A stretch of 64,000 nt of DNA from an uncultured bacterium (GTDB taxonomy: Bacteria; Patescibacteriota; Minisyncoccia; Moranbacterales; UBA2206): contig CAIZXS010000012.1 of the NCBI GenBank assembly GCA_903937035.1, positions 18,314 through 82,313 of the forward strand. Reading direction: 5' to 3'. Positions 1-64,000 of the stretch are shown here, piece after piece (the first letter of the stretch is position 1; every line of letters begins with the position of its first letter). The position numbers and the translations under genes are program-made. The notes under the pieces were generated by a model. The model was not told the DNA's origin, did no database searches, and saw only the letters and a program-made list of their open reading frames with translations.

Positions 1-28
1 AAATTAATAAATAATAAATTTTAAACTA

Positions 29-1108
29 ATGGAAACAGAAAAAAAAGAGCCCACGGAGGCTGAGTGCTGTGAGAAGGGGACATGTGGTTGCGAAAAGTAT
101 AAGAAATTTATGCCAAAGATAATTGCGATTGCGCTTTTGGTTATTGCGGCAGGAGGATTTAGTTATTACAAATTAGTTTGGCAAAAACGCAATTTAAGCC
201 AAGCACAAGCAAAAACAAAGGTTGAGGATTTCATCAATAAGAATTTGATGCAGGGAGGAATGAAGGCTAATATAACTTCAGTTGCCAAAGAGAACGGAAT
301 GTTTAAAGTGATGGTAGAAATTGGTGAAGGTGCACAAAAGCAAGAAATAACTTCTTATCTATCAACCGATGGGTCCAAATTTTTTCCTAGCGTGATGGAT
401 ATTGCGGAAACGGAAAAGAAAATGGCTGATCAAAAACCAGCCGAAACTAAGCCTGCTGCAGAAATTCCTAAGACTGATAAGCCAACGGTAGAGCTTTTCG
501 TGATGAGCTATTGTCCATATGGAACTCAGATCGAAAAAGGTATCTTGCCAGTAGTGGATGCGCTTGGAGCGAAGATTGATTACACAATGAAATTTGTTAG
601 CTATGCAATGCATGAAAAGAAGGAAATTGACGAGAATTTGAAGCAATATTGTATCCAGAAGAACGAGCCTAAAAAGTTAAGCGCCTATCTTAAATGCTTT
701 TTAAAGGATGATACTAAGGCGGCTGACTGTCTAAAAACTACTCTGATTAATCCAACAACGCTTAGTAGCTGTATTGCTGCTACGGATAAGCAGTTTAAGA
801 TTACGGAAAGTTATAATGACAAAGCATCTTGGAGTAACGGAAGCTTCCCTCCTTTCAATGTTGATAAGGACGCTAATGATAAATATGGCGTAAAGGGTTC
901 CCCGACACTTGTGATCAATGGTGTTGAGGCTTCTGCTGCCGGACGAGACGCTGCTAGCCTTTTGAAAACTATCTGTTCTGGATTCAAGACTGCACCAAAG
1001 GAATGTTCAGTAACACTTTCAGCTACAGCTCCTGCACCAGGTTTTGGTGAGGGCGCTGCTCCTGCCGGAGGCGCTGCTCCTGCTGCTGGCGCTGCTTGCG
1101 GAAACTAG
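29..1108 (+). CDS. Membrane-anchored thioredoxin-fold (DsbA-like) protein with N-terminal Cys-rich segment and C-terminal Gly/Ala/Pro low-complexity tail
   Basis: ORF track. N-terminal CC..C.C cluster then one TM helix. Thioredoxin/DsbA-like stretch 'VELFVMSYCPYGTQIEKGILPVVDALG' with degenerate CxxC (CPYG). C-terminal APAPGFGEGAAPAGGAAPAAGAACGN low complexity. Confidence 0.4.
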   Translation: METEKKEPTEAECCEKGTCGCEKYKKFMPKIIAIALLVIAAGGFSYYKLVWQKRNLSQAQAKTKVEDFINKNLMQGGMKANITSVAKENGMFKVMVEIGEGAQKQEITSYLSTDGSKFFPSVMDIAETEKKMADQKPAETKPAAEIPKTDKPTVELFVMSYCPYGTQIEKGILPVVDALGAKIDYTMKFVSYAMHEKKEIDENLKQYCIQKNEPKKLSAYLKCFLKDDTKAADCLKTTLINPTTLSSCIAATDKQFKITESYNDKASWSNGSFPPFNVDKDANDKYGVKGSPTLVINGVEASAAGRDAASLLKTICSGFKTAPKECSVTLSATAPAPGFGEGAAPAGGAAPAAGAACGN

Positions 1109-1132
1109 ATTTGAAAGCTTAGTTTTAAGAAA

Positions 1133-1166
1133 GAAAAGTCCCGATTAGTCGGGACTTTTCTTGTTT
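1133..1166 (+). terminator. Rho-independent terminator after first gene (aaagtcccgattagtcgggacttttcttg)
   Basis: Perfect 9-bp stem GTCCCGA..TCGGGAC with 4-nt loop followed by a T-run. Confidence 0.7.
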
Positions 1167-1178
1167 GTTTAGAGATAC

Positions 1179-1216
1179 TTGACAGTGTTAATGTATCAAT
1201 GATAAAATAACACTGT
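1179..1216 (+). promoter_or_regulatory. Sigma70-type promoter (TTGACA ~18 nt TAAAAT) overlapped by inverted repeat ACAGTGTT-N19-AACACTGT; candidate LexA operator
   Basis: ttgaca at 1179-1184 and taaaat at 1204-1209. acagtgtt at 1182-1189 and aacactgt at 1209-1216 straddle the -35/-10, directly upstream of lexA. Confidence 0.4.
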
Positions 1217-1229
1217 AATTATTAAATTC

Positions 1230-1352
1230 ATCCCCCACCACTTTTTTACTCGCATTTACAATGCGGATAGGGGCTAGGTTTCAGGAATATTTATCACATG
1301 CACCGATTGTAATTGTGAATTAAAGTCCAAAAGTAAAAAAGTGGTGGGGGAT
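1230..1352 (+). promoter_or_regulatory. Long-range perfect 21-nt inverted repeat in the lexA 5' leader; right arm contains the SD (GGGGGA)
   Basis: atcccccaccacttttttact (1230-1250) and agtaaaaaagtggtgggggat (1332-1352) are exact reverse complements about 80 nt apart. The ATG is at 1360. Confidence 0.6.
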
Positions 1353-1359
1353 AAAAAAT

Positions 1360-2019
1360 ATGATTCTAACTGCAAAACAACAAAACATTCTCGAATCCAT
1401 CCGGGAATTAATCAGTCAGGGCAAAGAAAACCCAACTAGTTATCGTTTGCAAAAATTTCTGGAATCCCAAGGTGTGAAAGATAGTTTGAAATCAGTTATG
1501 CAGGTGATTGAGTCATTGGAAAAAAAGGATCTCATCAAGCGAGATAAGAACAAAAAAATTTATCTGATTGAAAACGAGAACTACACGAACTTCAAAAATA
1601 TTTTTTCTGTTCCAGTATACGGCCTGGCTTCTTGTGGAGAAGCTTTGGCTTATGCGCAGGATAATGTGGATGGCTTCTTGCAGATTTCTAAAGCACTTTT
1701 TCGCGATAAGGACGAATCGCTTTTGTTTGCAGTAAAGGCGCTTGGTGACTCGATGGATAAAGAAAAAATCAATGACGGAGACTATGTTATTTTTGAAAAA
1801 TATGAACATCAAGAAGAATTGGAAGGCAAAATTGTTGTTGCGGTGGTCAACGGCATGGCAACGATTAAGCGTTACAAGAAAGTCAGTGAGGATGTGATTG
1901 GACTTTTCCCAAAATCGACCAATCCGATTCATCAGCCGATTTTCATCCACAAATCCGATTCTTTCATTTTTGCGGGAATTTTCAGAAAAGTTTTGCCGGT
2001 GAAGTATGTCAGCCTATAA
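1360..2019 (+). CDS. lexA: LexA repressor (wHTH + S24 peptidase domain)
   Basis: N-terminus 'LTAKQQNILESIRELISQGKENPT' resembles E. coli LexA 'LTARQQEVFDLIRDHISQTG'. C-terminal S24 motifs 'ALGDSM' (Ser) and 'TIKRYKK' (Lys) with 'VVAVVNG'. Confidence 0.85.
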   Translation: MILTAKQQNILESIRELISQGKENPTSYRLQKFLESQGVKDSLKSVMQVIESLEKKDLIKRDKNKKIYLIENENYTNFKNIFSVPVYGLASCGEALAYAQDNVDGFLQISKALFRDKDESLLFAVKALGDSMDKEKINDGDYVIFEKYEHQEELEGKIVVAVVNGMATIKRYKKVSEDVIGLFPKSTNPIHQPIFIHKSDSFIFAGIFRKVLPVKYVSL

Positions 2020-2103
2020 ATTATAGGCTTGACAAAATGGCTTTTTTGACGCTATGGTTTAGCTAGATGGGTTTTTTAACATTTTTTCACAGGAGGTGGG
2101 AAT

Positions 2104-2355
2104 ATGGGATTTGCAAGTTTTAAAGTTGTGGTGTCGAGCTCTAAGAATTTATTTGAGCTTCTGGAAAGAGTCAAAAAAAATGATTTTGAGTTAGGGGGAA
2201 AAATTTCCTCCGCAAAAGTTGGGAAGCACATTAATATTAAGGAGCTTTCAAATGAAGAGACTATGAAAAAAGTCATTCTCATTGCCGGAGAGACTGTCAT
2301 TTTTTATTCTTCAATGCAAGAATTCTCAGTCGATGTTTTTCCTGACATGGTGTGA
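2104..2355 (+). CDS. Small hypothetical protein (83 aa), paralog of the next ORF
   Basis: Strong SD (aggaggtgggaatATG). Shares pattern VG..I.I..L......V.L..GE.VIFY....F..D with the downstream ORF. Confidence 0.55.
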   Translation: MGFASFKVVVSSSKNLFELLERVKKNDFELGGKISSAKVGKHINIKELSNEETMKKVILIAGETVIFYSSMQEFSVDVFPDMV

Positions 2356-2382
2356 AGCTTTAATATTTGAAAAGGAGGGTGC

Positions 2383-2622
2383 ATGGCGGATAGAATTGAA
2401 GGAGCGGTTCGTAATTCAAGGACCGCAAGTGCAGTCCTAGAAAATCTCAAAAAGACTAATCCTCTCGATCATGCAAGAGTTGGATCGATGGAGATTGGTT
2501 TTGGGAAGAACATTGATCTAAGATATCTTCCTGCCAGTGATTTTATTTTTGAGGGTGAGCGAGTAGTTTTTTACCCCAAGCCAGGCGAGTCTTTTATCGC
2601 AAGTTTCTTTATTGACAGATAA
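2383..2622 (+). CDS. Small hypothetical protein (79 aa), paralog of the previous ORF
   Basis: Strong SD (aaaggagggtgcATG). Motif similarity to ORF 2104-2355 ('GKNIDLRYL...EGERVVFYPKPGESFIASFFID'). Confidence 0.55.
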   Translation: MADRIEGAVRNSRTASAVLENLKKTNPLDHARVGSMEIGFGKNIDLRYLPASDFIFEGERVVFYPKPGESFIASFFIDR

Positions 2623-2640
2623 ATTCGGAAGACTCAATCA

Positions 2641-2699
2641 AAAGCCAATTTTGTTTTTAGTGTTATTTTAGCTAAAGCAAAATTGGCTTAATTTTTTTT
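2641..2699 (+). terminator. Rho-independent terminator (aaagccaattttg ... caaaattggctt + T-run)
   Basis: 12-bp stem with large loop followed by aattttttttg. Confidence 0.55.
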
Positions 2700-2761
2700 G
2701 ATTTGGCTTGCAGTGAAAGTCAAAAAGTTATAAACTGAAATATGCTAAAATATTTAAATTT

Positions 2762-5755
2762 ATGCAGGAAGAATTGATTATTCGCGGAGCGCGCGAACAC
2801 AATCTGAAAAATATTAACCTCAATTTACCAAGAGGTAAATTTGTTGTGTTTACTGGAATATCTGGTTCAGGGAAAAGTACGCTGGCTTTTGATACGATTT
2901 TTGCCGAGGGACAAAGACGCTATTTGGAAAGTCTTTCTAGCTATGCGCGGCAGTTTTTGGGTCAAATGGGAAAACCGGAAGTGGATTCGATTGAGGGCCT
3001 CAGTCCTGCGATTTCGATTGACCAAAAAGCCGCTTCACACAATCCGCGCTCAACTGTGGGCACAGTGACGGAAATTCATGACTATTTGCGCTTGCTTTAT
3101 GCGAAAATTGGCACCGCGCATTGTCCGATTTGCAACCGGGAAATCGTGAAACTTTCCACAGATGAGATTGTGGACAGAATTTTGAATATTTGTACGGAGG
3201 AGGGCAAGAAATCGGCCAAGGATAATTGTGCAATTGAAATTTTTTCTCCAATTGTGCGAGAGCGCAAAGGTGAATATTCCACGCTTTTGGAGGAGATGTT
3301 TCGGCGTGGTTTTTCCACTGCGTTTGTGAATGGAAAAAAGCATGTCCTGGATGAAAAGATTGGGACGCGGGTAAAATTGGAACGCTACAAAAAACATAAT
3401 ATTGACATTTTGGTCGACAAAGTGGAAATAAATTCAGAGAATATTTCACGGATTTTTGAAGGCGTCGAGCAGGCACTGAAACTTTCCAAGGGTATTGTCA
3501 GAATAAAATTTCAAAATCCTAATTTCCAATTTCAAACCAAATCCAAAGTTCAAAATTCTAATGACAAAAAAGATAAAGAAATAAAAAAAGTTAAGGATGG
3601 AGAAAAAGATAAAATCAGCGAGATGATTTTTAATCAGAATTTTTCTTGCCCGGTGCATGAGGTGGATTTTCCCGAGCTCGAGCCGCGTTTGTTTTCTTTC
3701 AATAGCCCGTTTGGGGCTTGTCCATCTTGCGAAGGCTTGGGCGTGAAAAAGGAAATTGATCCCGATTTGGTTGTACCGGATATGAATAAAACCATCGCCG
3801 AAGGTGGAATCATGCCATGGAGTTACAAAAAAAATAACTGGCAGGGGACGATTTTGCGGGCTGTTACTAACTTCTATCACATCCGCGACAACGTGCGTTT
3901 GCGTGATTTATCGGAAGATGATTTTAATACTTTGCTCTATGGTGGACCTGACGCTGAGGATATGATTTCCGAAGACGCGGCCGATGAAATCCCCGTGACT
4001 CTGCGCAGCAAAACCGGATCAAGTTGGAAGTATAATATGCGTTGGCGGGGAGTGGTTGGTTATCTGCAGGAGCGTTATCTCAAAACGGATTCGGAAGGCG
4101 TGCGCACTGACATTGAAAAATACATGTCGCAAAATCCTTGTTCGACTTGTCTCGGGTCACGCTATAAAAAAGAAGTCTTGCTTGTGACCGTGGGAAATAA
4201 AAATATCCAAGAAGTTTCCATGATCAGCGTGCGGGAGACTTTAGATTTTTTTCAGAAAATAAAGTTTAGTAAACGCGAAGAACTGATTGCGAGCAGAATT
4301 CTCAAGGAAATTCAAAATCGCTTGGGTTTTTTACAAGATGTTGGTCTCGGGTATCTCTCGCTTGGTCGCGCGGCGAACACCCTGGCCGGTGGAGAGTCGC
4401 AACGCATTCGATTGGCTTCGCAAATCGGCTCACAGCTCGTTGGCGTGCTCTATATCCTCGATGAGCCATCGATTGGTCTTCATGCTCGTGACAACGCCAA
4501 GTTGCTCGCTACGCTCTTGCAATTACGCGATGTGGGAAATACTTTGATTGTGGTGGAGCACGACGAAGAAACAATGCGCGCGGCGGATTATCTAGTGGAC
4601 ATTGGACCGGGAGCGGGAAAACATGGCGGAGAAATTGTAGCGGAAGGCTCACCCGAAGAAGTGTTGAAAAGTGAAAAATCCTTGACGGCTAAATATTTAC
4701 GCGGTGATTTGCAGATCGAAATTCCTAATTTTCGGCGACCTTTGAAAAACAAAAAAACACTCGTAGTGCGGGGAGCACGCGAGCATAATTTGCAAAATAT
4801 CACTGTGTCATTTCCATTGAAAGTTTTGACTTGTGTGACGGGCGTGTCTGGGTCAGGAAAATCTACGCTTGTGGAAGATATTCTCTATAAAGCCCTGTCG
4901 GCCAAAATTATGCGTTCCTTGGAGCGACCAGGTAAACATAGTGAAATTGTCGGCGATCATTATCTCAACAAAGTGATTATGATTGATCAGTCGCCGATTG
5001 GTCGCACGCCCAGATCGAATCCGGCGACCTACACGGGTCTGTTTACTGCCATTCGCGAACTATTCGCCGAAACGCGCGACGCCAAAGCGAAAGGTTATTT
5101 GCCGGGAAGATTTTCCTTTAATGTTAAAGGTGGACGTTGCGATAATTGTCAGGGTGATGGGTATAACAAAATTGAAATGCAGTTTATGCCGGATGTCTAT
5201 CTTCCCTGTGATGTTTGTGCTGGAAAAAGATATAATAGCGAAACGCTCAAAGTGAAGTATCGTGATAAAAATATTGCCGATGTACTAGCCCTGACCATTT
5301 CCGAAGCCCGCGAATTTTTTGCTAATTTTCACGACATCGCGGACAAACTGAAAGTTCTCGAAGATGTCGGCTTGGGCTACATTCAACTCGGCCAATCCGC
5401 CACGACACTTTCCGGGGGAGAGGCCCAACGCATCAAGCTTTCCACCGAACTTTCTAGGCGAGCGACAGGGGATACACTCTACATTTTAGACGAACCGACA
5501 ACTGGCTTGCATTTTGATGACATTAAAAAACTACTAGGCATTCTCAATCGCTTGGTTGATGCAGGAAATACGGTTATTGTTATTGAACATAATTTAGACG
5601 TAATCAAAACCGCCGATTGGATTATTGATCTGGGACCGGAAGGTGGTAAAGAAGGTGGAAAGGTAATTGTCAGTGGTACGCCGGAAGAGGTGGCGAAGTG
5701 GCATAAGGAGAGTTGGACGGGGAAATATTTGAAGGAAGTTTTGAATAAAAAATAA
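2762..5755 (+). CDS. uvrA: Excinuclease ABC subunit A (UvrA), full-length two-ABC-module form with a low-complexity insertion
   Basis: '[53 protein letters not shown]' with two Walker A motifs ([18 protein letters not shown]). Zn-finger Cys pairs and ABC signatures [16 protein letters not shown]. Lys/Asn/Gln-rich insert around residues 255-285. Confidence 0.95.
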   Translation: MQEELIIRGAREHNLKNINLNLPRGKFVVFTGISGSGKSTLAFDTIFAEGQRRYLESLSSYARQFLGQMGKPEVDSIEGLSPAISIDQKAASHNPRSTVGTVTEIHDYLRLLYAKIGTAHCPICNREIVKLSTDEIVDRILNICTEEGKKSAKDNCAIEIFSPIVRERKGEYSTLLEEMFRRGFSTAFVNGKKHVLDEKIGTRVKLERYKKHNIDILVDKVEINSENISRIFEGVEQALKLSKGIVRIKFQNPNFQFQTKSKVQNSNDKKDKEIKKVKDGEKDKISEMIFNQNFSCPVHEVDFPELEPRLFSFNSPFGACPSCEGLGVKKEIDPDLVVPDMNKTIAEGGIMPWSYKKNNWQGTILRAVTNFYHIRDNVRLRDLSEDDFNTLLYGGPDAEDMISEDAADEIPVTLRSKTGSSWKYNMRWRGVVGYLQERYLKTDSEGVRTDIEKYMSQNPCSTCLGSRYKKEVLLVTVGNKNIQEVSMISVRETLDFFQKIKFSKREELIASRILKEIQNRLGFLQDVGLGYLSLGRAANTLAGGESQRIRLASQIGSQLVGVLYILDEPSIGLHARDNAKLLATLLQLRDVGNTLIVVEHDEETMRAADYLVDIGPGAGKHGGEIVAEGSPEEVLKSEKSLTAKYLRGDLQIEIPNFRRPLKNKKTLVVRGAREHNLQNITVSFPLKVLTCVTGVSGSGKSTLVEDILYKALSAKIMRSLERPGKHSEIVGDHYLNKVIMIDQSPIGRTPRSNPATYTGLFTAIRELFAETRDAKAKGYLPGRFSFNVKGGRCDNCQGDGYNKIEMQFMPDVYLPCDVCAGKRYNSETLKVKYRDKNIADVLALTISEAREFFANFHDIADKLKVLEDVGLGYIQLGQSATTLSGGEAQRIKLSTELSRRATGDTLYILDEPTTGLHFDDIKKLLGILNRLVDAGNTVIVIEHNLDVIKTADWIIDLGPEGGKEGGKVIVSGTPEEVAKWHKESWTGKYLKEVLNKK

Positions 5756-5765
5756 CACAATAAAG

Positions 5766-5955
5766 TGTCATCCCTGCGACCGCGTGCCGCCTTAGCTTTA
5801 GCGGTGGAGCAAGGCGGGGATCCAGGCACCTCGGGTCATAAGAAAAGAAAAACGAGATTTACTGGTTAAAAAATAAAAGTTAGAAGATTTATAATTCGAT
5901 TTTCCAGGGCTTAAAACTAGTGGAACCTAGATTCCCGCCTCCGCGGGAATGACAG
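5766..5955. repeat. MITE-like palindromic element (~190 bp) with terminal inverted repeats TGTCATCCCTGCG / CGCGGGAATGACA
   Basis: Ends are near reverse complements. Internal mini-palindrome attcccgcctccgcgggaat (5932-5950) is the reverse complement of the copy at 48722-48741. GC-rich relative to surroundings. Confidence 0.6.
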
Positions 5956-6041
5956 AGATGAGGGTTTTCAGGGAAAAAATAAAAGGCAGAAGTTTCATGA
6001 CAATGTCATAAAATTTCTGCCTTCACAAGGGACTTTTTGAC

Positions 6042-6260
6042 TTAACATCGATGGCCATAAAACAAAAATGACCATAGTGACAGTATTATCCATGGCAGGT
6101 TAATTATAATAAATATGAACAGAGCAATCTTCCTTGTCTTGTTGCTATATTCACTATCATTAAACTGTTCGGCTAAAATTCCTACGTAGAGTCCATAGGG
6201 AAATCCAATTATCCATAGAAAGAAATAAGTTAGGACAAAAGTATTCAATAACGTGTTCAT
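6042..6260 (-). CDS. Small two-TM membrane protein (72 aa), hypothetical
   Basis: Strong SD on minus strand (gaaaggaggtaaaaaaacgcATG). Hydrophobic throughout. Confidence 0.5.
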   Translation of the reverse strand: MNTLLNTFVLTYFFLWIIGFPYGLYVGILAEQFNDSEYSNKTRKIALFIFIIINLPWIILSLWSFLFYGHRC

Positions 6261-6362
6261 GCGTTTTTTTACCTCCTTTCGTGGCTATATTTTTTCGTTT
6301 TTTCTAGCTTTTCTCATGTTGTTGTCAAAGAGGATATTGTAATGTAGCTTGTATCTATACAA

Positions 6363-7610
6363 ATGTCAACTACTAAAATTGCTAAAAAACTAAAAAGTCT
6401 GCCAACTTCTCCTGGTGTCTACATCTTCAAAAATGATGCGGAGGTTATTTTATATGTGGGAAAAGCGACGTCGCTAAAAGACAGGGTTTCGTCATATTTT
6501 CAAAGTCGCAGTGGCTATGCTCGGCCAATCGAGATGTTTATGGACCAAGTCGCGGATATTGAAGTTCGGAAAACAGAAACAGTCCTCGAGGCATATATTT
6601 TGGAGCAGGAACTGATCAAGAATTGGCAGCCGAAGTTTAATGTGGATGGAAAAGATGATAAATCATTTTCTTATGTTGCAATTACAAAAGAAGATTTTCC
6701 ACGCATATTATTTTTACGAAAAAGAGAGATAGATCAAGATAGCGAAATAAAATCAAAATTTAGCAAAATCTATGGGCCATATATCTCAAAGAAAAATATT
6801 GAAATCGCACTGAAGATTCTCAGAAAAATTTTTCCTTATCATTCCAAAGTGCAAAAAACAGAGAAGGGTTGTTTGGATTTTCAGATTGGACTTTGTCCTG
6901 GGCCGTATGCTGGGGCGATTTCGAAAGATGATTATGCGAAAAATATTAGGGGAATCAAGATGATTTTAGCGGGGAAGAAAAAAGGTCTTATTGCCAAGAT
7001 GAAAAAGGAAATGTCGGATCTGAGTGAGAAACAAGAATTTGAAAAGGCTGGGAAGGTGAGAAATGCGATTTTTGCGTTGCAGTATATTCGCGATATTGCA
7101 CTCGTGTCATATAGTATGAAACATGAAACATATAACAAAAATGCAAATACAAAATCATTTCGCATCGAGGGTTATGATATTTCGAATATTTCTGGACGGT
7201 CCAGTGTTGGGTCTATGGTTGTTTTTGATAATTCTCAAGGGGAAATGGTAGCGAACAAAAGTCAGTATCGCAAATTTAAAATTAAAACGGTGGAAGGTGC
7301 GAATGACACGGCTTCAATGGCGGAAATTTTGGGGCGCAGATTTGGGAATAATTGGCCGCGGCCAGATCTCATAATTTTAGACGGTGGACAAGGGCATCTC
7401 ACTGCTGTGAGGCGTGTGCTCAAGAATTTTCATCTGGAAATTCCACTGCTCGCTGTCGCCAAGGGACCAAAGCGCAAAAAACTAGACCGCTATGCTTTCG
7501 GCAGTGTGCCGGAAATTTCGGACGAAATCATCGAACGCGTCAGGGATGAGGCGCATCGGTTTGCGATTACGTATCATAAAAAATTGCGGGGGAAGAGTTT
7601 TATGGAATAG
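6363..7610 (+). CDS. uvrC: Short UvrC (GIY-YIG + UVR + RNase H-like endonuclease domains; no C-terminal (HhH)2 domain)
   Basis: 'PTSPGVYIFKNDAEVILYVGKATSLKDRVSSYF' is GIY-YIG. 'EFEKAGKVRNAIFALQYI' is the UVR motif. 'RIEGYDISNISGRSSVGSMVVF...YRKFKIK...DDTASMAEILGRRF' is the second nuclease domain. Ends right after the 'RFAITYHKKLR' motif. Confidence 0.8.
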   Translation: MSTTKIAKKLKSLPTSPGVYIFKNDAEVILYVGKATSLKDRVSSYFQSRSGYARPIEMFMDQVADIEVRKTETVLEAYILEQELIKNWQPKFNVDGKDDKSFSYVAITKEDFPRILFLRKREIDQDSEIKSKFSKIYGPYISKKNIEIALKILRKIFPYHSKVQKTEKGCLDFQIGLCPGPYAGAISKDDYAKNIRGIKMILAGKKKGLIAKMKKEMSDLSEKQEFEKAGKVRNAIFALQYIRDIALVSYSMKHETYNKNANTKSFRIEGYDISNISGRSSVGSMVVFDNSQGEMVANKSQYRKFKIKTVEGANDTASMAEILGRRFGNNWPRPDLIILDGGQGHLTAVRRVLKNFHLEIPLLAVAKGPKRKKLDRYAFGSVPEISDEIIERVRDEAHRFAITYHKKLRGKSFME

Positions 7611-7721
7611 TTCCAGAACTTACGCCTTTGTTGAAAAGTTTTCAGCTATAGAATCAGCTTTTACTTGTTGGCGAAAATATGGTATTATTTTAGTATGCTT
7701 TCGGTTTAAAATGACTATATT

Positions 7722-10700
7722 TTGCGGATGAGAAAAATAAAAAAAACAAGAAAAATAGCTCTTAGGTTGAGAAGAATATTTTTCAAAATCAGGCAATTTA
7801 AGCTCAGACTTTTTTGGGTTGTTTTTTCGGCGGGCGCGAAGAGTTTGCCAGGGCGTTTTTGTGCGGGAATGAAAAAAATTCCCGGGACGATGGCAAATTT
7901 ACCAAGAAATATAAGAAATTTAAAATGGGTAAATATTAAGACTTTTTCTCGCAGAAATTATCCCTTGCTCTTGGCGATTGTGTTTTTGACCCCGGCTTTT
8001 ATTTTACTTTTCCTTTTTGTTAATTCTCGCATTCACAAGCAAACGACTCAAGCGGCGCCGTTTACAGGCGCAGTGAGAGTTTCCAAAGAGAACACCACTC
8101 TTTCGACCGCGGGAGGATGGCTCAAATCAATGGCTTTCTCCGGAGATGGAATCAATGGGGATGGTGATTATTTTCAGCCCATCCATCCTGGAGCCAGAGC
8201 GACCACTGAAGGCGCAGCAGGAACGTTGGCCGTGGGAGAGGTGGTGATGCCAACGATCACAGCTAATGCTTATGATGCGGCTGGGGCGGTGTTTATTCCT
8301 TGGAAGCCAAATACTAATGGAAATTTTTATGGCGTGACCTTGGCAGTGGCGAATCTCAATACTACTGCGGCTAACTTAAATGTAGTGGTGGAACTTTTGC
8401 GTTTTCCAACAGCATCCTATACTGGCACCCCTCCGACTGTTGTCTGGTCTAACTACGTTGCTTGCTCGGCAGTGAATACTTGTGTTTATGCCGCCGATAC
8501 AGTGATTGAAAGAACACAAGTGATGCGTTTTGATCAAAGCATATCCGGCGAAGCGGCCTATCCGGGGCAATACGGAATCCACTATATGGACTTTCGTTTT
8601 GATCCTTTAGCGGTCACGACAACTACGCATTATGGTTTTCGAGTTTATTATAACTCTTTAACGACAGCATCTACTTGGCCCAGGAACGGAGCGTCAAAAC
8701 CAACAGTAAATGCTGCGAATTTTGGTTTAGGAATTACTGATGTGGACACAGCCAACGCCTTGACAGTAACAGTTCCTTTGGCCAATACGACCCAATCGAG
8801 CTATGCAGTGGCAATCAATTCTGCCCCGGCTGTCGGTCAAGCCGCGGCTGCGCGTACTCAAAATGAGCATTGGAGTGGCACTTATTCTGACTCAAGTGGT
8901 AACTGGACGATTGCCGGTTCTGTTTCCGGGGTGCAAACAGCAAAATTGACTTCATCTACCGATGGAGGAACTGGGGTGGCGTGGGTTAATGATGGCGTGA
9001 CAAAGACAACATTGTCAGCTGACGCGACTGCCACTACAAAACTTTGCGTCAGTTCCATTGCTGGTTTTGCAGTCAATCAATATATTGACATCTGGGATGC
9101 GGACACAACTTCAATTCAAAGAATTATTGCTTCCGTGAGTTCTGCTGATGTCGGCTGTTCCAATGGTCCGTCAATTAATGTTACTGCAACTTTGGCAGCG
9201 ACCGATAAATTTACCCTTTCCAAAAATGCGACTGTGGCGCGAGCAATATGGAAATTGAGAATTATCCAAGGAGCGGAAGAAGCCTTCACGGAAAATATGC
9301 CGACAACGACAAAACTTTGCGTGGCCGATGCTTCACGCTTTTCTGTCGAGGCAACTGCCGGATCAAGCAATATTAACATTTGGGACGATAACTCGATCAT
9401 CGCCGCCAGAAGAATCACCACAATTTCATTTGCCGATGCTTCTTGCGCGAGTTTGAATAGTATCACGATTGACACCGCTATTACGGCCGGAACATATACA
9501 ATTGATAAAAACGCCAGAGTGGCGGAAATATCCGCTAATTTTTCTAACAATGGAACCCCGACTGATGGAAATATTTTTCGCTTCACGACTCTTAATATGG
9601 GACAAAATCCCGCCAAAATTGGAAATGGAAACAGTTTTGTTTTGCTGTATGGAAAAACCGCTGCTCCGGCCACTAGTGCGGTTAATTATCCCTGGATTGC
9701 TAACCAGCGGCATGCTTTTTTTGTGGCCTATGGTGATGCGGATACGACGGCGCCAGCTGATGGTGATATGGCGATTATCGGCGGTGGTGCGGCTGATCCT
9801 GACTCAGGTGATTCAGTCAATCTTTCCAATGATTTGGTTTTGGGAAATATTTCTCCACATACGGTTATGGTGGATAAAAATTTCGACATGCCAATGGCCT
9901 ATACAGGAGCGACCGGGGGAGGCGTGGGAAGTGGATTGACTACGCCAGCCACCGCTTCCTATGGTGGATCCGGTTTTGTTTCGATGCTAATCTCGACCAG
10001 GGCCAAGCTGGCTGTTTCCGATGCTATCAATCAGCGCTATCGACTTACTGCACCAGGAAGGATATTGCTATCTTCCGGTGCGTCTTTAGAATTGGGTTCG
10101 TCCGTCGATCCTTTGCTAAAAACAACAACAGTAGACTTATATCAGGATTCTGTCGGTCCATTAGTATCAACTGTGTTAACTTCTGACTCAACAACCAACA
10201 CCTATATTGACATGGCTTCCACTGCCGGGTTCTATATTGGAGATGTAGTAATGATTAAAGATAACAACAGTGTTCCGACAACAAGAATCATTGCGGCAGT
10301 CACTTCTTCCACTCGATTGACTTTCACGGCGGCGATGGTGGCCGGATACACCGTTGCTCAAGGTGCGACGGTTTCTCGCGGACCAAACACTGATGTGCCA
10401 ACCGGAGCAGACAGAAGAAGTTTCATCTATAGTGCCAGGGCTCAAGCAGCTCGAGTGAATATGTACTCTCAAGGGGCAGATGATTATCGGACGCCGCGGG
10501 CTGACTTAGCAGTGGATATCGATGGGAACATTGATACGGGCTATCTTGGAGCGCAACAAACGGCAGCCGGGAATGTTTGGATGGACGCCGCGGGGAGTTT
10601 GGCAGGCGATTGGTCGGCACTTGATCCACTTTCCGTCGCGCAAGGAAATTCCTATGCGGTCAATGATAATGATTCATCAATCGGCATGGGAGCCAATGAT

Positions 10701-13700
10701 GACGCTAGTGTTTTTCCGACTTGGACGGGAGTAGGAAGTCTTGGGACTAATGCTGATGCCGTCTACAATCCGGAGCAAAGTGAAATTGGAACGATTCCGC
10801 TGACCGATATCTATAACTATGACAATACGGGAGGTGTCTTTTCAGTGAACTACCAATCCGCATCTTCGTGGACAATTTTTGGTGATGGAGCAAATACGGA
10901 AAATAACGATGCGGTCTATTTCGGTGATCAGGGAAACACGCCAATCTATGCCTTGGAGTTTAATATTGGAACGGCTATTGGCGCGACTGCTAGTCGAATT
11001 TGGGAATATTGGAATGGATCGGCTTGGACTGAATTTGTTCCAAAATTTGGTTGGAAATATGTCCCGCGCGGAACGAATAATTATGGAGTGGGGGAATATT
11101 GTATCCCGTTTAATGCTGATCCGATATATCCCACAGCCACTGTTCAAATGACGGACACAAACACGCTTTTTGCTCCAGGGCAATACGTGAAAATTAAAGA
11201 CAATGATTCGGCGACCATAATTAGGCGCATTTCCACGGTGACAGCCGGAGCTCCGGCCAATGTAGTTTTCACTGAAATTATTCCGAGTGGCTACACAATT
11301 GCTCAGTCGGCCAAAGTTTGCATTTCAAACGGCGGTCAATGGCTGCCGATGGCGGCAAGTGATTTATTTTCTCAAACCGGGCGTACGATGATTTCTTGGA
11401 ATGCTTGGGATATGCCAAGCGCGGCAAAAACGACAGTCAACAGCACGAATGCTTATTGGGTGAGAAATCGTATTTCTGATTTCACATCTTGGACAACCGC
11501 GCCAATAAATCAGACAACTTCAGTCAGCATGCAAGGAGTGGAAAATGTGAACTCAGAAAATCTGACTGTTTCCAGTTCGGTTAGCGAAGCGAAGATAAGT
11601 CAGCTTTCCAACGGAGTTTCTTTTGATCCCAATGAAACCTGGACCCTTCGATATGATGATAATTCTACAGCTGTTTCAACTCTAAAAACTACTCGCTGGT
11701 ATGAATCGCAACTTGCTTCCTGGGGAACGGCGCATCGTTGGCTCAGTCCCAATCCGGATGGGGAAACTTCTGCTTACTATGAAAAAAATTCACAGGAAGC
11801 CAACTGGCATAGTCTCAACGGTGATTTTTCTTGGACTGATCAAAGTGTCTACGCTAAAGTCTATATGAATCAGCCAGTAGACGCGACAGTGGGAAGGCGC
11901 GTGGGAATATTTTTGCGTCAAGATGGTGATGATTATGGCTATGCTGCTTACATAACTAAATCAACCACCGTTTCTACCTTGGGTTGGTATTCAACTGCGC
12001 TCGGAGCAGAAACGGCAATTGGTACGGCAACTAACATCACCTTTAATGCTAATCAGTGGTATTGTTTGCGCGCTGAAGCAAATGGCACAACTCTTCAGGC
12101 CAAATTTTGGTCACCAGTTTCAGAAGACGCCGATTGTAATGGTGATATCAATGAACCAGGGACTTGGACAGAATCAGAAATAAATCAAACCGCTTTTATT
12201 GCCGGACGATTCGGTTTGGCGGCGGACATAATGCTGGCGCGTTTTGATGATGTAACAGTGAAAAACACAGCTGGCACAGAAACCTGGTTTAATGATAATT
12301 TCAATGATACCGGTTGCTGGAAGGTAATTGGTTCCATTCATGGAAGTCAAGGATGTGCCTATAATTCAGTCCCATTCACTTCTAGCTATCTTAATTTTAC
12401 GCTAAAACATCGAGGGGGGGTGCAATCCGGAGAAACTGGAATCAACGCGATAATCGGCCCATTGAATGCTCCGGAAGAAGGCGATGAAATTTATCTTTCT
12501 CCCTTTGAGCGGGGATCAAGTATCGGACTTGATGAGGCCGTGGGCATCACCACTTCTGACGCAAAAACTAAATATGAAAATTGGGATTTTGTCTATAACT
12601 CAACTTCCGGAAAATATGATGTGACCGGTTCGCAATATGGAGCAGCTGGGACGGCTACACCCGGAGCGACCTATACCTCTCCGGATAGCGAGGTGACCTT
12701 GAGAATAAAAGCGGGAACACCGGTTGGGCCAAAGTTTGGCAATCGAGCAGCTTATTTTCAAAACAGTTTTCAAAGAGGGGTGGGAAATTTTACCGGACTC
12801 AATAATCAATCTTCGGCCATTATCATTCAACCAACCTGGGTAGTAGCTGGTTCAGCCACTGGGTATAATGTTGAAGGAATTGGCGGGGTAGCAACACAAA
12901 AAGGCACAATGGATTTTTGGTTTAAGCCGAATTTTTCCGGCAGTCCTGACTACATACAGTATCTGTTTGATTATGCTCCCAATGGAAATACGGATAGGAT
13001 TTTTGCGCGAATTATGCCCAATGGCGTAATTGAAACTGTGGTTGCCCCGACTTTTGGAGTTGGAGCGACAGGAAAATTGGTCAAATCTTTTTCTGCAACC
13101 GCTGGTCAATGGTATCATTTCCGTTTAGCCTGGGAAGATTCTGATGCTGGACAGCTTAATATTAAAAAGGCCTGGATTGATGGCGCGGCTTTTACGAGTG
13201 CCAGTCAAGGGACAGCCTTGGGAGCGAGAGCGGCTAATGCGGGTTATTTGCGGCTTGGTAATTCTTGGCAGTACAATGCCGGCTTTGATGGCGCGATGGA
13301 TGAGTTCGCTATTTTTGACGATGCTGTCGATACTTCTAGCAGTTGTGACTGGGCATCTTCAGTGGCATTTACTGTTCCCACTACTCCTTGGACCAATGGG
13401 CAAACGGCGGGATGTACCACTGGGGGCGGAGAAGTGAGAACGGGGAATATCATATTTTTGACTCATTTTGACAATGCTTTTGAAAAACAAAAAGGGACAA
13501 TGATGCCGGATTATTTTATTGGACATCCGGCGATGGTTTTCACTAATGGCGCGGAGACACTGACTGGAGACCGGCTTCGTGTGGTGACGTATCCCAAGAG
13601 AACCAGGATTTGGATGGACAATACCGGATCGCAATATACCCCCGCGGCCAGAATCAAATATTCCGAAGGCTATAATATTGGAACCGCTCCCGGAACGGAA

Positions 13701-16700
13701 ATTGGCTGGGGGACAACTTTTCAATATCATCATAGAGCTGCTTCCGATAGCACTAGTCAGCCGATAACTTCACCGATTCTCAACCTAAGAAAACAGATAA
13801 GAATTTGGTCAGACGAAGATGTGAATGTGGCCAATTCTACTGCGCCGATTAATCAGGGATATGGATCACTGCTGTATTGGCCGAAAGCCATTGATGTTAA
13901 TCATATGGAACTTTCCCAATTGTATTATGGTTTTTATCTCTCCGGGAATCCTTTTACGACCAGCTTGCCATACCCCACTCAATATATTCGAAAAAGTGCT
14001 TTTAATAATGTGCAATACTATAATATTTACACTCTTTCCAAAACATTAGGCACTCAGGTGATTGATGATAATAATTTTTCCGCCCAAAGTGCCAATTATT
14101 ATCCTTTTCGAGAAGATACTTCAGCCAACATCACTTTTTCCAATAACTATGTCACGGGTTATTCTTCCGGCTATTTTAACTATTTAAATGGAGGAAGAAT
14201 CTTTAATATTTCTGGAAATAAATTTCTCAATGCTTATTACCCAGTCAGTCTTTTGGCAGGAACGGCCAAGGTTACCATTGCTAATAATGAATTTTGGCGC
14301 TTTCGGCGAGGCATTACGCTTAATGGAAACTCATTCATTCCGATGTCGGGGAATTCCTTTGATGGCGGAACTTCCTCGGAAACCAGCAATGGCTATTACG
14401 GAACAGGCATCTATGTGGCGCCAAGCTCTAGTAATGTAGAGGTGACTGATTCCAATTCAACCTTTGGAAAATCAATTTGGAATGAAGCCGATGTTTCCTT
14501 AGTTCCTGATACCACCTCTTGGCTCGCTGGTTCACTCTTGCGCTATACCGGAGAAAATTCTTCTTTCAATAGTAACTTCCACTATCTAGGCAACTCTACG
14601 CAAGATAAATTCGGTGGTGAATATTTGGCTACCGCTATTCCGGGAGTGGATGTTCGCATGGGGACAGGAAAGGATATTGTTAATTATACTAACTATGGGC
14701 TGATGAGAACGACTGGCCCAAATCTTATCGACACGACAGTTAGAACGTCTGGCGGGTATGCCTGGAGAATGGAATCAACTTCCAAAACTGATGCCTTGGA
14801 ATATACGGCCAAGGTGGTGGGTGTGGCGGGAAAGCCCCTCGCTATCACGGGGTATATCAGGATGAATGCAAATTACGGCACAGCTAATTTGCCAACAGTG
14901 ACTGTTTCCGGGCTGGGGATGACAGGCGCAAATCTTTCGTGGACAGCGAGTGCTACCGCTGACAGTTGGCAACAGTTTGTTATTTCTGGTACCCCAACAG
15001 AATCAGCTCTTGCTACGGTAGCTTTGTCAGTCAAGTCTGAGCCAACTGTGGCCGATTCAGGAACAGCTGAAAATGTTGATGACGGGCAAGGAATAAATGT
15101 GCCGACTCTAATTGAAGATGCAGATAAGAATTGGACTTGGAATCAGTGGACAGGTTACAAAATGCGAGATGACCAGGGCTTCATTTTTGACATTATTGGT
15201 AATACCGCAACCAGATTATTACTAAAAGGTACGCGGATTCCTTTCAGCAACACCTTGCCTACTCAGCCGTATGGTGGAATTTATGAAATATATTCTCCGC
15301 CCTATGTGTATCTGGATGATATTTCCGTTCTTTCTGGGACAGTGGATACGGGAACACTGGATTTCTATTCTCAGGGACAGCCGGTTTCTCCTTGGCTCTC
15401 GACCGGCCTAACAGCGGAAAATATTTGGGGAGCTCAATATTCCACTTTTGCTGATATCACCGGATCATTTGGTCAGTTGCTCAATGATTCCCTTGTTGCA
15501 AAATATTCTCGTGTGTCAGATCTGTCTCCAACTTTGACTGAATTCGACACCGACCTGGATTCCGCGACTGATGATTTCTATAATAATGGAGTAATAATTT
15601 TCACTGAAGGATTAAATGAGGGTGTGATGAGAAGAATTTCTGATTATGCGGGAGCTTCAAAAACAATCACAGTTGATCCGGCTCTGCCACTTATTCCATC
15701 TGACAATAATCGGTTTGCGATTATTGCCGCGACAGCTTCGGCCAGTGGTTCCGGCGGTGGGGCGACTGCTGCTGAGATTTGGAGTTATGTCTCGAGAACT
15801 CTGACGGATGCAACTTTGAATTCCGGAAGCTTGGCTACTGCGGCTGATGTGGCGAATATCCGTGCGGACATTACCAGTGTCCTGACTGAGCTTGGCACAG
15901 GTAATATTTCTGCCATTAAAACTAAAACCGATAGCATTGATTGGTCAGATGTGACCGGATTAGTCACTACGGCGGGCGAAATAAAAGCTAAAACGGACTC
16001 GATCAATTGGTCTGACGTGACGGGAATTGTGACAACTGCCGGGCAAATTAAATCCAAAACTGATACGATCGATTGGGATGCCGTGACTGCCATTAAAACT
16101 AGCACTGATACAATTGCTTGGAGCGATGTAACCGGCATTATTACCAGTAGTGGTCTCATTCAAGCTAAAACTGATACGATTAACTGGAGTGATGTGACGG
16201 GCATTAAAACTGCGACGGATAATATTGATTGGTTGGATATTTCTGCCATCAAAACCAAAACCGATACAATCGCATGGAGTGATGTGACCGGTATTAAATT
16301 AAACACAGACACGATTTCCTGGGGTGACATTACTACAATTAAAGCCAATGTAGCGACCTTGATTGCGGAAATTGGCACTGGCAATATTTCTGCCATTAAA
16401 ACAAGAACTGACAGCATTAATTGGTCTGATGTCACCGGCATCATAACTTCTGCTGGCGAAATTAAAGCCAAAACAGATACAATCGATTGGGCAAATGTCA
16501 CAGGTATCAAAACTAAAACAGATACAATTGATTGGGATAATGTTACAGGCATCAAAACAAAAACCGATACAATAGCTTGGGGTGATATTGCTGTTATCCA
16601 GTCATCAATTGATGCGTTAAATGACATTTCTGCGGCTGACATTTGGACCTATGCCACGCGAACAATTACGGGTGATGTTGCGCTCACGGCTGATTCTCGA

Positions 16701-19700
16701 AAGGCGATTTGGGACACGGCTTGCACAATTCTCAACACTTCCGGAAGTATTGGAAAGCAGGTGTGTGAAAATCTGGACATTAAAGTTTCCGAAGCGGGGG
16801 GGGCAGGTGGTACTACGCTTACGGCGGCTGATGTTTGGAATTATACCACTAGAACGATAACTGGCCTGACTGATCCGGCACTTTCTGCTTTGGCCAGCAG
16901 TGTTTGGGATAATGCTACACGGACGCTTTCATCCTATGGTAATGATATAACTGCGCAGGAAGTTTGGGACACATTGACCTCAAGCCTCACGACAATTGAT
17001 TCAGTCGGAAAACTGCTTGTGACAAATGTTGATGAAACGATTTCTTCTCGCGCAACTCAGGCGAGCGTGGACGCAATGGCTTCTAATTTGGCGACGGTGC
17101 TTTCAGAAATCGGGACTGGCAATATTTCCGCGATAAAAACAAAAACGGACACAATCAATTGGAGCAATGTGACAGGACTTGTGACTACTGCTGGTGAAGT
17201 TAAGTTGAAGACTGACACAATCAACTGGAGCGATATTGGAGCGATCAAAACAAGCACTGACACGATTGATTGGGATGACATTACCACAATCAGGCTCAAA
17301 ACCAATACTATCGAGTGGGGCGATATTGCGGATATCAAATCCAATGTCGCGATCCTTATTTCGGAAATTGGAACGGGCAATATTTCCGCCATCAAAGCGG
17401 GAACGGACACAATTAGTTGGTCTGATATTACCGGACTCATAACCACAAGTGGAGCAATAAAATTGAAAACCGACACGATTGACTGGAACAAAGTTGATGC
17501 GATAAAAACTAAAACGGACACAATCAGTTGGGATGATGTTACAGGTATTAAATTGAAAACGGATACGATTAATTGGACAAACATTGATACGCTTAACTCG
17601 CGAGTGGATACCACCATTTCTTCGCGTGCCTCGCAGGCCAGTTTGGACGCGCATGAATCAGCCGATGCTACCTTTAGAACGAATACTACGGAAAGTCTGG
17701 GTGAAATTTCAACTGACGTGACCAATTTAGTTTTGAATGTGGGAGAGATCCGCACGAGTCTTTCAGCGATTGAAACTAAGATTGATACGATTGGAGCTAA
17801 TCTGAATTCAGTCGATGATAAAATTGACATCCTTGATACTAATGTGGATAGTATTAAAAATACTGCCGAAGACACGAATATTAAGGTTTCTGCTATCCAG
17901 ACAGTCGTGAACAATATTTTAAATAAGTGGGGCTCTTATTCCGCCGCTGATATTATTGGTTATGTTGACGCGCTGGAAGGTTATGTCGGGCAACCGGATG
18001 ATGATTCTTTGCAGGAAACATTATTTGGTCGCCTAAAAAAACTGGACGGATCAGCTGGTGGTGGCGGTACGCTTGATTTGGTCTATGCGCAAGTGCAAGC
18101 TACGCACAATAAACTGTTGTCCGTGGAGAGCGATCTTGGCTTTGAAGGTAAGACGACTAGTGCGTATGATGAGATTGCTGCGATTAAAAATTATGTGGAT
18201 ACGGTTGAAAGCGGGATAAATAATTTGGATAGTCGCACTTCCAGCATTGCCTCTTCTGTCTCAACTGTTTCAAATGACCTCAAAGATGTAACTGGTCAAA
18301 TCGGCAAGGTGGATGTTGGCTCTTTTGATTCCATATTTGAAGTGCAAAAAACTGACATTGAGTCTTTGAAAAACAAGGTATTGGAACTAAAAGCGCTGGC
18401 AGATATTAATCGACAACTGCTGGAACGCACCGTAGATGAGCCCACGGTCAAGGTGATGATGGAATGGGGCTCGGTGATTATTAAATTTATTATTGTTAAT
18501 CCGTCTGACTCGAAAGAACAAAAGGTGCCATTTAAGGCCTATCTTCCAAAGGAAGTCCGCCAGGAATACGTCATGGATCTGGGCGGTATGGAGCTTAATT
18601 ATGACACAACGACGGAACAGTATTATGTAACGGCGGATATTTTTCTGAAATCCGGTCAAGCAATTACTCGCGCAGTTGAGATTAAGGATATTTGGGTGTT
18701 TTCTGACGAAGAGATCGCGTCTATCAGAAAGCAAGCTGATGAGTTGAGTGCTGGACTAACGGACAACTCCTATAAAACTCAAGCCATTACACTTAAGACC
18801 GATATCAATACTCGTCTCGATAGGATTGTCAGGAAGCAAAAGGACAATAACGCTACTCCGCAAGATCATATTTTAGCCTATCGGGAAAATCAAGAAGAAA
18901 TGAAAGCGGTAACAGAAAACACTAAAGCGCTGAAAGATTTATTGCTTAACTCTGGTGTTGGCAAAAATTTTCTGGCTTCAATCGGTGGAATTCAAACTTT
19001 TGCCACCTGGGGGATTGTCTTGGCTTTGATTTTTGGTATGGGCGCTCTGGGATTTTTCTATTATGCTCTCTGGAGAAAAAAAATTATTAATGCTAATAAA
19101 CCCGATCCTAAGGAAGATGAGACTATCAAGACCGACAAAGAGTCTGATCAAGAATTAGAAACACAAATCATTGAGCTTCCGACGCCATCGCCGGCACGCC
19201 TAGTCGGGGTTTCTCTTTCTTGGCAAAAAAAGATTTTCACCGGCTTAGTTGTTTTAGCGAAAGACTTAGTGAGATTTATTGGATATATTTTGAAAAAAAT
19301 AATTTCTCTTTCGATAAAAATTTGGGTGACAGCTCTCATATTAGCGGTGCTGTTTGTAGGGGTTTCTACTCTTTGGCACTATCGAGAAAATGAAAAATTG
19401 AACGTGCAAAAAGAAAAACAATCGATTAGCTTGCCAGAAAACCAAGCAAAGGAAGATATTGAAAATTTAAATGAAAGGGGCAGAAAAGTAACTAAGATGG
19501 TAGATGAAATAAATAAAAAAGCAGAAGAAAAAACCAATACAAATCAAAAAATCGATGCTTTATTAGAAGATCAGGAGCCAGCGATGGATGAGTCAGGAAA
19601 GGCAGAAAAAGAAAATAAATTGGTGATAAAGAATACTCCAACTAATTTTCTCAATGTTCGCAAGGATTCATCAGTAGAGAGTGAGATTGTTGGCAAGGTT

Positions 19701-20543
19701 TATCCGAAAGAAAGTTATGTCTATTCAGCTGAAAAAAGTGGTTGGTATGAAATTATTCTTAAAGATAGTCAGAAGGGTTGGGTTAAGGGGCAGTACGTGG
19801 AGCTATCTGCTAGGGGAGCTGTTCAATCTGATGGGCTTGCTGCCCAGGATACTCCGGAAAATCAACTGGTGGTCAAAAATACGCCCACAGGATATCTTAA
19901 TGTGAGAGACGCGGCCTCTGCCGGTGGCGCTCTTTTGGGAAAAGTTTACCCAGGAGAAAAATATATTTTTAGTGAGAAAAAAGATGGTTGGTATAAAATT
20001 AAAATTAAGGATGATGAAGAGGGTTGGGTTATTGGTGAATATGTTGATGCTAAGGGTCCATTGGCGCTTGATGATTTGGACAGAGCGGATAAAAAAGAAG
20101 TTTTAGGCGCTAGCGTCAGCACGGATAGGTTCATTGTTATTAGGCAAACATCTTTAAATTTTGTGAATGTCTATGAAAAGCCAAGCTACACGGAGAGAAT
20201 TATTTCAAAGGCGTATCCTGGTGAGGATTATGCTTTTTTGGAAGTTCAAAGCGGGTGGTACCGGGTAGTGCTTGGCGATAAGCGAGAAGGCTGGATTTTA
20301 GGTGAATTTTTGAAAGTGGAAGACAATGGAAAAACTCAGGATGATGATCAATGGATAGATGTGCAGCCAAGTGATGGGTCGTATGTCAATATTCGCAAAG
20401 ACGCCACGGATTCATCGGCGATTGTGGAGAAGATTTATCTTTCCAGTCATTTTTTGAAATTAGAGGAAAAAAATGATTGGGTAAAAATAAAATTGTTGGA
20501 TGGGAATGTCGGTTGGGTTTTAGGAAAATTTGTGAATAAATAA
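7722..20543 (+). CDS. Giant (~4270 aa) membrane-anchored surface protein: N-terminal TM, LamG/ConA-like lectin domains, parallel beta-helix repeats, two blocks of 15-aa tandem repeats, coiled-coil, two TM helices, four C-terminal SH3b domains
   Basis: Single uninterrupted ORF. LamG-like 'GTMDFWFKPNF...WYHFRLAW...LNIKKAWIDG...MDEFAIFDDAV'. Beta-helix 'NISGNKFLNAYYPV...IANNEFW..ITLNGNSFIPMSGNSFDG'. Repeats 'IKTKTDTIDWSDVTG'. TM 'FATWGIVLALIFGMGALGFFYYALW'. Four SH3b repeats of 'LVVKNTPTGYLNVR...GKVYPGE.Y....K..GWYKIKL.D...GWV.G.YV'. Exact start codon uncertain (7722, ~7869 or ~7890). Confidence 0.85.
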   Translation: MRMRKIKKTRKIALRLRRIFFKIRQFKLRLFWVVFSAGAKSLPGRFCAGMKKIPGTMANLPRNIRNLKWVNIKTFSRRNYPLLLAIVFLTPAFILLFLFVNSRIHKQTTQAAPFTGAVRVSKENTTLSTAGGWLKSMAFSGDGINGDGDYFQPIHPGARATTEGAAGTLAVGEVVMPTITANAYDAAGAVFIPWKPNTNGNFYGVTLAVANLNTTAANLNVVVELLRFPTASYTGTPPTVVWSNYVACSAVNTCVYAADTVIERTQVMRFDQSISGEAAYPGQYGIHYMDFRFDPLAVTTTTHYGFRVYYNSLTTASTWPRNGASKPTVNAANFGLGITDVDTANALTVTVPLANTTQSSYAVAINSAPAVGQAAAARTQNEHWSGTYSDSSGNWTIAGSVSGVQTAKLTSSTDGGTGVAWVNDGVTKTTLSADATATTKLCVSSIAGFAVNQYIDIWDADTTSIQRIIASVSSADVGCSNGPSINVTATLAATDKFTLSKNATVARAIWKLRIIQGAEEAFTENMPTTTKLCVADASRFSVEATAGSSNINIWDDNSIIAARRITTISFADASCASLNSITIDTAITAGTYTIDKNARVAEISANFSNNGTPTDGNIFRFTTLNMGQNPAKIGNGNSFVLLYGKTAAPATSAVNYPWIANQRHAFFVAYGDADTTAPADGDMAIIGGGAADPDSGDSVNLSNDLVLGNISPHTVMVDKNFDMPMAYTGATGGGVGSGLTTPATASYGGSGFVSMLISTRAKLAVSDAINQRYRLTAPGRILLSSGASLELGSSVDPLLKTTTVDLYQDSVGPLVSTVLTSDSTTNTYIDMASTAGFYIGDVVMIKDNNSVPTTRIIAAVTSSTRLTFTAAMVAGYTVAQGATVSRGPNTDVPTGADRRSFIYSARAQAARVNMYSQGADDYRTPRADLAVDIDGNIDTGYLGAQQTAAGNVWMDAAGSLAGDWSALDPLSVAQGNSYAVNDNDSSIGMGANDDASVFPTWTGVGSLGTNADAVYNPEQSEIGTIPLTDIYNYDNTGGVFSVNYQSASSWTIFGDGANTENNDAVYFGDQGNTPIYALEFNIGTAIGATASRIWEYWNGSAWTEFVPKFGWKYVPRGTNNYGVGEYCIPFNADPIYPTATVQMTDTNTLFAPGQYVKIKDNDSATIIRRISTVTAGAPANVVFTEIIPSGYTIAQSAKVCISNGGQWLPMAASDLFSQTGRTMISWNAWDMPSAAKTTVNSTNAYWVRNRISDFTSWTTAPINQTTSVSMQGVENVNSENLTVSSSVSEAKISQLSNGVSFDPNETWTLRYDDNSTAVSTLKTTRWYESQLASWGTAHRWLSPNPDGETSAYYEKNSQEANWHSLNGDFSWTDQSVYAKVYMNQPVDATVGRRVGIFLRQDGDDYGYAAYITKSTTVSTLGWYSTALGAETAIGTATNITFNANQWYCLRAEANGTTLQAKFWSPVSEDADCNGDINEPGTWTESEINQTAFIAGRFGLAADIMLARFDDVTVKNTAGTETWFNDNFNDTGCWKVIGSIHGSQGCAYNSVPFTSSYLNFTLKHRGGVQSGETGINAIIGPLNAPEEGDEIYLSPFERGSSIGLDEAVGITTSDAKTKYENWDFVYNSTSGKYDVTGSQYGAAGTATPGATYTSPDSEVTLRIKAGTPVGPKFGNRAAYFQNSFQRGVGNFTGLNNQSSAIIIQPTWVVAGSATGYNVEGIGGVATQKGTMDFWFKPNFSGSPDYIQYLFDYAPNGNTDRIFARIMPNGVIETVVAPTFGVGATGKLVKSFSATAGQWYHFRLAWEDSDAGQLNIKKAWIDGAAFTSASQGTALGARAANAGYLRLGNSWQYNAGFDGAMDEFAIFDDAVDTSSSCDWASSVAFTVPTTPWTNGQTAGCTTGGGEVRTGNIIFLTHFDNAFEKQKGTMMPDYFIGHPAMVFTNGAETLTGDRLRVVTYPKRTRIWMDNTGSQYTPAARIKYSEGYNIGTAPGTEIGWGTTFQYHHRAASDSTSQPITSPILNLRKQIRIWSDEDVNVANSTAPINQGYGSLLYWPKAIDVNHMELSQLYYGFYLSGNPFTTSLPYPTQYIRKSAFNNVQYYNIYTLSKTLGTQVIDDNNFSAQSANYYPFREDTSANITFSNNYVTGYSSGYFNYLNGGRIFNISGNKFLNAYYPVSLLAGTAKVTIANNEFWRFRRGITLNGNSFIPMSGNSFDGGTSSETSNGYYGTGIYVAPSSSNVEVTDSNSTFGKSIWNEADVSLVPDTTSWLAGSLLRYTGENSSFNSNFHYLGNSTQDKFGGEYLATAIPGVDVRMGTGKDIVNYTNYGLMRTTGPNLIDTTVRTSGGYAWRMESTSKTDALEYTAKVVGVAGKPLAITGYIRMNANYGTANLPTVTVSGLGMTGANLSWTASATADSWQQFVISGTPTESALATVALSVKSEPTVADSGTAENVDDGQGINVPTLIEDADKNWTWNQWTGYKMRDDQGFIFDIIGNTATRLLLKGTRIPFSNTLPTQPYGGIYEIYSPPYVYLDDISVLSGTVDTGTLDFYSQGQPVSPWLSTGLTAENIWGAQYSTFADITGSFGQLLNDSLVAKYSRVSDLSPTLTEFDTDLDSATDDFYNNGVIIFTEGLNEGVMRRISDYAGASKTITVDPALPLIPSDNNRFAIIAATASASGSGGGATAAEIWSYVSRTLTDATLNSGSLATAADVANIRADITSVLTELGTGNISAIKTKTDSIDWSDVTGLVTTAGEIKAKTDSINWSDVTGIVTTAGQIKSKTDTIDWDAVTAIKTSTDTIAWSDVTGIITSSGLIQAKTDTINWSDVTGIKTATDNIDWLDISAIKTKTDTIAWSDVTGIKLNTDTISWGDITTIKANVATLIAEIGTGNISAIKTRTDSINWSDVTGIITSAGEIKAKTDTIDWANVTGIKTKTDTIDWDNVTGIKTKTDTIAWGDIAVIQSSIDALNDISAADIWTYATRTITGDVALTADSRKAIWDTACTILNTSGSIGKQVCENLDIKVSEAGGAGGTTLTAADVWNYTTRTITGLTDPALSALASSVWDNATRTLSSYGNDITAQEVWDTLTSSLTTIDSVGKLLVTNVDETISSRATQASVDAMASNLATVLSEIGTGNISAIKTKTDTINWSNVTGLVTTAGEVKLKTDTINWSDIGAIKTSTDTIDWDDITTIRLKTNTIEWGDIADIKSNVAILISEIGTGNISAIKAGTDTISWSDITGLITTSGAIKLKTDTIDWNKVDAIKTKTDTISWDDVTGIKLKTDTINWTNIDTLNSRVDTTISSRASQASLDAHESADATFRTNTTESLGEISTDVTNLVLNVGEIRTSLSAIETKIDTIGANLNSVDDKIDILDTNVDSIKNTAEDTNIKVSAIQTVVNNILNKWGSYSAADIIGYVDALEGYVGQPDDDSLQETLFGRLKKLDGSAGGGGTLDLVYAQVQATHNKLLSVESDLGFEGKTTSAYDEIAAIKNYVDTVESGINNLDSRTSSIASSVSTVSNDLKDVTGQIGKVDVGSFDSIFEVQKTDIESLKNKVLELKALADINRQLLERTVDEPTVKVMMEWGSVIIKFIIVNPSDSKEQKVPFKAYLPKEVRQEYVMDLGGMELNYDTTTEQYYVTADIFLKSGQAITRAVEIKDIWVFSDEEIASIRKQADELSAGLTDNSYKTQAITLKTDINTRLDRIVRKQKDNNATPQDHILAYRENQEEMKAVTENTKALKDLLLNSGVGKNFLASIGGIQTFATWGIVLALIFGMGALGFFYYALWRKKIINANKPDPKEDETIKTDKESDQELETQIIELPTPSPARLVGVSLSWQKKIFTGLVVLAKDLVRFIGYILKKIISLSIKIWVTALILAVLFVGVSTLWHYRENEKLNVQKEKQSISLPENQAKEDIENLNERGRKVTKMVDEINKKAEEKTNTNQKIDALLEDQEPAMDESGKAEKENKLVIKNTPTNFLNVRKDSSVESEIVGKVYPKESYVYSAEKSGWYEIILKDSQKGWVKGQYVELSARGAVQSDGLAAQDTPENQLVVKNTPTGYLNVRDAASAGGALLGKVYPGEKYIFSEKKDGWYKIKIKDDEEGWVIGEYVDAKGPLALDDLDRADKKEVLGASVSTDRFIVIRQTSLNFVNVYEKPSYTERIISKAYPGEDYAFLEVQSGWYRVVLGDKREGWILGEFLKVEDNGKTQDDDQWIDVQPSDGSYVNIRKDATDSSAIVEKIYLSSHFLKLEEKNDWVKIKLLDGNVGWVLGKFVNK
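15910..16600 (+). repeat. Tandem 45-bp (15-aa) coding repeats, block 1, inside giant gene
   Basis: Repeated units aaaacngatacnattgattggagtgatgtgaccggnatt encoding (I)KTKTDTIDWSDVTG with occasional 7-aa inserts. The higher-order unit EIGTGNISAIK recurs. Confidence 0.9.
17110..17600 (+). repeat. Tandem 45-bp (15-aa) coding repeats, block 2, inside giant gene
   Basis: Same KTDTI(D/N)W(S/D)DVTGI unit as block 1. EIGTGNISAIK occurs at four positions across the two blocks. Confidence 0.9.
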
Positions 20544-20566
20544 GGCTTATCAAGGCAAGAAATAAT

Positions 20567-20700
20567 GAATTATGCGTTTGTCTGGAAAAAGTCCGCACGT
20601 ACATTTCATCTAGCATTTCAAGGTATTTGGTAAAACAAAGAGGGAAAACTAAAAAGAGGAAATTATGCTTTTAAGATTTTTTTCGGGAAAATGCGTAATT
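20567..20700. repeat. ~135-bp repeat, copy 1 of a direct-repeat pair bracketing the 20708-22112 cassette
   Basis: gcgtttgtctggaaaaagtccgcacgta...ttcaagg...ttttttcgggaaaatgcgtaa aligns at ~75-80% identity with 22130-22266. Terminal segments ccggaaaaagt / acttttttcgg are complementary. Confidence 0.65.
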
Positions 20701-20707
20701 CCTAAAA

Positions 20708-21175
20708 CTAATAAAGTAAGCTGGCGATAGTTCGATTGTAGGTGTAGTGGATGAGTATCGCTAAGGATAGTGCAAAAGGAAAGATCCAGCGATACTTTTG
20801 GGAAAAGAAGAGCATTAGTAGTATAGTAAAAACATGTAGTGTAGAGGTCAAGAGGAGTCTTTCTATGAAAATAAGCGGTGAGGCGTAGAGATTAGAGTTG
20901 GAAAGATAAAAGATATTTTCCGAAAAAGCGAAAAATAATCCAATCAAAATAGACAATTGCAATTGGAAAGTTCTCTTTCCTGGGATAGTTAGAATGAGCA
21001 GAACAAAAACAGCTTTTATGCCTTCTTCAATGATATAGGGATAGGGAAGAATCTTTTCAATTGGTAGCAAGATAAGCGAGCTCAGCAGTGCGGCAAGTGG
21101 TAGGGCGATTGCCAAGTAGAGAGATTCGGCTGATTTTTTTTCACCTTTTTCATTTTTTGTTTGAAATGAAGTCAT
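20708..21175 (-). CDS. PrsW-like/CPBP-like intramembrane metalloprotease family protein (155 aa)
   Basis: Polytopic membrane protein with motifs 'IIEEGIKAV' (EExxK), 'FAFSENIFY' (FxxxE) and 'HYTYN' (HxxxN). Confidence 0.45.
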   Translation of the reverse strand: MTSFQTKNEKGEKKSAESLYLAIALPLAALLSSLILLPIEKILPYPYIIEEGIKAVFVLLILTIPGKRTFQLQLSILIGLFFAFSENIFYLSNSNLYASPLIFIERLLLTSTLHVFTILLMLFFSQKYRWIFPFALSLAILIHYTYNRTIASLLY

Positions 21176-22112
21176 AAGTAATTTTTGATAAATTAGAAAT
21201 CAGTTCTTTTGATTTTGACAACTCTAAATCTTTAGTCATGATGCAAAGATAGTAGGGACTACTATTCTCGTAGACAATTCCGCAATCAGAAATGCCATCC
21301 GGGCGCTCACCGTACTTATGCGCAACCTGAATTTCCGGTGGAACTCCGGCAGAAATAAGGCTTTCCACTTGAGTGTCTGTGGTAATGCTGAGGGCTTTTT
21401 CTGAAAGTTCCGGGGAGACATAGGTTGCGAAATAGAGAGCCTTAAAAAGGCGAGTATATCCGCGCGGAGTGACAGTTGGTTCGCTTTTTTCCTGATACGG
21501 ATTAGGGATGCCCACATGAGCAAAAATAGCATTTAGTTCAGAGGGGGAGAGCTGTCGACGCAAGACATTTTTTGCCGTATTATCTGAAGCAAGGATCATT
21601 TCTTCTAGTAGATTCCAAAAAGATATTTCATAACCAGCACCTTTTTTGTATAATTTACCAGAATTGCTATCGAGATCTTCCGGAAGAATTTTCATGCTAT
21701 CTTTGAGAGAAATTTCTTCTAGCGTAACTTTTTTCAGGATGCCAAGCATTATGGGAATTTTTAAAAGGCTGGCTGGCGTAAATCCTGTTTTCTCATTGAT
21801 GCCAAGCCAAGCTCCTGTGGTTGAATCTTGAAGAAAAAAACCAATATTTTGCTCCGCTCCAAAATGGGAGATTTCTTTTTCGATTGCCGGCTTTAAATCA
21901 TTGAATTGGATAATAAGCGAATCGGTTTGGACATTAGAGTCTATCGGTACTTGGCTTTTTTGGTTGACAAGCTGGTAGTGTTTTTCTGGCTGACTAGTCA
22001 AGATGCTATTGGTATGTTTTGACTTTGTGTATAAGAATATATTCAAGATTAGTGAAAGAAAAAACAAAAACAAGACCAGCGCAGTTGCTCTATTTTTAAA
22101 AAATAAATTCAT
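21150..22112 (-). CDS. Class A beta-lactamase-like / PBP-family serine hydrolase with N-terminal TM anchor
   Basis: SxxK 'ASLLK', SDN 'LASDNTAKN', plus N-terminal hydrophobic helix. Overlaps the downstream PrsW-like gene by 26 bp (operon). Confidence 0.6.
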   Translation of the reverse strand: MNLFFKNRATALVLFLFFLSLILNIFLYTKSKHTNSILTSQPEKHYQLVNQKSQVPIDSNVQTDSLIIQFNDLKPAIEKEISHFGAEQNIGFFLQDSTTGAWLGINEKTGFTPASLLKIPIMLGILKKVTLEEISLKDSMKILPEDLDSNSGKLYKKGAGYEISFWNLLEEMILASDNTAKNVLRRQLSPSELNAIFAHVGIPNPYQEKSEPTVTPRGYTRLFKALYFATYVSPELSEKALSITTDTQVESLISAGVPPEIQVAHKYGERPDGISDCGIVYENSSPYYLCIMTKDLELSKSKELISNLSKITYDFISNKK

Positions 22113-22129
22113 GGTCGATTTTTTGGTTA

Positions 22130-22266
22130 ATATGCAATTTTACAACTTACGCGTTTGTCCGGAAAAAGTTCGCACGCATGTCTTTCTCGGCACTTCAAGG
22201 CTTTTAGTAAAGCACGGAAAGAAAGCCAAAATGAGGAAACCGCGCTTTTAAACTTTTTTCGGGTAA
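22130..22266. repeat. ~135-bp repeat, copy 2 of the direct-repeat pair
   Basis: acgcgtttgtccggaaaaagttcgcacgcatg...ttcaagg...ttttttcgggtaaatgtgtaag; see copy 1. Confidence 0.65.
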
Positions 22267-22395
22267 ATGTGTAAGTGCCAAGTTTATGAAATTATTATAG
22301 CAGGCCATACGAAGAAAATCCAGGATTTTCACACTTTGACTTATCTTGAAAAAAAAGCTAAAGTCGGGGTTGAGATCAGAAGAACGAAATACTTT

Positions 22396-23070
22396 ATGTC
22401 AAAAATCCCAATCTCAAAAATCATCCGTTCCAAGAGAAAAAACATCGCGCTTGTGATTTCACACGACGCGACCTTGATTGTGCGTGCTCCAATGCGCACC
22501 CCACTACACTATATCGAAAAACTGGTCGAAGAAAAATTTGACTGGATTGAAAGAAAGATGCGAGAATTTGAGAAGCGTCCTAAGGCCGACAAGAAAACTT
22601 TCTCGGAAGGCGAAGAGTTTCTTTATTTTGGGAAAAAATACAAATTAGCGCTGACCAATGGACTCAGGATTGAAGCTACTGAGGATTTTGAATTACTTTT
22701 CCCCAGAGTTTTTCTTTGGCGGGCGCATCATCGAATGCACGATTGGTATAAGAAGCAGGCGCATAAAGAAATTTCCGAGCGCACAAAAATAATCGCTGAT
22801 AAATTAAACCTCAAATATTCATCGCTCAAAATTTCCAATGCCAAAACTAACTGGGGATCATGCGGTCCGAAAAATAGTTTGAATTTCAATTGGCGGCTCA
22901 TTATGGCGCCTGAGGGTGTCATTGATTATGTCATCATCCATGAACTGATGCACATTCTTGAAAAAAATCATTCGGCAAAATTTTGGAACAAAGTCGCGGC
23001 TATGATGCCGGATTATAAAACCGCCAGAAAGTGGCTGAGGGAAAATAGTAAGGTTTTGACGTTGGAATGA
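22396..23070 (+). CDS. YgjP/DUF45-family metal-dependent hydrolase (WLM/SprT-like HExxH)
   Basis: 'WGSCGPKNSLNFNWRLIMAPEGVIDYVIIHELMHILEKNHSAKFW' with HELMH. The ORF-track start at 22267 lies inside the upstream repeat and is probably spurious; 22396 (MSKIPIS...) is preferred. Confidence 0.7.
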   Translation: MSKIPISKIIRSKRKNIALVISHDATLIVRAPMRTPLHYIEKLVEEKFDWIERKMREFEKRPKADKKTFSEGEEFLYFGKKYKLALTNGLRIEATEDFELLFPRVFLWRAHHRMHDWYKKQAHKEISERTKIIADKLNLKYSSLKISNAKTNWGSCGPKNSLNFNWRLIMAPEGVIDYVIIHELMHILEKNHSAKFWNKVAAMMPDYKTARKWLRENSKVLTLE

Positions 23071-23164
23071 TTAACAGCTTGCCAAAACCCAAAAGCTAGT
23101 GTAAAATTTGTTCCTAGTAATGCTATTGACGTCTTTTTTAAAAAAATATAACTCTTTTTTGTCT

Positions 23165-25972
23165 ATGTCAAAAAACAAACCCAAGGATCGTAGTCAAATT
23201 ATCGTTCGCGGAGCACGTGTGAATAATTTAAAAAATGTCGACGTGGAAATTCCGCGTGACAAGCTAGTTGTCATTACGGGACTTTCTGGCAGCGGAAAAT
23301 CTTCCTTGGCTTTTGATGCAATTTATGCCGAAGGTAATCGTAGATACTTGGAGGGCATGTCGAGTTATGCGACACAGTTTTTAGATGTATCAGCGAAACC
23401 GGATGTGGACAAGATTGAAAATCTTACCCCGACAATTTCTATTGATCAAAAAAGCATCGCACGCAGTCCGCGCTCAACTGTTGGAACGTTGACAGAAATT
23501 TATGATTATCTGCGCGTGCTTTATGCTAAGACTGGAATGCCGCATTGCCCGCATTGCAAAACACCTCTAGAGAAAATTACTAATTCAGAGGTCTTGGAAG
23601 ATATTCTTAATTCTCCTGATAAAACAAATATCGCGATTCTCGCGAAACTTAATGGCAAGGAGCGAAATTTGAAAGAGACCTTAAAAAGTATTAGCCAGCT
23701 TGGCTATGCACGACTTCGATTTAAGGGGAAAATAATGTCACTTACTGAGGCATTGGCGCTAAATAATGTTGACGCGGATGAGACTTGCAACGCTGAGATT
23801 GTGATTGATCGATTGGTCTTGAATAAAAAAAATCCTGATCGAGAAAGGATTTTGGATTCAATCGAGACTGCTTTCAAGTTGGGCAAAGGTATGGCTGTGG
23901 TAATCAAGGATAACGAAGCCGAGAAGATATATAATCGTGATTTCGTGTGCAAGAAATGTTTTTTTGAAGTAGCCGATATTACCCCGAAACATTTTTCTTT
24001 TAATAGTCCTGAGGGTGCTTGTCAACATTGTTCTGGGCTTGGTATAATCAAGGAAATTGATGAAGATCTCTTGATTCCAAATAAAGACCTAACGCTCGCT
24101 GAGGGGGCAATTTTGTCGTGGAATAAATCAGGCGGGAGATCAAGTGTGCTCGCGAGTGGAAATAATATCTTGAAAATGCTGGGAGACAAGTATGGATTTT
24201 CTGTCGATATTCCGGTGAGAAAAATTAGTCGTGAACATCTGAATATTGTGCTTTATGGTTCGAATGATCCCAAGATAATCTTTGAAGGAGTCATTCCGAC
24301 AATGAAAAAGAAATATGAAGAATTGAATTCCAACTATCTGCGGAGTGAGATTGAAAAATACATGATTGAAAAGGTTTGTCCGCTTTGTTCAGGCAAGCGA
24401 TTAAAAGGTGAATATCTCTCAGTTCTTGTAGCTGGGAAATCGATTGATCAAACAGTGGATTTATCTCTTGTGGATTTTTCTATTTTCCTGGAAACACTAG
24501 AAAAAACAAATATTAGTTCGGCCAAGAAAAATATTATTTTACCGTTAGTCAAAGAAATGAAAGCGCGTAGTGCCGCACTTCAGAATGTGGGCTTGGGCTA
24601 TCTTTCGCTTTCGCGCTCGGCTAATTCTATTTCCGGCGGAGAAGGGCAGCGTATCCGTCTTGCAACTCAGATCGGTTCGGAACTTTCTGGCATCACTTAT
24701 GTTTTGGACGAGCCTTCTATTGGCCTGCATAATCGTGACACGGAAAAGCTGATTGCGACAATGGAAGAATTGCGTGAAGCGGGGAATTCATTGATTACTG
24801 TGGAGCATGATGAGCAAATAATTCGCAAAGCGGATTGGATTATCGATATGGGGCCTGGTGCTGGTGAGGAAGGTGGAGAAGTGATTTTTTCCGGCGACCT
24901 TGTTAAACTTTTAAAATCAAAAACTTTGACGGCGCAATACTTGAATGGAAAAAGACACGTTGGCGATAAAAAAAAGGCGCGCAAGGGTTCTGGAAAATTT
25001 ATTAAAATTCAGGGAGCGACGGAGCACAACTTGAAAAATATCGATGCGAATCTTCCCTTGGGAAAATTTATCTCGCTTACCGGTGTTTCTGGTTCAGGTA
25101 AATCAACATTGGTAACTGATATTCTGTCGAAAGCCTTGGCGAAACATTTTTTCAACACAAAAGAAACTCCTGGTAAACATAAGAAAATTAGTGGGATGGA
25201 AAGTATTGATAAGGTGATTAGTATCAATCAATCTCCAATCGGTCGTACGCCAAGATCAAATGCCGCAACGTATACTGGTGTATTTTCACTTATCCGTGAA
25301 CTGTTTGCACAGACGGAAGAATCACGTACTCGAGGATATGATGCTAGTCGGTTCAGTTTTAATATGAAAGGCGGGCGTTGTGAGGATTGTCAGGGCGAAG
25401 GAAAAAAGAAAATTGAGATGCATCTTCTGCCGGATGTTTATGTTGCCTGCGAAACATGTAATGGCGCAAAGTACAATCAAAGAACGCTAGAAATTGAATA
25501 TCGCGGCGTGAGTATTGCTGCGGTACTTGATATGAGTGTGAGTTACGCGTTGGCCTTTTTTAAAAATTCTAAATTAGTGACAGAGAAATTAGCCACACTG
25601 GAAAAAGTTGGTCTGGGCTACCTTAAATTGGGGCAAAGTGCAGTAGATCTTTCTGGTGGAGAGGCGCAACGGATTAAGCTGGCGACAGAGCTTTCTCGTC
25701 GTGCGACTGGTAAGACGCTCTATATTTTAGATGAACCAACGATTGGTCTTCATTTTGAAGATATTCGAAAGCTGTTAGGCGTGCTTGACGCGCTTGTGGA
25801 CAAAGGCAATACTGTGCTCGTTGTTGAGCATAACGTGGACGTGATTCGTAATTCTGATTGGGTGATCGATCTTGGTCCAGAAGGCGGATCGGGCGGAGGA
25901 GAAATTGTTTTTGAGGGGTCACCGGCGGAACTGAAAAAATGCTCAAAGAGTTGGACGGGGAAATACCTCTAG
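23165..25972 (+). CDS. Second excinuclease ABC subunit A paralog (UvrA-like), full length
   Basis: '[55 protein letters not shown]'. Two Walker A motifs, Zn-finger Cys pairs and [16 protein letters not shown]. Start taken at MSKNKPK (23165). Confidence 0.9.
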
Positions 25973-26012
25973 GAAATGGAAAATGTAAATCTCAAAAATC
26001 AAAATTATTTTC

Positions 26013-26152
26013 TGTCATCCTGAGCGTAGTCGAAGGATCTGCTTGGGATAACTGCAAGCTTTACCATAAATCATAAAGCCTGTGATAATGGAAGGCAGAT
26101 CCTTCGACTTCATAAATTTTCTATTGAAAATTTATTCCGCTCAGGATGACAA
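26013..26152. repeat. MITE-like palindromic element (140 bp) with TIRs TGTCATCCTGAGCG / CGCTCAGGATGACA and internal inverted repeat tcgaaggatctgc / gcagatccttcga
   Basis: Perfect 14-bp terminal inverted repeats and a nested 13-bp inverted repeat. It overlaps the ORF-track start codon of the next gene. Confidence 0.7.
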
Positions 26153-26172
26153 GTTTTTTCATACTACTTTCT

Positions 26173-27144
26173 ATGCACAGCTCGCTTTCCCAAAACATTC
26201 TTGCTACTATTGCATACTACGATGTCCTGGATTATCCCTTGACGGTTTTTGAATTGTGGAAATATTTGATTAGTAATCAGCAAGCAGTAGGTGGTGACGA
26301 GGAAAAAGACAAGGTAGTACTTATAGATATAATCAATGAAATAGAAAACGAAGAGCTGAAAAAGCAAATCGAAACTTTCCGTGGGTATTATTTTTTGCCA
26401 GGGCGCATTAATTTGGTGGCGCAAAGAATTGAGCGCAATAAGATATCTGAAGAAAAGTATGAGATAGTCCAGTGGGTCGTGCAGTTTTTGCGTTTTGTGC
26501 CATATGTGAGAATGATTTTGGTGACTGGTCGGGTGGCAATGAAAAATGCTGACAAAAAAAGTGATCTTGATCTCTTAATTTGTCTGGAAAAAGGAAGAAT
26601 TTTTACTGGTAGAACTTTAGTTACGCTAGCGATTCATCTTTTGGGAAAAAGGCGTTACGGAAAAAAAATTACAAATAGAATTTGTCTTAATTATTTTATT
26701 ACTACTGGATCTTTGGAGATTGAAATGCAAGATCTTTTCGCATCCTCGGAGTATTTTTTTGCTCTTCCCGTGTTTGGTTTTAATGTTTTTGGAGAATTTC
26801 AAAAAGCCAATGGCTGGATTTCTAAATATCATGAAAATTTTAGCTCCACGGAAATTCCAAATCTAAAATTGAAATCTGACAACTATTTTTCAAAGTTAAT
26901 TCGATCTGTTGGTGAGAAATTACTTGGCTTTGATTATCTTGAGCAAAAATTAAAAGTCTGGCAAACTAAAAGAATTGCCTTGGATCCACGTACGAATATG
27001 CCCGGAAGCATGATTGTTGCTGATGACAATTCTTTGGTTTTTTTGCCTGAGCCGCAGGGGCCGAAAGTTTTTGAAGCATTTAAGCTGAGAATGGAAAAAC
27101 TAGAAGAAAAACAGCAGAGATGCCCCGTTAGGACGTCTGCTTGA
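26173..27144 (+). CDS. Nucleotidyltransferase-fold (Pol beta-like minimal NTase) domain protein, hypothetical
   Basis: 'LVTGRVAMKNADKKSDLDLLI' matches the G[SG]-x(9-13)-D[LI]D NTase motif. Start moved to 26173 (MHSSLSQ) to avoid the MITE. Confidence 0.45.
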   Translation: MHSSLSQNILATIAYYDVLDYPLTVFELWKYLISNQQAVGGDEEKDKVVLIDIINEIENEELKKQIETFRGYYFLPGRINLVAQRIERNKISEEKYEIVQWVVQFLRFVPYVRMILVTGRVAMKNADKKSDLDLLICLEKGRIFTGRTLVTLAIHLLGKRRYGKKITNRICLNYFITTGSLEIEMQDLFASSEYFFALPVFGFNVFGEFQKANGWISKYHENFSSTEIPNLKLKSDNYFSKLIRSVGEKLLGFDYLEQKLKVWQTKRIALDPRTNMPGSMIVADDNSLVFLPEPQGPKVFEAFKLRMEKLEEKQQRCPVRTSA

Positions 27145-27177
27145 CTAAGTCTTTCGTTTTTGTCAAAATAGAAGATA

Positions 27178-27204
27178 TTAGCACTCTAGCCTTATGATTG
27201 CTAA
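27178..27204 (+). promoter_or_regulatory. CIRCE element (HrcA operator) TTAGCACTC-N9-GATTGCTAA
   Basis: Left arm identical to consensus TTAGCACTC. Right arm GATTGCTAA has one mismatch to GAGTGCTAA. About 215 bp upstream of groEL. Confidence 0.75.
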
Positions 27205-27207
27205 AAC

Positions 27208-27363
27208 GATATCCTCCTCGCCCTTAGGGAGAGGATGTCACGAGCACGTGACAGGTGAGGGTTCTTGCTAATACGGGGAAGCTGTTGGTTATATTGAAAG
27301 CTTTGGTGTTATTGATAGCACCCTCATCCGCCCTTCGGGCACCTTCTCCCGGAGGGAGAAGAG
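27208..27363. repeat. ~155-nt multi-hairpin repeat element, copy 1 (inverted relative to copy at 48800-48953); candidate structured RNA or MITE
   Basis: Hairpins atcctc..gaggat, gtcacgagcacgtgac, gtgagggt..accctcat, gcccttcgggc and cttctcccggagggagaag. Copy 2 reverse complement aligns with compensatory changes. Confidence 0.6.
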
Positions 27364-27400
27364 AAATTAAATGACAATTTGTTTAATTTATAGAAAATAA

Positions 27401-29098
<1,698 letters not shown>

Positions 29099-29287
29099 AA
29101 ACTAAAAAAGGTAATGGAAAACAATATCAAAACGAGGGGGTATGATTCATTTCATGCCCTTTGTTTTTTGGCTGAAAAAAGTTATCCACAGTTGCTTTCT
29201 TTCCCCCTTCTTGTTTCCCATAAGACATTTAATCGGATTTGTGGTATAATTTAGTTATAAAATACAAAAAAGATAAAAATAAAAAAT

Positions 29288-30250
29288 ATGTGGCTTGTCA
29301 ATGATTTAAATTTGAAAAAGCAGGCGCGTGATTTAGGGGTTAAGCTTTGGCAAACTCCTGGCTTTTTGTTTATCATACTCGGCGTTTTGTCAGTGGTCGT
29401 CATGACCGCTACGTTTTACATTTCCAAAAATTATGATAGTCCGGAGATGCTTGTTGTGGCAGAATGCATCGTTGTCATTGTCATTTTGAGTATCGGAAAT
29501 TTTGTGATAAGTCTTATTGAACAGATGATAAAATTGAATCGGATGAAGAGTGAATTTGTTTCAGTAGCCTCTCATCAACTCCGAACCCCCTTGTCAGCTA
29601 TTAGATGGGAAACAGAGCTGTTACTTTCGAAGTTTAGAAAGGAATCAGTCAGCACGAAGCAACGTCAAAGCATCGAAAATATTAATGCTCTGAGCGGAAA
29701 AATGACTAAATTGGTCAATGATCTTTTGGATGTGGCCAGAATCGATCAGGGAAGGTTGATTATAAAAAAAGTGCCCGTGGACATCGTGGAAATCATCGAG
29801 GAGGCTGTGTCTGGTGCAAATGCCATTATTAGGATTAGAAATATTGAAGTGGTTTTTCGAGATAAGAAAAAAATTCCTTTGGTTTTTGGTGATCCAGAAA
29901 AATTGAGAATGGTTGTTGAAAATCTATTAAATAATTCCATTAAATATACGACTAGTCATGGTAAGATTGAGATAAAATTGCTCAAGAAGGGCGATTTTGT
30001 ATTTTTTAGTGTTAAAGATAACGGTGTGGGCATTCCTCTCGAGCAACATGGTCGTGTTTTTGATAAGTTTTTTCGTAGCGATAACGTTGTTAAATATCAG
30101 ACAGAAGGGACGGGACTTGGGCTATATATCGCCAAAAATATCATTGAGCAATTAAATGGCAAGATTTGGTTTGATTCAGTGGAAAATTTGGGATCAATTT
30201 TTAGTTTCTCTGTTCCTGTGAGTAGGAAAGGTAAGAATTTAATTAAATAA
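29288..30250 (+). CDS. Sensor histidine kinase (two TM helices, HisKA + HATPase_c)
   Basis: H-box 'SHQLRTPLSAIRWETELL'. N/G boxes 'NLLNNSIKYT', 'DNGVGIP' and 'GTGLGLYIAKNIIEQLNGKIW'. Confidence 0.85.
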   Translation: MWLVNDLNLKKQARDLGVKLWQTPGFLFIILGVLSVVVMTATFYISKNYDSPEMLVVAECIVVIVILSIGNFVISLIEQMIKLNRMKSEFVSVASHQLRTPLSAIRWETELLLSKFRKESVSTKQRQSIENINALSGKMTKLVNDLLDVARIDQGRLIIKKVPVDIVEIIEEAVSGANAIIRIRNIEVVFRDKKKIPLVFGDPEKLRMVVENLLNNSIKYTTSHGKIEIKLLKKGDFVFFSVKDNGVGIPLEQHGRVFDKFFRSDNVVKYQTEGTGLGLYIAKNIIEQLNGKIWFDSVENLGSIFSFSVPVSRKGKNLIK

Positions 30251-30317
30251 AAGAGCTCATGTATTTTCTGAAATAAATTTTTTTCAAAGATTTATGATGG
30301 TGAATATGCAAGCTTAA

Positions 30318-30704
30318 ATGAATAAATATATGACAAAAATATTAATTGCAGAGGATGAGCCAACATTACATAGAGCCTTGGCGGAGTTTTTGACTGAAGA
30401 AGGTTTTGAGACTATAAGTGCATTTGATGGTGAGGAGGCTGTTACTTTGGCTAAATCGAAAAAACCAGATCTAATTCTTTTGGACATTATTCTTCCCAAA
30501 AAGGATGGATATGAGGTTTTAGATGAACTCAAAAGTGATGAAAAAATACAAAAAGTGCCGATTGTGTTACTGACCAATCTTGAAAGCGCTGAGAATATTC
30601 AAAAAGCCTTCGATAAAGGCGCAACTACATATTTAGTTAAATCAAATTACAAACTGGAGGATGTTGTTAAAAAAATAAAAGAAGTTTTGGAAAATAATAA
30701 ATAG
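30318..30704 (+). CDS. Stand-alone CheY-like response-regulator receiver domain protein
   Basis: 'KILIAEDEPTL...PDLILLDIILPKKDGYEVL...PIVLLTNL...KAFDKGATTYLVK'. No output domain. Confidence 0.85.
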   Translation: MNKYMTKILIAEDEPTLHRALAEFLTEEGFETISAFDGEEAVTLAKSKKPDLILLDIILPKKDGYEVLDELKSDEKIQKVPIVLLTNLESAENIQKAFDKGATTYLVKSNYKLEDVVKKIKEVLENNK

Positions 30705-30711
30705 AAATTGC

Positions 30712-32457
30712 ATGCGGATAGGAAATGAACAACTAAAAAACTTCATTAAAGATTCGGAAATGATTTCCGATGAGAATCTTAAGCTTGCCTTCGAAGAGGC
30801 TGAGGAAAATAAAAAGGCACTAGGGGACGTGCTACTTGCAAAGAAATTTATTGATGAAGAAAAATTGCGCAAATTATATGCCTATATCTTAGGCATTCCT
30901 TTTGTAGACTTGCAGAAGGAAACAATCGCCACGGAAATTCTCCAGATGATTCCTGAGCCGATTGCCAAGAAATATAAGATTGTGGCGTTCGAGAAAAATG
31001 GTGCAGAACTTAAGATTGCAATGCTTAATCCGGAAGATATTCAAACCGTTGATTTCATTAGAAAAAAAACCGGACTGCGAATCGTCACTTGCATTACTTC
31101 GCAAGAGAGTATTGAAGCAATTTTAAAACAGTATGGAAAGAGTTTGCGCGCAGAATTTGGCGATATGATTGATAAAAATTCTGCTGAAGTGCCAAATGGT
31201 GAGACGACAGATGATCTCGAAGAGATCGCGCAGGGATTGCCGATTATTCGTATCGTTGATACCTTGGTAAAACATGCCATCCTTCAGGGCGCATCAGATA
31301 TCCATATTGAGCCCGATGAGAAGGAGGTGCGAGTGAGGTATCGGATTGATGGAATGCTTCATGAAGCGATGACCCTGCCTAAGCAAGTGCGCGATGGGAT
31401 TATTGCTAGAATTAAAGTGCTATCTAATTTGAAGTTGGATGAGCATCGCATTCCTCAGGACGGTCGATTTAAGATTGAAAGGGATGAGGTGAAGATGTCT
31501 TTTCGCGTTAGTGTGCTACCAATTTTTGACGGAGAAAAAATTGTAATGCGACTTCTTGATGAATCCTCAAAAGGATTAACACTGGAAATGATGGGTCTTA
31601 CTGGCAAGGCACTTGAAGCGATTCATACGGAAATAAAAAAACCAAATGGAATGATTTTGGTAACCGGACCAACAGGTAGCGGAAAAACGACGACACTCTA
31701 TACCATCATGGATATTCTCAATACGGTTGACGTTAACATTAGTACAGTGGAAGACCCAGTGGAGTATCGAATGCCTCGAGTGAACCAAACGCAAATTCAT
31801 CCCAAAGTGGGGCTGACTTTTGCGGCCGGCCTGAGAGCTCTTCTTCGTCAAGATCCAGACATTATAATGGTGGGGGAGATTCGTGATAACGAAACAATGG
31901 AAATGGCTATTCATGCTGCTATGACAGGGCATTTAGTACTTTCAACTTTACACACGAATAGTGCTGCTGGGACACTCCCACGCTTACTCGACATGGGAGC
32001 GGAACCCTTCTTAGTTGCTTCCACTGCAAATGTGATTATTGCCCAGCGTTTGGTGCGAAAAGTTTGCCATGATTGTTGCGTGGAATACAAGTTAAATGAT
32101 AAGGAGATGGATGTTTTGTCGAATAATTATGAAATGGAAAAAATACTGGAGGTCATAAAGAGAAGTGATATTTTGGGCGGTACCTTGAAAGCAAAAGATA
32201 AATGGAAGGATGTAAAACTATTCAAAGCCAAGGGATGCGAACAGTGTATGGGAGGCTATAGAGGGCGTAATGGAATCTATGAGGTCTTGGAGATAGATGA
32301 GGAAATTCGAAAGATGATTTCGCAGCGGGCATCCTCTCACGATATTGAAACTAAGGCGCGAGAAAAGGGAATGTTAACGATGATTGAAGATGGTTTTGCG
32401 AAATGCATTCAAGGATTGACAACCGTAGAGGAAATATTAAGAGTAACAAAAGAATAG
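30712..32457 (+). CDS. pilB: Type IV pilus assembly ATPase PilB/GspE family
   Basis: Walker A 'GPTGSGKTTTLYT', 'DPVEYRM', 'LRQDPDIIMVGEIRD', 'TGHLVLSTLHTN', plus N-terminal GspE_N-like domain. Confidence 0.92.
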   Translation: MRIGNEQLKNFIKDSEMISDENLKLAFEEAEENKKALGDVLLAKKFIDEEKLRKLYAYILGIPFVDLQKETIATEILQMIPEPIAKKYKIVAFEKNGAELKIAMLNPEDIQTVDFIRKKTGLRIVTCITSQESIEAILKQYGKSLRAEFGDMIDKNSAEVPNGETTDDLEEIAQGLPIIRIVDTLVKHAILQGASDIHIEPDEKEVRVRYRIDGMLHEAMTLPKQVRDGIIARIKVLSNLKLDEHRIPQDGRFKIERDEVKMSFRVSVLPIFDGEKIVMRLLDESSKGLTLEMMGLTGKALEAIHTEIKKPNGMILVTGPTGSGKTTTLYTIMDILNTVDVNISTVEDPVEYRMPRVNQTQIHPKVGLTFAAGLRALLRQDPDIIMVGEIRDNETMEMAIHAAMTGHLVLSTLHTNSAAGTLPRLLDMGAEPFLVASTANVIIAQRLVRKVCHDCCVEYKLNDKEMDVLSNNYEMEKILEVIKRSDILGGTLKAKDKWKDVKLFKAKGCEQCMGGYRGRNGIYEVLEIDEEIRKMISQRASSHDIETKAREKGMLTMIEDGFAKCIQGLTTVEEILRVTKE

Positions 32458-32461
32458 TCTT

Positions 32462-33682
32462 ATGAAAGTTTTCTATAGCGCTAAAAATTATTCCGGCGAG
32501 ACCAAGGCGGAAGAAATAGACGTGAAAAATGAAAGAGATTTGGCCAATCAGCTTCGGGCTGATGGTTATATTTTGACGTCTTTCAAGGAGCTCAAAGAAG
32601 AAAAGAAAAATGATGTTAGTGTAAAGTTTATGGATCGTTTTTTTAGTATTTCGCTGAAAGATAAATTGATGTTCACTCGTAATTTGAGCGTGATGATATC
32701 CTCCGGACTACCAATTTCCAAATCGGTTAGTAATATTTCCGTGCAGACGAAAAATAAGAAGTTTCAGCAAATTTTAGTTAGTATTTTTGATGACATTCAA
32801 TCAGGCACGACTTTTGCTGACGGGTTAGCTCATTATCCTGGTGTTTTTGGTGATCTATTTGTGAACATGGTCAGAGTCGGGGAATCAAGTGGAAATTTGG
32901 AGGAAATCTTAGAAATTCTTTCTATTCAGCTTGAAAAAGAGCATGACCTAACAAGCAAGATCAAAGGTGCGATGACTTATCCCGCGGTGATTATTGTGGC
33001 CATGATTGGTATCGCGGTTTTAATGTTAACCTATATTTTACCGAAAATGATGGGGGTTTTTGCTGATATGAAAGTTGATTTGCCAGCATCGACGCAGTTT
33101 ATTATTAGTTTGAGCAATGCTCTGAGAGATCATTATATCATAGTGGCCATTGGGTTCGCCTCGTTCATTTTAGCGATTAGATATCTATTGACGATGGAAA
33201 GTGGGAAAAGAATATTGGGTTTTATCTTGATCAATATTCCTGTAATCAAAAATATGGTAATAAAAGTAAACTGCGCCAGATTTGCGAGAATTTATAGCTC
33301 ACTTCTTCGTAGCGGAGTTCCGGTTGTGCAGGCATTGACAATCATCTCTAACACGCTGACAAATTATTATTACAAAAAAGCCGCTATGGATGGCATCGAA
33401 GATGTGCAAAAAGGAGTTAGTCTTAGCAAAGTGATTGAAAAAAATCCGAAAGTATTTCCCGTTCTCATGGCTCAAATGGCGCAGGTTGGCGAGGAGACTG
33501 GAAAAACAGAGACAGTCCTTTTGAAGTTGGCCGAGTTCTATGAAGATGAAGTAGATCAGATTTCTAAGAATATGTCTTCCATTATTGAGCCGGTGCTTAT
33601 GATTTTTATTGGCGGAGCGGTGGGATTTTTTGCCATTTCGATGCTTCAGCCGATGTATAGTCTTATGGATAACATAAAATAA
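32462..33682 (+). CDS. pilC: Type IV pilus inner-membrane platform protein PilC/GspF family
   Basis: Two GspF repeats ('MISSGLPISKSV...', 'LLRSGVPVVQALTIISNT') and three TM segments. Confidence 0.88.
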   Translation: MKVFYSAKNYSGETKAEEIDVKNERDLANQLRADGYILTSFKELKEEKKNDVSVKFMDRFFSISLKDKLMFTRNLSVMISSGLPISKSVSNISVQTKNKKFQQILVSIFDDIQSGTTFADGLAHYPGVFGDLFVNMVRVGESSGNLEEILEILSIQLEKEHDLTSKIKGAMTYPAVIIVAMIGIAVLMLTYILPKMMGVFADMKVDLPASTQFIISLSNALRDHYIIVAIGFASFILAIRYLLTMESGKRILGFILINIPVIKNMVIKVNCARFARIYSSLLRSGVPVVQALTIISNTLTNYYYKKAAMDGIEDVQKGVSLSKVIEKNPKVFPVLMAQMAQVGEETGKTETVLLKLAEFYEDEVDQISKNMSSIIEPVLMIFIGGAVGFFAISMLQPMYSLMDNIK

Positions 33683-33731
33683 GGGTGATTTTTTTGATAG
33701 ATTTGGAGTGGGAATAGCTATGTCGTGAAGT

Positions 33732-35126
33732 ATGAAAAAACAAATACAAAAATATTGCCTTAATGGGCAGACAAAAAAAGGATTCTTGCTAATTGAGGGC
33801 TTGACGGTGCTTTTTATTTTTGCCTTGGTTACCGTAACATTCTATTCCGTTTTTAGTATTGGAATCCGCTATATTCAAGATGCAAAGAATCGGCTTGGTG
33901 CTCTTGCGATTGCCAATGAGAAGATTGAAATTATTCGCAATCTTCAATATGACAGTATCGGTACGGATGAGGGAGCCATAGAGGGTGACATTCCACAAGA
34001 TCAAGATGTCCTGGAAAATACGCGTCAGTATCATATTCATACCGATGTGTCATATATTGATGATCCTTACGATGGGTTGGCCTATTCTGACACTGCTTGG
34101 TTCGAGGACTATAAGAGGGTGACTATCACCGTTTCTTGGATTAATGGAGGAGGAATGGAAGAAGTTGAGCTGATATCTCGGTTTGTTCCACCAGGGAAAG
34201 AGGTGCCTCATATCGGAGATGGAATCCTTTCGATAAATATTTTTAGTGATCAGCCTGGTGGCGTTGGCATCCCTAGCTCCAGGGTGGATATTTATAACCC
34301 AGATACTGGAATCGATACGTTTGGTACGACGGATAGTACGGGAAATGTGACTTTTATGGGCAGTCGCGTGTCTGACTCAATCCAAAAATATCAACTTACT
34401 GTAACGAAAAATGGCTATGAAACCGTTCACACGATGTCGCCCTATCCTACGACAGCCTATGAGCCGATTGATGTGCATGCTTCAGTGGTGACCGGATCAA
34501 TGAATGTGAAAAATCTTGTGCAAAATGAATTGGCAAGTATTAAGATTTCTTCCGTCAATCATTTAGATGAGCCTATTGCTGGTGTGTCTTTTGACCTTGT
34601 TGGCGGAAGAAGATTGGGCACAGATATAACAACTTTGCCCGTTACCCCGATTTACAATTTTAATGAAAATGGCACAACTGATTCCGCGGGAGAAAAATTA
34701 TACAGCTCGATTAGTCCTGGGGAGTATACTTTTGCTTTAACTGGTTCAGCGCTCAGTGATTATGAGATAATTAGCATGAATCCACCAACTCCATTTTCTT
34801 TACTATCGTCTGATGGAACGTTGAATGTTAGTTTGAAACTAGCGGATAAAGACGTTACTTCATTTCTTATCACCGTTCTGGATGTGAGTAATGATGCTCC
34901 TATCGCCGGAGCCAAGGTGAAATTAACGAACTCTAGTTTGAATTATGAAAAGGAATTAGATGCTGCGGGTGATGGAAGAGTTTTTTTCCCAGATTCTTCC
35001 GACCCTCTTTTGCCGGAAACATATCATGTCAAAATTACGGCAAGCGAATTTTCTGATAGTGAATTTGATATTACAATCAATGCCAATGAATTGAAATTGG
35101 AAACTAAAAAATTAACCGCTTCATAA
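33732..35126 (+). CDS. Large prepilin-type protein (class III signal 'KKGFLLIEGL') with three transthyretin/carboxypeptidase-regulatory-like beta-sandwich domains; putative pilus tip adhesin
   Basis: 'G|FLLIEGLTVLFIFALV' prepilin cleavage motif. Repeated 'V.I.N.DTG....G.TDS.GNVTF...' CarbopepD_reg-like segments. Confidence 0.7.
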   Translation: MKKQIQKYCLNGQTKKGFLLIEGLTVLFIFALVTVTFYSVFSIGIRYIQDAKNRLGALAIANEKIEIIRNLQYDSIGTDEGAIEGDIPQDQDVLENTRQYHIHTDVSYIDDPYDGLAYSDTAWFEDYKRVTITVSWINGGGMEEVELISRFVPPGKEVPHIGDGILSINIFSDQPGGVGIPSSRVDIYNPDTGIDTFGTTDSTGNVTFMGSRVSDSIQKYQLTVTKNGYETVHTMSPYPTTAYEPIDVHASVVTGSMNVKNLVQNELASIKISSVNHLDEPIAGVSFDLVGGRRLGTDITTLPVTPIYNFNENGTTDSAGEKLYSSISPGEYTFALTGSALSDYEIISMNPPTPFSLLSSDGTLNVSLKLADKDVTSFLITVLDVSNDAPIAGAKVKLTNSSLNYEKELDAAGDGRVFFPDSSDPLLPETYHVKITASEFSDSEFDITINANELKLETKKLTAS

Positions 35127-35822
35127 ATGAACTCTGAAAATACATTATTAAAAAAGCAAGAAAGCCTATCTTTTTCTGAGAATATCGCTCCACGCGTATC
35201 TGTTGGACGCCGAGGCTTAACTTTAATTGAAACGCTTATGGCGATTGCTATTTTTGCTGTTGGAATTGAAGGTTTTAGTTTGCTTTTTATGCGTGCCTGG
35301 AAGAATAACTCCTACACATTAGAAATGGGACAATCTTCCATGGCTGTTTCACGGGGAGTAAATACTCTCGTGGGCTATTTAAGGAGTGCTAGGCAATCAG
35401 ATAATGGATCATATCCAATTATATCGGCAAATGATAATGATTTAGTTATTTATTCTGACTACAATCGCGATGGAATAACGGAACGACTGCATATTTATAA
35501 GAGTAATCAAAATATTTTAATGGGCGTGACAAATCCAACGACATCCATGCCCAAGACCTATCCTACGGCTGATCAAGAAGTAAAAACTATTGCTGTCCGA
35601 ATTGTTAATACAAATTCCGAGCCGATTTTTTATTACTACGATAAAGATTATGCCGGGGGAACAACTCAGCTTCCGCTTGAAACACCGGCTGCTGTTGCTG
35701 ATATACGTCTTTTAAAAATTCATCTCAAAATAAATATTGATCCAAATCGTGCTCCCGATAATATCGAAATGCAAACATACGTGGAACTGCGGAATTTAAA
35801 TGATTATGACAGAATCCACTAA
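35127..35822 (+). CDS. Prepilin-type N-terminal cleavage/methylation domain protein (pilin/pseudopilin)
   Basis: 'RRGLTLIETLMAIAIFAVGI' canonical G|LTLIE + hydrophobic helix. Confidence 0.75.
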   Translation: MNSENTLLKKQESLSFSENIAPRVSVGRRGLTLIETLMAIAIFAVGIEGFSLLFMRAWKNNSYTLEMGQSSMAVSRGVNTLVGYLRSARQSDNGSYPIISANDNDLVIYSDYNRDGITERLHIYKSNQNILMGVTNPTTSMPKTYPTADQEVKTIAVRIVNTNSEPIFYYYDKDYAGGTTQLPLETPAAVADIRLLKIHLKINIDPNRAPDNIEMQTYVELRNLNDYDRIH

Positions 35823-35844
35823 TTGAATAATAAAGCTATATTAA

Positions 35845-37389
35845 ATGAAGCAATATAAACTTATTACGATTAATAAAAAAAATAGTGGCTCTGTTTTGGC
35901 ATATGCGCTGGTTATTATGTCAATTGTCACGATGATCTTGGTTTCCATGTTGGGTTATATTTCATCTCAGCTTAAATTTAGTTTCAATCGTGTTGAGAAA
36001 GAAAGATCTTTTCAGATTGCAGAAGCGGGAATTTACTATTATCGATGGTATCTTGCGCATGAGACTTCCGGAAAGACTGCCCTGGAGATTAACACTTTTT
36101 TGCAAACTGGAGGACCAATGGGTTTTGCTCCTTCTCCAGTGGAGTATGAAGACAGTGGACAATATCAGATCGTAGTTACTCCACCAGTCGCTGGATCGAC
36201 AATAATTAATGTTGAGTCGACTGGTTGGTCTGACAAGGTGCCTGATATGAAAAGAACAGTAAGGGTGAGATTCCGGCGTCCATCATGGAGTGAGTATATT
36301 TTTTTGTCTAATAGTTTCATGAACTTTGGAGATCAGGCAGTAGTATATGGGAAAGTTCACTCGAATAATGGAATCCGTTTTGATGGTGTAGCGTATAATA
36401 CTGTCAGCTCTTTACTTCCTCGATTTGACGATCCGACCTATGGAGGCAATAGAATGGAATTTGGCGTGCATACCACAACGAATCCTGCTGATCCTAGTGC
36501 TCCTACTTACCCTTGGGCTAGCGGAACTGTTCCTGATCGGTCAGATGTTTTCAAGGGCGGACGGGCATTTCCTGTTTCTGAAGTTAGTTTCACAGGCGTT
36601 ACAACTGATTTAGCGAATATGCGGACAAAAGCCCAGGCAGGGCAGGGTAGGTATTTTGATAATGCCGGCGGAGGTAGAAGATTAAATCTTAAAACTGATG
36701 GAACCTATGACATTTGTACTATCAATTCATACAATAACAATACAAAGGCGATTAGCGACTATCTAGGAGTAATTACGGGAGCTACAGGGACTTATAGCGG
36801 AACCAATGGAAATAGTTGCACAGTTTCATCGTGCTGCTTAGGGAGTTCATGTCCATATATTCAAGCAAGTAGAACTAGCAGGGGAAGATGTGTTAGTCTT
36901 TCTAATTATAGTATTATCAATGACGGGGTAATTTTTGTGGAAAATACCGTTTGGATTGAAGGGGCTATTAACAATAATCGGGTGACGGTTGTCGCTGCAA
37001 ATCTTTCTGGCTCGGGTAGTCAGCGCGATATTTATATAGGGATTAGCAATAATAATTTGCGTTATGCAGCCTATAATTGTGCTAATATGCTTGGACTTGT
37101 AGCGCAAAGAGATGTTCTCGTACTTAATGATTGCCCATCTAACTTTATTGTTGATGCGGCGCTTTTGGCGCAAGGAGGTATGGTGGGAATTAACGACAAT
37201 GGTTTTAGCGGAAAAGATTCCCTGACCTTTAATGGTGCAATCGCATCCTATTTGCAGCCATATTTTCAACATGGAAATAGTGGTTTTGCAGATCGTGTCT
37301 ATAATTTTGATAATAATTTGCTTTATTGCCCACCACCATATTTCCCAACCGGCACGGAATACGCGATTGATCTTTGGGAGGAGTTATGA
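35845..37389 (+). CDS. PilX-N-like minor pilin/pilus-associated protein (514 aa)
   Basis: N-terminal 'NSGSVLAYALVIMSIVTMILVSMLGY' resembles PilX_N hydrophobic segment. Large Gly/Ser/Asn-rich beta-rich body. Located inside the pil cluster. Confidence 0.5.
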   Translation: MKQYKLITINKKNSGSVLAYALVIMSIVTMILVSMLGYISSQLKFSFNRVEKERSFQIAEAGIYYYRWYLAHETSGKTALEINTFLQTGGPMGFAPSPVEYEDSGQYQIVVTPPVAGSTIINVESTGWSDKVPDMKRTVRVRFRRPSWSEYIFLSNSFMNFGDQAVVYGKVHSNNGIRFDGVAYNTVSSLLPRFDDPTYGGNRMEFGVHTTTNPADPSAPTYPWASGTVPDRSDVFKGGRAFPVSEVSFTGVTTDLANMRTKAQAGQGRYFDNAGGGRRLNLKTDGTYDICTINSYNNNTKAISDYLGVITGATGTYSGTNGNSCTVSSCCLGSSCPYIQASRTSRGRCVSLSNYSIINDGVIFVENTVWIEGAINNNRVTVVAANLSGSGSQRDIYIGISNNNLRYAAYNCANMLGLVAQRDVLVLNDCPSNFIVDAALLAQGGMVGINDNGFSGKDSLTFNGAIASYLQPYFQHGNSGFADRVYNFDNNLLYCPPPYFPTGTEYAIDLWEEL

Positions 37390-37417
37390 GATAGAAAAAG
37401 TATGCTATAATTAAATT

Positions 37418-38485
37418 ATGAATTTTCTGAAAAAAAATATATTTACTTTCGAGGATGCATATTTTGGCATTGATTTGGGCGATCTTTTTGTCAAAGTTTT
37501 GCAGTTGGAGAAAAGGGGTTCCGATGATTTTGTGCGTTCTTTTTCTATCGCTCCGATTCCTGGTGGTTGCATCGAAGATGGCCGGATAATTGATAAGAAA
37601 AAAGTTTCTCAAGTAATAAAGACGGCAATCGCGACAGCTCGACCAAAAAAAATAAATTCAAAAAAAGTCATCTGTTCCTTGCCTGAATCAAAAGTTTTTT
37701 TGCGAGTGCTTTCTATTCCTAAAATGGATAAATCAGAAATTGGCGAAGCCATAAAATGGGAAATAGAAGCGAGCATTCCGCTTTCAGTTGATCAGGTCTA
37801 TTATGACTGGCAATTGATTAGTGAAATAGCGGACAAACAAAGCATCTTGACCGTCGCTGTTTCAAGGGAGATTGTTGATGATATTCTGGAAGTTCTCGAG
37901 GGGGCCGATTTGGAGGTGTATGGCCTTGAAGCTGAGTCAATGGCTACAGCACGGAGTCTTATTAATGACTCTGGCGAAGATAAAGGAGTCTCTTTGGTTG
38001 TCGATTTGGGATCAAAGCGGACTAATTTTGTTATTGCGGAAGGTAATTTACCTTTCTTTACCTCCAGTATCCCGTTTTCCTCTAACGGTGTGACGGATGC
38101 TATTGCAAAGACATTAGGGGTAAATAGTGAAGAAGCAGAGAAAATAAAGATTTCCCAGGGCGTTGGTTGTTGTCATGACGATGATTCAGTTTTTAATTCA
38201 ATTCGTTCTTATCTTGAAGGGCTTTCTGTGGAAATAGAGAAAACAATCGATTTTTATCAAAATATAAGTAATGAATCAGGCAAGGTCGATAAAATTATTA
38301 TTTGCGGAGGAGCTAACTTGAAGGGGCTTGTTCCATATCTTGCGAAAAGACTAAAAAACAAGATTTTTATTGGCGACCCTTGGGTGAATTTGGATTTTGG
38401 TGGAAGCTTGCCCGTAATTAGCAAGGAAAAATCTATCCAATTTACAAACGCCATTGGTCTTGCAATGAAAAATAAAATAGTATGA
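37418..38485 (+). CDS. pilM: Type IV pilus assembly protein PilM (actin-like ATPase fold)
   Basis: 'FGIDLGDLFVKVLQL', 'LVVDLGSKRTNFVIAEG', 'IIICGGANLKGL'. Confidence 0.8.
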   Translation: MNFLKKNIFTFEDAYFGIDLGDLFVKVLQLEKRGSDDFVRSFSIAPIPGGCIEDGRIIDKKKVSQVIKTAIATARPKKINSKKVICSLPESKVFLRVLSIPKMDKSEIGEAIKWEIEASIPLSVDQVYYDWQLISEIADKQSILTVAVSREIVDDILEVLEGADLEVYGLEAESMATARSLINDSGEDKGVSLVVDLGSKRTNFVIAEGNLPFFTSSIPFSSNGVTDAIAKTLGVNSEEAEKIKISQGVGCCHDDDSVFNSIRSYLEGLSVEIEKTIDFYQNISNESGKVDKIIICGGANLKGLVPYLAKRLKNKIFIGDPWVNLDFGGSLPVISKEKSIQFTNAIGLAMKNKIV

Positions 38486-39039
38486 AAATAGGAATTAACT
38501 TACTTCCACCCAATAAAAAAGAGGACATTTGCAACGCAGAGCGATTTCGTTCTGTGTTGGGCTGGGAGGCGGTCATTTTTTTCCTAGCCATTCTGTTTTT
38601 CGGATTCATTTTTGGCGTTAATTATCTGCTTGATTTCAATCTTCGAGTAATAGCTGACAATAAGGTCAGTGACTCACGTGGATCAAAGCAATACGAAACA
38701 ATAAAAAACTACGAGAATAAATTTTCCGAAATTAATTCAAGGATAACTAAGATTTCCAATATCACTAGCGGCCAGATTTATTGGTCAACGTTATTTTCAA
38801 AATTAGGCAAGATAATTCCAGATAACGTTGAGATTAGCGGAATATCCACGAAAAATTTTTCAATTTTCTTTGCAGGAAAAGCTAAAAATCGGGAGGATTT
38901 ATTATTGTTTAAAAATAATTTAATTCAAGAGTCGTGTTTTGAAAATGTTAATTTGCCTCTTTCTAATTTGGTTTCAAAAGAAGATATTGTTTTTCAAATA
39001 GATTTGGAAATAAAAGAAGAATGTATTAAAAATAAATGA
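38482..39039 (+). CDS. pilN: PilN-like bitopic pilus alignment protein
   Basis: Single N-terminal TM 'VIFFLAILFFGFIFGVNYLL'. Position after pilM with 4-bp overlap. Confidence 0.55.
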   Translation: MKIGINLLPPNKKEDICNAERFRSVLGWEAVIFFLAILFFGFIFGVNYLLDFNLRVIADNKVSDSRGSKQYETIKNYENKFSEINSRITKISNITSGQIYWSTLFSKLGKIIPDNVEISGISTKNFSIFFAGKAKNREDLLLFKNNLIQESCFENVNLPLSNLVSKEDIVFQIDLEIKEECIKNK

Positions 39040-39746
39040 AAAATTTTTGGAAAAAACATAGAATAGTTCTTGTTATCAGCGCTTTTTTGCTGATTATCTT
39101 GCCTCTTTTTTGCTGGGCAGCTTCATTCATGGTAGCAAGGGTGAGAGCTAAGGCGGATCTGATTCAGGAGAAAGTGATTGATAACAATTTAGAAAAAACT
39201 AAGATTGAAAAAATACCCAAGATGGAGGAGGTAAGTGCTGAGTTTGAAAAAAATAAGGATGCTACAGGGATAATTCTCAATGCTAACAACAAAGTTGATT
39301 TTATTGAATACATTGAGTCCCTAGCAGCTGAGACAAAAAACGATGTAGAAATAAAGGTTTTGAATGATGATCAGAATAATGCGGTAGTTAAGGAAGCAAA
39401 AGCAAAAACTGTCAAAAAAGATAATGCTGGAGAAATCAAAAAAAGTATTGAGGAACGGCTGCTATATAAGCAGTATATTTCCATGCAAGTTGATTTAGTT
39501 GGGGATTATGCGGGGTTTTTGAATTTTGTGCATAAATTAGAAAATAATAAATATTATGTAAATATAGTTTCTTTTAATTTACAAAAGGAGCTTATTAATA
39601 AGGCCGACTCGTCAAAAAAACAAAATTCTTCATCTAATGGCATATTTCTCTCGCCCCCTGGTCAGGGTGACGCTGGCGCTGAAGCTGAAAATGATGGCGA
39701 GTTGATGCTTAAGAGTTCTTTGAGTATAATTGTCTATATCGAATAA
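39036..39746 (+). CDS. pilO: PilO-like bitopic pilus alignment protein
   Basis: N-terminal TM 'IVLVISAFLLIILPLFCWAASF', coiled-coil then conserved C-terminal domain. Overlaps pilN by 4 bp. Confidence 0.5.
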   Translation: MKNFWKKHRIVLVISAFLLIILPLFCWAASFMVARVRAKADLIQEKVIDNNLEKTKIEKIPKMEEVSAEFEKNKDATGIILNANNKVDFIEYIESLAAETKNDVEIKVLNDDQNNAVVKEAKAKTVKKDNAGEIKKSIEERLLYKQYISMQVDLVGDYAGFLNFVHKLENNKYYVNIVSFNLQKELINKADSSKKQNSSSNGIFLSPPGQGDAGAEAENDGELMLKSSLSIIVYIE

Positions 39747-40070
39747 ATGTTAAATTTAAAAAACATAAAAAAAGATATTGCCTCCGGAACCTTATGGGGG
39801 CAGGTGGGTAAGTTTTTTAGCGGCAATGTTAAATCGTTTGTTTTCATTTTATTTTTTATATTGTCTGGTTATTGCATATATGTCTGGTATTCATGTGTCT
39901 ATGATTATAGATGGAGCGAAGATAAGAAATCGGAATACTTAAAAACAAAGGACAAGGAGGTCACGTTTAATCGAAAAAAGTTCCAGGAGATTGTGGAAAA
40001 AGAGCAAAAAAGAGAAGAGGAGTATGACAAAAAAATAACAGTAGAGAGGGATATTTTTGGAATAAAATAG
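39747..40070 (+). CDS. Small bitopic membrane protein with Lys/Glu-rich tail, hypothetical (pilus cluster member)
   Basis: TM 'FVFILFFILSGYCIYVWY'; charged C-terminus. Confidence 0.45.
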   Translation: MLNLKNIKKDIASGTLWGQVGKFFSGNVKSFVFILFFILSGYCIYVWYSCVYDYRWSEDKKSEYLKTKDKEVTFNRKKFQEIVEKEQKREEEYDKKITVERDIFGIK

Positions 40071-40080
40071 TTTTTCAATA

Positions 40081-40110
40081 AAAAAATGACCGTGAGTGGT
40101 CATTTTTTTG
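40081..40110. terminator. Bidirectional rho-independent terminator (aaaaaatgaccgtgagtggtcattttttt)
   Basis: 7-bp stem ATGACC..GGTCAT flanked by A-run and T-run. Sits between the + pil operon and the minus tRNA operon. Confidence 0.7.
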
Positions 40111-40262
40111 TGCGCCGGACAGGAACTGAGCTTTAATTTTAAAAGCCTAATATCAAATTTCCAATCAAATCCAAAATTCAAAGTCCAAAGCATTTTTGAC
40201 ATTTGGATTTCGAGTTTTGCTTGACATTGGAAATTTGAGCTTTGAAGTTATTCATTTCTACG

Positions 40263-40336
40263 TGCGCCCTGAGGGACTCGAACCCCCGACCCTCTGGTCC
40301 GAAGCCAGATGCTCTAATCCGCTGAGCTAAGGGCGC
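40263..40336 (-). tRNA. tRNA-Arg (anticodon TCG as read)
   Basis: Minus-strand cloverleaf: GCGCCCT/AGGGCGC acceptor, D-arm GCTC..GAGC, anticodon stem TCTGG/CCAGA with loop CTTCGGA, T-arm GGGGG TTCGAGT CCCTC. Confidence 0.8.
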
Positions 40337-40365
40337 ATAGACACTTTCTTATTTCGTTTCTAAAA

Positions 40366-40437
40366 TTTTCAGGGGGGTGGCTAGAGAGAATCGAACTCTC
40401 GACGCAGGTACCACAAACCCGAGTTTTACCACTAAAC
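40366..40437 (-). tRNA. tRNA-His (GTG) with encoded G-1
   Basis: Acceptor GTGGCTA/TAGCCAC with extra 5' G opposite discriminator C. Anticodon stem CGGGT/ACCTG, loop TTGTGGT. T-arm GAGAG TTCGATT CTCTC. Confidence 0.8.
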
Positions 40438-40462
40438 TATAGCCACCACTCTGAAAACTTTA

Positions 40463-40535
40463 ATTTTTCCTGTGCCCTCACCAAGATTCGAACTTGGGAC
40501 CATCTCCTTAAGAGGGAGCTGCTCTACCAACTGAG
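40463..40535 (-). tRNA. tRNA-Lys (CTT)
   Basis: Acceptor GCCCTTA/TGAGGGC, D-arm GCTC AGTTGGTA GAGC, anticodon loop CTCTTAA, T-arm CCAAG TTCGAAT CTTGG. Confidence 0.8.
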
Positions 40536-40544
40536 CTATAAGGG

Positions 40545-40640
40545 CGAAACCATGAAACATGTAGCATAAAACATGTAACAGGATAAATTATACATCAAAT
40601 CATGCTTTTGTTACATGCTGCATGTTTTATGTTTCATGAG
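40545..40640. repeat. Imperfect ~30-bp-arm palindrome in tRNA operon spacer (catgaaacatgtagcataaaacatgtaaca ... tgttacatgctgcatgttttatgtttcatg)
   Basis: Arms are near reverse complements with permuted inner 7-mers. Shares the atgaaacatgtaaca motif with two coding regions (7117, 62739). Confidence 0.6.
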
Positions 40641-40644
40641 AAAG

Positions 40645-40717
40645 TGCGCCGGGCAGGAATCGAACCTGCGACCAATAGCTTAGAAGGCTACTGCTCTATC
40701 CACTGAGCTACCGGCGC
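40645..40717 (-). tRNA. tRNA-Arg (TCT)
   Basis: Acceptor GCGCCGG/CCGGCGC, anticodon stem GTAGC/GCTAT with loop CTTCTAA, T-arm GCAGG TTCGATT CCTGC. Confidence 0.8.
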
Positions 40718-40824
40718 AGATAACACTGAGAACTATTCGAGATAAAAAATTGCCCATTGGCAATGGTATTAGCTTATCAAAGATAGGCAACTAAGTCAAT
40801 CCTTGGATAATTATACCGTATAGC

Positions 40825-42132
40825 TTAATTTATCCCATGCTCTTTTTTGTAGACTTTCCATTCCCGGTCAGACCAATTTTTTGGTTTTTTAGTGAGTAGG
40901 CCAGAGGTTTCTCCTGGATGGGGAAACTTAGATGGTGATTCGTAGTTGCTCTTGAAAACATCTTCGCGGATCAAGTTGCCATCTTTGTCATTGATTTGTT
41001 GTGTGAAGGTGGTCTTCATTGAGCCATCCGGATTTTTTTCTAAGATTGTTGGACCAATGACGGTCGTTTTTCTTCCATCAGAGGTGCCATAAAACTGAAA
41101 GGTTAATTCTGTGCCGACAATTTTCGTCTGAATTAGGATGTAATTAGGCGTGTCATTTTTAAAGCGCAGATCTGGTTTGGGGATATAGACGGTTGAATCC
41201 ATCCCTTGAGGATTGTAATACCCTACAGGATAGGCGTGGTTCCTCCTCGCAGTGATTTCTAGTCCGGAGTAAATTGCCGCGCGAAAAGCGGTTGTTGAAA
41301 CTTGGCAGATTCCTCCGCCGAATTCTGGTTCAGTTTTATCATGCTTGATAACTAGTTCTGGTAGATAGCCATGTTCACCGTCAACTTCACCTAAGACTTT
41401 CACAAATGAAAATTCCTCTCCGGGTTTAATAAGAAGACCGTTGAAGCGATCGGTGGCAACGTTGATATTGAAAATTCGATTTTTTGGTGAGCCTCTGAAG
41501 TTCGAACGACCTTCACCAATCAGCGTGTCTATTCCCATATTATCGACCGAATCAATAGCGACAATAGGGTTGATATCCTGGTATGGCAGGTCTATCTTAG
41601 TATTAGTTGATTTGTTTTTTAAGGCAGCTAATATCAATTCAAGACTTTTTGTCTTATCAAGTTTGAAGCCTTTTTCGCTCAATAAGAAAAGTGAAACCTT
41701 TCCTTCTTCAACTTTAAATTTAGAATCAGCTGGCTCTTTATTCATTTTGGTGGCAAGGCTAGTAATGGATTTCCTTATCATTTCCATATCCAACGTCACA
41801 AAGATGTTTTGCTTAAAGCCACTTTCCTTGCGATAGCTGAAGTCTATCTTACAAAGAAGCGATTTTTTATATGCACAAAAGTTGCCATTTTCTATCTCAG
41901 CTTTATAGCTTTTTGTGTAGCTGAGTGAGGGCTTGATTTTGAGCCAGTTAGCTATCTCTGACGCTGGAATAGAGATGTCTTGGTCTTTTACTTTTAGGAC
42001 TAAATCAGTTTCAAAATTCGCGCTAAATTCTTGTATCGTTAAAAAACCCAAATCAGCCCCTTCGGCCAAACAGCTAGGCGAGAGGAAAAATAGGAAAAAT
42101 AAAAAAACAGCGAAATAATAGATGAGTTTCAT
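40825..42132 (-). CDS. VanW-family protein with N-terminal signal/TM
   Basis: 'LIKPGEEFSFVKVLGEVDGEHGY...GGGICQVSTTAFRAAIYSGL' is the VanW domain signature. Confidence 0.75.
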   Translation of the reverse strand: MKLIYYFAVFLFFLFFLSPSCLAEGADLGFLTIQEFSANFETDLVLKVKDQDISIPASEIANWLKIKPSLSYTKSYKAEIENGNFCAYKKSLLCKIDFSYRKESGFKQNIFVTLDMEMIRKSITSLATKMNKEPADSKFKVEEGKVSLFLLSEKGFKLDKTKSLELILAALKNKSTNTKIDLPYQDINPIVAIDSVDNMGIDTLIGEGRSNFRGSPKNRIFNINVATDRFNGLLIKPGEEFSFVKVLGEVDGEHGYLPELVIKHDKTEPEFGGGICQVSTTAFRAAIYSGLEITARRNHAYPVGYYNPQGMDSTVYIPKPDLRFKNDTPNYILIQTKIVGTELTFQFYGTSDGRKTTVIGPTILEKNPDGSMKTTFTQQINDKDGNLIREDVFKSNYESPSKFPHPGETSGLLTKKPKNWSDREWKVYKKEHGIN

Positions 42133-42244
42133 ATTATTAAGAATACATCAAGGATAAGCTAAAATCAAGGCGGATGCCCATGTCTATAAAAAACAAAACC
42201 TCGCAGTAATAGCGAGGTTAAAAAGACGTAGATATGTTGACTAA

Positions 42245-42802
42245 TTAGAATCCTCGAACTTGAATTTTTTTCGACTTATTGCTGTCAGCTTTGGGCATTC
42301 TTACTGTCAAAATTCCATTTTTCATGGAAGCCTCAATCTTGTCGGCAACAACATCAATTGGTAAAATTACAGAACGCGAAAACGAACCCCAATAGCACTC
42401 CTGGTAGTAGTAATTTTCTTCCATGACCTGCTCATCATTTTTTCTTTCTCCACGAATTGTGAGCATGTCGTTGTTGATGCTAACATCAAGATCTTCTGGT
42501 TTTACTCCTGCGATGGTTGATTTGATGACAATGTCATTATCTGTCTGGTAAACATCAATAGTTAATTGGCCTTCGTTATTTTCCAAATCATTAGGCTGAC
42601 TTTCTTCCCTTGCTTCTCTGGAAAAGTGACTGGGCGTTGAATGTGTTGCAATTTCTCTTTCCATTTCAATCTCCTCGTCTTCTCCATACATACTCACACT
42701 TGGTGAAATCGTTCGCTCGGAGATGTATGTATCTTCTTCTATCGTTCTTGCTCCAGTTAGTCTTTCGAGAAAAGATTTTTTTATTTTGGTCATAAGTTTC
42801 AA
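42245..42802 (-). CDS. Hsp20/alpha-crystallin family small heat-shock protein
   Basis: 'LTIDVYQTDNDIVIKSTIAGVKPEDLDVSINNDMLTIRGERK...GSFSRSVILP...ASMKNGILTVRMPK'. Confidence 0.85.
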   Translation of the reverse strand: MKLMTKIKKSFLERLTGARTIEEDTYISERTISPSVSMYGEDEEIEMEREIATHSTPSHFSREAREESQPNDLENNEGQLTIDVYQTDNDIVIKSTIAGVKPEDLDVSINNDMLTIRGERKNDEQVMEENYYYQECYWGSFSRSVILPIDVVADKIEASMKNGILTVRMPKADSNKSKKIQVRGF

Positions 42803-42873
42803 AAAATTATTTATTACTCTATGTTTAAATTATAGCTGACTATCAGTATTTGGCAAGTTAATTGTATATTCGT

Positions 42874-43320
42874 TTAATTCAGGCGTAAAATGAGAAGATT
42901 ATAGAGAAAATGCACTAAAATATTTAGACCAAGAAAGAAAATACTTAGGCTTATTTGGGTGGTAGTATTTTTTCGGAAAAATAATCCCAAAAGTGAAGCT
43001 GTGAGAATGTGAACGAGAAAAACTCCAATAATCGGAAATAGAAGGTTCTTCTCATAGGATAATTGTTTTAGAAATATGTCGATAGATGCAAAGCCCAGTC
43101 CGATAAGAAATGCTCCAGAAAGGATTTTTTCTTTCACTTTTAATTTTGCATAGTGATTGTAAATGAAGATGAATTTTATCGTCTCTTCAATTGTGGCAGT
43201 GAACAGAAGGAATATCAAAGAGGTTTCGGACAGGGTCAACCCAAAAATTGGTGGACTTAGCTCCAAAATTAATGCTCCAAGAGCGGCGATTATTCCTTCA
43301 AAGAAAGCTTGAATAGGCAT
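42874..43320 (-). CDS. Second PrsW-like/CPBP-like intramembrane protease family protein (148 aa)
   Basis: 'IEETIKF' (EExxK), 'FASIDIF', 'HFLYN' (HxxxN). Polytopic; paralogous pattern to 20708-21175. Confidence 0.45.
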   Translation of the reverse strand: MPIQAFFEGIIAALGALILELSPPIFGLTLSETSLIFLLFTATIEETIKFIFIYNHYAKLKVKEKILSGAFLIGLGFASIDIFLKQLSYEKNLLFPIIGVFLVHILTASLLGLFFRKNTTTQISLSIFFLGLNILVHFLYNLLILRLN

Positions 43321-43396
43321 GGTTGGTTTTTGTTTTGAAAAATATTATTAAATTTATTCCTGACGAAAAACTTCCGAAAAAATATCTTACCCACTT

Positions 43397-43605
43397 TGTC
43401 ATTCCCGCACCCATTTCACGAGCATGAGTTCCGGCGGCCTGCCTGCCGGTAGACAGGGAATCCAGTTTCTGGTCTATATTAAAATACGAAATCGTTCTGG
43501 TTAGAATCTTTTGCTTATCAAGACGCGAAGATGGTTGTGCTTTATTGAGTTTTCCTACTAGATTCCCGCCGGAGTTTATGCTCGTGAAACGGGTGCGGGA
43601 ATGAC
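43397..43605. repeat. MITE-like palindromic element (~209 bp) with TIRs TGTCATTCCCGCACCC / GGGTGCGGGAATGACA and ~45-bp imperfect palindromic arms
   Basis: Terminal 16-mers are exact reverse complements. Subterminal catttcacgagcatgagttccggcgg / ccgccggagtttatgctcgtgaaacg are complementary. Abuts the tsaD stop codon. Confidence 0.7.
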
Positions 43606-43607
43606 AC

Positions 43608-44660
43608 TTATAATTTCAAACTCGCGCTTGTCTCCATATTTTTCCAAGTATCCTCCATGCCTTTTTTATTTTTTAAATTTTTCCAGCGATAATATCCTGC
43701 TATGGCAATCATAGCGGAATTGTCCATGCTGTAAGTTAGCTCTGGTATGAGACAGGTTGTATTTTTCAAGTTTTCTTTTACGCTTAGTTCTAGTTTTTTT
43801 CGCAAAGCCATATTTGCGCTAACCCCGCCGGCCAAGAGAATCGTTTTTGGCGTATGTTTTTTGGCGGCGCGAATAGTTTTGGCAATCAAAACATCTGTGA
43901 CGGCAGTCTGAAATTCTTGGCACATTTCAGATATATAGTTATGATCCTTTAGATTTTCTGGATTTTTTTTTGTGGCATAAAGTACGGCAGTCTTTAGGCC
44001 AGAAAAAGAAAAGTTAAAATTAGCAGACTTGAGCATCGGACGGGGGAGTGTGATTTGGAATTTTTTCTCTCCAGAAAATGCATCTGCAAATTTCGCCACG
44101 GCCGGACCACCAGGATAGCCCAAACTCAAAATGCGCGCGACCTTATCAAACGCTTCGCCAACTGCATCATCGACTGTTTCTCCGATAATTTCATAGCTCA
44201 GATGTTTTTGCATTAAAATTAGTTGAGTGTGGCCGCCGGAAACAATCAGACCAAGGATGGGAAATTTTAGCTTATCGATTTTGTTAGAAATAAAGTTGGC
44301 GTAAATATGACCCTCGATGTGATGGATTCCGATGAGTGGTACGCGCCAGAGATAGGACAATGTTTTTGCGGTGGTCGTGCCGACAAGTAGCGCAGGAATA
44401 AGTCCTGGCCCATTTGTGACAGCAATTAAATCTAAATTTTCTGGTTTTTTCCCAGCTTTTTTGAGCGCAGTTTCAATGACGGGTAGGATATTCTTTAAAT
44501 GTTCTCTGGCTGCTAGATTTGGCACAACACCACCCCACTTGGCATGGAGCGTAATTTGAGAGGAGACGATATTGGAAAGTACCATGACTTGGTCATTTTC
44601 CACCTCCAAAACGGAAGCCGCCGTTTCATCGCAAGATGTTTCTAATCCTAAAATTAGCAT
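43608..44660 (-). CDS. tsaD: tRNA N6-threonylcarbamoyladenosine synthase TsaD (Kae1/Gcp family)
   Basis: 'MLILGLETSCDETAASVLE', 'GIHHIEGHIYANF', 'VSGGHTQLIL', 'LLAGGVSANMALR'. Confidence 0.9.
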   Translation of the reverse strand: MLILGLETSCDETAASVLEVENDQVMVLSNIVSSQITLHAKWGGVVPNLAAREHLKNILPVIETALKKAGKKPENLDLIAVTNGPGLIPALLVGTTTAKTLSYLWRVPLIGIHHIEGHIYANFISNKIDKLKFPILGLIVSGGHTQLILMQKHLSYEIIGETVDDAVGEAFDKVARILSLGYPGGPAVAKFADAFSGEKKFQITLPRPMLKSANFNFSFSGLKTAVLYATKKNPENLKDHNYISEMCQEFQTAVTDVLIAKTIRAAKKHTPKTILLAGGVSANMALRKKLELSVKENLKNTTCLIPELTYSMDNSAMIAIAGYYRWKNLKNKKGMEDTWKNMETSASLKL

Positions 44661-44827
44661 AAGATTTCACAGTTTATCCTTTTATCTTAGTTGAAATAGG
44701 GGATAATTGCAATTTTTATTGACTTTCCAGGAGGAATCGAGTAAACTATTAAGTCAAATAGCTCATTGTCAATCAATCTTGAATCATAAAAATGATTCGA
44801 AAACATATAGAAAGGAGAAAATCAGTT

Positions 44828-45634
44828 ATGGAGAAATTAATCTTAACCTTGTTGATGATTATTATTGTAGTCTCAATTGCGGAGACTACCTTTTCTGGAG
44901 ATATTAATCCGCATATAAGAATGGCCTGTGAATGGCGTCAAAGCGTTATCGACATTGCAACGGAATTGGGAAGTCAGGAGGTAAATGAGCTTATTAGTCA
45001 GGTCGAGGAAAGGCTTATAGTAGGGAAAGCTCTTATTGGGGTAATTGAGCTTATGGAGCAAAAAAATGCCTCAGATTGGGTTCTTATTATTCCAATATTG
45101 GAGGAAAAAGAATTGTGGGAAAATTGGAAAAATCTTTTCCTATTTTCTCCAGTTCAATTTGTGTCCGTTACTCGTTCTATAATGATCGATGGGAGCGCAA
45201 ATTTCAGCCATATAGGAATGGCGCTGACTACCCTTCGGGAATATTATCGGGCAGCTCATTCTAGTGAGGAAGGATGTGAATGGCGTGCTCAGGCTTTTTT
45301 GAATAAGTGTATGTCTTTCCTCGGAGGGAAGGCTTACAATAAATTGGTGTATGCCCAGGCCAGAAGAATGACTAACGAGATAGCGAGGCAGAGTTATTGC
45401 GATCTAGGCTATTTTATTCCAAAGCCGGTTAAGCATGGTAAAAAATTAGAGAGGATTTTTGGAAAACCATTCTCCAAAGAAGAGGACTATTTTTTCCAGA
45501 TGAATCTTTGGATCCATGCTCTATTTATTATGATTGATAGCGATCCAGAAGTCGGAGATGCGAGTGACCAAAAATCCAAGCTCATAGAAATTCTCAAATA
45601 CTATGAGCGCGGAGGTTCGGTTGGTTGGCATTAG
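44828..45634 (+). CDS. Secreted hypothetical protein (signal peptide MEKLILTLLMIIIVVSIAETTFSG)
   Basis: SD aggagaaaa before ATG at 44828. No recognisable domain. Confidence 0.5.
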   Translation: MEKLILTLLMIIIVVSIAETTFSGDINPHIRMACEWRQSVIDIATELGSQEVNELISQVEERLIVGKALIGVIELMEQKNASDWVLIIPILEEKELWENWKNLFLFSPVQFVSVTRSIMIDGSANFSHIGMALTTLREYYRAAHSSEEGCEWRAQAFLNKCMSFLGGKAYNKLVYAQARRMTNEIARQSYCDLGYFIPKPVKHGKKLERIFGKPFSKEEDYFFQMNLWIHALFIMIDSDPEVGDASDQKSKLIEILKYYERGGSVGWH

Positions 45635-45663
45635 TTGTTCTTTTTTATATGTATTTTCATAAA

Positions 45664-45713
45664 CACTTTGGGTGGCTGTATATTTTTACAGCCATTCCAA
45701 GGTGTTTTTTGTT
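45664..45713 (+). terminator. Rho-independent terminator (long hairpin tgggtggctgta...acagccattcca + T-run)
   Basis: Stem-loop followed by ggtgtttttt. Confidence 0.5.
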
Positions 45714-45807
45714 TGTTGCCTAAGTACTGGATTTATTTTTTAGGATGTGCTATTATCTTTTCTAGGTAAATAAATTGGAAAAAGCAGGTATGCTTTGTTT
45801 TGATTTT

Positions 45808-45838
45808 GGCCCCATCGTCTATCGGTTAGGACATCAGG
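45808..45838 (+). pseudogene. 5' half of a tRNA-Glu copy (acceptor + D-arm + 5' anticodon stem), truncated
   Basis: ggccccatcgtctatcggttaggacatcagg is identical to the first 31 nt of the complete tRNA-Glu at 45864. Followed by tttttttaccccacaccaattttaat. Confidence 0.7.
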
Positions 45839-45863
45839 TTTTTTTACCCCACACCAATTTTAA

Positions 45864-45935
45864 TGGCCCCATCGTCTATCGGTTAGGACATCAGGTTTTC
45901 ATCCTGAAAAGAGGGGTCCGACTCCCCTTGGGGCT
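45864..45935 (+). tRNA. tRNA-Glu (TTC), complete; T-loop TCCGACT (C at position 54)
   Basis: Acceptor GGCCCCA/TGGGGCT, D-arm GTCT ATCGGTTA GGAC, anticodon stem TCAGG/CCTGA with loop TTTTCAT, T-arm AGGGG TCCGACT CCCCT. Confidence 0.8.
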
Positions 45936-45961
45936 ACAGGCCCAAAATTGGTGTGGGGCAA

Positions 45962-45996
45962 GTCCTGAAAAGAGGGGTTCGACTCCCCTTGGGGCT
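45962..45996 (+). pseudogene. 3' half of a tRNA-Glu copy (3' anticodon stem, variable loop, canonical T-arm TTCGACT, acceptor 3' strand)
   Basis: tcctgaaaagaggggttcgactccccttggggcta matches the tRNA-Glu 3' half except T-loop TTCGA vs TCCGA. Preceded by caggcccaaaattggtgtggggcaag, the inverse of the upstream CCCCACACCAA motif. Confidence 0.7.
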
Positions 45997-46000
45997 ACAT

Positions 46001-46606
46001 ATGGAACAGCTTGGTCAAAACATCTTTCAATTTTTGCATCAGTATGGCTATTGGTTGATGGTACCACTGATGATTATTGAGGGTCCGGTGGTAACAGTAA
46101 TTGCCGCGATGCTGGCATCCCTTGGCGCTTTTAATGTTTTTTTAGTTTTACTTTTTTCAATTCTCGGAGACATTATTGGAGATATCGCGCTCTATGGTTT
46201 GGGCTATCGATTTGGCATGGGGTTTGTCCGGCATGTTGGGAAGTATATGGGCATCACGGAGAAACTGGTATTGCGGATGCAGAAATATTTCAAAAAGCAT
46301 GGAGGAAAAACAATTTTTGCCGTTAAATCGACAACGGGACTTTGTTGGGCTACTTTCACGGCCGCCGGAATCGTCAAAATGGATTTCAAAAAATTTCTGA
46401 AAAATTCTTTCTATGGTGGTATTGTTTGGAGTGGATTTTTGGTTGCAATGGGTTATTTTTATGGCTACCTTTGGCGCGAAATAAAACAATACATCCAGTG
46501 GATTGGCTGGGCAATTTTTGCTGTGGCAGCTGCCTCTATCGTCGTAGTTACGCTTTATAAGAATCTCCAGGCAAAGAAGCTTCTACGGGAAGGACATGAA
46601 AAATAA
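46001..46606 (+). CDS. DedA/TVP38 family membrane protein
   Basis: 'YGYWLMVPLMIIEGPVVTVIAAML...' with multiple TM segments. The ORF-track start at 45953 overlaps the tRNA fragment; MEQLGQ (46001) is preferred. Confidence 0.7.
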   Translation: MEQLGQNIFQFLHQYGYWLMVPLMIIEGPVVTVIAAMLASLGAFNVFLVLLFSILGDIIGDIALYGLGYRFGMGFVRHVGKYMGITEKLVLRMQKYFKKHGGKTIFAVKSTTGLCWATFTAAGIVKMDFKKFLKNSFYGGIVWSGFLVAMGYFYGYLWREIKQYIQWIGWAIFAVAAASIVVVTLYKNLQAKKLLREGHEK

Positions 46607-46644
46607 GCCCTTTTGTTTTCATAGGTCATCAAGCAAAATCTTGC

Positions 46645-47520
46645 TTGGCTTTTTGTGCTTGGTTGGCTAAATTAGATAAAGGTAGTAGGATATTAAGTAT
46701 GGTCAAGCGATTGTATGAAAAAGTGAAATCAGTCATTTTTGCTGATCCGAAGTTACTCTACAAAGAAGAGATTGCCTTCACTAATAAGCCCTTCTACTTT
46801 GCTGGTGTTAATAATCGGGCGGTTTTGCTTGTGCATGGCTGGACCTCAACTTCCTATGAAGTTCGTCGCCTTGGTCGTTATCTCAATGAGAGTGGTTATA
46901 CCGTTTCTGCACCGATGCTTCGCGGACACGGAACAGTGCCAAAAAGCTTGGAAGATGTTAGCTTTTTGGATTGGCTATCGGACCTGGAAGGGGAATGTCA
47001 AGCGCTTAAAAAAGAGCATACGCAGGTCTATATTGCTGGTACTTCAATTGGCGCTAACTTGGCAATGATGTTGGCCAAGAAAGACCAGTCTATTTCCGGA
47101 TTAGTTTTGATGGCCACGCCATACAAAATTAAGTTAGAAAAAATTACAGTGGGGTTCGCCAAATTGCTAGGTTTTTTCAAGGCATATAATAAGAAATTCT
47201 ATCCACCAACCTTTGGACTTTCTTCCACGATTACGCGTTTGATTTCCTATCAAACCTATCCAATCAAGAGCGCCTTGGAAACATTTGAGCTGATAAGGGA
47301 ATCACGCAAAAACTTGGAAAAAATTATTCAGCCGTGTTTTATTATTCAATCACAGAGCGATCATGTTGTGGCGAAAAAAAGCTTGGAGAGGATTTTTGAA
47401 AAAATCGGTTCGAAAATTAAGAAAAAAAAATACATTAAACGAGCCTATCATACTTTCATATCAGATATTAAAAATGAAAAGATCTTTGAGGAGATTTTGC
47501 AATTTTTAGATGAAAACTAG
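46645..47520 (+). CDS. Alpha/beta-hydrolase fold esterase/lipase
   Basis: 'VLLVHGWTSTSYE' (oxyanion HG), nucleophile elbow 'GTSIGAN' (GxSxG), C-terminal His region. Start could be 46699 (MVKRLYEK). Confidence 0.7.
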   Translation: MAFCAWLAKLDKGSRILSMVKRLYEKVKSVIFADPKLLYKEEIAFTNKPFYFAGVNNRAVLLVHGWTSTSYEVRRLGRYLNESGYTVSAPMLRGHGTVPKSLEDVSFLDWLSDLEGECQALKKEHTQVYIAGTSIGANLAMMLAKKDQSISGLVLMATPYKIKLEKITVGFAKLLGFFKAYNKKFYPPTFGLSSTITRLISYQTYPIKSALETFELIRESRKNLEKIIQPCFIIQSQSDHVVAKKSLERIFEKIGSKIKKKKYIKRAYHTFISDIKNEKIFEEILQFLDEN

Positions 47521-47525
47521 GAGTT

Positions 47526-48707
47526 ATGAATATTGCCATCTTCACTAACAACTATTTGCCTAACCCCTACGGCGTGACCGTTTCCGTGGAAACATTTCGC
47601 GCGGAATTGGAAAAGCGGGGACACACTGTCTATATTTTTGCACCCAAATGGAAGGGGTATCTAGATGAAAATCCGAACGTTTTTCGCTATCCTTCAATTG
47701 ATATTGAATTTAAGTTTCGTTTTCCGTTGCCCTTGCCTTTTTCTTGGCGGATGCACAAGGTTCTAAAAAAGCTCAAGATTGACATTGTCCATGCTCAGCA
47801 TCCCAATCTTCTGGGAGCAGTCGCCAGAAATTGGGCGAAAAAAAAGAAGATTCCCTTGGTGTTCACTTGGCACACGCTTTACGATCAATATACTAATTTC
47901 ATCCCACTGGTACCCAAAAAATGGGCAGCGAATTATATTATCAAAAAAGCGACGGACTATGCCAATGGTGCGAATGCGGTCATTGCTCCAACGGCTTCGA
48001 TTATTCCAATCCTCCGAAAGTGGGGAGTAAAAAAAGAAATTATCCCGATTGCCACTGGAATCAAGGCGGGGGAATTTGAAAATACTGATCGAGAAATTGT
48101 GAGAAAAAAGCTTAATATCGCCAAGGATGAGATTGTGCTTTTTCTGGTTTCCCGATTAACGGGAGAAAAAAATATCGAATTTGTTTTTCGCGCCCTGAGA
48201 AATATTCTAGCGGACAGTCCGCTGGAAAGCGGACTGTCCGCGCGAAAAGTGAAATTTTTGGTAGCAGGGGATGGCTATCTTTTGCCTGAGCTAAAAAAAT
48301 ATTGTGAAAAAGCGGAGATTTCTAACTCAGTGATTTTTGCGGGGCTTATTCCTCATGAAGAAGTGAAAAATTATTTTGCGGCAACGGATATTTTTGTCTA
48401 TGGTTCACAATCAGAAACTCAAGGCATTATCCCGCTTGAAGCGATGTATATGGGTCTCCCAATTGTAGCAGTCAATTCCACTGGAATCAGCAGTCTGATG
48501 CTCAATAAGGCCAATGGTTTTTTGGTGCGCGAAGATGAAAGAGAATTTTCTGATGCCGTTTTAAAACTAATTAATGACCCTGAACTGCGCAAGCGTTTTG
48601 GGGAAGCATCAGGAAAAATTGCGCGAGAGAATTTTACGAGCGAGGTTTGTACGGATAAATTATTGAAAGTGTATGATGAGGCGATCAATAATAAAAATGG
48701 CAAATAA
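47526..48707 (+). CDS. GT4-family glycosyltransferase (GT-B fold)
   Basis: 'FLVSRLTGEKNIEFVFRAL', 'VAGDGYLLPELKK', 'FVYGSQSETQGIIPLEAMYMGLPIVAVNSTG' (E-x7-E motif). Confidence 0.85.
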   Translation: MNIAIFTNNYLPNPYGVTVSVETFRAELEKRGHTVYIFAPKWKGYLDENPNVFRYPSIDIEFKFRFPLPLPFSWRMHKVLKKLKIDIVHAQHPNLLGAVARNWAKKKKIPLVFTWHTLYDQYTNFIPLVPKKWAANYIIKKATDYANGANAVIAPTASIIPILRKWGVKKEIIPIATGIKAGEFENTDREIVRKKLNIAKDEIVLFLVSRLTGEKNIEFVFRALRNILADSPLESGLSARKVKFLVAGDGYLLPELKKYCEKAEISNSVIFAGLIPHEEVKNYFAATDIFVYGSQSETQGIIPLEAMYMGLPIVAVNSTGISSLMLNKANGFLVREDEREFSDAVLKLINDPELRKRFGEASGKIARENFTSEVCTDKLLKVYDEAINNKNGK

Positions 48708-48718
48708 CTAATGTGTGT

Positions 48719-48746
48719 CATTCCCGCGGAGGCGGGAATCCAGTGG
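48719..48746. repeat. Mini-palindrome TGTCATTCCCGCGGAGGCGGGAATCCAG (solo fused ends of the GTCATTCCCGC element family)
   Basis: attcccgcggaggcgggaat is a perfect 20-bp palindrome and the reverse complement of 5932-5950. Confidence 0.7.
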
Positions 48747-48799
48747 ATAAACTTAATGAAAAGTCATTGGTATAATATCTAGATAGTTAATTGAAAAAG

Positions 48800-48953
48800 C
48801 CTCTTCTCCCCTCGGGAGAAGGTGGCCGGAGGCCGGATGAGGGTGCTCACAGAAACAATAAAAAACTTTAATTTAGTTGGTGGTTTTCTATGTGTTGGTG
48901 AAAACCCTCACCTGTCCTTCGGACATCCTCTCCCGGAGGGCGAGGAGGATATT
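48800..48953. repeat. ~155-nt multi-hairpin repeat element, copy 2 (inverted relative to 27208-27363)
   Basis: cttctcccctcgggagaag, ggccggaggccgg, gatgagggtgct..aaccctcacc, tgtccttcggaca, tcctctcccggagggcgaggagga. Aligns to reverse complement of copy 1 with hairpin-preserving substitutions. Confidence 0.6.
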
Positions 48954-49041
48954 TTGCAAGAATGAATAAAGCAAAACACCCTCGACATAATTCATGCCAA
49001 GGTGCGTGACCGTTCAATTTATAGGACGATAAACTTTTTGA

Positions 49042-49344
49042 CTATTTTTTTCTAAAAACAACCCAATATCCAGAAGGGTCGGAGTGCGCGGTTATCGGAA
49101 ATGCGGTTGCGAGGCAATAGCCCGCGTCCTCTTGTTGCTTAAGGAGGGTTGAAAACGTTTTTCCGAAATCATCTGACTTTGTTGTGTTGTATGGTGAATA
49201 GATATAAAATAAATCATTTCCATAATCAACAATGAAGCATCTTCCAGCTTCTGTTTTTGGTTGGTCGGTTATGTCAGCCATAGTTGGCGTAACAGGAACG
49301 AGTAGAATGATCGCCATTGCAAAAACTATTGCACACTTTTTCAT
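49042..49344 (-). CDS. Small secreted hypothetical protein (100 aa)
   Basis: SD aaaaggagaatcgaaaATG on minus strand. Signal peptide MKKCAIVFAMAIILLVPVTPTMA. Confidence 0.5.
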   Translation of the reverse strand: MKKCAIVFAMAIILLVPVTPTMADITDQPKTEAGRCFIVDYGNDLFYIYSPYNTTKSDDFGKTFSTLLKQQEDAGYCLATAFPITAHSDPSGYWVVFRKK

Positions 49345-49438
49345 TTTCGATTCTCCTTTTCTGGATTGTTAAGAAATATTTATTTGCGAGTCTTTGCTCG
49401 ATAATCGACAGTAGCGCAAAAAGCATAAAAAGTCAAGC

Positions 49439-51532
49439 TCACTCTAAATGTACATCCTTCGCGAATTTTTCCAAGGCTTTTGCGATAAGTGGGTGTTTTT
49501 TTAGTTTTGAGTCTGTCTTGAAAATATTCTGGGCTTCCGCGCGAGCGAGTTTAATTAATTTTAAATTGTTGAGATTTTCCATAGCAATATCAGAAAATCC
49601 CGATTGGGATTTTCCGAGCAGTTGTCCCGGGCCGCGCAGTTTCAAATCAATTTCGGAAAGTTCAAATCCGTCATTGCTTTTTTCCATTGCGCGCATGCGT
49701 TCTAGCGCGGTTTTGGTAGCTGAGTCAGTGAAAAGAAAGCAATATGACTGGTGCTCTCCACGACCGACGCGGCCACGGAATTGGTGGAGTTGGGAAAGAC
49801 CAAAGCGGTCGGAATTTTCGATGAGCATGATTGTGGCATTGGGGATGTCGATGCCAACTTCGACGACCGAAGTGGAAACCAGAATTTGACTTTTTTTATC
49901 CTTGAAATCTTGCATTACTGTTTCTTTTTCTTTAGATTTGAGTCGGCCATGCAGTAGTCCCAAGTGATATTCAGGAAAAATTTCAGAAAGTTTTTTGTGC
50001 TCTTCGGTGACTGCTTTGACTTCTGTGAGCACTTTGGATTCTTCGACTAGTGGCAAAATAACGAAGACTTGGCGGCCGGCATCAATTTCTTTGCGCATAA
50101 AAGCATAAATCTGATCTCTTTGCGCAGGGAGGACAATTCTGGTGATGATTGGTTTTCTATTTTTAGGCATCTCGTCCAAAATGGATAAATCGAGACTGCC
50201 AAAAAAAGCAATTGCCAAGGTGCGCGGAATTGGCGTCGCGGTCATAGTGAGGAGGTGGGGGATGGTTTTCTTTTTTCCATCTTTGAGTTGCATGGTTTCT
50301 TTTTGCAACTCGGATCTTTGGGCGACGCCAAAGCGATGCTGCTCGTCAATAATTACTAGCGCAAGATTTTTGAAATTAACATCTTTTTGGATAATGGCGT
50401 GTGTACCGATGACTAGGTTTATTTCTCCATTTTCAATTTGCCCTAGCATTTGATCGCGCGTAATCTTTTGCGCCTTTGGTTCCCAACTTTGAAAAATTAA
50501 TTTATAGGAACTGGTGAGTAGCGCAATTTTGAAATCATATGCGGAAAATAGTTTGCAAAAACTTTCAAAGTGTTGGAGTGCGAGCACTTCAGTGGGAGCA
50601 AGGATGGCGACTTGATGTTTTTGGGAAAGCACACTAAGCGTGGAAATAGCTGCTACAACTGTCTTTCCTGCGCCCACATCGCCGTTCAAAAGGCGATTCA
50701 TCGGACTCGTTTTTTCTAGGTCTCTTAGGATTTCAAAAGAAGATTTATGTTGAGCTCCAGTTAGTTTGAAGGGAAGATTTTCAATGAATTTATTGATCAG
50801 TTTCTCGTCAAGCAAAAGATTGGTCGCGCTTTGCGCTTCCCAGGTATTTTTCACTCGCAGTGTTTTTATCTGCATCAAAAACATTTCGCGAAAAGCAAAA
50901 GTTTTTTGGGCGATAAGGAGCTTTTCTTGATTTTCTGGAAAATGGATCTGCCCGAGTGCAGAAATTAAAGAGTAGAGATGAAATTTTTTGCGAAGTTCTT
51001 CTGGCACAAAATCTTCCAACTGAGTGATATTTGCAAAAAACGTTTTCATCTGCCAACGGATCCACTTGGAGGTGAGACCAGGAGTTTCGCTGTAGATTGG
51101 CACAAGTTGTCCTGTGTTAGTTTTTTCGCGCGAGGCCCTTTCCCAAGCAGGATTGGAAAGTGTGAAATATTTTCCCATGCGACTGAGTTTTCCTGATAGA
51201 CGAACTTCGCTGCCAATCGGCAGAGATTCGAGCATGAAAGGTTGGTTGAACCAAACCGCTTTCAGGGGGGTTTGATTTTCATCTTCTAGATAAACTTCCG
51301 CAATGGTCATTTTGCGACGAAAAATACGATTTAGCTTTGTTTTCATGACGACAGCTGAGACAGTGACTACTGAATTTAGATGTTCATCGGAAAGCGCGAC
51401 CGTTTGGGAAAAGTCGTCATAACGAAAGGGTAGGTAGAACAAAAAATCTTGCACGGTAAAAAGCCCCAGCTTCTCCAGGATTTTAATATACTTCGGAGTG
51501 ATTTTGGGAATATTTTTGAGAAGAGTGTTCAT
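49439..51532 (-). CDS. recG: ATP-dependent DNA helicase RecG
   Basis: Wedge/N-terminal 'MNTLLKNIPKITPKYIKILEKLGLFTVQDFLFYLPFRYDD', Walker A 'LLNGDVGAGKTVVA', DEQH 'VIIDEQHRFG', 'QFRGRVGRGE'. Start set at 51532 (MNTLL) so it does not run through the tRNA. Confidence 0.9.
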   Translation of the reverse strand: MNTLLKNIPKITPKYIKILEKLGLFTVQDFLFYLPFRYDDFSQTVALSDEHLNSVVTVSAVVMKTKLNRIFRRKMTIAEVYLEDENQTPLKAVWFNQPFMLESLPIGSEVRLSGKLSRMGKYFTLSNPAWERASREKTNTGQLVPIYSETPGLTSKWIRWQMKTFFANITQLEDFVPEELRKKFHLYSLISALGQIHFPENQEKLLIAQKTFAFREMFLMQIKTLRVKNTWEAQSATNLLLDEKLINKFIENLPFKLTGAQHKSSFEILRDLEKTSPMNRLLNGDVGAGKTVVAAISTLSVLSQKHQVAILAPTEVLALQHFESFCKLFSAYDFKIALLTSSYKLIFQSWEPKAQKITRDQMLGQIENGEINLVIGTHAIIQKDVNFKNLALVIIDEQHRFGVAQRSELQKETMQLKDGKKKTIPHLLTMTATPIPRTLAIAFFGSLDLSILDEMPKNRKPIITRIVLPAQRDQIYAFMRKEIDAGRQVFVILPLVEESKVLTEVKAVTEEHKKLSEIFPEYHLGLLHGRLKSKEKETVMQDFKDKKSQILVSTSVVEVGIDIPNATIMLIENSDRFGLSQLHQFRGRVGRGEHQSYCFLFTDSATKTALERMRAMEKSNDGFELSEIDLKLRGPGQLLGKSQSGFSDIAMENLNNLKLIKLARAEAQNIFKTDSKLKKHPLIAKALEKFAKDVHLE

Positions 51533-51536
51533 TTGT

Positions 51537-51551
51537 GCGCTTAGCAGGAAT
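51537..51551. repeat. 15-nt partial duplicate of the tRNA-Arg 3' acceptor/T-arm region (gcgcttagcaggaat), separated from the tRNA by ttcaccccacaccaaattgtatgg
   Basis: Matches cttagcaggaat of the adjacent tRNA at 51588-51599 (as read on + strand). Confidence 0.55.
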
Positions 51552-51583
51552 TTCACCCCACACCAAATTGTATGGGATATTTG

Positions 51584-51656
51584 TGTCCTTAGCAGGAATC
51601 GAACCTGCGACCTTCTGGACCGCAACCAGACGCTCTATCCACTGAGCTATAAGGAC
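51584..51656 (-). tRNA. tRNA-Arg (anticodon GCG as read)
   Basis: Acceptor GTCCTTA/TAAGGAC, D-arm GCTC AGTGGATA GAGC, anticodon stem TCTGG/CCAGA with loop TTGCGGT, T-arm GCAGG TTCGATT CCTGC. Confidence 0.75.
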
Positions 51657-51718
51657 GTACGATAAAAAAGCGACAACCTATGCTTTTTAACACATAAAAA
51701 AGAAAAAAGCAATATTTT

Positions 51719-52309
51719 TTATATTCCCAAAAATCTTTCCAATAGCTCCGCTGCGTTATGTTCTTGTTTTATTTCCGGGATGTATTCGAGTAATATTCGA
51801 CGGATCTCAACAGGATCCTCCTTGTTGATTGGAATATGTACAAAAGGCGTTAGGTAACTTTTTATGTGCAAACTGATTACTTTTTTATATTCCGGATCAT
51901 AAAAAATCCAAAAAGAACGAATATTTTCAAATTCGTATATTTCCTTGCCGGCTAGTATCCCCTCGGGTACGATTTGAAAATTGAGAATGCGCGGCTCTTT
52001 ATTGAGGTGCATGTAAGCAACAATCCCGATGAGAACAAAAACGATAGCCATTATGGGGTTATTGGTAAATGTGGCATAGATAATAATTGCGAGAAGGACG
52101 AGTGCAGCGTAAGAAAGGCGTTTTTTATTTTGTTCAACCATATCAAATTCTGGTGCACTCCAAGATAAATGTGAGTCCTGGGAGTGTTGCTCCAAGAGTT
52201 CTGTGTTATGGGGGGGAGGAAGCATTTCCGGTTCTTCCCAGTTTTTTTCTAGAAGTAATTCTTCCTCGGCGTTATTCTTGGGATGTTGTTTGTGATTTTC
52301 GATATACAT
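51719..52309 (-). CDS. Hypothetical two-TM membrane protein
   Basis: ORF with acidic N-terminus and hydrophobic helices 'LSYAALVLLAIIIYATF' and 'IMAIVFVLIGIVAYM'. Start codon uncertain. Confidence 0.4.
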   Translation of the reverse strand: MYIENHKQHPKNNAEEELLLEKNWEEPEMLPPPHNTELLEQHSQDSHLSWSAPEFDMVEQNKKRLSYAALVLLAIIIYATFTNNPIMAIVFVLIGIVAYMHLNKEPRILNFQIVPEGILAGKEIYEFENIRSFWIFYDPEYKKVISLHIKSYLTPFVHIPINKEDPVEIRRILLEYIPEIKQEHNAAELLERFLGI

Positions 52310-52524
52310 TATTTTTTTGGGTAAATTTCTAACTCTAACTTACTCCATATTAGCATATTGAACTTGAAAGGACAAAAGTTTGTAAGATTGTAGGGAGGAG
52401 AGAATTATAATAGAATTTGAATTTCTCTCTACATATTAGTAAAAAGAAAAAATAGAGTGTTCTTTGATAGGGTTTACAAATACTGGTCCAGCTGGTAGTA
52501 TTTAAAAGTTAGGTTTAGGATATT

Positions 52525-52616
<92 letters not shown>

Positions 52617-52792
52617 AACGAAGTGAATAAGGAGAGGAGCAAGCCAACTGCTTGGCTTGCGTGAGGGATTTGAAAGACGGAGCGCGGCGGCGCGTTGAAA
52701 AGTAATAATATTACTTTTCAAGGGTCGAGCAAATTTTTAGCAAAAAATTATGCGTGACCAAATCTTCATTTTGTTCTCAATCTTAGTATACT

Positions 52793-52880
52793 GGAGAGAT
52801 GGCCGAGTGGTTTAAGGCAACAGTCTTGAAAACTGTCGTACTGTTAAAGGTACCGTGAGTTCGAATCTCACTCTCTCCGC
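52793..52880 (+). tRNA. tRNA-Ser (TGA), long variable arm
   Basis: GGAGAGA acceptor, anticodon stem ACAGT/ACTGT with loop CTTGAAA, variable arm, T-arm GTGAGTTCGAATCTCAC. Confidence 0.8.
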
Positions 52881-52925
52881 CTTCGCTAAAGCTTCGACGG
52901 ATAAATCCGCAGTCTTAAATCTATT

Positions 52926-52999
52926 CGGGGTGTAGTATAGTGGTAGTACGCAAGGCTGGGGGTCTTGTAGTCGGAGTTCAATTCTCCGCACCCCGACCA
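52926..52999 (+). tRNA. tRNA-Pro (GGG), CCA encoded
   Basis: Acceptor CGGGGTG/CACCCCG, D-arm GTAT AGTGGTA GTAC, anticodon stem CAAGG/TCTTG with loop CTGGGGG, T-arm CGGAG TTCAATT CTCCG, ends ...ACCA. Confidence 0.75.
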
Positions 53000-53001
53000 G
53001 T

Positions 53002-53805
53002 CTAAATCTTTTGCCTGGCAATAATTGCACCAAAGACTTCTTTTGCTCCTGAATCTTTGAGGATTTTCGCGCATTCAAAAAGTGTTGCTCCGGTCGTAGC
53101 GATATCATCTATGAGTAGGATTCTTTTGCCCCTAAGAGCTTCTTTCGCTTGCGATGGAACGCTGAATGCGCCGTGAAGATTACTTAGTCTTTCTTGATAG
53201 GATTTGATTTTCATTTGCGTTTTAGTTTTTTTTCGGCGAAAAACTAAATCGGTACGAACCGATAGCGGGAGGCCTGGCGTCAAACTTTGGCCTATGAAAT
53301 TAGCAAGAATTTCTGCTTGATTGAAACCGCGCCATTTCAGCTTGTGTCTATGAATTGGAGTGGGGATTATGAGATCCGGCAGGGGGAGATCGTTTTTCTG
53401 CAAAGCTCTGGTGATGATTTTTCCCAGTGGCTGTCCGAGGTCGGAAACGAAATTGTATTTAAATAAATGAACAAATTTGGCAATTTTTTGGTAATCGGTG
53501 GCGCAAACTAGGGCGCTTAAAGATAATAAGGAATTTTTTTCAAATTGATGTTTGCGACATTTTTCACATACAACGCCAGCTTGCGTGATCTCTTTTTCAC
53601 AATAGGGGCAAAGTTGGAAGGAGAGAAGTGGAAAATTTTTCACACATCTCGAACAAAGCCAAGTATTTTTTTTCCGACAAATCAAACACGAGATGGGGAA
53701 AAGCGCATCAAGAAAGAAAGTATTTACTTTTTTTAAGAAGGATGATGGCTTTTGGATATTTTTGATTTTAGTTTTTTGACTTTTTATCCAGTTTATTTTT
53801 TTCAA
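53002..53805 (-). CDS. comFC: ComF/ComFC-family phosphoribosyltransferase-domain competence protein
   Basis: N-terminal Zn-ribbon Cys pairs (CLICRKK..CSRC, CPYCEK...CEKC) and PRTase motif 'KRILLIDDIATTGATL'. Confidence 0.75.
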   Translation of the reverse strand: MKKINWIKSQKTKIKNIQKPSSFLKKVNTFFLDALFPISCLICRKKNTWLCSRCVKNFPLLSFQLCPYCEKEITQAGVVCEKCRKHQFEKNSLLSLSALVCATDYQKIAKFVHLFKYNFVSDLGQPLGKIITRALQKNDLPLPDLIIPTPIHRHKLKWRGFNQAEILANFIGQSLTPGLPLSVRTDLVFRRKKTKTQMKIKSYQERLSNLHGAFSVPSQAKEALRGKRILLIDDIATTGATLFECAKILKDSGAKEVFGAIIARQKI

Positions 53806-53874
53806 TGTTAATTGTCAACAAAGCAGGTTTATGTTAAAATATTGGAGTATATATAATCTACTAATAAACAAAAA

Positions 53875-56163
53875 ATGAACAATAAAAAAACAAGGAACAA
53901 TAAAAAAACAATTAAGTTGATACTCGCTAGTATTCTAACAGTTTTTGGATTGGCTTTTTGCATTTCTCAATCCAAGGCTGCTAGTACTTCGCTACCGGCA
54001 CCAGTCAATTCGATTACGGTTGCCACCGTCAATATATATGATGCGAAGATGGTGTCACAGGAGAAAAATAGATTGAAGATATCCTTTGATCTTTCTAATC
54101 GGGAACTGGTACAGCCGGATGTGCATTATGCCGTTCAGCTTATGAAGAAGGATGTAAATACTTTGTCGGTAGTGGATGAAAAAATATATCCCGAAACGAT
54201 TAATCTTGGCAAAAATGAAACACTCAAGAAAGAAATCGAATATCTCGCCCCGCAATATCTAAATGGAAAGTTTCGACTTTGGCTTGTAGCAAAAAATGCA
54301 AGTGGTATGAATTTTTCTAGTGCTAATTTGGGAGAAATAACACTTGCAGGGGATAATCAATATGTGGGGATAGACACTGCTACCTGTTATCTTAAGGTGG
54401 TCGGAGAATCAGGGGATAAAAAATATAACCCAAGGCAGGGGGTAGATATTAGTAGCGAAGAAAAGTTAATTGCTACTTGTGATGCAATGAATTATTCCGA
54501 TACAAGTCTCACTCTTACCCCCCAGATTAAAACTTACTGGCGTTCTACTTTTGGAAAATTAGTTGAAGATAATAAGGAGCCTCAGACAGTCCTGTCCTTT
54601 GAAGCAAAAAAGCAAAAAACAATTTCCATTACATTACCAAAGGCTAGTCTCCCGCAAGCTTATGACGCGGTTTTGGAGTTGGTAGATAATCGAAAAAAAG
54701 TTCTTTCCACTCCTGTGGCTTTTCACTATGTCTTACAAGGAGCTAGCGCGACTATTCAGAGCTTTATTATGGACAAAGCTGCCTATCAAAAAGGGGAGAC
54801 AGCTAAGGCATCTTTCTTTTGGACTCCTTCCGCAGACATTTTTCCTGATTCTCGCGCTGGTCTTTACAGCGAGAAGATGGCTATGACGATGCAGATTGAA
54901 ATTAAAAATAGCAAAGGCGCAAATTGTATTAGCCCAACGAATGAGGCTCTGGACGCAACAAAAAATGCTCTGAATTTCAGCTATCCAATAATTACTGAAT
55001 GTAACGAACCAAAAATTGCAATCAGTATCAAGGATGCTAAAGGCAATATTTTAGACAAAAAGGAGTATTCATTGGAAGCTCAAGCTCAGAAAGCAGTTGT
55101 AGAAAAACTGGGAACTGCAAAAACGGAAAAAAGCTTATTGACCTACGTGATTATTCTAGTCGTGGTACTCTTGATTATTTCTTTCGGCCTGATTTATTTT
55201 AAAAAGAATAATGGTAATGGTGGGGATATAACAAAACTGACTATTTTTTTAATTCTATTGGCAGGGGGATTGTTTTTGTCTGCTAGTGGAGTGCGAGCGG
55301 ATACATGGACAGCTTATGTTGCTGGAACAGTCAAGGGTTCTGGTGAGCCAACAGATATACCGATTAATTTTGATGTGAGTTTGAATAAAGCTGTGTATGC
55401 GCCAAATGAGGAGATTAAAGTCAGTGGAACGGCAATGTCTTTTATTTGTGCTAATAGCTCTAATGTAAATATTGAGCTAACTGGAGAAACGAATGGTAGT
55501 GAAAAAACATTGATTCCAAGAAGTATGTATGGTTATTCTGGGACAGTCTATATTAACGGTGGCGATCCTGTTATTTTTCAAGCGCCATCTGTTCCAGGCA
55601 CATATAAAATGCACTATGCAGGCGAGGTTGGTTATCATTCGACGCCAACTGAGCATGATACCTATTATACTGTCGTCGATCCTTGCGTTCAATCATGTTC
55701 AGGCGATGCTAGTTGTAAAGCGACTCAACCTGGCTTCTCAACCGAAGTTACCACAGCAGGAACGAAATGTTGCACTACTGGTGAAAAATGCTACAACTGC
55801 ATAGCTCCACGGATCTGGGATTCGTTGAGTGGAACTTGCAAAGATCCATCTTGTGTTCAATCATGTTCAGGCGATGCTAGTTGTAAAGCGACTCAACCTG
55901 GCTTCTCAACCGAAGTTACCACAGCAGGAACGAAATGTTGCACTACTGGTGAAAAATGCTACAACTGTATAGCTCCAAAGGTTTGGGATTCGTTGAGCGG
56001 AGCCTGTAAGGACCCATGCACACCTGGTAATTGTACTGGCAGCTGTTCACTTCCATGCAGTCCTGGAATTTGTGGATATCAGACTCCAACGTGCTCCAAT
56101 TCTTGTCAGACATGTCCTCAAACATACTGTGGTTCTTGTAGCTCTGGTTGGCAAGAAAAATAG
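53875..56163 (+). CDS. Large secreted/membrane hypothetical protein with C-terminal Cys-rich tandem repeat modules
   Basis: Signal peptide 'KLILASILTVFGLAFCISQSKA'. TM helices near residues 425-445 and 465-485. Two ~55-aa near-identical Cys-rich repeats followed by a Cys-rich tail. Confidence 0.6.
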   Translation: MNNKKTRNNKKTIKLILASILTVFGLAFCISQSKAASTSLPAPVNSITVATVNIYDAKMVSQEKNRLKISFDLSNRELVQPDVHYAVQLMKKDVNTLSVVDEKIYPETINLGKNETLKKEIEYLAPQYLNGKFRLWLVAKNASGMNFSSANLGEITLAGDNQYVGIDTATCYLKVVGESGDKKYNPRQGVDISSEEKLIATCDAMNYSDTSLTLTPQIKTYWRSTFGKLVEDNKEPQTVLSFEAKKQKTISITLPKASLPQAYDAVLELVDNRKKVLSTPVAFHYVLQGASATIQSFIMDKAAYQKGETAKASFFWTPSADIFPDSRAGLYSEKMAMTMQIEIKNSKGANCISPTNEALDATKNALNFSYPIITECNEPKIAISIKDAKGNILDKKEYSLEAQAQKAVVEKLGTAKTEKSLLTYVIILVVVLLIISFGLIYFKKNNGNGGDITKLTIFLILLAGGLFLSASGVRADTWTAYVAGTVKGSGEPTDIPINFDVSLNKAVYAPNEEIKVSGTAMSFICANSSNVNIELTGETNGSEKTLIPRSMYGYSGTVYINGGDPVIFQAPSVPGTYKMHYAGEVGYHSTPTEHDTYYTVVDPCVQSCSGDASCKATQPGFSTEVTTAGTKCCTTGEKCYNCIAPRIWDSLSGTCKDPSCVQSCSGDASCKATQPGFSTEVTTAGTKCCTTGEKCYNCIAPKVWDSLSGACKDPCTPGNCTGSCSLPCSPGICGYQTPTCSNSCQTCPQTYCGSCSSGWQEK
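55678..56007 (+). repeat. Near-perfect tandem duplication (2 x ~165 bp) inside CDS 53875-56163
   Basis: gatcc(t/a)t(g/c)...caatcatgttcaggcgatgctagttgtaaagcgactcaacctggcttctcaaccgaagttaccacagcaggaacgaaatgttgcactactggtgaaaaatgctacaactg repeated at 55687 and 55852 with only a few mismatches. Confidence 0.85.
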
Positions 56164-56374
56164 CAACGTACCTTGTGGAAAAATCTCAGTTTCTGACTAG
56201 CTGCTTATTTCGATGAAATGAGAAATAGACAAGAAGCATCCGATTCTTTTGGATGTTTTTTGTTTGCGAAAAGCATTTGATAAACTTGGGTTAATGCTGT
56301 AAAATTAGGATAGAATTAAAATATTATTTATTCTTGCTAGCTGGCAATGTGCCAATTAGTAAAAAAAATGAATT

Positions 56375-58279
56375 ATGTCTCTTAATGAAATACAAAACGA
56401 ACTATATAAGAAGGAGCCAAGCAAGGAATTGCTGCAACATGAAAAAAGTGAATTTGATGCAAGCTCGATAGTCTTTTCTTCCCCTGAAAAAAGCGGACTG
56501 CCCAAAGATGAATGGTTGGAAAAAGAGGATGTGATTGAAAAGGAAGATAAAAAGATTGTAAAAAAGGGAGCGCTTATCGTGGGCGGATTGCTCTTAGTGA
56601 TTGCAGTTGTGGTGGGATTCTATAAGATAAAGCAATCTTTTTTCAACGCTGATCGGCTTTCTGTCTCCTTGGAAGGACCGGCAGAAGTTAAGAGTGGCAA
56701 TCTAGTTACCTATGAAATAAAATATAAAAATGACAACCGCGCTGATCTGAAAAATGTCACGCTGAAGATGACTTATCCCGAGGATTTTAAGCCTGAAGGG
56801 AATGCTGATTTCAAGAGCGAGGGCACAATGGTTAGTGTGCTGAAATTTGCCGACATCAAGGGGCAGAGCGAAGGAAAGATAGTTTTTAATGGACGAACCT
56901 ACAGTCCCAAGGGGAACTTGATTAAGATTAAAGCGGAAATTTCCTATATGCCGTCAACAGTCAGTACGACTTTTGTGGTGGGGGATCAATTGTCAATTGG
57001 TGTTATTTCAGCTCCAATAGCCCTTGAGGTAACGGCGCCACAAAATATTTCGGCTAATGACGAAGTAAATTATTTGATTAATTATAAGAATGAAGGCGTA
57101 GAGAATTTTGAAAATATCCGGGTTAAAATTGATTATCCTGAACAGTTCACGTTTACCAGCTCTGATCCTAAAGTGTTTGAAGGAAATAATATTTGGTATA
57201 TCGGTAGCCTGCCTGGTGGGCAAAGTGGAAAAATTGTAGTGGCCGGAAGAATGTCTGGCAATCGGGATGAGGTTAAGTTGGCCAAAGTAACAATCGGTGC
57301 GAATAATAATAGTGTATTTGTCAGCTATAACGAAGAGAGTGCTAGGACAAAAATAATATCCTCACCGCTAGTAATCAAGCAGACAGTCAATGGCTTGGAT
57401 AATCTAACTGCAAATGCTGGTGATAATTTGCGATTCAAGATAGATTATAAAAACGAAGGACCGTTGGGACTTCGTGATGTAATCGTGACCGAACATATCG
57501 ATAGTACGGTTTTAGATTATTCAACATTGGACACGGATGGAGGGGCATATGATGCTAACAGTAAAACAATCACTTGGAAGGCCTCGGATCATAAAGAATT
57601 AAAAAATCTTGCTTCGGGCCAGGGTGGTACAATATCATTCATAATAAATATCAAAGGGGTTATTCCTGTGGCAAGCGGTAATGATAAAAATTTTGTTATT
57701 TCCAGTTTGGCAAAAATTGATAGTCCTGACATTTCAACACCTATTAGCATGAATAAGGTTATCTCTGGGAATAAGATGGATACTAAGCTTAATTCCAAGT
57801 TAGTCTTGGATGTGAAGGGTTACTACAATGATGCCAAAATTCCCAATACTGGACCAGTCCCGCCTAAAGTCTCACAAGAATCAACCTATACCATGCATTT
57901 CATCGCATCGAACGTTTCCAATGATATTGAAGGCGCAAAGGTGGAAGCGGTTCTACCTACATCAGTCAGTGTGACGGGAAAATTTTTCCCTGAAGGATCT
58001 CCAATATTTTATAACGAAAGAACTAATTCTATTGTATGGAATATTGGCAATTTAGAGGCCGGTGCCGGAATAGTGTCTCCAGGGAAAGAAGTAGCCTTTC
58101 AGGTGAAAATCAAACCTTCTGTCGACCAGGTTGGGCAAGAAGCGCCACTACTCAATGAATCTGTTTTTTCCGCTAAGGATCTATTTACAGGAGAGAATAT
58201 ATCTGCTAAGGTTCCAGGTAAAAGCACGCGACTCTATGAGGATGATGGTTTAGTGGGAAGTTATAGGGTATCCAATTAA
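56375..58279 (+). CDS. Bitopic surface protein with repeated DUF11/CARDB-like beta-sandwich domains
   Basis: N-terminal TM 'GALIVGGLLLVIAVVVGFY'. Repeated units of type 'LSVSLEGPAEVKSGNLVTYEIKYKNDNRADLKNVTLKMTYPEDF' / 'LEVTAPQNISANDEVNYLINYKNEGVENFENIRVKIDYPEQF'. Confidence 0.55.
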   Translation: MSLNEIQNELYKKEPSKELLQHEKSEFDASSIVFSSPEKSGLPKDEWLEKEDVIEKEDKKIVKKGALIVGGLLLVIAVVVGFYKIKQSFFNADRLSVSLEGPAEVKSGNLVTYEIKYKNDNRADLKNVTLKMTYPEDFKPEGNADFKSEGTMVSVLKFADIKGQSEGKIVFNGRTYSPKGNLIKIKAEISYMPSTVSTTFVVGDQLSIGVISAPIALEVTAPQNISANDEVNYLINYKNEGVENFENIRVKIDYPEQFTFTSSDPKVFEGNNIWYIGSLPGGQSGKIVVAGRMSGNRDEVKLAKVTIGANNNSVFVSYNEESARTKIISSPLVIKQTVNGLDNLTANAGDNLRFKIDYKNEGPLGLRDVIVTEHIDSTVLDYSTLDTDGGAYDANSKTITWKASDHKELKNLASGQGGTISFIINIKGVIPVASGNDKNFVISSLAKIDSPDISTPISMNKVISGNKMDTKLNSKLVLDVKGYYNDAKIPNTGPVPPKVSQESTYTMHFIASNVSNDIEGAKVEAVLPTSVSVTGKFFPEGSPIFYNERTNSIVWNIGNLEAGAGIVSPGKEVAFQVKIKPSVDQVGQEAPLLNESVFSAKDLFTGENISAKVPGKSTRLYEDDGLVGSYRVSN

Positions 58280-59454
58280 TGTTCAGTCTAATAGCCAGAA
58301 AAAATACCGCGAGAAGCGGTCAAATTAAGACAAGAAACGGAGTAATTAATACCCCGTTTTTTATGCCTGACGCGACGCGTGGTTTTGTGAAATCGCTAGA
58401 TAGGGATGATTTGCTTGAAGCGGGCGTGGAACCGATGGTGGTGAATACCTATCATTTATACTTGCAACCCGGAACGGAACTTATTAAAAATGCCGGAGGC
58501 ATCCATCAATTCATGAATTGGCATGCGCCGCTTCTTTCTGACTCAGGCGGTTATCAAGTCTTTTCTTTGATTCATAAAAATCCCAAGATGGGAAAAATTA
58601 CTGATGAGGCTGTTATTTTCAAATCTCCCTTGGACGGATCAACGCATATAATTTCACCAGAAAAATCCATTCAAATTCAATTTGACCTGGGCGTTGACAT
58701 GATGGTGGTACTGGACGACGTGCCACCGAATAGTTACACAAAAGAAAAAATCAAAGACGCTGTCGAGCGGACTGTTCGTTGGGCAGCTCGTTGCAAGATT
58801 GAGTATAAAAAGCAATTAAAAAAGAGAAAAATATCAAAGGCAGATCGTCCATTAATTTTTGGTGTTATTCAAGGTGGAGGACATGCTGACCTGCGAAAAT
58901 ATTGCGCCGAAAAGCTTGTTGAGATTGGATTTGATGGATATGGCTTTGGCGCGCGGCACGTTGACACAGATGGAAATTTTATGGAAGACGTTGTGCGCGA
59001 GACCGCCAAGCTTATTCCGGAAAATTCTTTACGTTTTGCCTTGGGCGTTGGAACACCAGCTGATATTGTTAAGTTTACCAATTGTGGTTGGGATATGTTT
59101 GATTGTGTGATTCCAACAAGAGAGGGGAGACACGGACGGTTGTTTATAAGAAAGATTGCAGAGACGCAATTTATTGCGTCTAAAAAAACAAACAAAGACG
59201 CGATAAAGCGCGTCTCTACGATGGATGATGATTTCTATGAAACGATTAATATTAATAACGAAAAATTCAGAGAAGACTTTGGACCAGTGGACGCCGCTTG
59301 TGATTGCCAGCTTTGCAAGAATTATTCGCGAAGCTATCTTCGTCATCTCTTTGCCATGAAAGACCCAATCGCCATGCGACTCTCAGCAATTCATAATTTG
59401 AAATTCTATATGGATTTGATGGAAGACTTGCGGGCGGAGATTATAAATAAATGA
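58279..59454 (+). CDS. tgt: Queuine tRNA-ribosyltransferase (tRNA-guanine transglycosylase)
   Basis: 'TRNGVINTPFFMPDAT', 'NTYHLYLQPG', 'GVIQGGGHADLR', Zn site 'CDCQLCKNYSRSYLRHL'. Confidence 0.9.
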   Translation: MFSLIARKNTARSGQIKTRNGVINTPFFMPDATRGFVKSLDRDDLLEAGVEPMVVNTYHLYLQPGTELIKNAGGIHQFMNWHAPLLSDSGGYQVFSLIHKNPKMGKITDEAVIFKSPLDGSTHIISPEKSIQIQFDLGVDMMVVLDDVPPNSYTKEKIKDAVERTVRWAARCKIEYKKQLKKRKISKADRPLIFGVIQGGGHADLRKYCAEKLVEIGFDGYGFGARHVDTDGNFMEDVVRETAKLIPENSLRFALGVGTPADIVKFTNCGWDMFDCVIPTREGRHGRLFIRKIAETQFIASKKTNKDAIKRVSTMDDDFYETININNEKFREDFGPVDAACDCQLCKNYSRSYLRHLFAMKDPIAMRLSAIHNLKFYMDLMEDLRAEIINK

Positions 59455-59469
59455 CATTTTTAAATTTAG

Positions 59470-59790
59470 TGGGGGAGCTTTCCTGAAAGACACTCCCCCG
59501 ACGGAGTTTGATCGCGCTGAAGGTTTCCTTAACCAGCTGAACTTTCTCAGCTGATCACATCAGAACAGGCCCTGGTTTTTCACGGGTCTTACAAAGACTC
59601 GTCGAGGGACTTTGCCCTCGATCTGCTCCAAAATGCGTAGCTCATCGGCTAGCAAATAAGCGGTCAGAGACCCTAGCTCACAATCACACTCTATATTTAT
59701 ACAATCAGGTTTTCTACGTGTAGTCAAGTTGGACATTGCCCGGTTCTCTTGACTTTTTGCTTTAATTGTGCTATTATTAAAAATCGTACG
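59470..59790. ncRNA. GC-rich, ORF-free ~320-400-nt segment with multiple hairpins; candidate structured non-coding RNA (identity unknown)
   Basis: No ORF >=60 aa on either strand across 59455-59884. Local GC clearly above the AT-rich background. Hairpins gggggag...ctccccc, gagggactttgccctc, agctga..tcagct, ggtt..aacc. Confidence 0.35.
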
Positions 59791-59884
59791 TGGACAATTT
59801 ATTTGTTCGAATTGTCTCGCTAAATGGCCATTTTTTGCTACTTTTCGTAGCTTTATTTTTTAACAACTTTGGGAGAAAAGTTCA

Positions 59885-61132
59885 ATGAAAAGATTGATTC
59901 TGGTATGTTTTCTCGTGGCGACTATAGTTGTGTTTTACTCTTCTGGTGTTTTTGCAAAGAGTGAGATTGTCAGCAGTATTAATCTGGTCAATAAAATCCA
60001 AGATATTGCCGTGGACGGCAATGGCATTATTTATGCCACGACCGATTACAGCAGTAACGCCTGGGATGGAGATGTTTTTAAGCTCCAGCTCAGTGGGAAT
60101 CAGCTGCAAAAAATTTCCTCTTTGCGTGGAAATGGATTCCGTAATCGGGATGCTTTTTCTGAAATGTCCATTTTGAACGGGAGGGGCTATGTGCTCTCAA
60201 CCTACTCTGAATCTTGTGGAATTGTGGCGGATTTGAGTACCATGACAATCGCCGTGCCCATTGGTATGGAATGTCAAATAAAGGACTCAAAAATTATTAC
60301 CACTGATGGCGTTGATATTTATATTGGTGGTGGAATGTTGAGTGGTGGAAAGACTGTGCCCTATGTGCGGTCATATGTCCCACTTTCCAATGGAGAGCTG
60401 AATTATCAGAGCGCCGTTACTCCCGAAGGAATTCCTGAGAAAGTATTTTTTCAGCCAGAAAAGAAGTATCTCTTCCTGGCGATGGGAAATGCTGGGATCG
60501 GGGCTTGGGACACAACCGATCCAAGAGCTCTCTGGAAGTTGGGTCAGCCGCGAGACACTTTCTACACTGCGGATGGCTATGATTATTTCAAAAGAGCCAT
60601 CGATATGGTGTCGGAAAATCAATATGTCTATGCGCTGGCTGGGGATGATCAATGTTGGAGGGGTGTATTGGCGATCATTAGTTTGACCGAACCAAGCTAT
60701 GATGAGTATTGGTTTCGGTTCGCTAATCAGGTTGGTGGGCTGGATATTGATGACGGACCATTATTTTTGAAAAAAAGTGGTAATCGAATTTTTATCGCTA
60801 CAAAAACATCCAGCATTCTCGTTGTGGATGTTTCAGACGCGATGAAGCCAAAGCTTATCGAGACAATCTCAATCATGGCAACAGATTTTGAAGTGATTGA
60901 GGATAAGCTCATTGTGGCCAGTGACAACCTTTTACAAGTTGTGCAGTTGGCCGGTGAAAAAATCGTTGGCGACATCAATGATGATGGCAAGGTCGATCTG
61001 GCTGATGCAATTTTGGCATTACAAGTCACGAGCGGAAAAAGCGTGACTGTTAAGGTCGAAAATGGTGTCAATGGAAAAATCGGCCTCACGGAGGCTGTGT
61101 ATGCCTTGCAAAAAACTGTAGGGCTGCGTTAG
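59885..61132 (+). CDS. Secreted protein with C-terminal dockerin-like Ca-binding repeat pair
   Basis: Signal peptide 'MKRLILVCFLVATIVVFYSSGVFA'. C-terminus 'GDINDDGKVDLADAILALQVTSG ... NGVNGKIGLTEAVYALQKTVG' fits the dockerin D-x-N-x-DG-x-V-x-x-x-D repeat. Confidence 0.5.
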   Translation: MKRLILVCFLVATIVVFYSSGVFAKSEIVSSINLVNKIQDIAVDGNGIIYATTDYSSNAWDGDVFKLQLSGNQLQKISSLRGNGFRNRDAFSEMSILNGRGYVLSTYSESCGIVADLSTMTIAVPIGMECQIKDSKIITTDGVDIYIGGGMLSGGKTVPYVRSYVPLSNGELNYQSAVTPEGIPEKVFFQPEKKYLFLAMGNAGIGAWDTTDPRALWKLGQPRDTFYTADGYDYFKRAIDMVSENQYVYALAGDDQCWRGVLAIISLTEPSYDEYWFRFANQVGGLDIDDGPLFLKKSGNRIFIATKTSSILVVDVSDAMKPKLIETISIMATDFEVIEDKLIVASDNLLQVVQLAGEKIVGDINDDGKVDLADAILALQVTSGKSVTVKVENGVNGKIGLTEAVYALQKTVGLR

Positions 61133-61138
61133 AAAAAA

Positions 61139-61175
61139 GGACCATCCGGGAGATTTCCCGGATGGTCCTTTTCTT
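61139..61175. terminator. Bidirectional rho-independent terminator (ggaccatccgggagatttcccggatggtcc)
   Basis: 12-bp perfect stem, 6-nt loop, A-run upstream and T-run downstream. Sits between convergent genes. Confidence 0.85.
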
Positions 61176-61243
61176 ATACTTTAGAATTGTATGAGCAGTA
61201 GCTGTTAAGTTGGTGCTCATTTTTTTGTGCTTTTTGGCAGTAA

Positions 61244-61990
61244 TTATTCCTGCTTCCCATTTGCAAGAATGCGCAGACTTTCTTTGATGGTACACAGCTC
61301 TAGTTCTTTTTCTTTGAGTCTTTTTCGGAGATCATCAACGAGGGCATCTTTTAGCTTCAACTCGCTTTGACAGGTTGTTCTATCATCCATACAGTTGGCA
61401 AGATTTTTTCTCACTGGGCAGTCGTCGCATTTTTCTGCTTGCAACCGTTTGGCTTCAGCAGTAAAACGCACAAGGCAAGTGTGGATTGACCCAATCAATG
61501 ATGGATCTATCTTTTGGAATGGAGCTGGCAACTCCATGGTTGGCTGATCTGACGGGAGTGGCTGTTTTTCTGAAAGAGAATCGGCGATCGTTTTCTCAAT
61601 CTTTTCCTTGACATAAGTCTCCTGGATTATCTCCCAGGTTATGCCGTCATCCAGAAGTTGCTTCAAGGGCTTCGTATACCAGCTTTGCTTGATAGACACG
61701 AGATGTTGCATACGCGCCTTGGCCTTTTCGTCTCCTCGCAATACACCCCAGGTTAATTTATAAAGACTCAATGTGAACTTTATAATTCCCACAGATGATG
61801 CACATTCTGCGGCCTCTAATTCCAGCATTATTTCAGGGAATCTTGAGCGGTGAATTTTAAAGTCAGGCGTTGCCCAACTTATGATTATTTTTCTAGCTTT
61901 AAGCACTTTTGGATCCGTTTCTCTTCTGTATGATGGTGAAAAGCGAGAAATAAAATCCGCAGCCTTGTTTAGTCGTGCATTTGTTGTCAT
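61244..61990 (-). CDS. Hypothetical protein with C-terminal Cys cluster and coiled-coil tail
   Basis: ORF only. 'CDDCPVRKNLANCMDDRTTC' then K/E-rich heptads. Confidence 0.4.
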   Translation of the reverse strand: MTTNARLNKAADFISRFSPSYRRETDPKVLKARKIIISWATPDFKIHRSRFPEIMLELEAAECASSVGIIKFTLSLYKLTWGVLRGDEKAKARMQHLVSIKQSWYTKPLKQLLDDGITWEIIQETYVKEKIEKTIADSLSEKQPLPSDQPTMELPAPFQKIDPSLIGSIHTCLVRFTAEAKRLQAEKCDDCPVRKNLANCMDDRTTCQSELKLKDALVDDLRKRLKEKELELCTIKESLRILANGKQE

Positions 61991-62127
61991 AACTCTAGTC
62001 TCCCTAGTGTATTGTTAATATGCTTTATTTCTAGCGATAATTTAGTAATAGATATTAATAGCACAAAACAAAAGCTTTGTAAAGAGCGCGGTTTGCCTTT
62101 TTTGCTTATCTGGCTTAGATTATATAT

Positions 62128-63405
62128 ATGAAAAAAATTGAACTTTTAGCGCCGGCTGGCGACCTAAATAAACTAAAATACGCCCTAGCCTTTGGCGCGG
62201 ACGCCGTTTATTGCGGTGTGCCGGATTTTTCTTTGCGGGTGCGGATCAATCGGTTTTCGGATAATGATTTAACTAAAGCTGTGGAATACGTGCATGCGCG
62301 CAAAAAAAAGATTTATGTGACGCTGAATATCTATGCTCACAATCAGCATTTGGAAAAAATCAAAAAGCACATTCAATTCTTGAAAAAGTTGAAAGTTGAT
62401 GCGATTATCGCTAGTGACCCAGGGATAATTCTCCTTATCCAAAAATATTGGCCAAAGTGTGAAATTCATCTCTCTACCCAAGCCAATGTGACCAACTTTG
62501 CGGCGGTAGAGTTTTGGAAAAAGCAGAGTGTGAAAAGAATTATTCTCGCGCGAGAAGTTTCACTCTCGGAGATTAAGGAAATCAAGAAGCAAACGAAAAA
62601 TATTGAGCTGGAATATTTTGTTCATGGCGCGATGTGCATGAGTTATTCCGGGCGCTGTATTTTGTCCAAATGGATGACGGACCGCAGTGCCAATCTGGGT
62701 GATTGTTCGCAGCCGTGTCGGTGGGAATACCATGAAACATGTAACATGAAACATGAAACAAAAAATGCAGGGGGCGATAATTTCCTTAGTATGAGTGTGA
62801 TTGATGATCAAAAACGCTATGGGATGGATGTGGAGGAAGATGCACACGGGACATATTTTTTTAATAGTTATGACATGAATTTGCTTCCGCACCTTTCTGA
62901 TTTACGTGAGGCGGGCGTGGAGTCATTCAAGATTGAAGGACGAGCCAAAAGTGCCTATTATCTAGCAATTGTGACACGAGCCTATCGTGCCGTGCTTGAT
63001 GCCTTGGAAAATAATCTGCCAGTAAAAGAAACCAAAGCGATCATTAAAAAGCAAAAAATCGAACTGGATAACTTAGTACACCGTGGATATTCAACCGGCT
63101 TTCTTTTGGGGCGAGAGCCGGAGCATAATTTTGAAAATAAAAATAATCCGGCTAAATTTCAATTTGTGGGCGAGGTGAGGGGAGTGGAAGGAAATCTTAA
63201 TATTTTACGCGTGCACAATCACGTTGCTATTGGAGACAAATTGGAAGCAATAACACCGAAAGAAAACATCAAGCTTAAAATAAAAAGGATTTTAGATTAT
63301 AATAAAAATGAAGTGGCAGTGGCTGATGGCGGGCACAATAGGGAGTACTATTTTGAATTTGATAAAAAACTGGAAAGCGGAAGTTTGGTGCGGAAAGTGA
63401 TCTAA
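62128..63405 (+). CDS. Peptidase U32 family protein (RlhA/TrhP-like RNA-modification or collagenase-like)
   Basis: 'MKKIELLAPAGDLNKLKYALAFGADAVYCG' and U32 signature 'EYFVHGAMCMSYSGRCILS'. Confidence 0.85.
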   Translation: MKKIELLAPAGDLNKLKYALAFGADAVYCGVPDFSLRVRINRFSDNDLTKAVEYVHARKKKIYVTLNIYAHNQHLEKIKKHIQFLKKLKVDAIIASDPGIILLIQKYWPKCEIHLSTQANVTNFAAVEFWKKQSVKRIILAREVSLSEIKEIKKQTKNIELEYFVHGAMCMSYSGRCILSKWMTDRSANLGDCSQPCRWEYHETCNMKHETKNAGGDNFLSMSVIDDQKRYGMDVEEDAHGTYFFNSYDMNLLPHLSDLREAGVESFKIEGRAKSAYYLAIVTRAYRAVLDALENNLPVKETKAIIKKQKIELDNLVHRGYSTGFLLGREPEHNFENKNNPAKFQFVGEVRGVEGNLNILRVHNHVAIGDKLEAITPKENIKLKIKRILDYNKNEVAVADGGHNREYYFEFDKKLESGSLVRKVI

Positions 63406-63443
63406 AAAGTTTAAAGCGTAAACTTAAAAACTAATATAAAATT

Positions 63444-63893
63444 ATGCGAGAAGATAGGGTCTATAAAATTGAAGTGCATGTGGCGGGAATTTGTTTTTGG
63501 GGCGATAAGGTGCTGATTGTGAAAAGAAACTCCAAAAGGAGGCTCTATCCTAATCTTTGGGAGTGTGGTGGTGGACAAGTTAGAAATGGAGAAAACTTTG
63601 AGGAGGCCTTGATTCGTGGACAGAGAGAAGAATTGGGCGTCGAAATCAAGCCGTTGCGGATGCTCAAAAATTTAGGTACCTATGAGATTATTACCAATAA
63701 TCCCGAGCAATCAAAGATTCCGGGAGTTAAAATTTTTTGTGAAATCGTTGGCTTTGCACGTGGCAAAGAGCCAGAAATTACTGACGAGCATAGTGAGTGG
63801 AAATTTATTTCCAAAGCGGAAATTGGTGATTATGAATTTATTCCTGGGTTGAAAGATGAGATTAGAGAGGCGTATGGGATGATAGAAAAATAA
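63444..63893 (+). CDS. Nudix hydrolase
   Basis: Nudix box 'GGGQVRNGENFEEALIRGQREELGVEI' (Gx5Ex7REUxEExGU). Confidence 0.85.
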   Translation: MREDRVYKIEVHVAGICFWGDKVLIVKRNSKRRLYPNLWECGGGQVRNGENFEEALIRGQREELGVEIKPLRMLKNLGTYEIITNNPEQSKIPGVKIFCEIVGFARGKEPEITDEHSEWKFISKAEIGDYEFIPGLKDEIREAYGMIEK

Positions 63894-64000
63894 AGCCAGG
63901 GCGTTGACATTTGTGCTTGCTTATAATACATTAACCCAAAGTAGCTTGAAGCTACTTTTTTGTACCTAAGATATTAAATATTCCATTTAATGATAATTTT

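Follow-up and report, generated by a model that had tools for sequence, protein, structure and literature searches.

The stretch of DNA analysed here (the window, 64,000 nt) carries tgt, a 430-nt segment (59455-59884), a 415-aa gene, a 248-aa gene and a U32-family peptidase gene, in that order (Table 1). The window belongs to a MAG of Candidatus Moranbacteria (Moraniibacteriota, Patescibacteria/CPR), and the closest relatives of its tgt are found in such MAGs. Several ENA, JGI and Logan assemblies carry contigs identical to the window contig; the ENA analyses with this contig are ERZ18650788 and ERZ18650346, from BUCK21 samples SAMEA6872901 and SAMEA6872903, and ERZ27313467. A preliminary description had put the segment forward as an ORF-free, conspicuously GC-rich candidate for a structured non-coding RNA. 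Every sequence string quoted there was found in its place. The longest ORF inside the segment has 58 aa, so that none reaches 60 aa. The compositional claim holds for the left part only: the whole segment has a GC content of 41.9% vs 40.7% for the window, which is unremarkable, while 59455-59700 reaches 47.6% (91st percentile of the window) and 59469-59694 reaches 51.3% (top 1.8% of 226-nt windows, z 2.1). The remainder, 59700-59884, is AT-rich (34% GC).

Table 1. Features at the tgt locus of the window (coordinates in the window; minus-strand helices are given as in the predicted fold).
Feature	Position	Strand	Remarks
tgt	58279-59454		Pfam TGT, E 2e-116
Candidate structured small RNA	59469-59694	-	~226 nt, 51% GC; fold, conservation, covariance model
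3' terminal GC-clamp hairpin, GGGGGAGU...GCUCCCCC	59471-59499	-	starts 16 nt past the tgt stop codon
P1, predicted closing helix	59691-59679 with 59516-59504	-	12 bp; consensus fold
P2, predicted helix	59674-59668 with 59528-59521	-	consensus fold
Hairpin UGAUCAGCUGAG-AAAG-UUCAGCUGGUUA	59530-59557	-	best supported helix
Hairpin CGAGGG-CAAAGU-CCCUCG	59603-59620	-	stem present in 4/4 sequences
58-aa ORF	59560-59736	-	publicly annotated as a gene; judged spurious
Conserved upstream block, putative promoter of the candidate RNA	59695-59735	-	invariant hexamer-like motifs
TTGACT of the putative promoter	59727-59722	-	
TG	59707-59706	-	
TTGTAT, first -10 option	59704-59699	-	spacer 17
TATAAA, second -10 option	59701-59696	-	spacer 20
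Sigma-70-type promoter of the 415-aa gene, TTGACT-17-TATTAT with TG	59749-59777	+	10/12 consensus positions
Conserved leader of the 415-aa gene	59784-59884	+	~100 nt; start (~59784) inferred from the -10 hexamer
Leader hairpin, GACAATTT...AATTGTC	59793-59816	+	conserved
Terminator-like hairpin of the leader	59837-59851	+	T-run to 59861, RBS after; site reported by scan
415-aa gene	59885-61132		no assigned function; next gene after the segment
248-aa gene		-	beyond the 415-aa gene
U32-family peptidase gene	62128-63405		beyond the 248-aa gene

Gene order and the two parts of the segment

The interval between tgt and the U32 gene is variable among relatives. The two genes follow one another without intervening genes in L016-L018, L020, L060, and L065, while a 285-aa gene lies between them in L063 and a 274-nt gap, which is unexplained, in L064. 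The window and L015 (JBAQUL010000012; 82% amino acid identity in tgt) have three things in this gap, namely the GC-rich element, the 415-aa gene, and a minus-strand gene. In L058 (JGI Ga0172379_10091584), which was located via a 20-mer taken from the element, it holds the element alone, without the 415-aa and 248-aa genes. The locus is recombinogenic, its tgt-U32 gap gaining and losing genes, and most relatives have either a simple hairpin after tgt or the next gene directly. Short GC-rich palindromes occur elsewhere in these genomes as well, as in-frame inserts inside tgt and downstream of tgt in L016, L059, and L062. Another palindrome in the window (61135-61172) is flanked by A- and T-runs and was read as a bidirectional terminator.

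The segment consists of two things, the GC-rich element and the promoter and leader of the 415-aa gene. The promoter of the 415-aa gene is conserved upstream of its homologues in L015, L053, and L057. An alignment of the leader spans four genomes, between which the 415-aa proteins share only 58-84% identity. The terminator-like stem of this leader changes from U-A to C-G in two of the four genomes. L053 and L057 have homologues of the 415-aa gene (58-59% amino acid identity) with the promoter and the ~100-nt leader, conserved over what corresponds to 59759-59864 of the window, but they lack the GC-rich element. Because the region 59745-59884 is kept with the gene in these two loci in the absence of the element, it is assigned to the 415-aa gene and is not part of the candidate RNA, and the GC-rich element is a separate unit. 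A functional link between the element and the 415-aa gene was considered and rejected, since L053 and L057 have the gene and leader without the element and L058 has the element without the gene. The proposal of a structured non-coding RNA is therefore retained for 59469-59694, on account of its fold, conservation, and non-coding character, and withdrawn for 59745-59884. That the last third of the segment is the promoter and leader of the neighbouring gene had not been foreseen in the preliminary description, nor had the probable minus-strand orientation of the element.

Conservation, copy number and coding potential

Homologues of the element were sought at 39 tgt loci from GTDB genomes and at eleven further loci, which were reached via homologues of the 415-aa gene (L053-L057) or of tgt (L059-L065). 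The searches were done with nhmmer, with blastn, and with a covariance model built from the three close sequences (window, L015, and L058), the latter with default filters and with filters off. Among the loci searched, the element is carried only by these three and, in diverged form, by L014, and at least a dozen related tgt loci do not have it. With filters off, the L014 copy scored 17.9 bits over the full covariance model, as a minus-strand match at the syntenic site immediately behind tgt. The filters-off background, taken from other loci totalling 81 kb and 25 kb, did not exceed 12.9 bits, and the background matches listed (two per listing) were short hairpins that left out most of the model. 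The order of hairpins is preserved in L014 and the stem sequences are different. The model did not align P1 in L014, where a shorter GAGCUU/AAGCUU pairing, picked out by eye, could take its place. Instead of the 5' flank, this locus has a truncated 415-aa gene, so the L014 copy may be decaying.

The element is 93.4% identical in L015 and 89.4% in L058, whereas the third-codon positions of the last 222 nt of tgt are 70% and 53% identical, respectively (Fisher p of 1e-6 and 3e-10 for element vs third positions). First and second positions of the same stretch of tgt are 89% and 89% identical in L015, and 89% and 93% in L058. The third-codon positions of the 415-aa gene, which is absent from L058, are 67% identical to those of L015. 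Because the identity of the element exceeds that of the neutral sites of the flanking genes, its nucleotide sequence is under purifying selection. A block recently spread by recombination is argued against by the faster-evolving neutral sites that bound the conserved tract on both sides.

It had been cautioned that GC-richness alone could reflect a degraded mobile element, and a palindromic or mobile repeat acting at the DNA level, or a relic of one in a hot spot of gene flux, has to be weighed as an origin in which the hairpins would be a by-product. Like MITE, REP, and Rickettsia palindromic elements (RPE), the element is hairpin-rich on both strands, patchy even among close relatives, and located in a variable intergenic gap that gains and loses genes; P1 resembles a pair of inverted repeats near the ends of the element, and the other short GC-rich palindromes of these genomes, described above, fit such an origin. 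Unlike those repeats, the element is single copy. No second copy was found in the 64-kb window, even with the covariance-model filters off, the JGI metagenome scan placed the element on one contig only, and neither pattern scans of viral contigs nor BLAST against phage records recovered it. It sits at the same site in 4/4 genomes, and the repeat scan of the window reported no paralogue and no flanking direct repeat. Its conservation, far above that of neutral sites on both flanks, is also unlike a decaying relic. With one copy in the window and in the JGI scan and none in viral or phage records, we consider a mobile repeat or its relic quite unlikely.

The conservation might alternatively come from a small protein, encoded by the 58-aa ORF. 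Gene callers predict this ORF in several assemblies, and an exhaustive phmmer search with it gave two marginal matches, one of which (E 4.6e-4) is a 104-aa protein with a repeated C-x-N-x-ECDC-xx-GS-xx-AY motif. Both matches are internally repeated proteins, however, and are judged spurious because internal repeats inflate such scores. Except for the ORF itself, no homologue was present among 5.8 billion proteins, and no Pfam family matched it or any other open stretch in the six frames. Its substitutions fall mostly at codon positions 1 and 2 (0/7/3 at positions 1/2/3 vs L015, and 2/4/3 vs L058), with eight amino acid changes in 58 residues vs L015, and a 59-nt block of the element is invariant, with all of its third positions. 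The stop codon is TGA in the window and L015 and TGC in L058, where the stop moves, and the ATG lies upstream of the inferred RNA start. Read-through of TGA, a selenoprotein, and genetic code 25 were considered and rejected, since the frame past the stop is not conserved; the long ORFs in table 11 show the standard genetic code. Judged from these substitution patterns and database searches, the 58-aa ORF is without coding selection and cannot explain the conservation of the element, and a real small-protein gene is highly improbable here. The public annotation of a 58-aa hypothetical protein at this locus is corrected accordingly.

Predicted structure and strand of the candidate RNA

The hairpins that the preliminary description had noticed exceed chance. 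The region 59455-59700 folds with an MFE of -89.5 kcal/mol on the minus strand (z -4.8) and -81.8 kcal/mol on the plus strand (z -4.5), and 0/200 dinucleotide shuffles fold as well; for the whole 430-nt segment the z-score is -3.8. The candidate RNA itself, folded on the minus strand, has a z-score of -3.8 in L015 and -4.95 in L058. The consensus fold of the window, L015, and L058 has 73 pairs, with 96% of cells paired. In this prediction, P1 and P2 enclose a multi-helix junction of about five hairpins, which is followed by a separate 3' hairpin.

The best supported helix, the hairpin at 59530-59557, corresponds to the symmetric agctga-gaaagt-tcagct region of the preliminary description. One of its pairs is G-C in the window, G-U in L015, and A-U in L058, three more pairs vary on one side with pairing kept, and L014 has a 12-bp hairpin of different sequence in its place. 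In the hairpin at 59603-59620, L015 has G-U in place of a G-C pair when the minus strand is read; on the plus strand this change would be an A-C mismatch. The L014 hairpin retains the stem but has another loop.

Covariation, which had been proposed as a check, gave a divided answer. Among the three close sequences, pairing survives a one-sided change in ten pairs, and two pairs change on both sides; these two compensatory pairs were reached by 112/500 shuffles and are not significant. When L014 is added, 21 pairs change on both sides, a number reached by 0/500 shuffles and compared with at most 3 in slid controls, but this count comes from one distant sequence and is biased towards structure because the L014 alignment was fitted to the model itself. 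The lack of significant covariation among three close sequences would suit an ordinary spacer with nothing functional in it, whose hairpins and conservation came from chance and very recent common ancestry. This is decidedly unlikely in our estimation, given that 0/200 minus-strand shuffles fold as well in two genomes and 1/200 in the third, that flanking neutral sites are so much less conserved than the element, and that the diverged L014 copy has the same hairpin order at the same site.

The minus strand is favoured for the candidate RNA. Its MFE is 7-14 kcal/mol lower than that of the plus strand in the window, L015, and L058, and the consensus energy is -83.7 vs -71.5 kcal/mol. Between the window and L015, 5/5 stem substitutions keep pairing on the minus strand only, via G-U. 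These comparisons of folding models give a preference and not a proof, because the plus strand folds well too (z -4.5, -2.9, and -4.3 in the three sequences) and its consensus also has G-U pairs.

If the minus strand is transcribed, the conserved block upstream of the fold is a putative promoter. The similarity among the window, L015, and L058 runs ~40 nt upstream of the fold and ends ~10 nt past TTGACT; the TTGACT and TG-TTGTATAAAT blocks are invariant in the three sequences, while the spacer between them has five substitutions in L015. It is this combination of invariant motifs, a variable spacer, and similarity ending just beyond TTGACT that makes the block promoter-like. Such a promoter would be non-canonical, with either a 20-nt spacer or a -10 hexamer that departs from the consensus at position 2 (no A) or position 6 (no T), and the block was not among the promoters reported by a consensus promoter scan. 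At the other end, the outer G5/C5 stem of the GC-clamp hairpin is invariant and its apical part freely variable. In the window the hairpin has an A/U-mixed tail without a canonical U-tract; in L014 alone a T-run, UAAAUAUUUUUUU, follows the equivalent terminal hairpin on the minus strand. The GC-clamp hairpin is probably both the end of the RNA and a convergent terminator common to tgt.

The same structure might instead belong to the plus strand, as a long 3' UTR or terminator of the tgt mRNA that protects the message or stops read-through, with no separate RNA gene. The element lies just past the tgt stop codon, the plus strand folds beyond chance as described above, a hairpin at ~59722-59755 with TTTTTG behind it could terminate transcription of the plus strand, and the scan found no canonical promoter on the minus strand. 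However, the minus-strand fold is the more stable one in every genome, the stem substitutions are A-C mismatches on the plus strand, and both the model match and the T-run of L014 are on the minus strand. Moreover, tgt needs no such element, as the simple hairpin or directly following gene of most relatives indicates, and L058 lacks the 59722-59755 hairpin yet retains the block up to TTGACT. We regard a tgt 3' UTR as an unlikely explanation.

We put the chance that 59469-59694 is a functional minus-strand gene for a structured non-coding RNA of ~226 nt at slightly better than even. Such an RNA would be transcribed convergently with tgt, starting from the promoter-like block at 59695-59735 and ending at the GC-clamp hairpin (59499-59471), which would close the tgt transcript as well. 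Its ends would pair in P1, extended by P2, around the junction of about five hairpins. A cis-regulator, riboswitch, or leader is not a suitable description, since tgt is convergent and the minus strand has no gene downstream of the element. As both ends of the RNA would be sequestered and long single-stranded stretches would be few, a trans-acting protein-binding or scaffold RNA would be the most likely role; judging from the architecture, an antisense sRNA acting by seed pairing seems less likely.

Relation to known RNA families

Compositional contrast had been taken as typical of housekeeping RNAs, a property that the element indeed has in common with RNase P, tmRNA, and SRP RNA, though none of the hallmarks of RNase P, tmRNA, 6S, or SRP RNA could be confirmed by eye. 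The searches do not support a housekeeping RNA. Rfam 15 at gathering thresholds reported only nine tRNAs in the whole window, all elsewhere, with no match to RNase P, tmRNA, 6S, or SRP RNA. At E<=10, on 59300-60000 (701 bases) and 59460-59700 (241 bases), it gave only the chance matches SNORA75, IMPDH, and ceN65, far below the gathering score. ARAGORN found no tRNA and no tmRNA in 59300-60000. That only a few close relatives have the element does not fit a universal housekeeping RNA either.

The CR-I motif of RNase P reads GGAAAGUCC. The string GGCAAAGUCC in the element resembles it, which is a short chance resemblance. RNase P was rejected, as the GGCAAAGUCC loop is lost in L014 and a CR-V-like string is on the opposite strand. 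The element is in any case too short for RNase P or tmRNA; it has no tRNA-like domain according to ARAGORN and no tmRNA match in Rfam, and the domain IV (helix 8) motif of the Rfam SRP models did not match. A CsrB-like decoy with repeated GGA motifs was likewise rejected, with a single GGA motif conserved in the alignment.

Among the closest known systems is 6S RNA (SsrS, RF00013), which is also stand-alone, non-coding, and of similar size (the element has ~190 nt inside the closing helix, plus the 3' hairpin), pairs its 5' and 3' ends in a long closing helix, and evolves fast in sequence between lineages. By this analogy, a protein-binding mode of action is plausible. The element differs from 6S RNA in that RF00013 gave no match even at E<=10 on the 241-nt search space, in that its predicted fold, in single sequences as in the consensus, is a multi-branch five-way junction whereas that of 6S RNA is a rod with a central bubble, and in being limited to a few genomes at the tgt locus. 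Literature searches on CPR, Patescibacteria, and Moranbacteria brought up nothing relevant, neither an account of Moranbacteria non-coding RNAs nor one of a patescibacterial 6S RNA.

The orphan structured non-coding RNA motifs of Rfam that came from comparative genomics, such as raiA, ROOL, GOLLD, OLE, and HEARO, offer a second comparison. From general knowledge of these motifs, the element shares with them that it would be a GC-rich multi-helix RNA in an AT-rich genome, that it is intergenic with no obvious cis target, and that it is recognised from conservation and predicted structure only, without an assigned function. It differs in that the Rfam models do not match it, that it is smaller than the large classes, that its three close copies and one diverged copy are far fewer, and that its covariation support is weak.

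It is plausible that the element is a lineage-restricted structured sRNA of a new family, kept in a small clade of Moranbacteria. A bolder reading would see in it the first representative of a new, complex-folded family of CPR RNAs, built as a closed five-way junction of ~190 nt with a 3' clamp, having a specific protein partner or a catalytic or ligand-binding role, and represented in other Moranbacteria by fast-diverging orthologues that have so far been invisible; to this we give a small chance.

CPR bacteria live in dependence on hosts, and their genomes are tiny and their ribosomes unusual. The stakes at this locus are modest, as it concerns a handful of related genomes and no particular function is indicated. 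If real, the RNA would be a new family within a known kind, the bacterial structured sRNAs without assigned function. A conserved, single-copy, multi-helix RNA without an Rfam family would give metatranscriptomic and structural work on these organisms a concrete target.

Gene turnover between tgt and the U32 peptidase gene

The gap between tgt and the U32 peptidase gene (59455-62127 in the window) was compared with those of related loci (L014, L015-L020, L058, L060, and L063-L065), and it is a hot spot for gain and loss of genes. It is found empty, occupied by the RNA alone, by the RNA together with the 415-aa and 248-aa genes, by a diverged RNA with a truncated gene resembling the 415-aa gene, or by a 285-aa gene (Table). 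The tgt of L014, the locus with the diverged RNA, is the most similar to that of the window (94% at the amino acid level), yet the region downstream of it is the most diverged, which suggests that a recombination breakpoint lies at the tgt 3' end.

P0130, an Arg/Ser-rich protein of 104 aa in the representative library, carries the motif C-x-N-D-ECDC-x-x-GS-RH-AY twice and marginally matched the translation of the best-conserved segment of the RNA (CINIECDCELGSLTAY; E 4.6e-4); we judged this match a probable coincidence. Nine tRNA genes are encoded in the window, at the positions listed in the table.

Putative expression signals of the 415-aa and 248-aa genes

A promoter and a leader of ~100 nt are conserved upstream of the 415-aa gene in four loci, namely the window, L015 (which has a close copy of the RNA), and L053 and L057 (which have the gene without the RNA). 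The terminator-like stem of this leader shows a U-A to C-G covariation in genomes with only 58-59% identity between their proteins. The leader, which had no match in Rfam, may be a transcription attenuator or a small leader RNA. The palindrome between the convergent genes, AAAAGGACCATCCGGGA / TCCCGGATGGTCCTTTT, resembles a canonical, bidirectional intrinsic terminator, which indicates that U-tract terminators are in use in the genome of the window.

The extended -10 of the 415-aa-gene promoter is TTGTGCTATTATTA, an inverted copy of which is located upstream of the minus-strand 248-aa gene, and the corresponding elements are TGTGCTAAGAT in L053 and TGTGCTAAAAT in L057; promoters of this lineage may typically have TGTGCTAnnAT as their extended -10.

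Features of the window and related loci
Feature	Position	Strand or remark
In-frame insert within tgt	59135-59233	
Promoter and leader of 415-aa gene	window 59745-59884; L015 5523-5668; L053 925-1078; L057 45-203	conserved across these loci
Extended -10, 415-aa gene	59766-59779	
Leader hairpin, 415-aa gene	59793-59816	
Terminator-like hairpin and T-run	59837-59851 (hairpin)	immediately 5' of RBS of 415-aa gene
Perfect 17-bp palindrome	61135-61172	between convergent 415-aa and 248-aa genes
Inverted copy of extended -10	62053-62066	
285-aa gene in tgt-U32 gap	L063	minus
tRNA cluster (n=4)	40263-40717	minus
tRNA	45865-45936	
tRNA	51584-51656	
tRNA genes (n=3)	52525-52996	plus

Inserts and palindromes in and near tgt

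Comparison of the tgt homologues P0011-P0028 revealed an in-frame insert of variable content within tgt. The insert of the window is made up of a pair of short palindromes, AGACGCAATTTATTGCGTCT and AGACGCGATAAAGCGCGTCT, and relatives have unrelated inserts at the same position ('SNFQF..NSNVKI..DKKNADA', 'STSPPTPLLSKERVAE', and 'KSTGSKSPLGRALRAC'), the last of which is also found at the C-terminus of the homologue P0016. Downstream of tgt, the related loci L016, L059, and L062 have further GC-rich palindromes, CCTCTCC-CTTA-GGGAGAGG being one example. The palindromes in and near tgt look like small mobile palindromic elements, those within tgt resembling the Rickettsia palindromic elements in their in-frame insertion.
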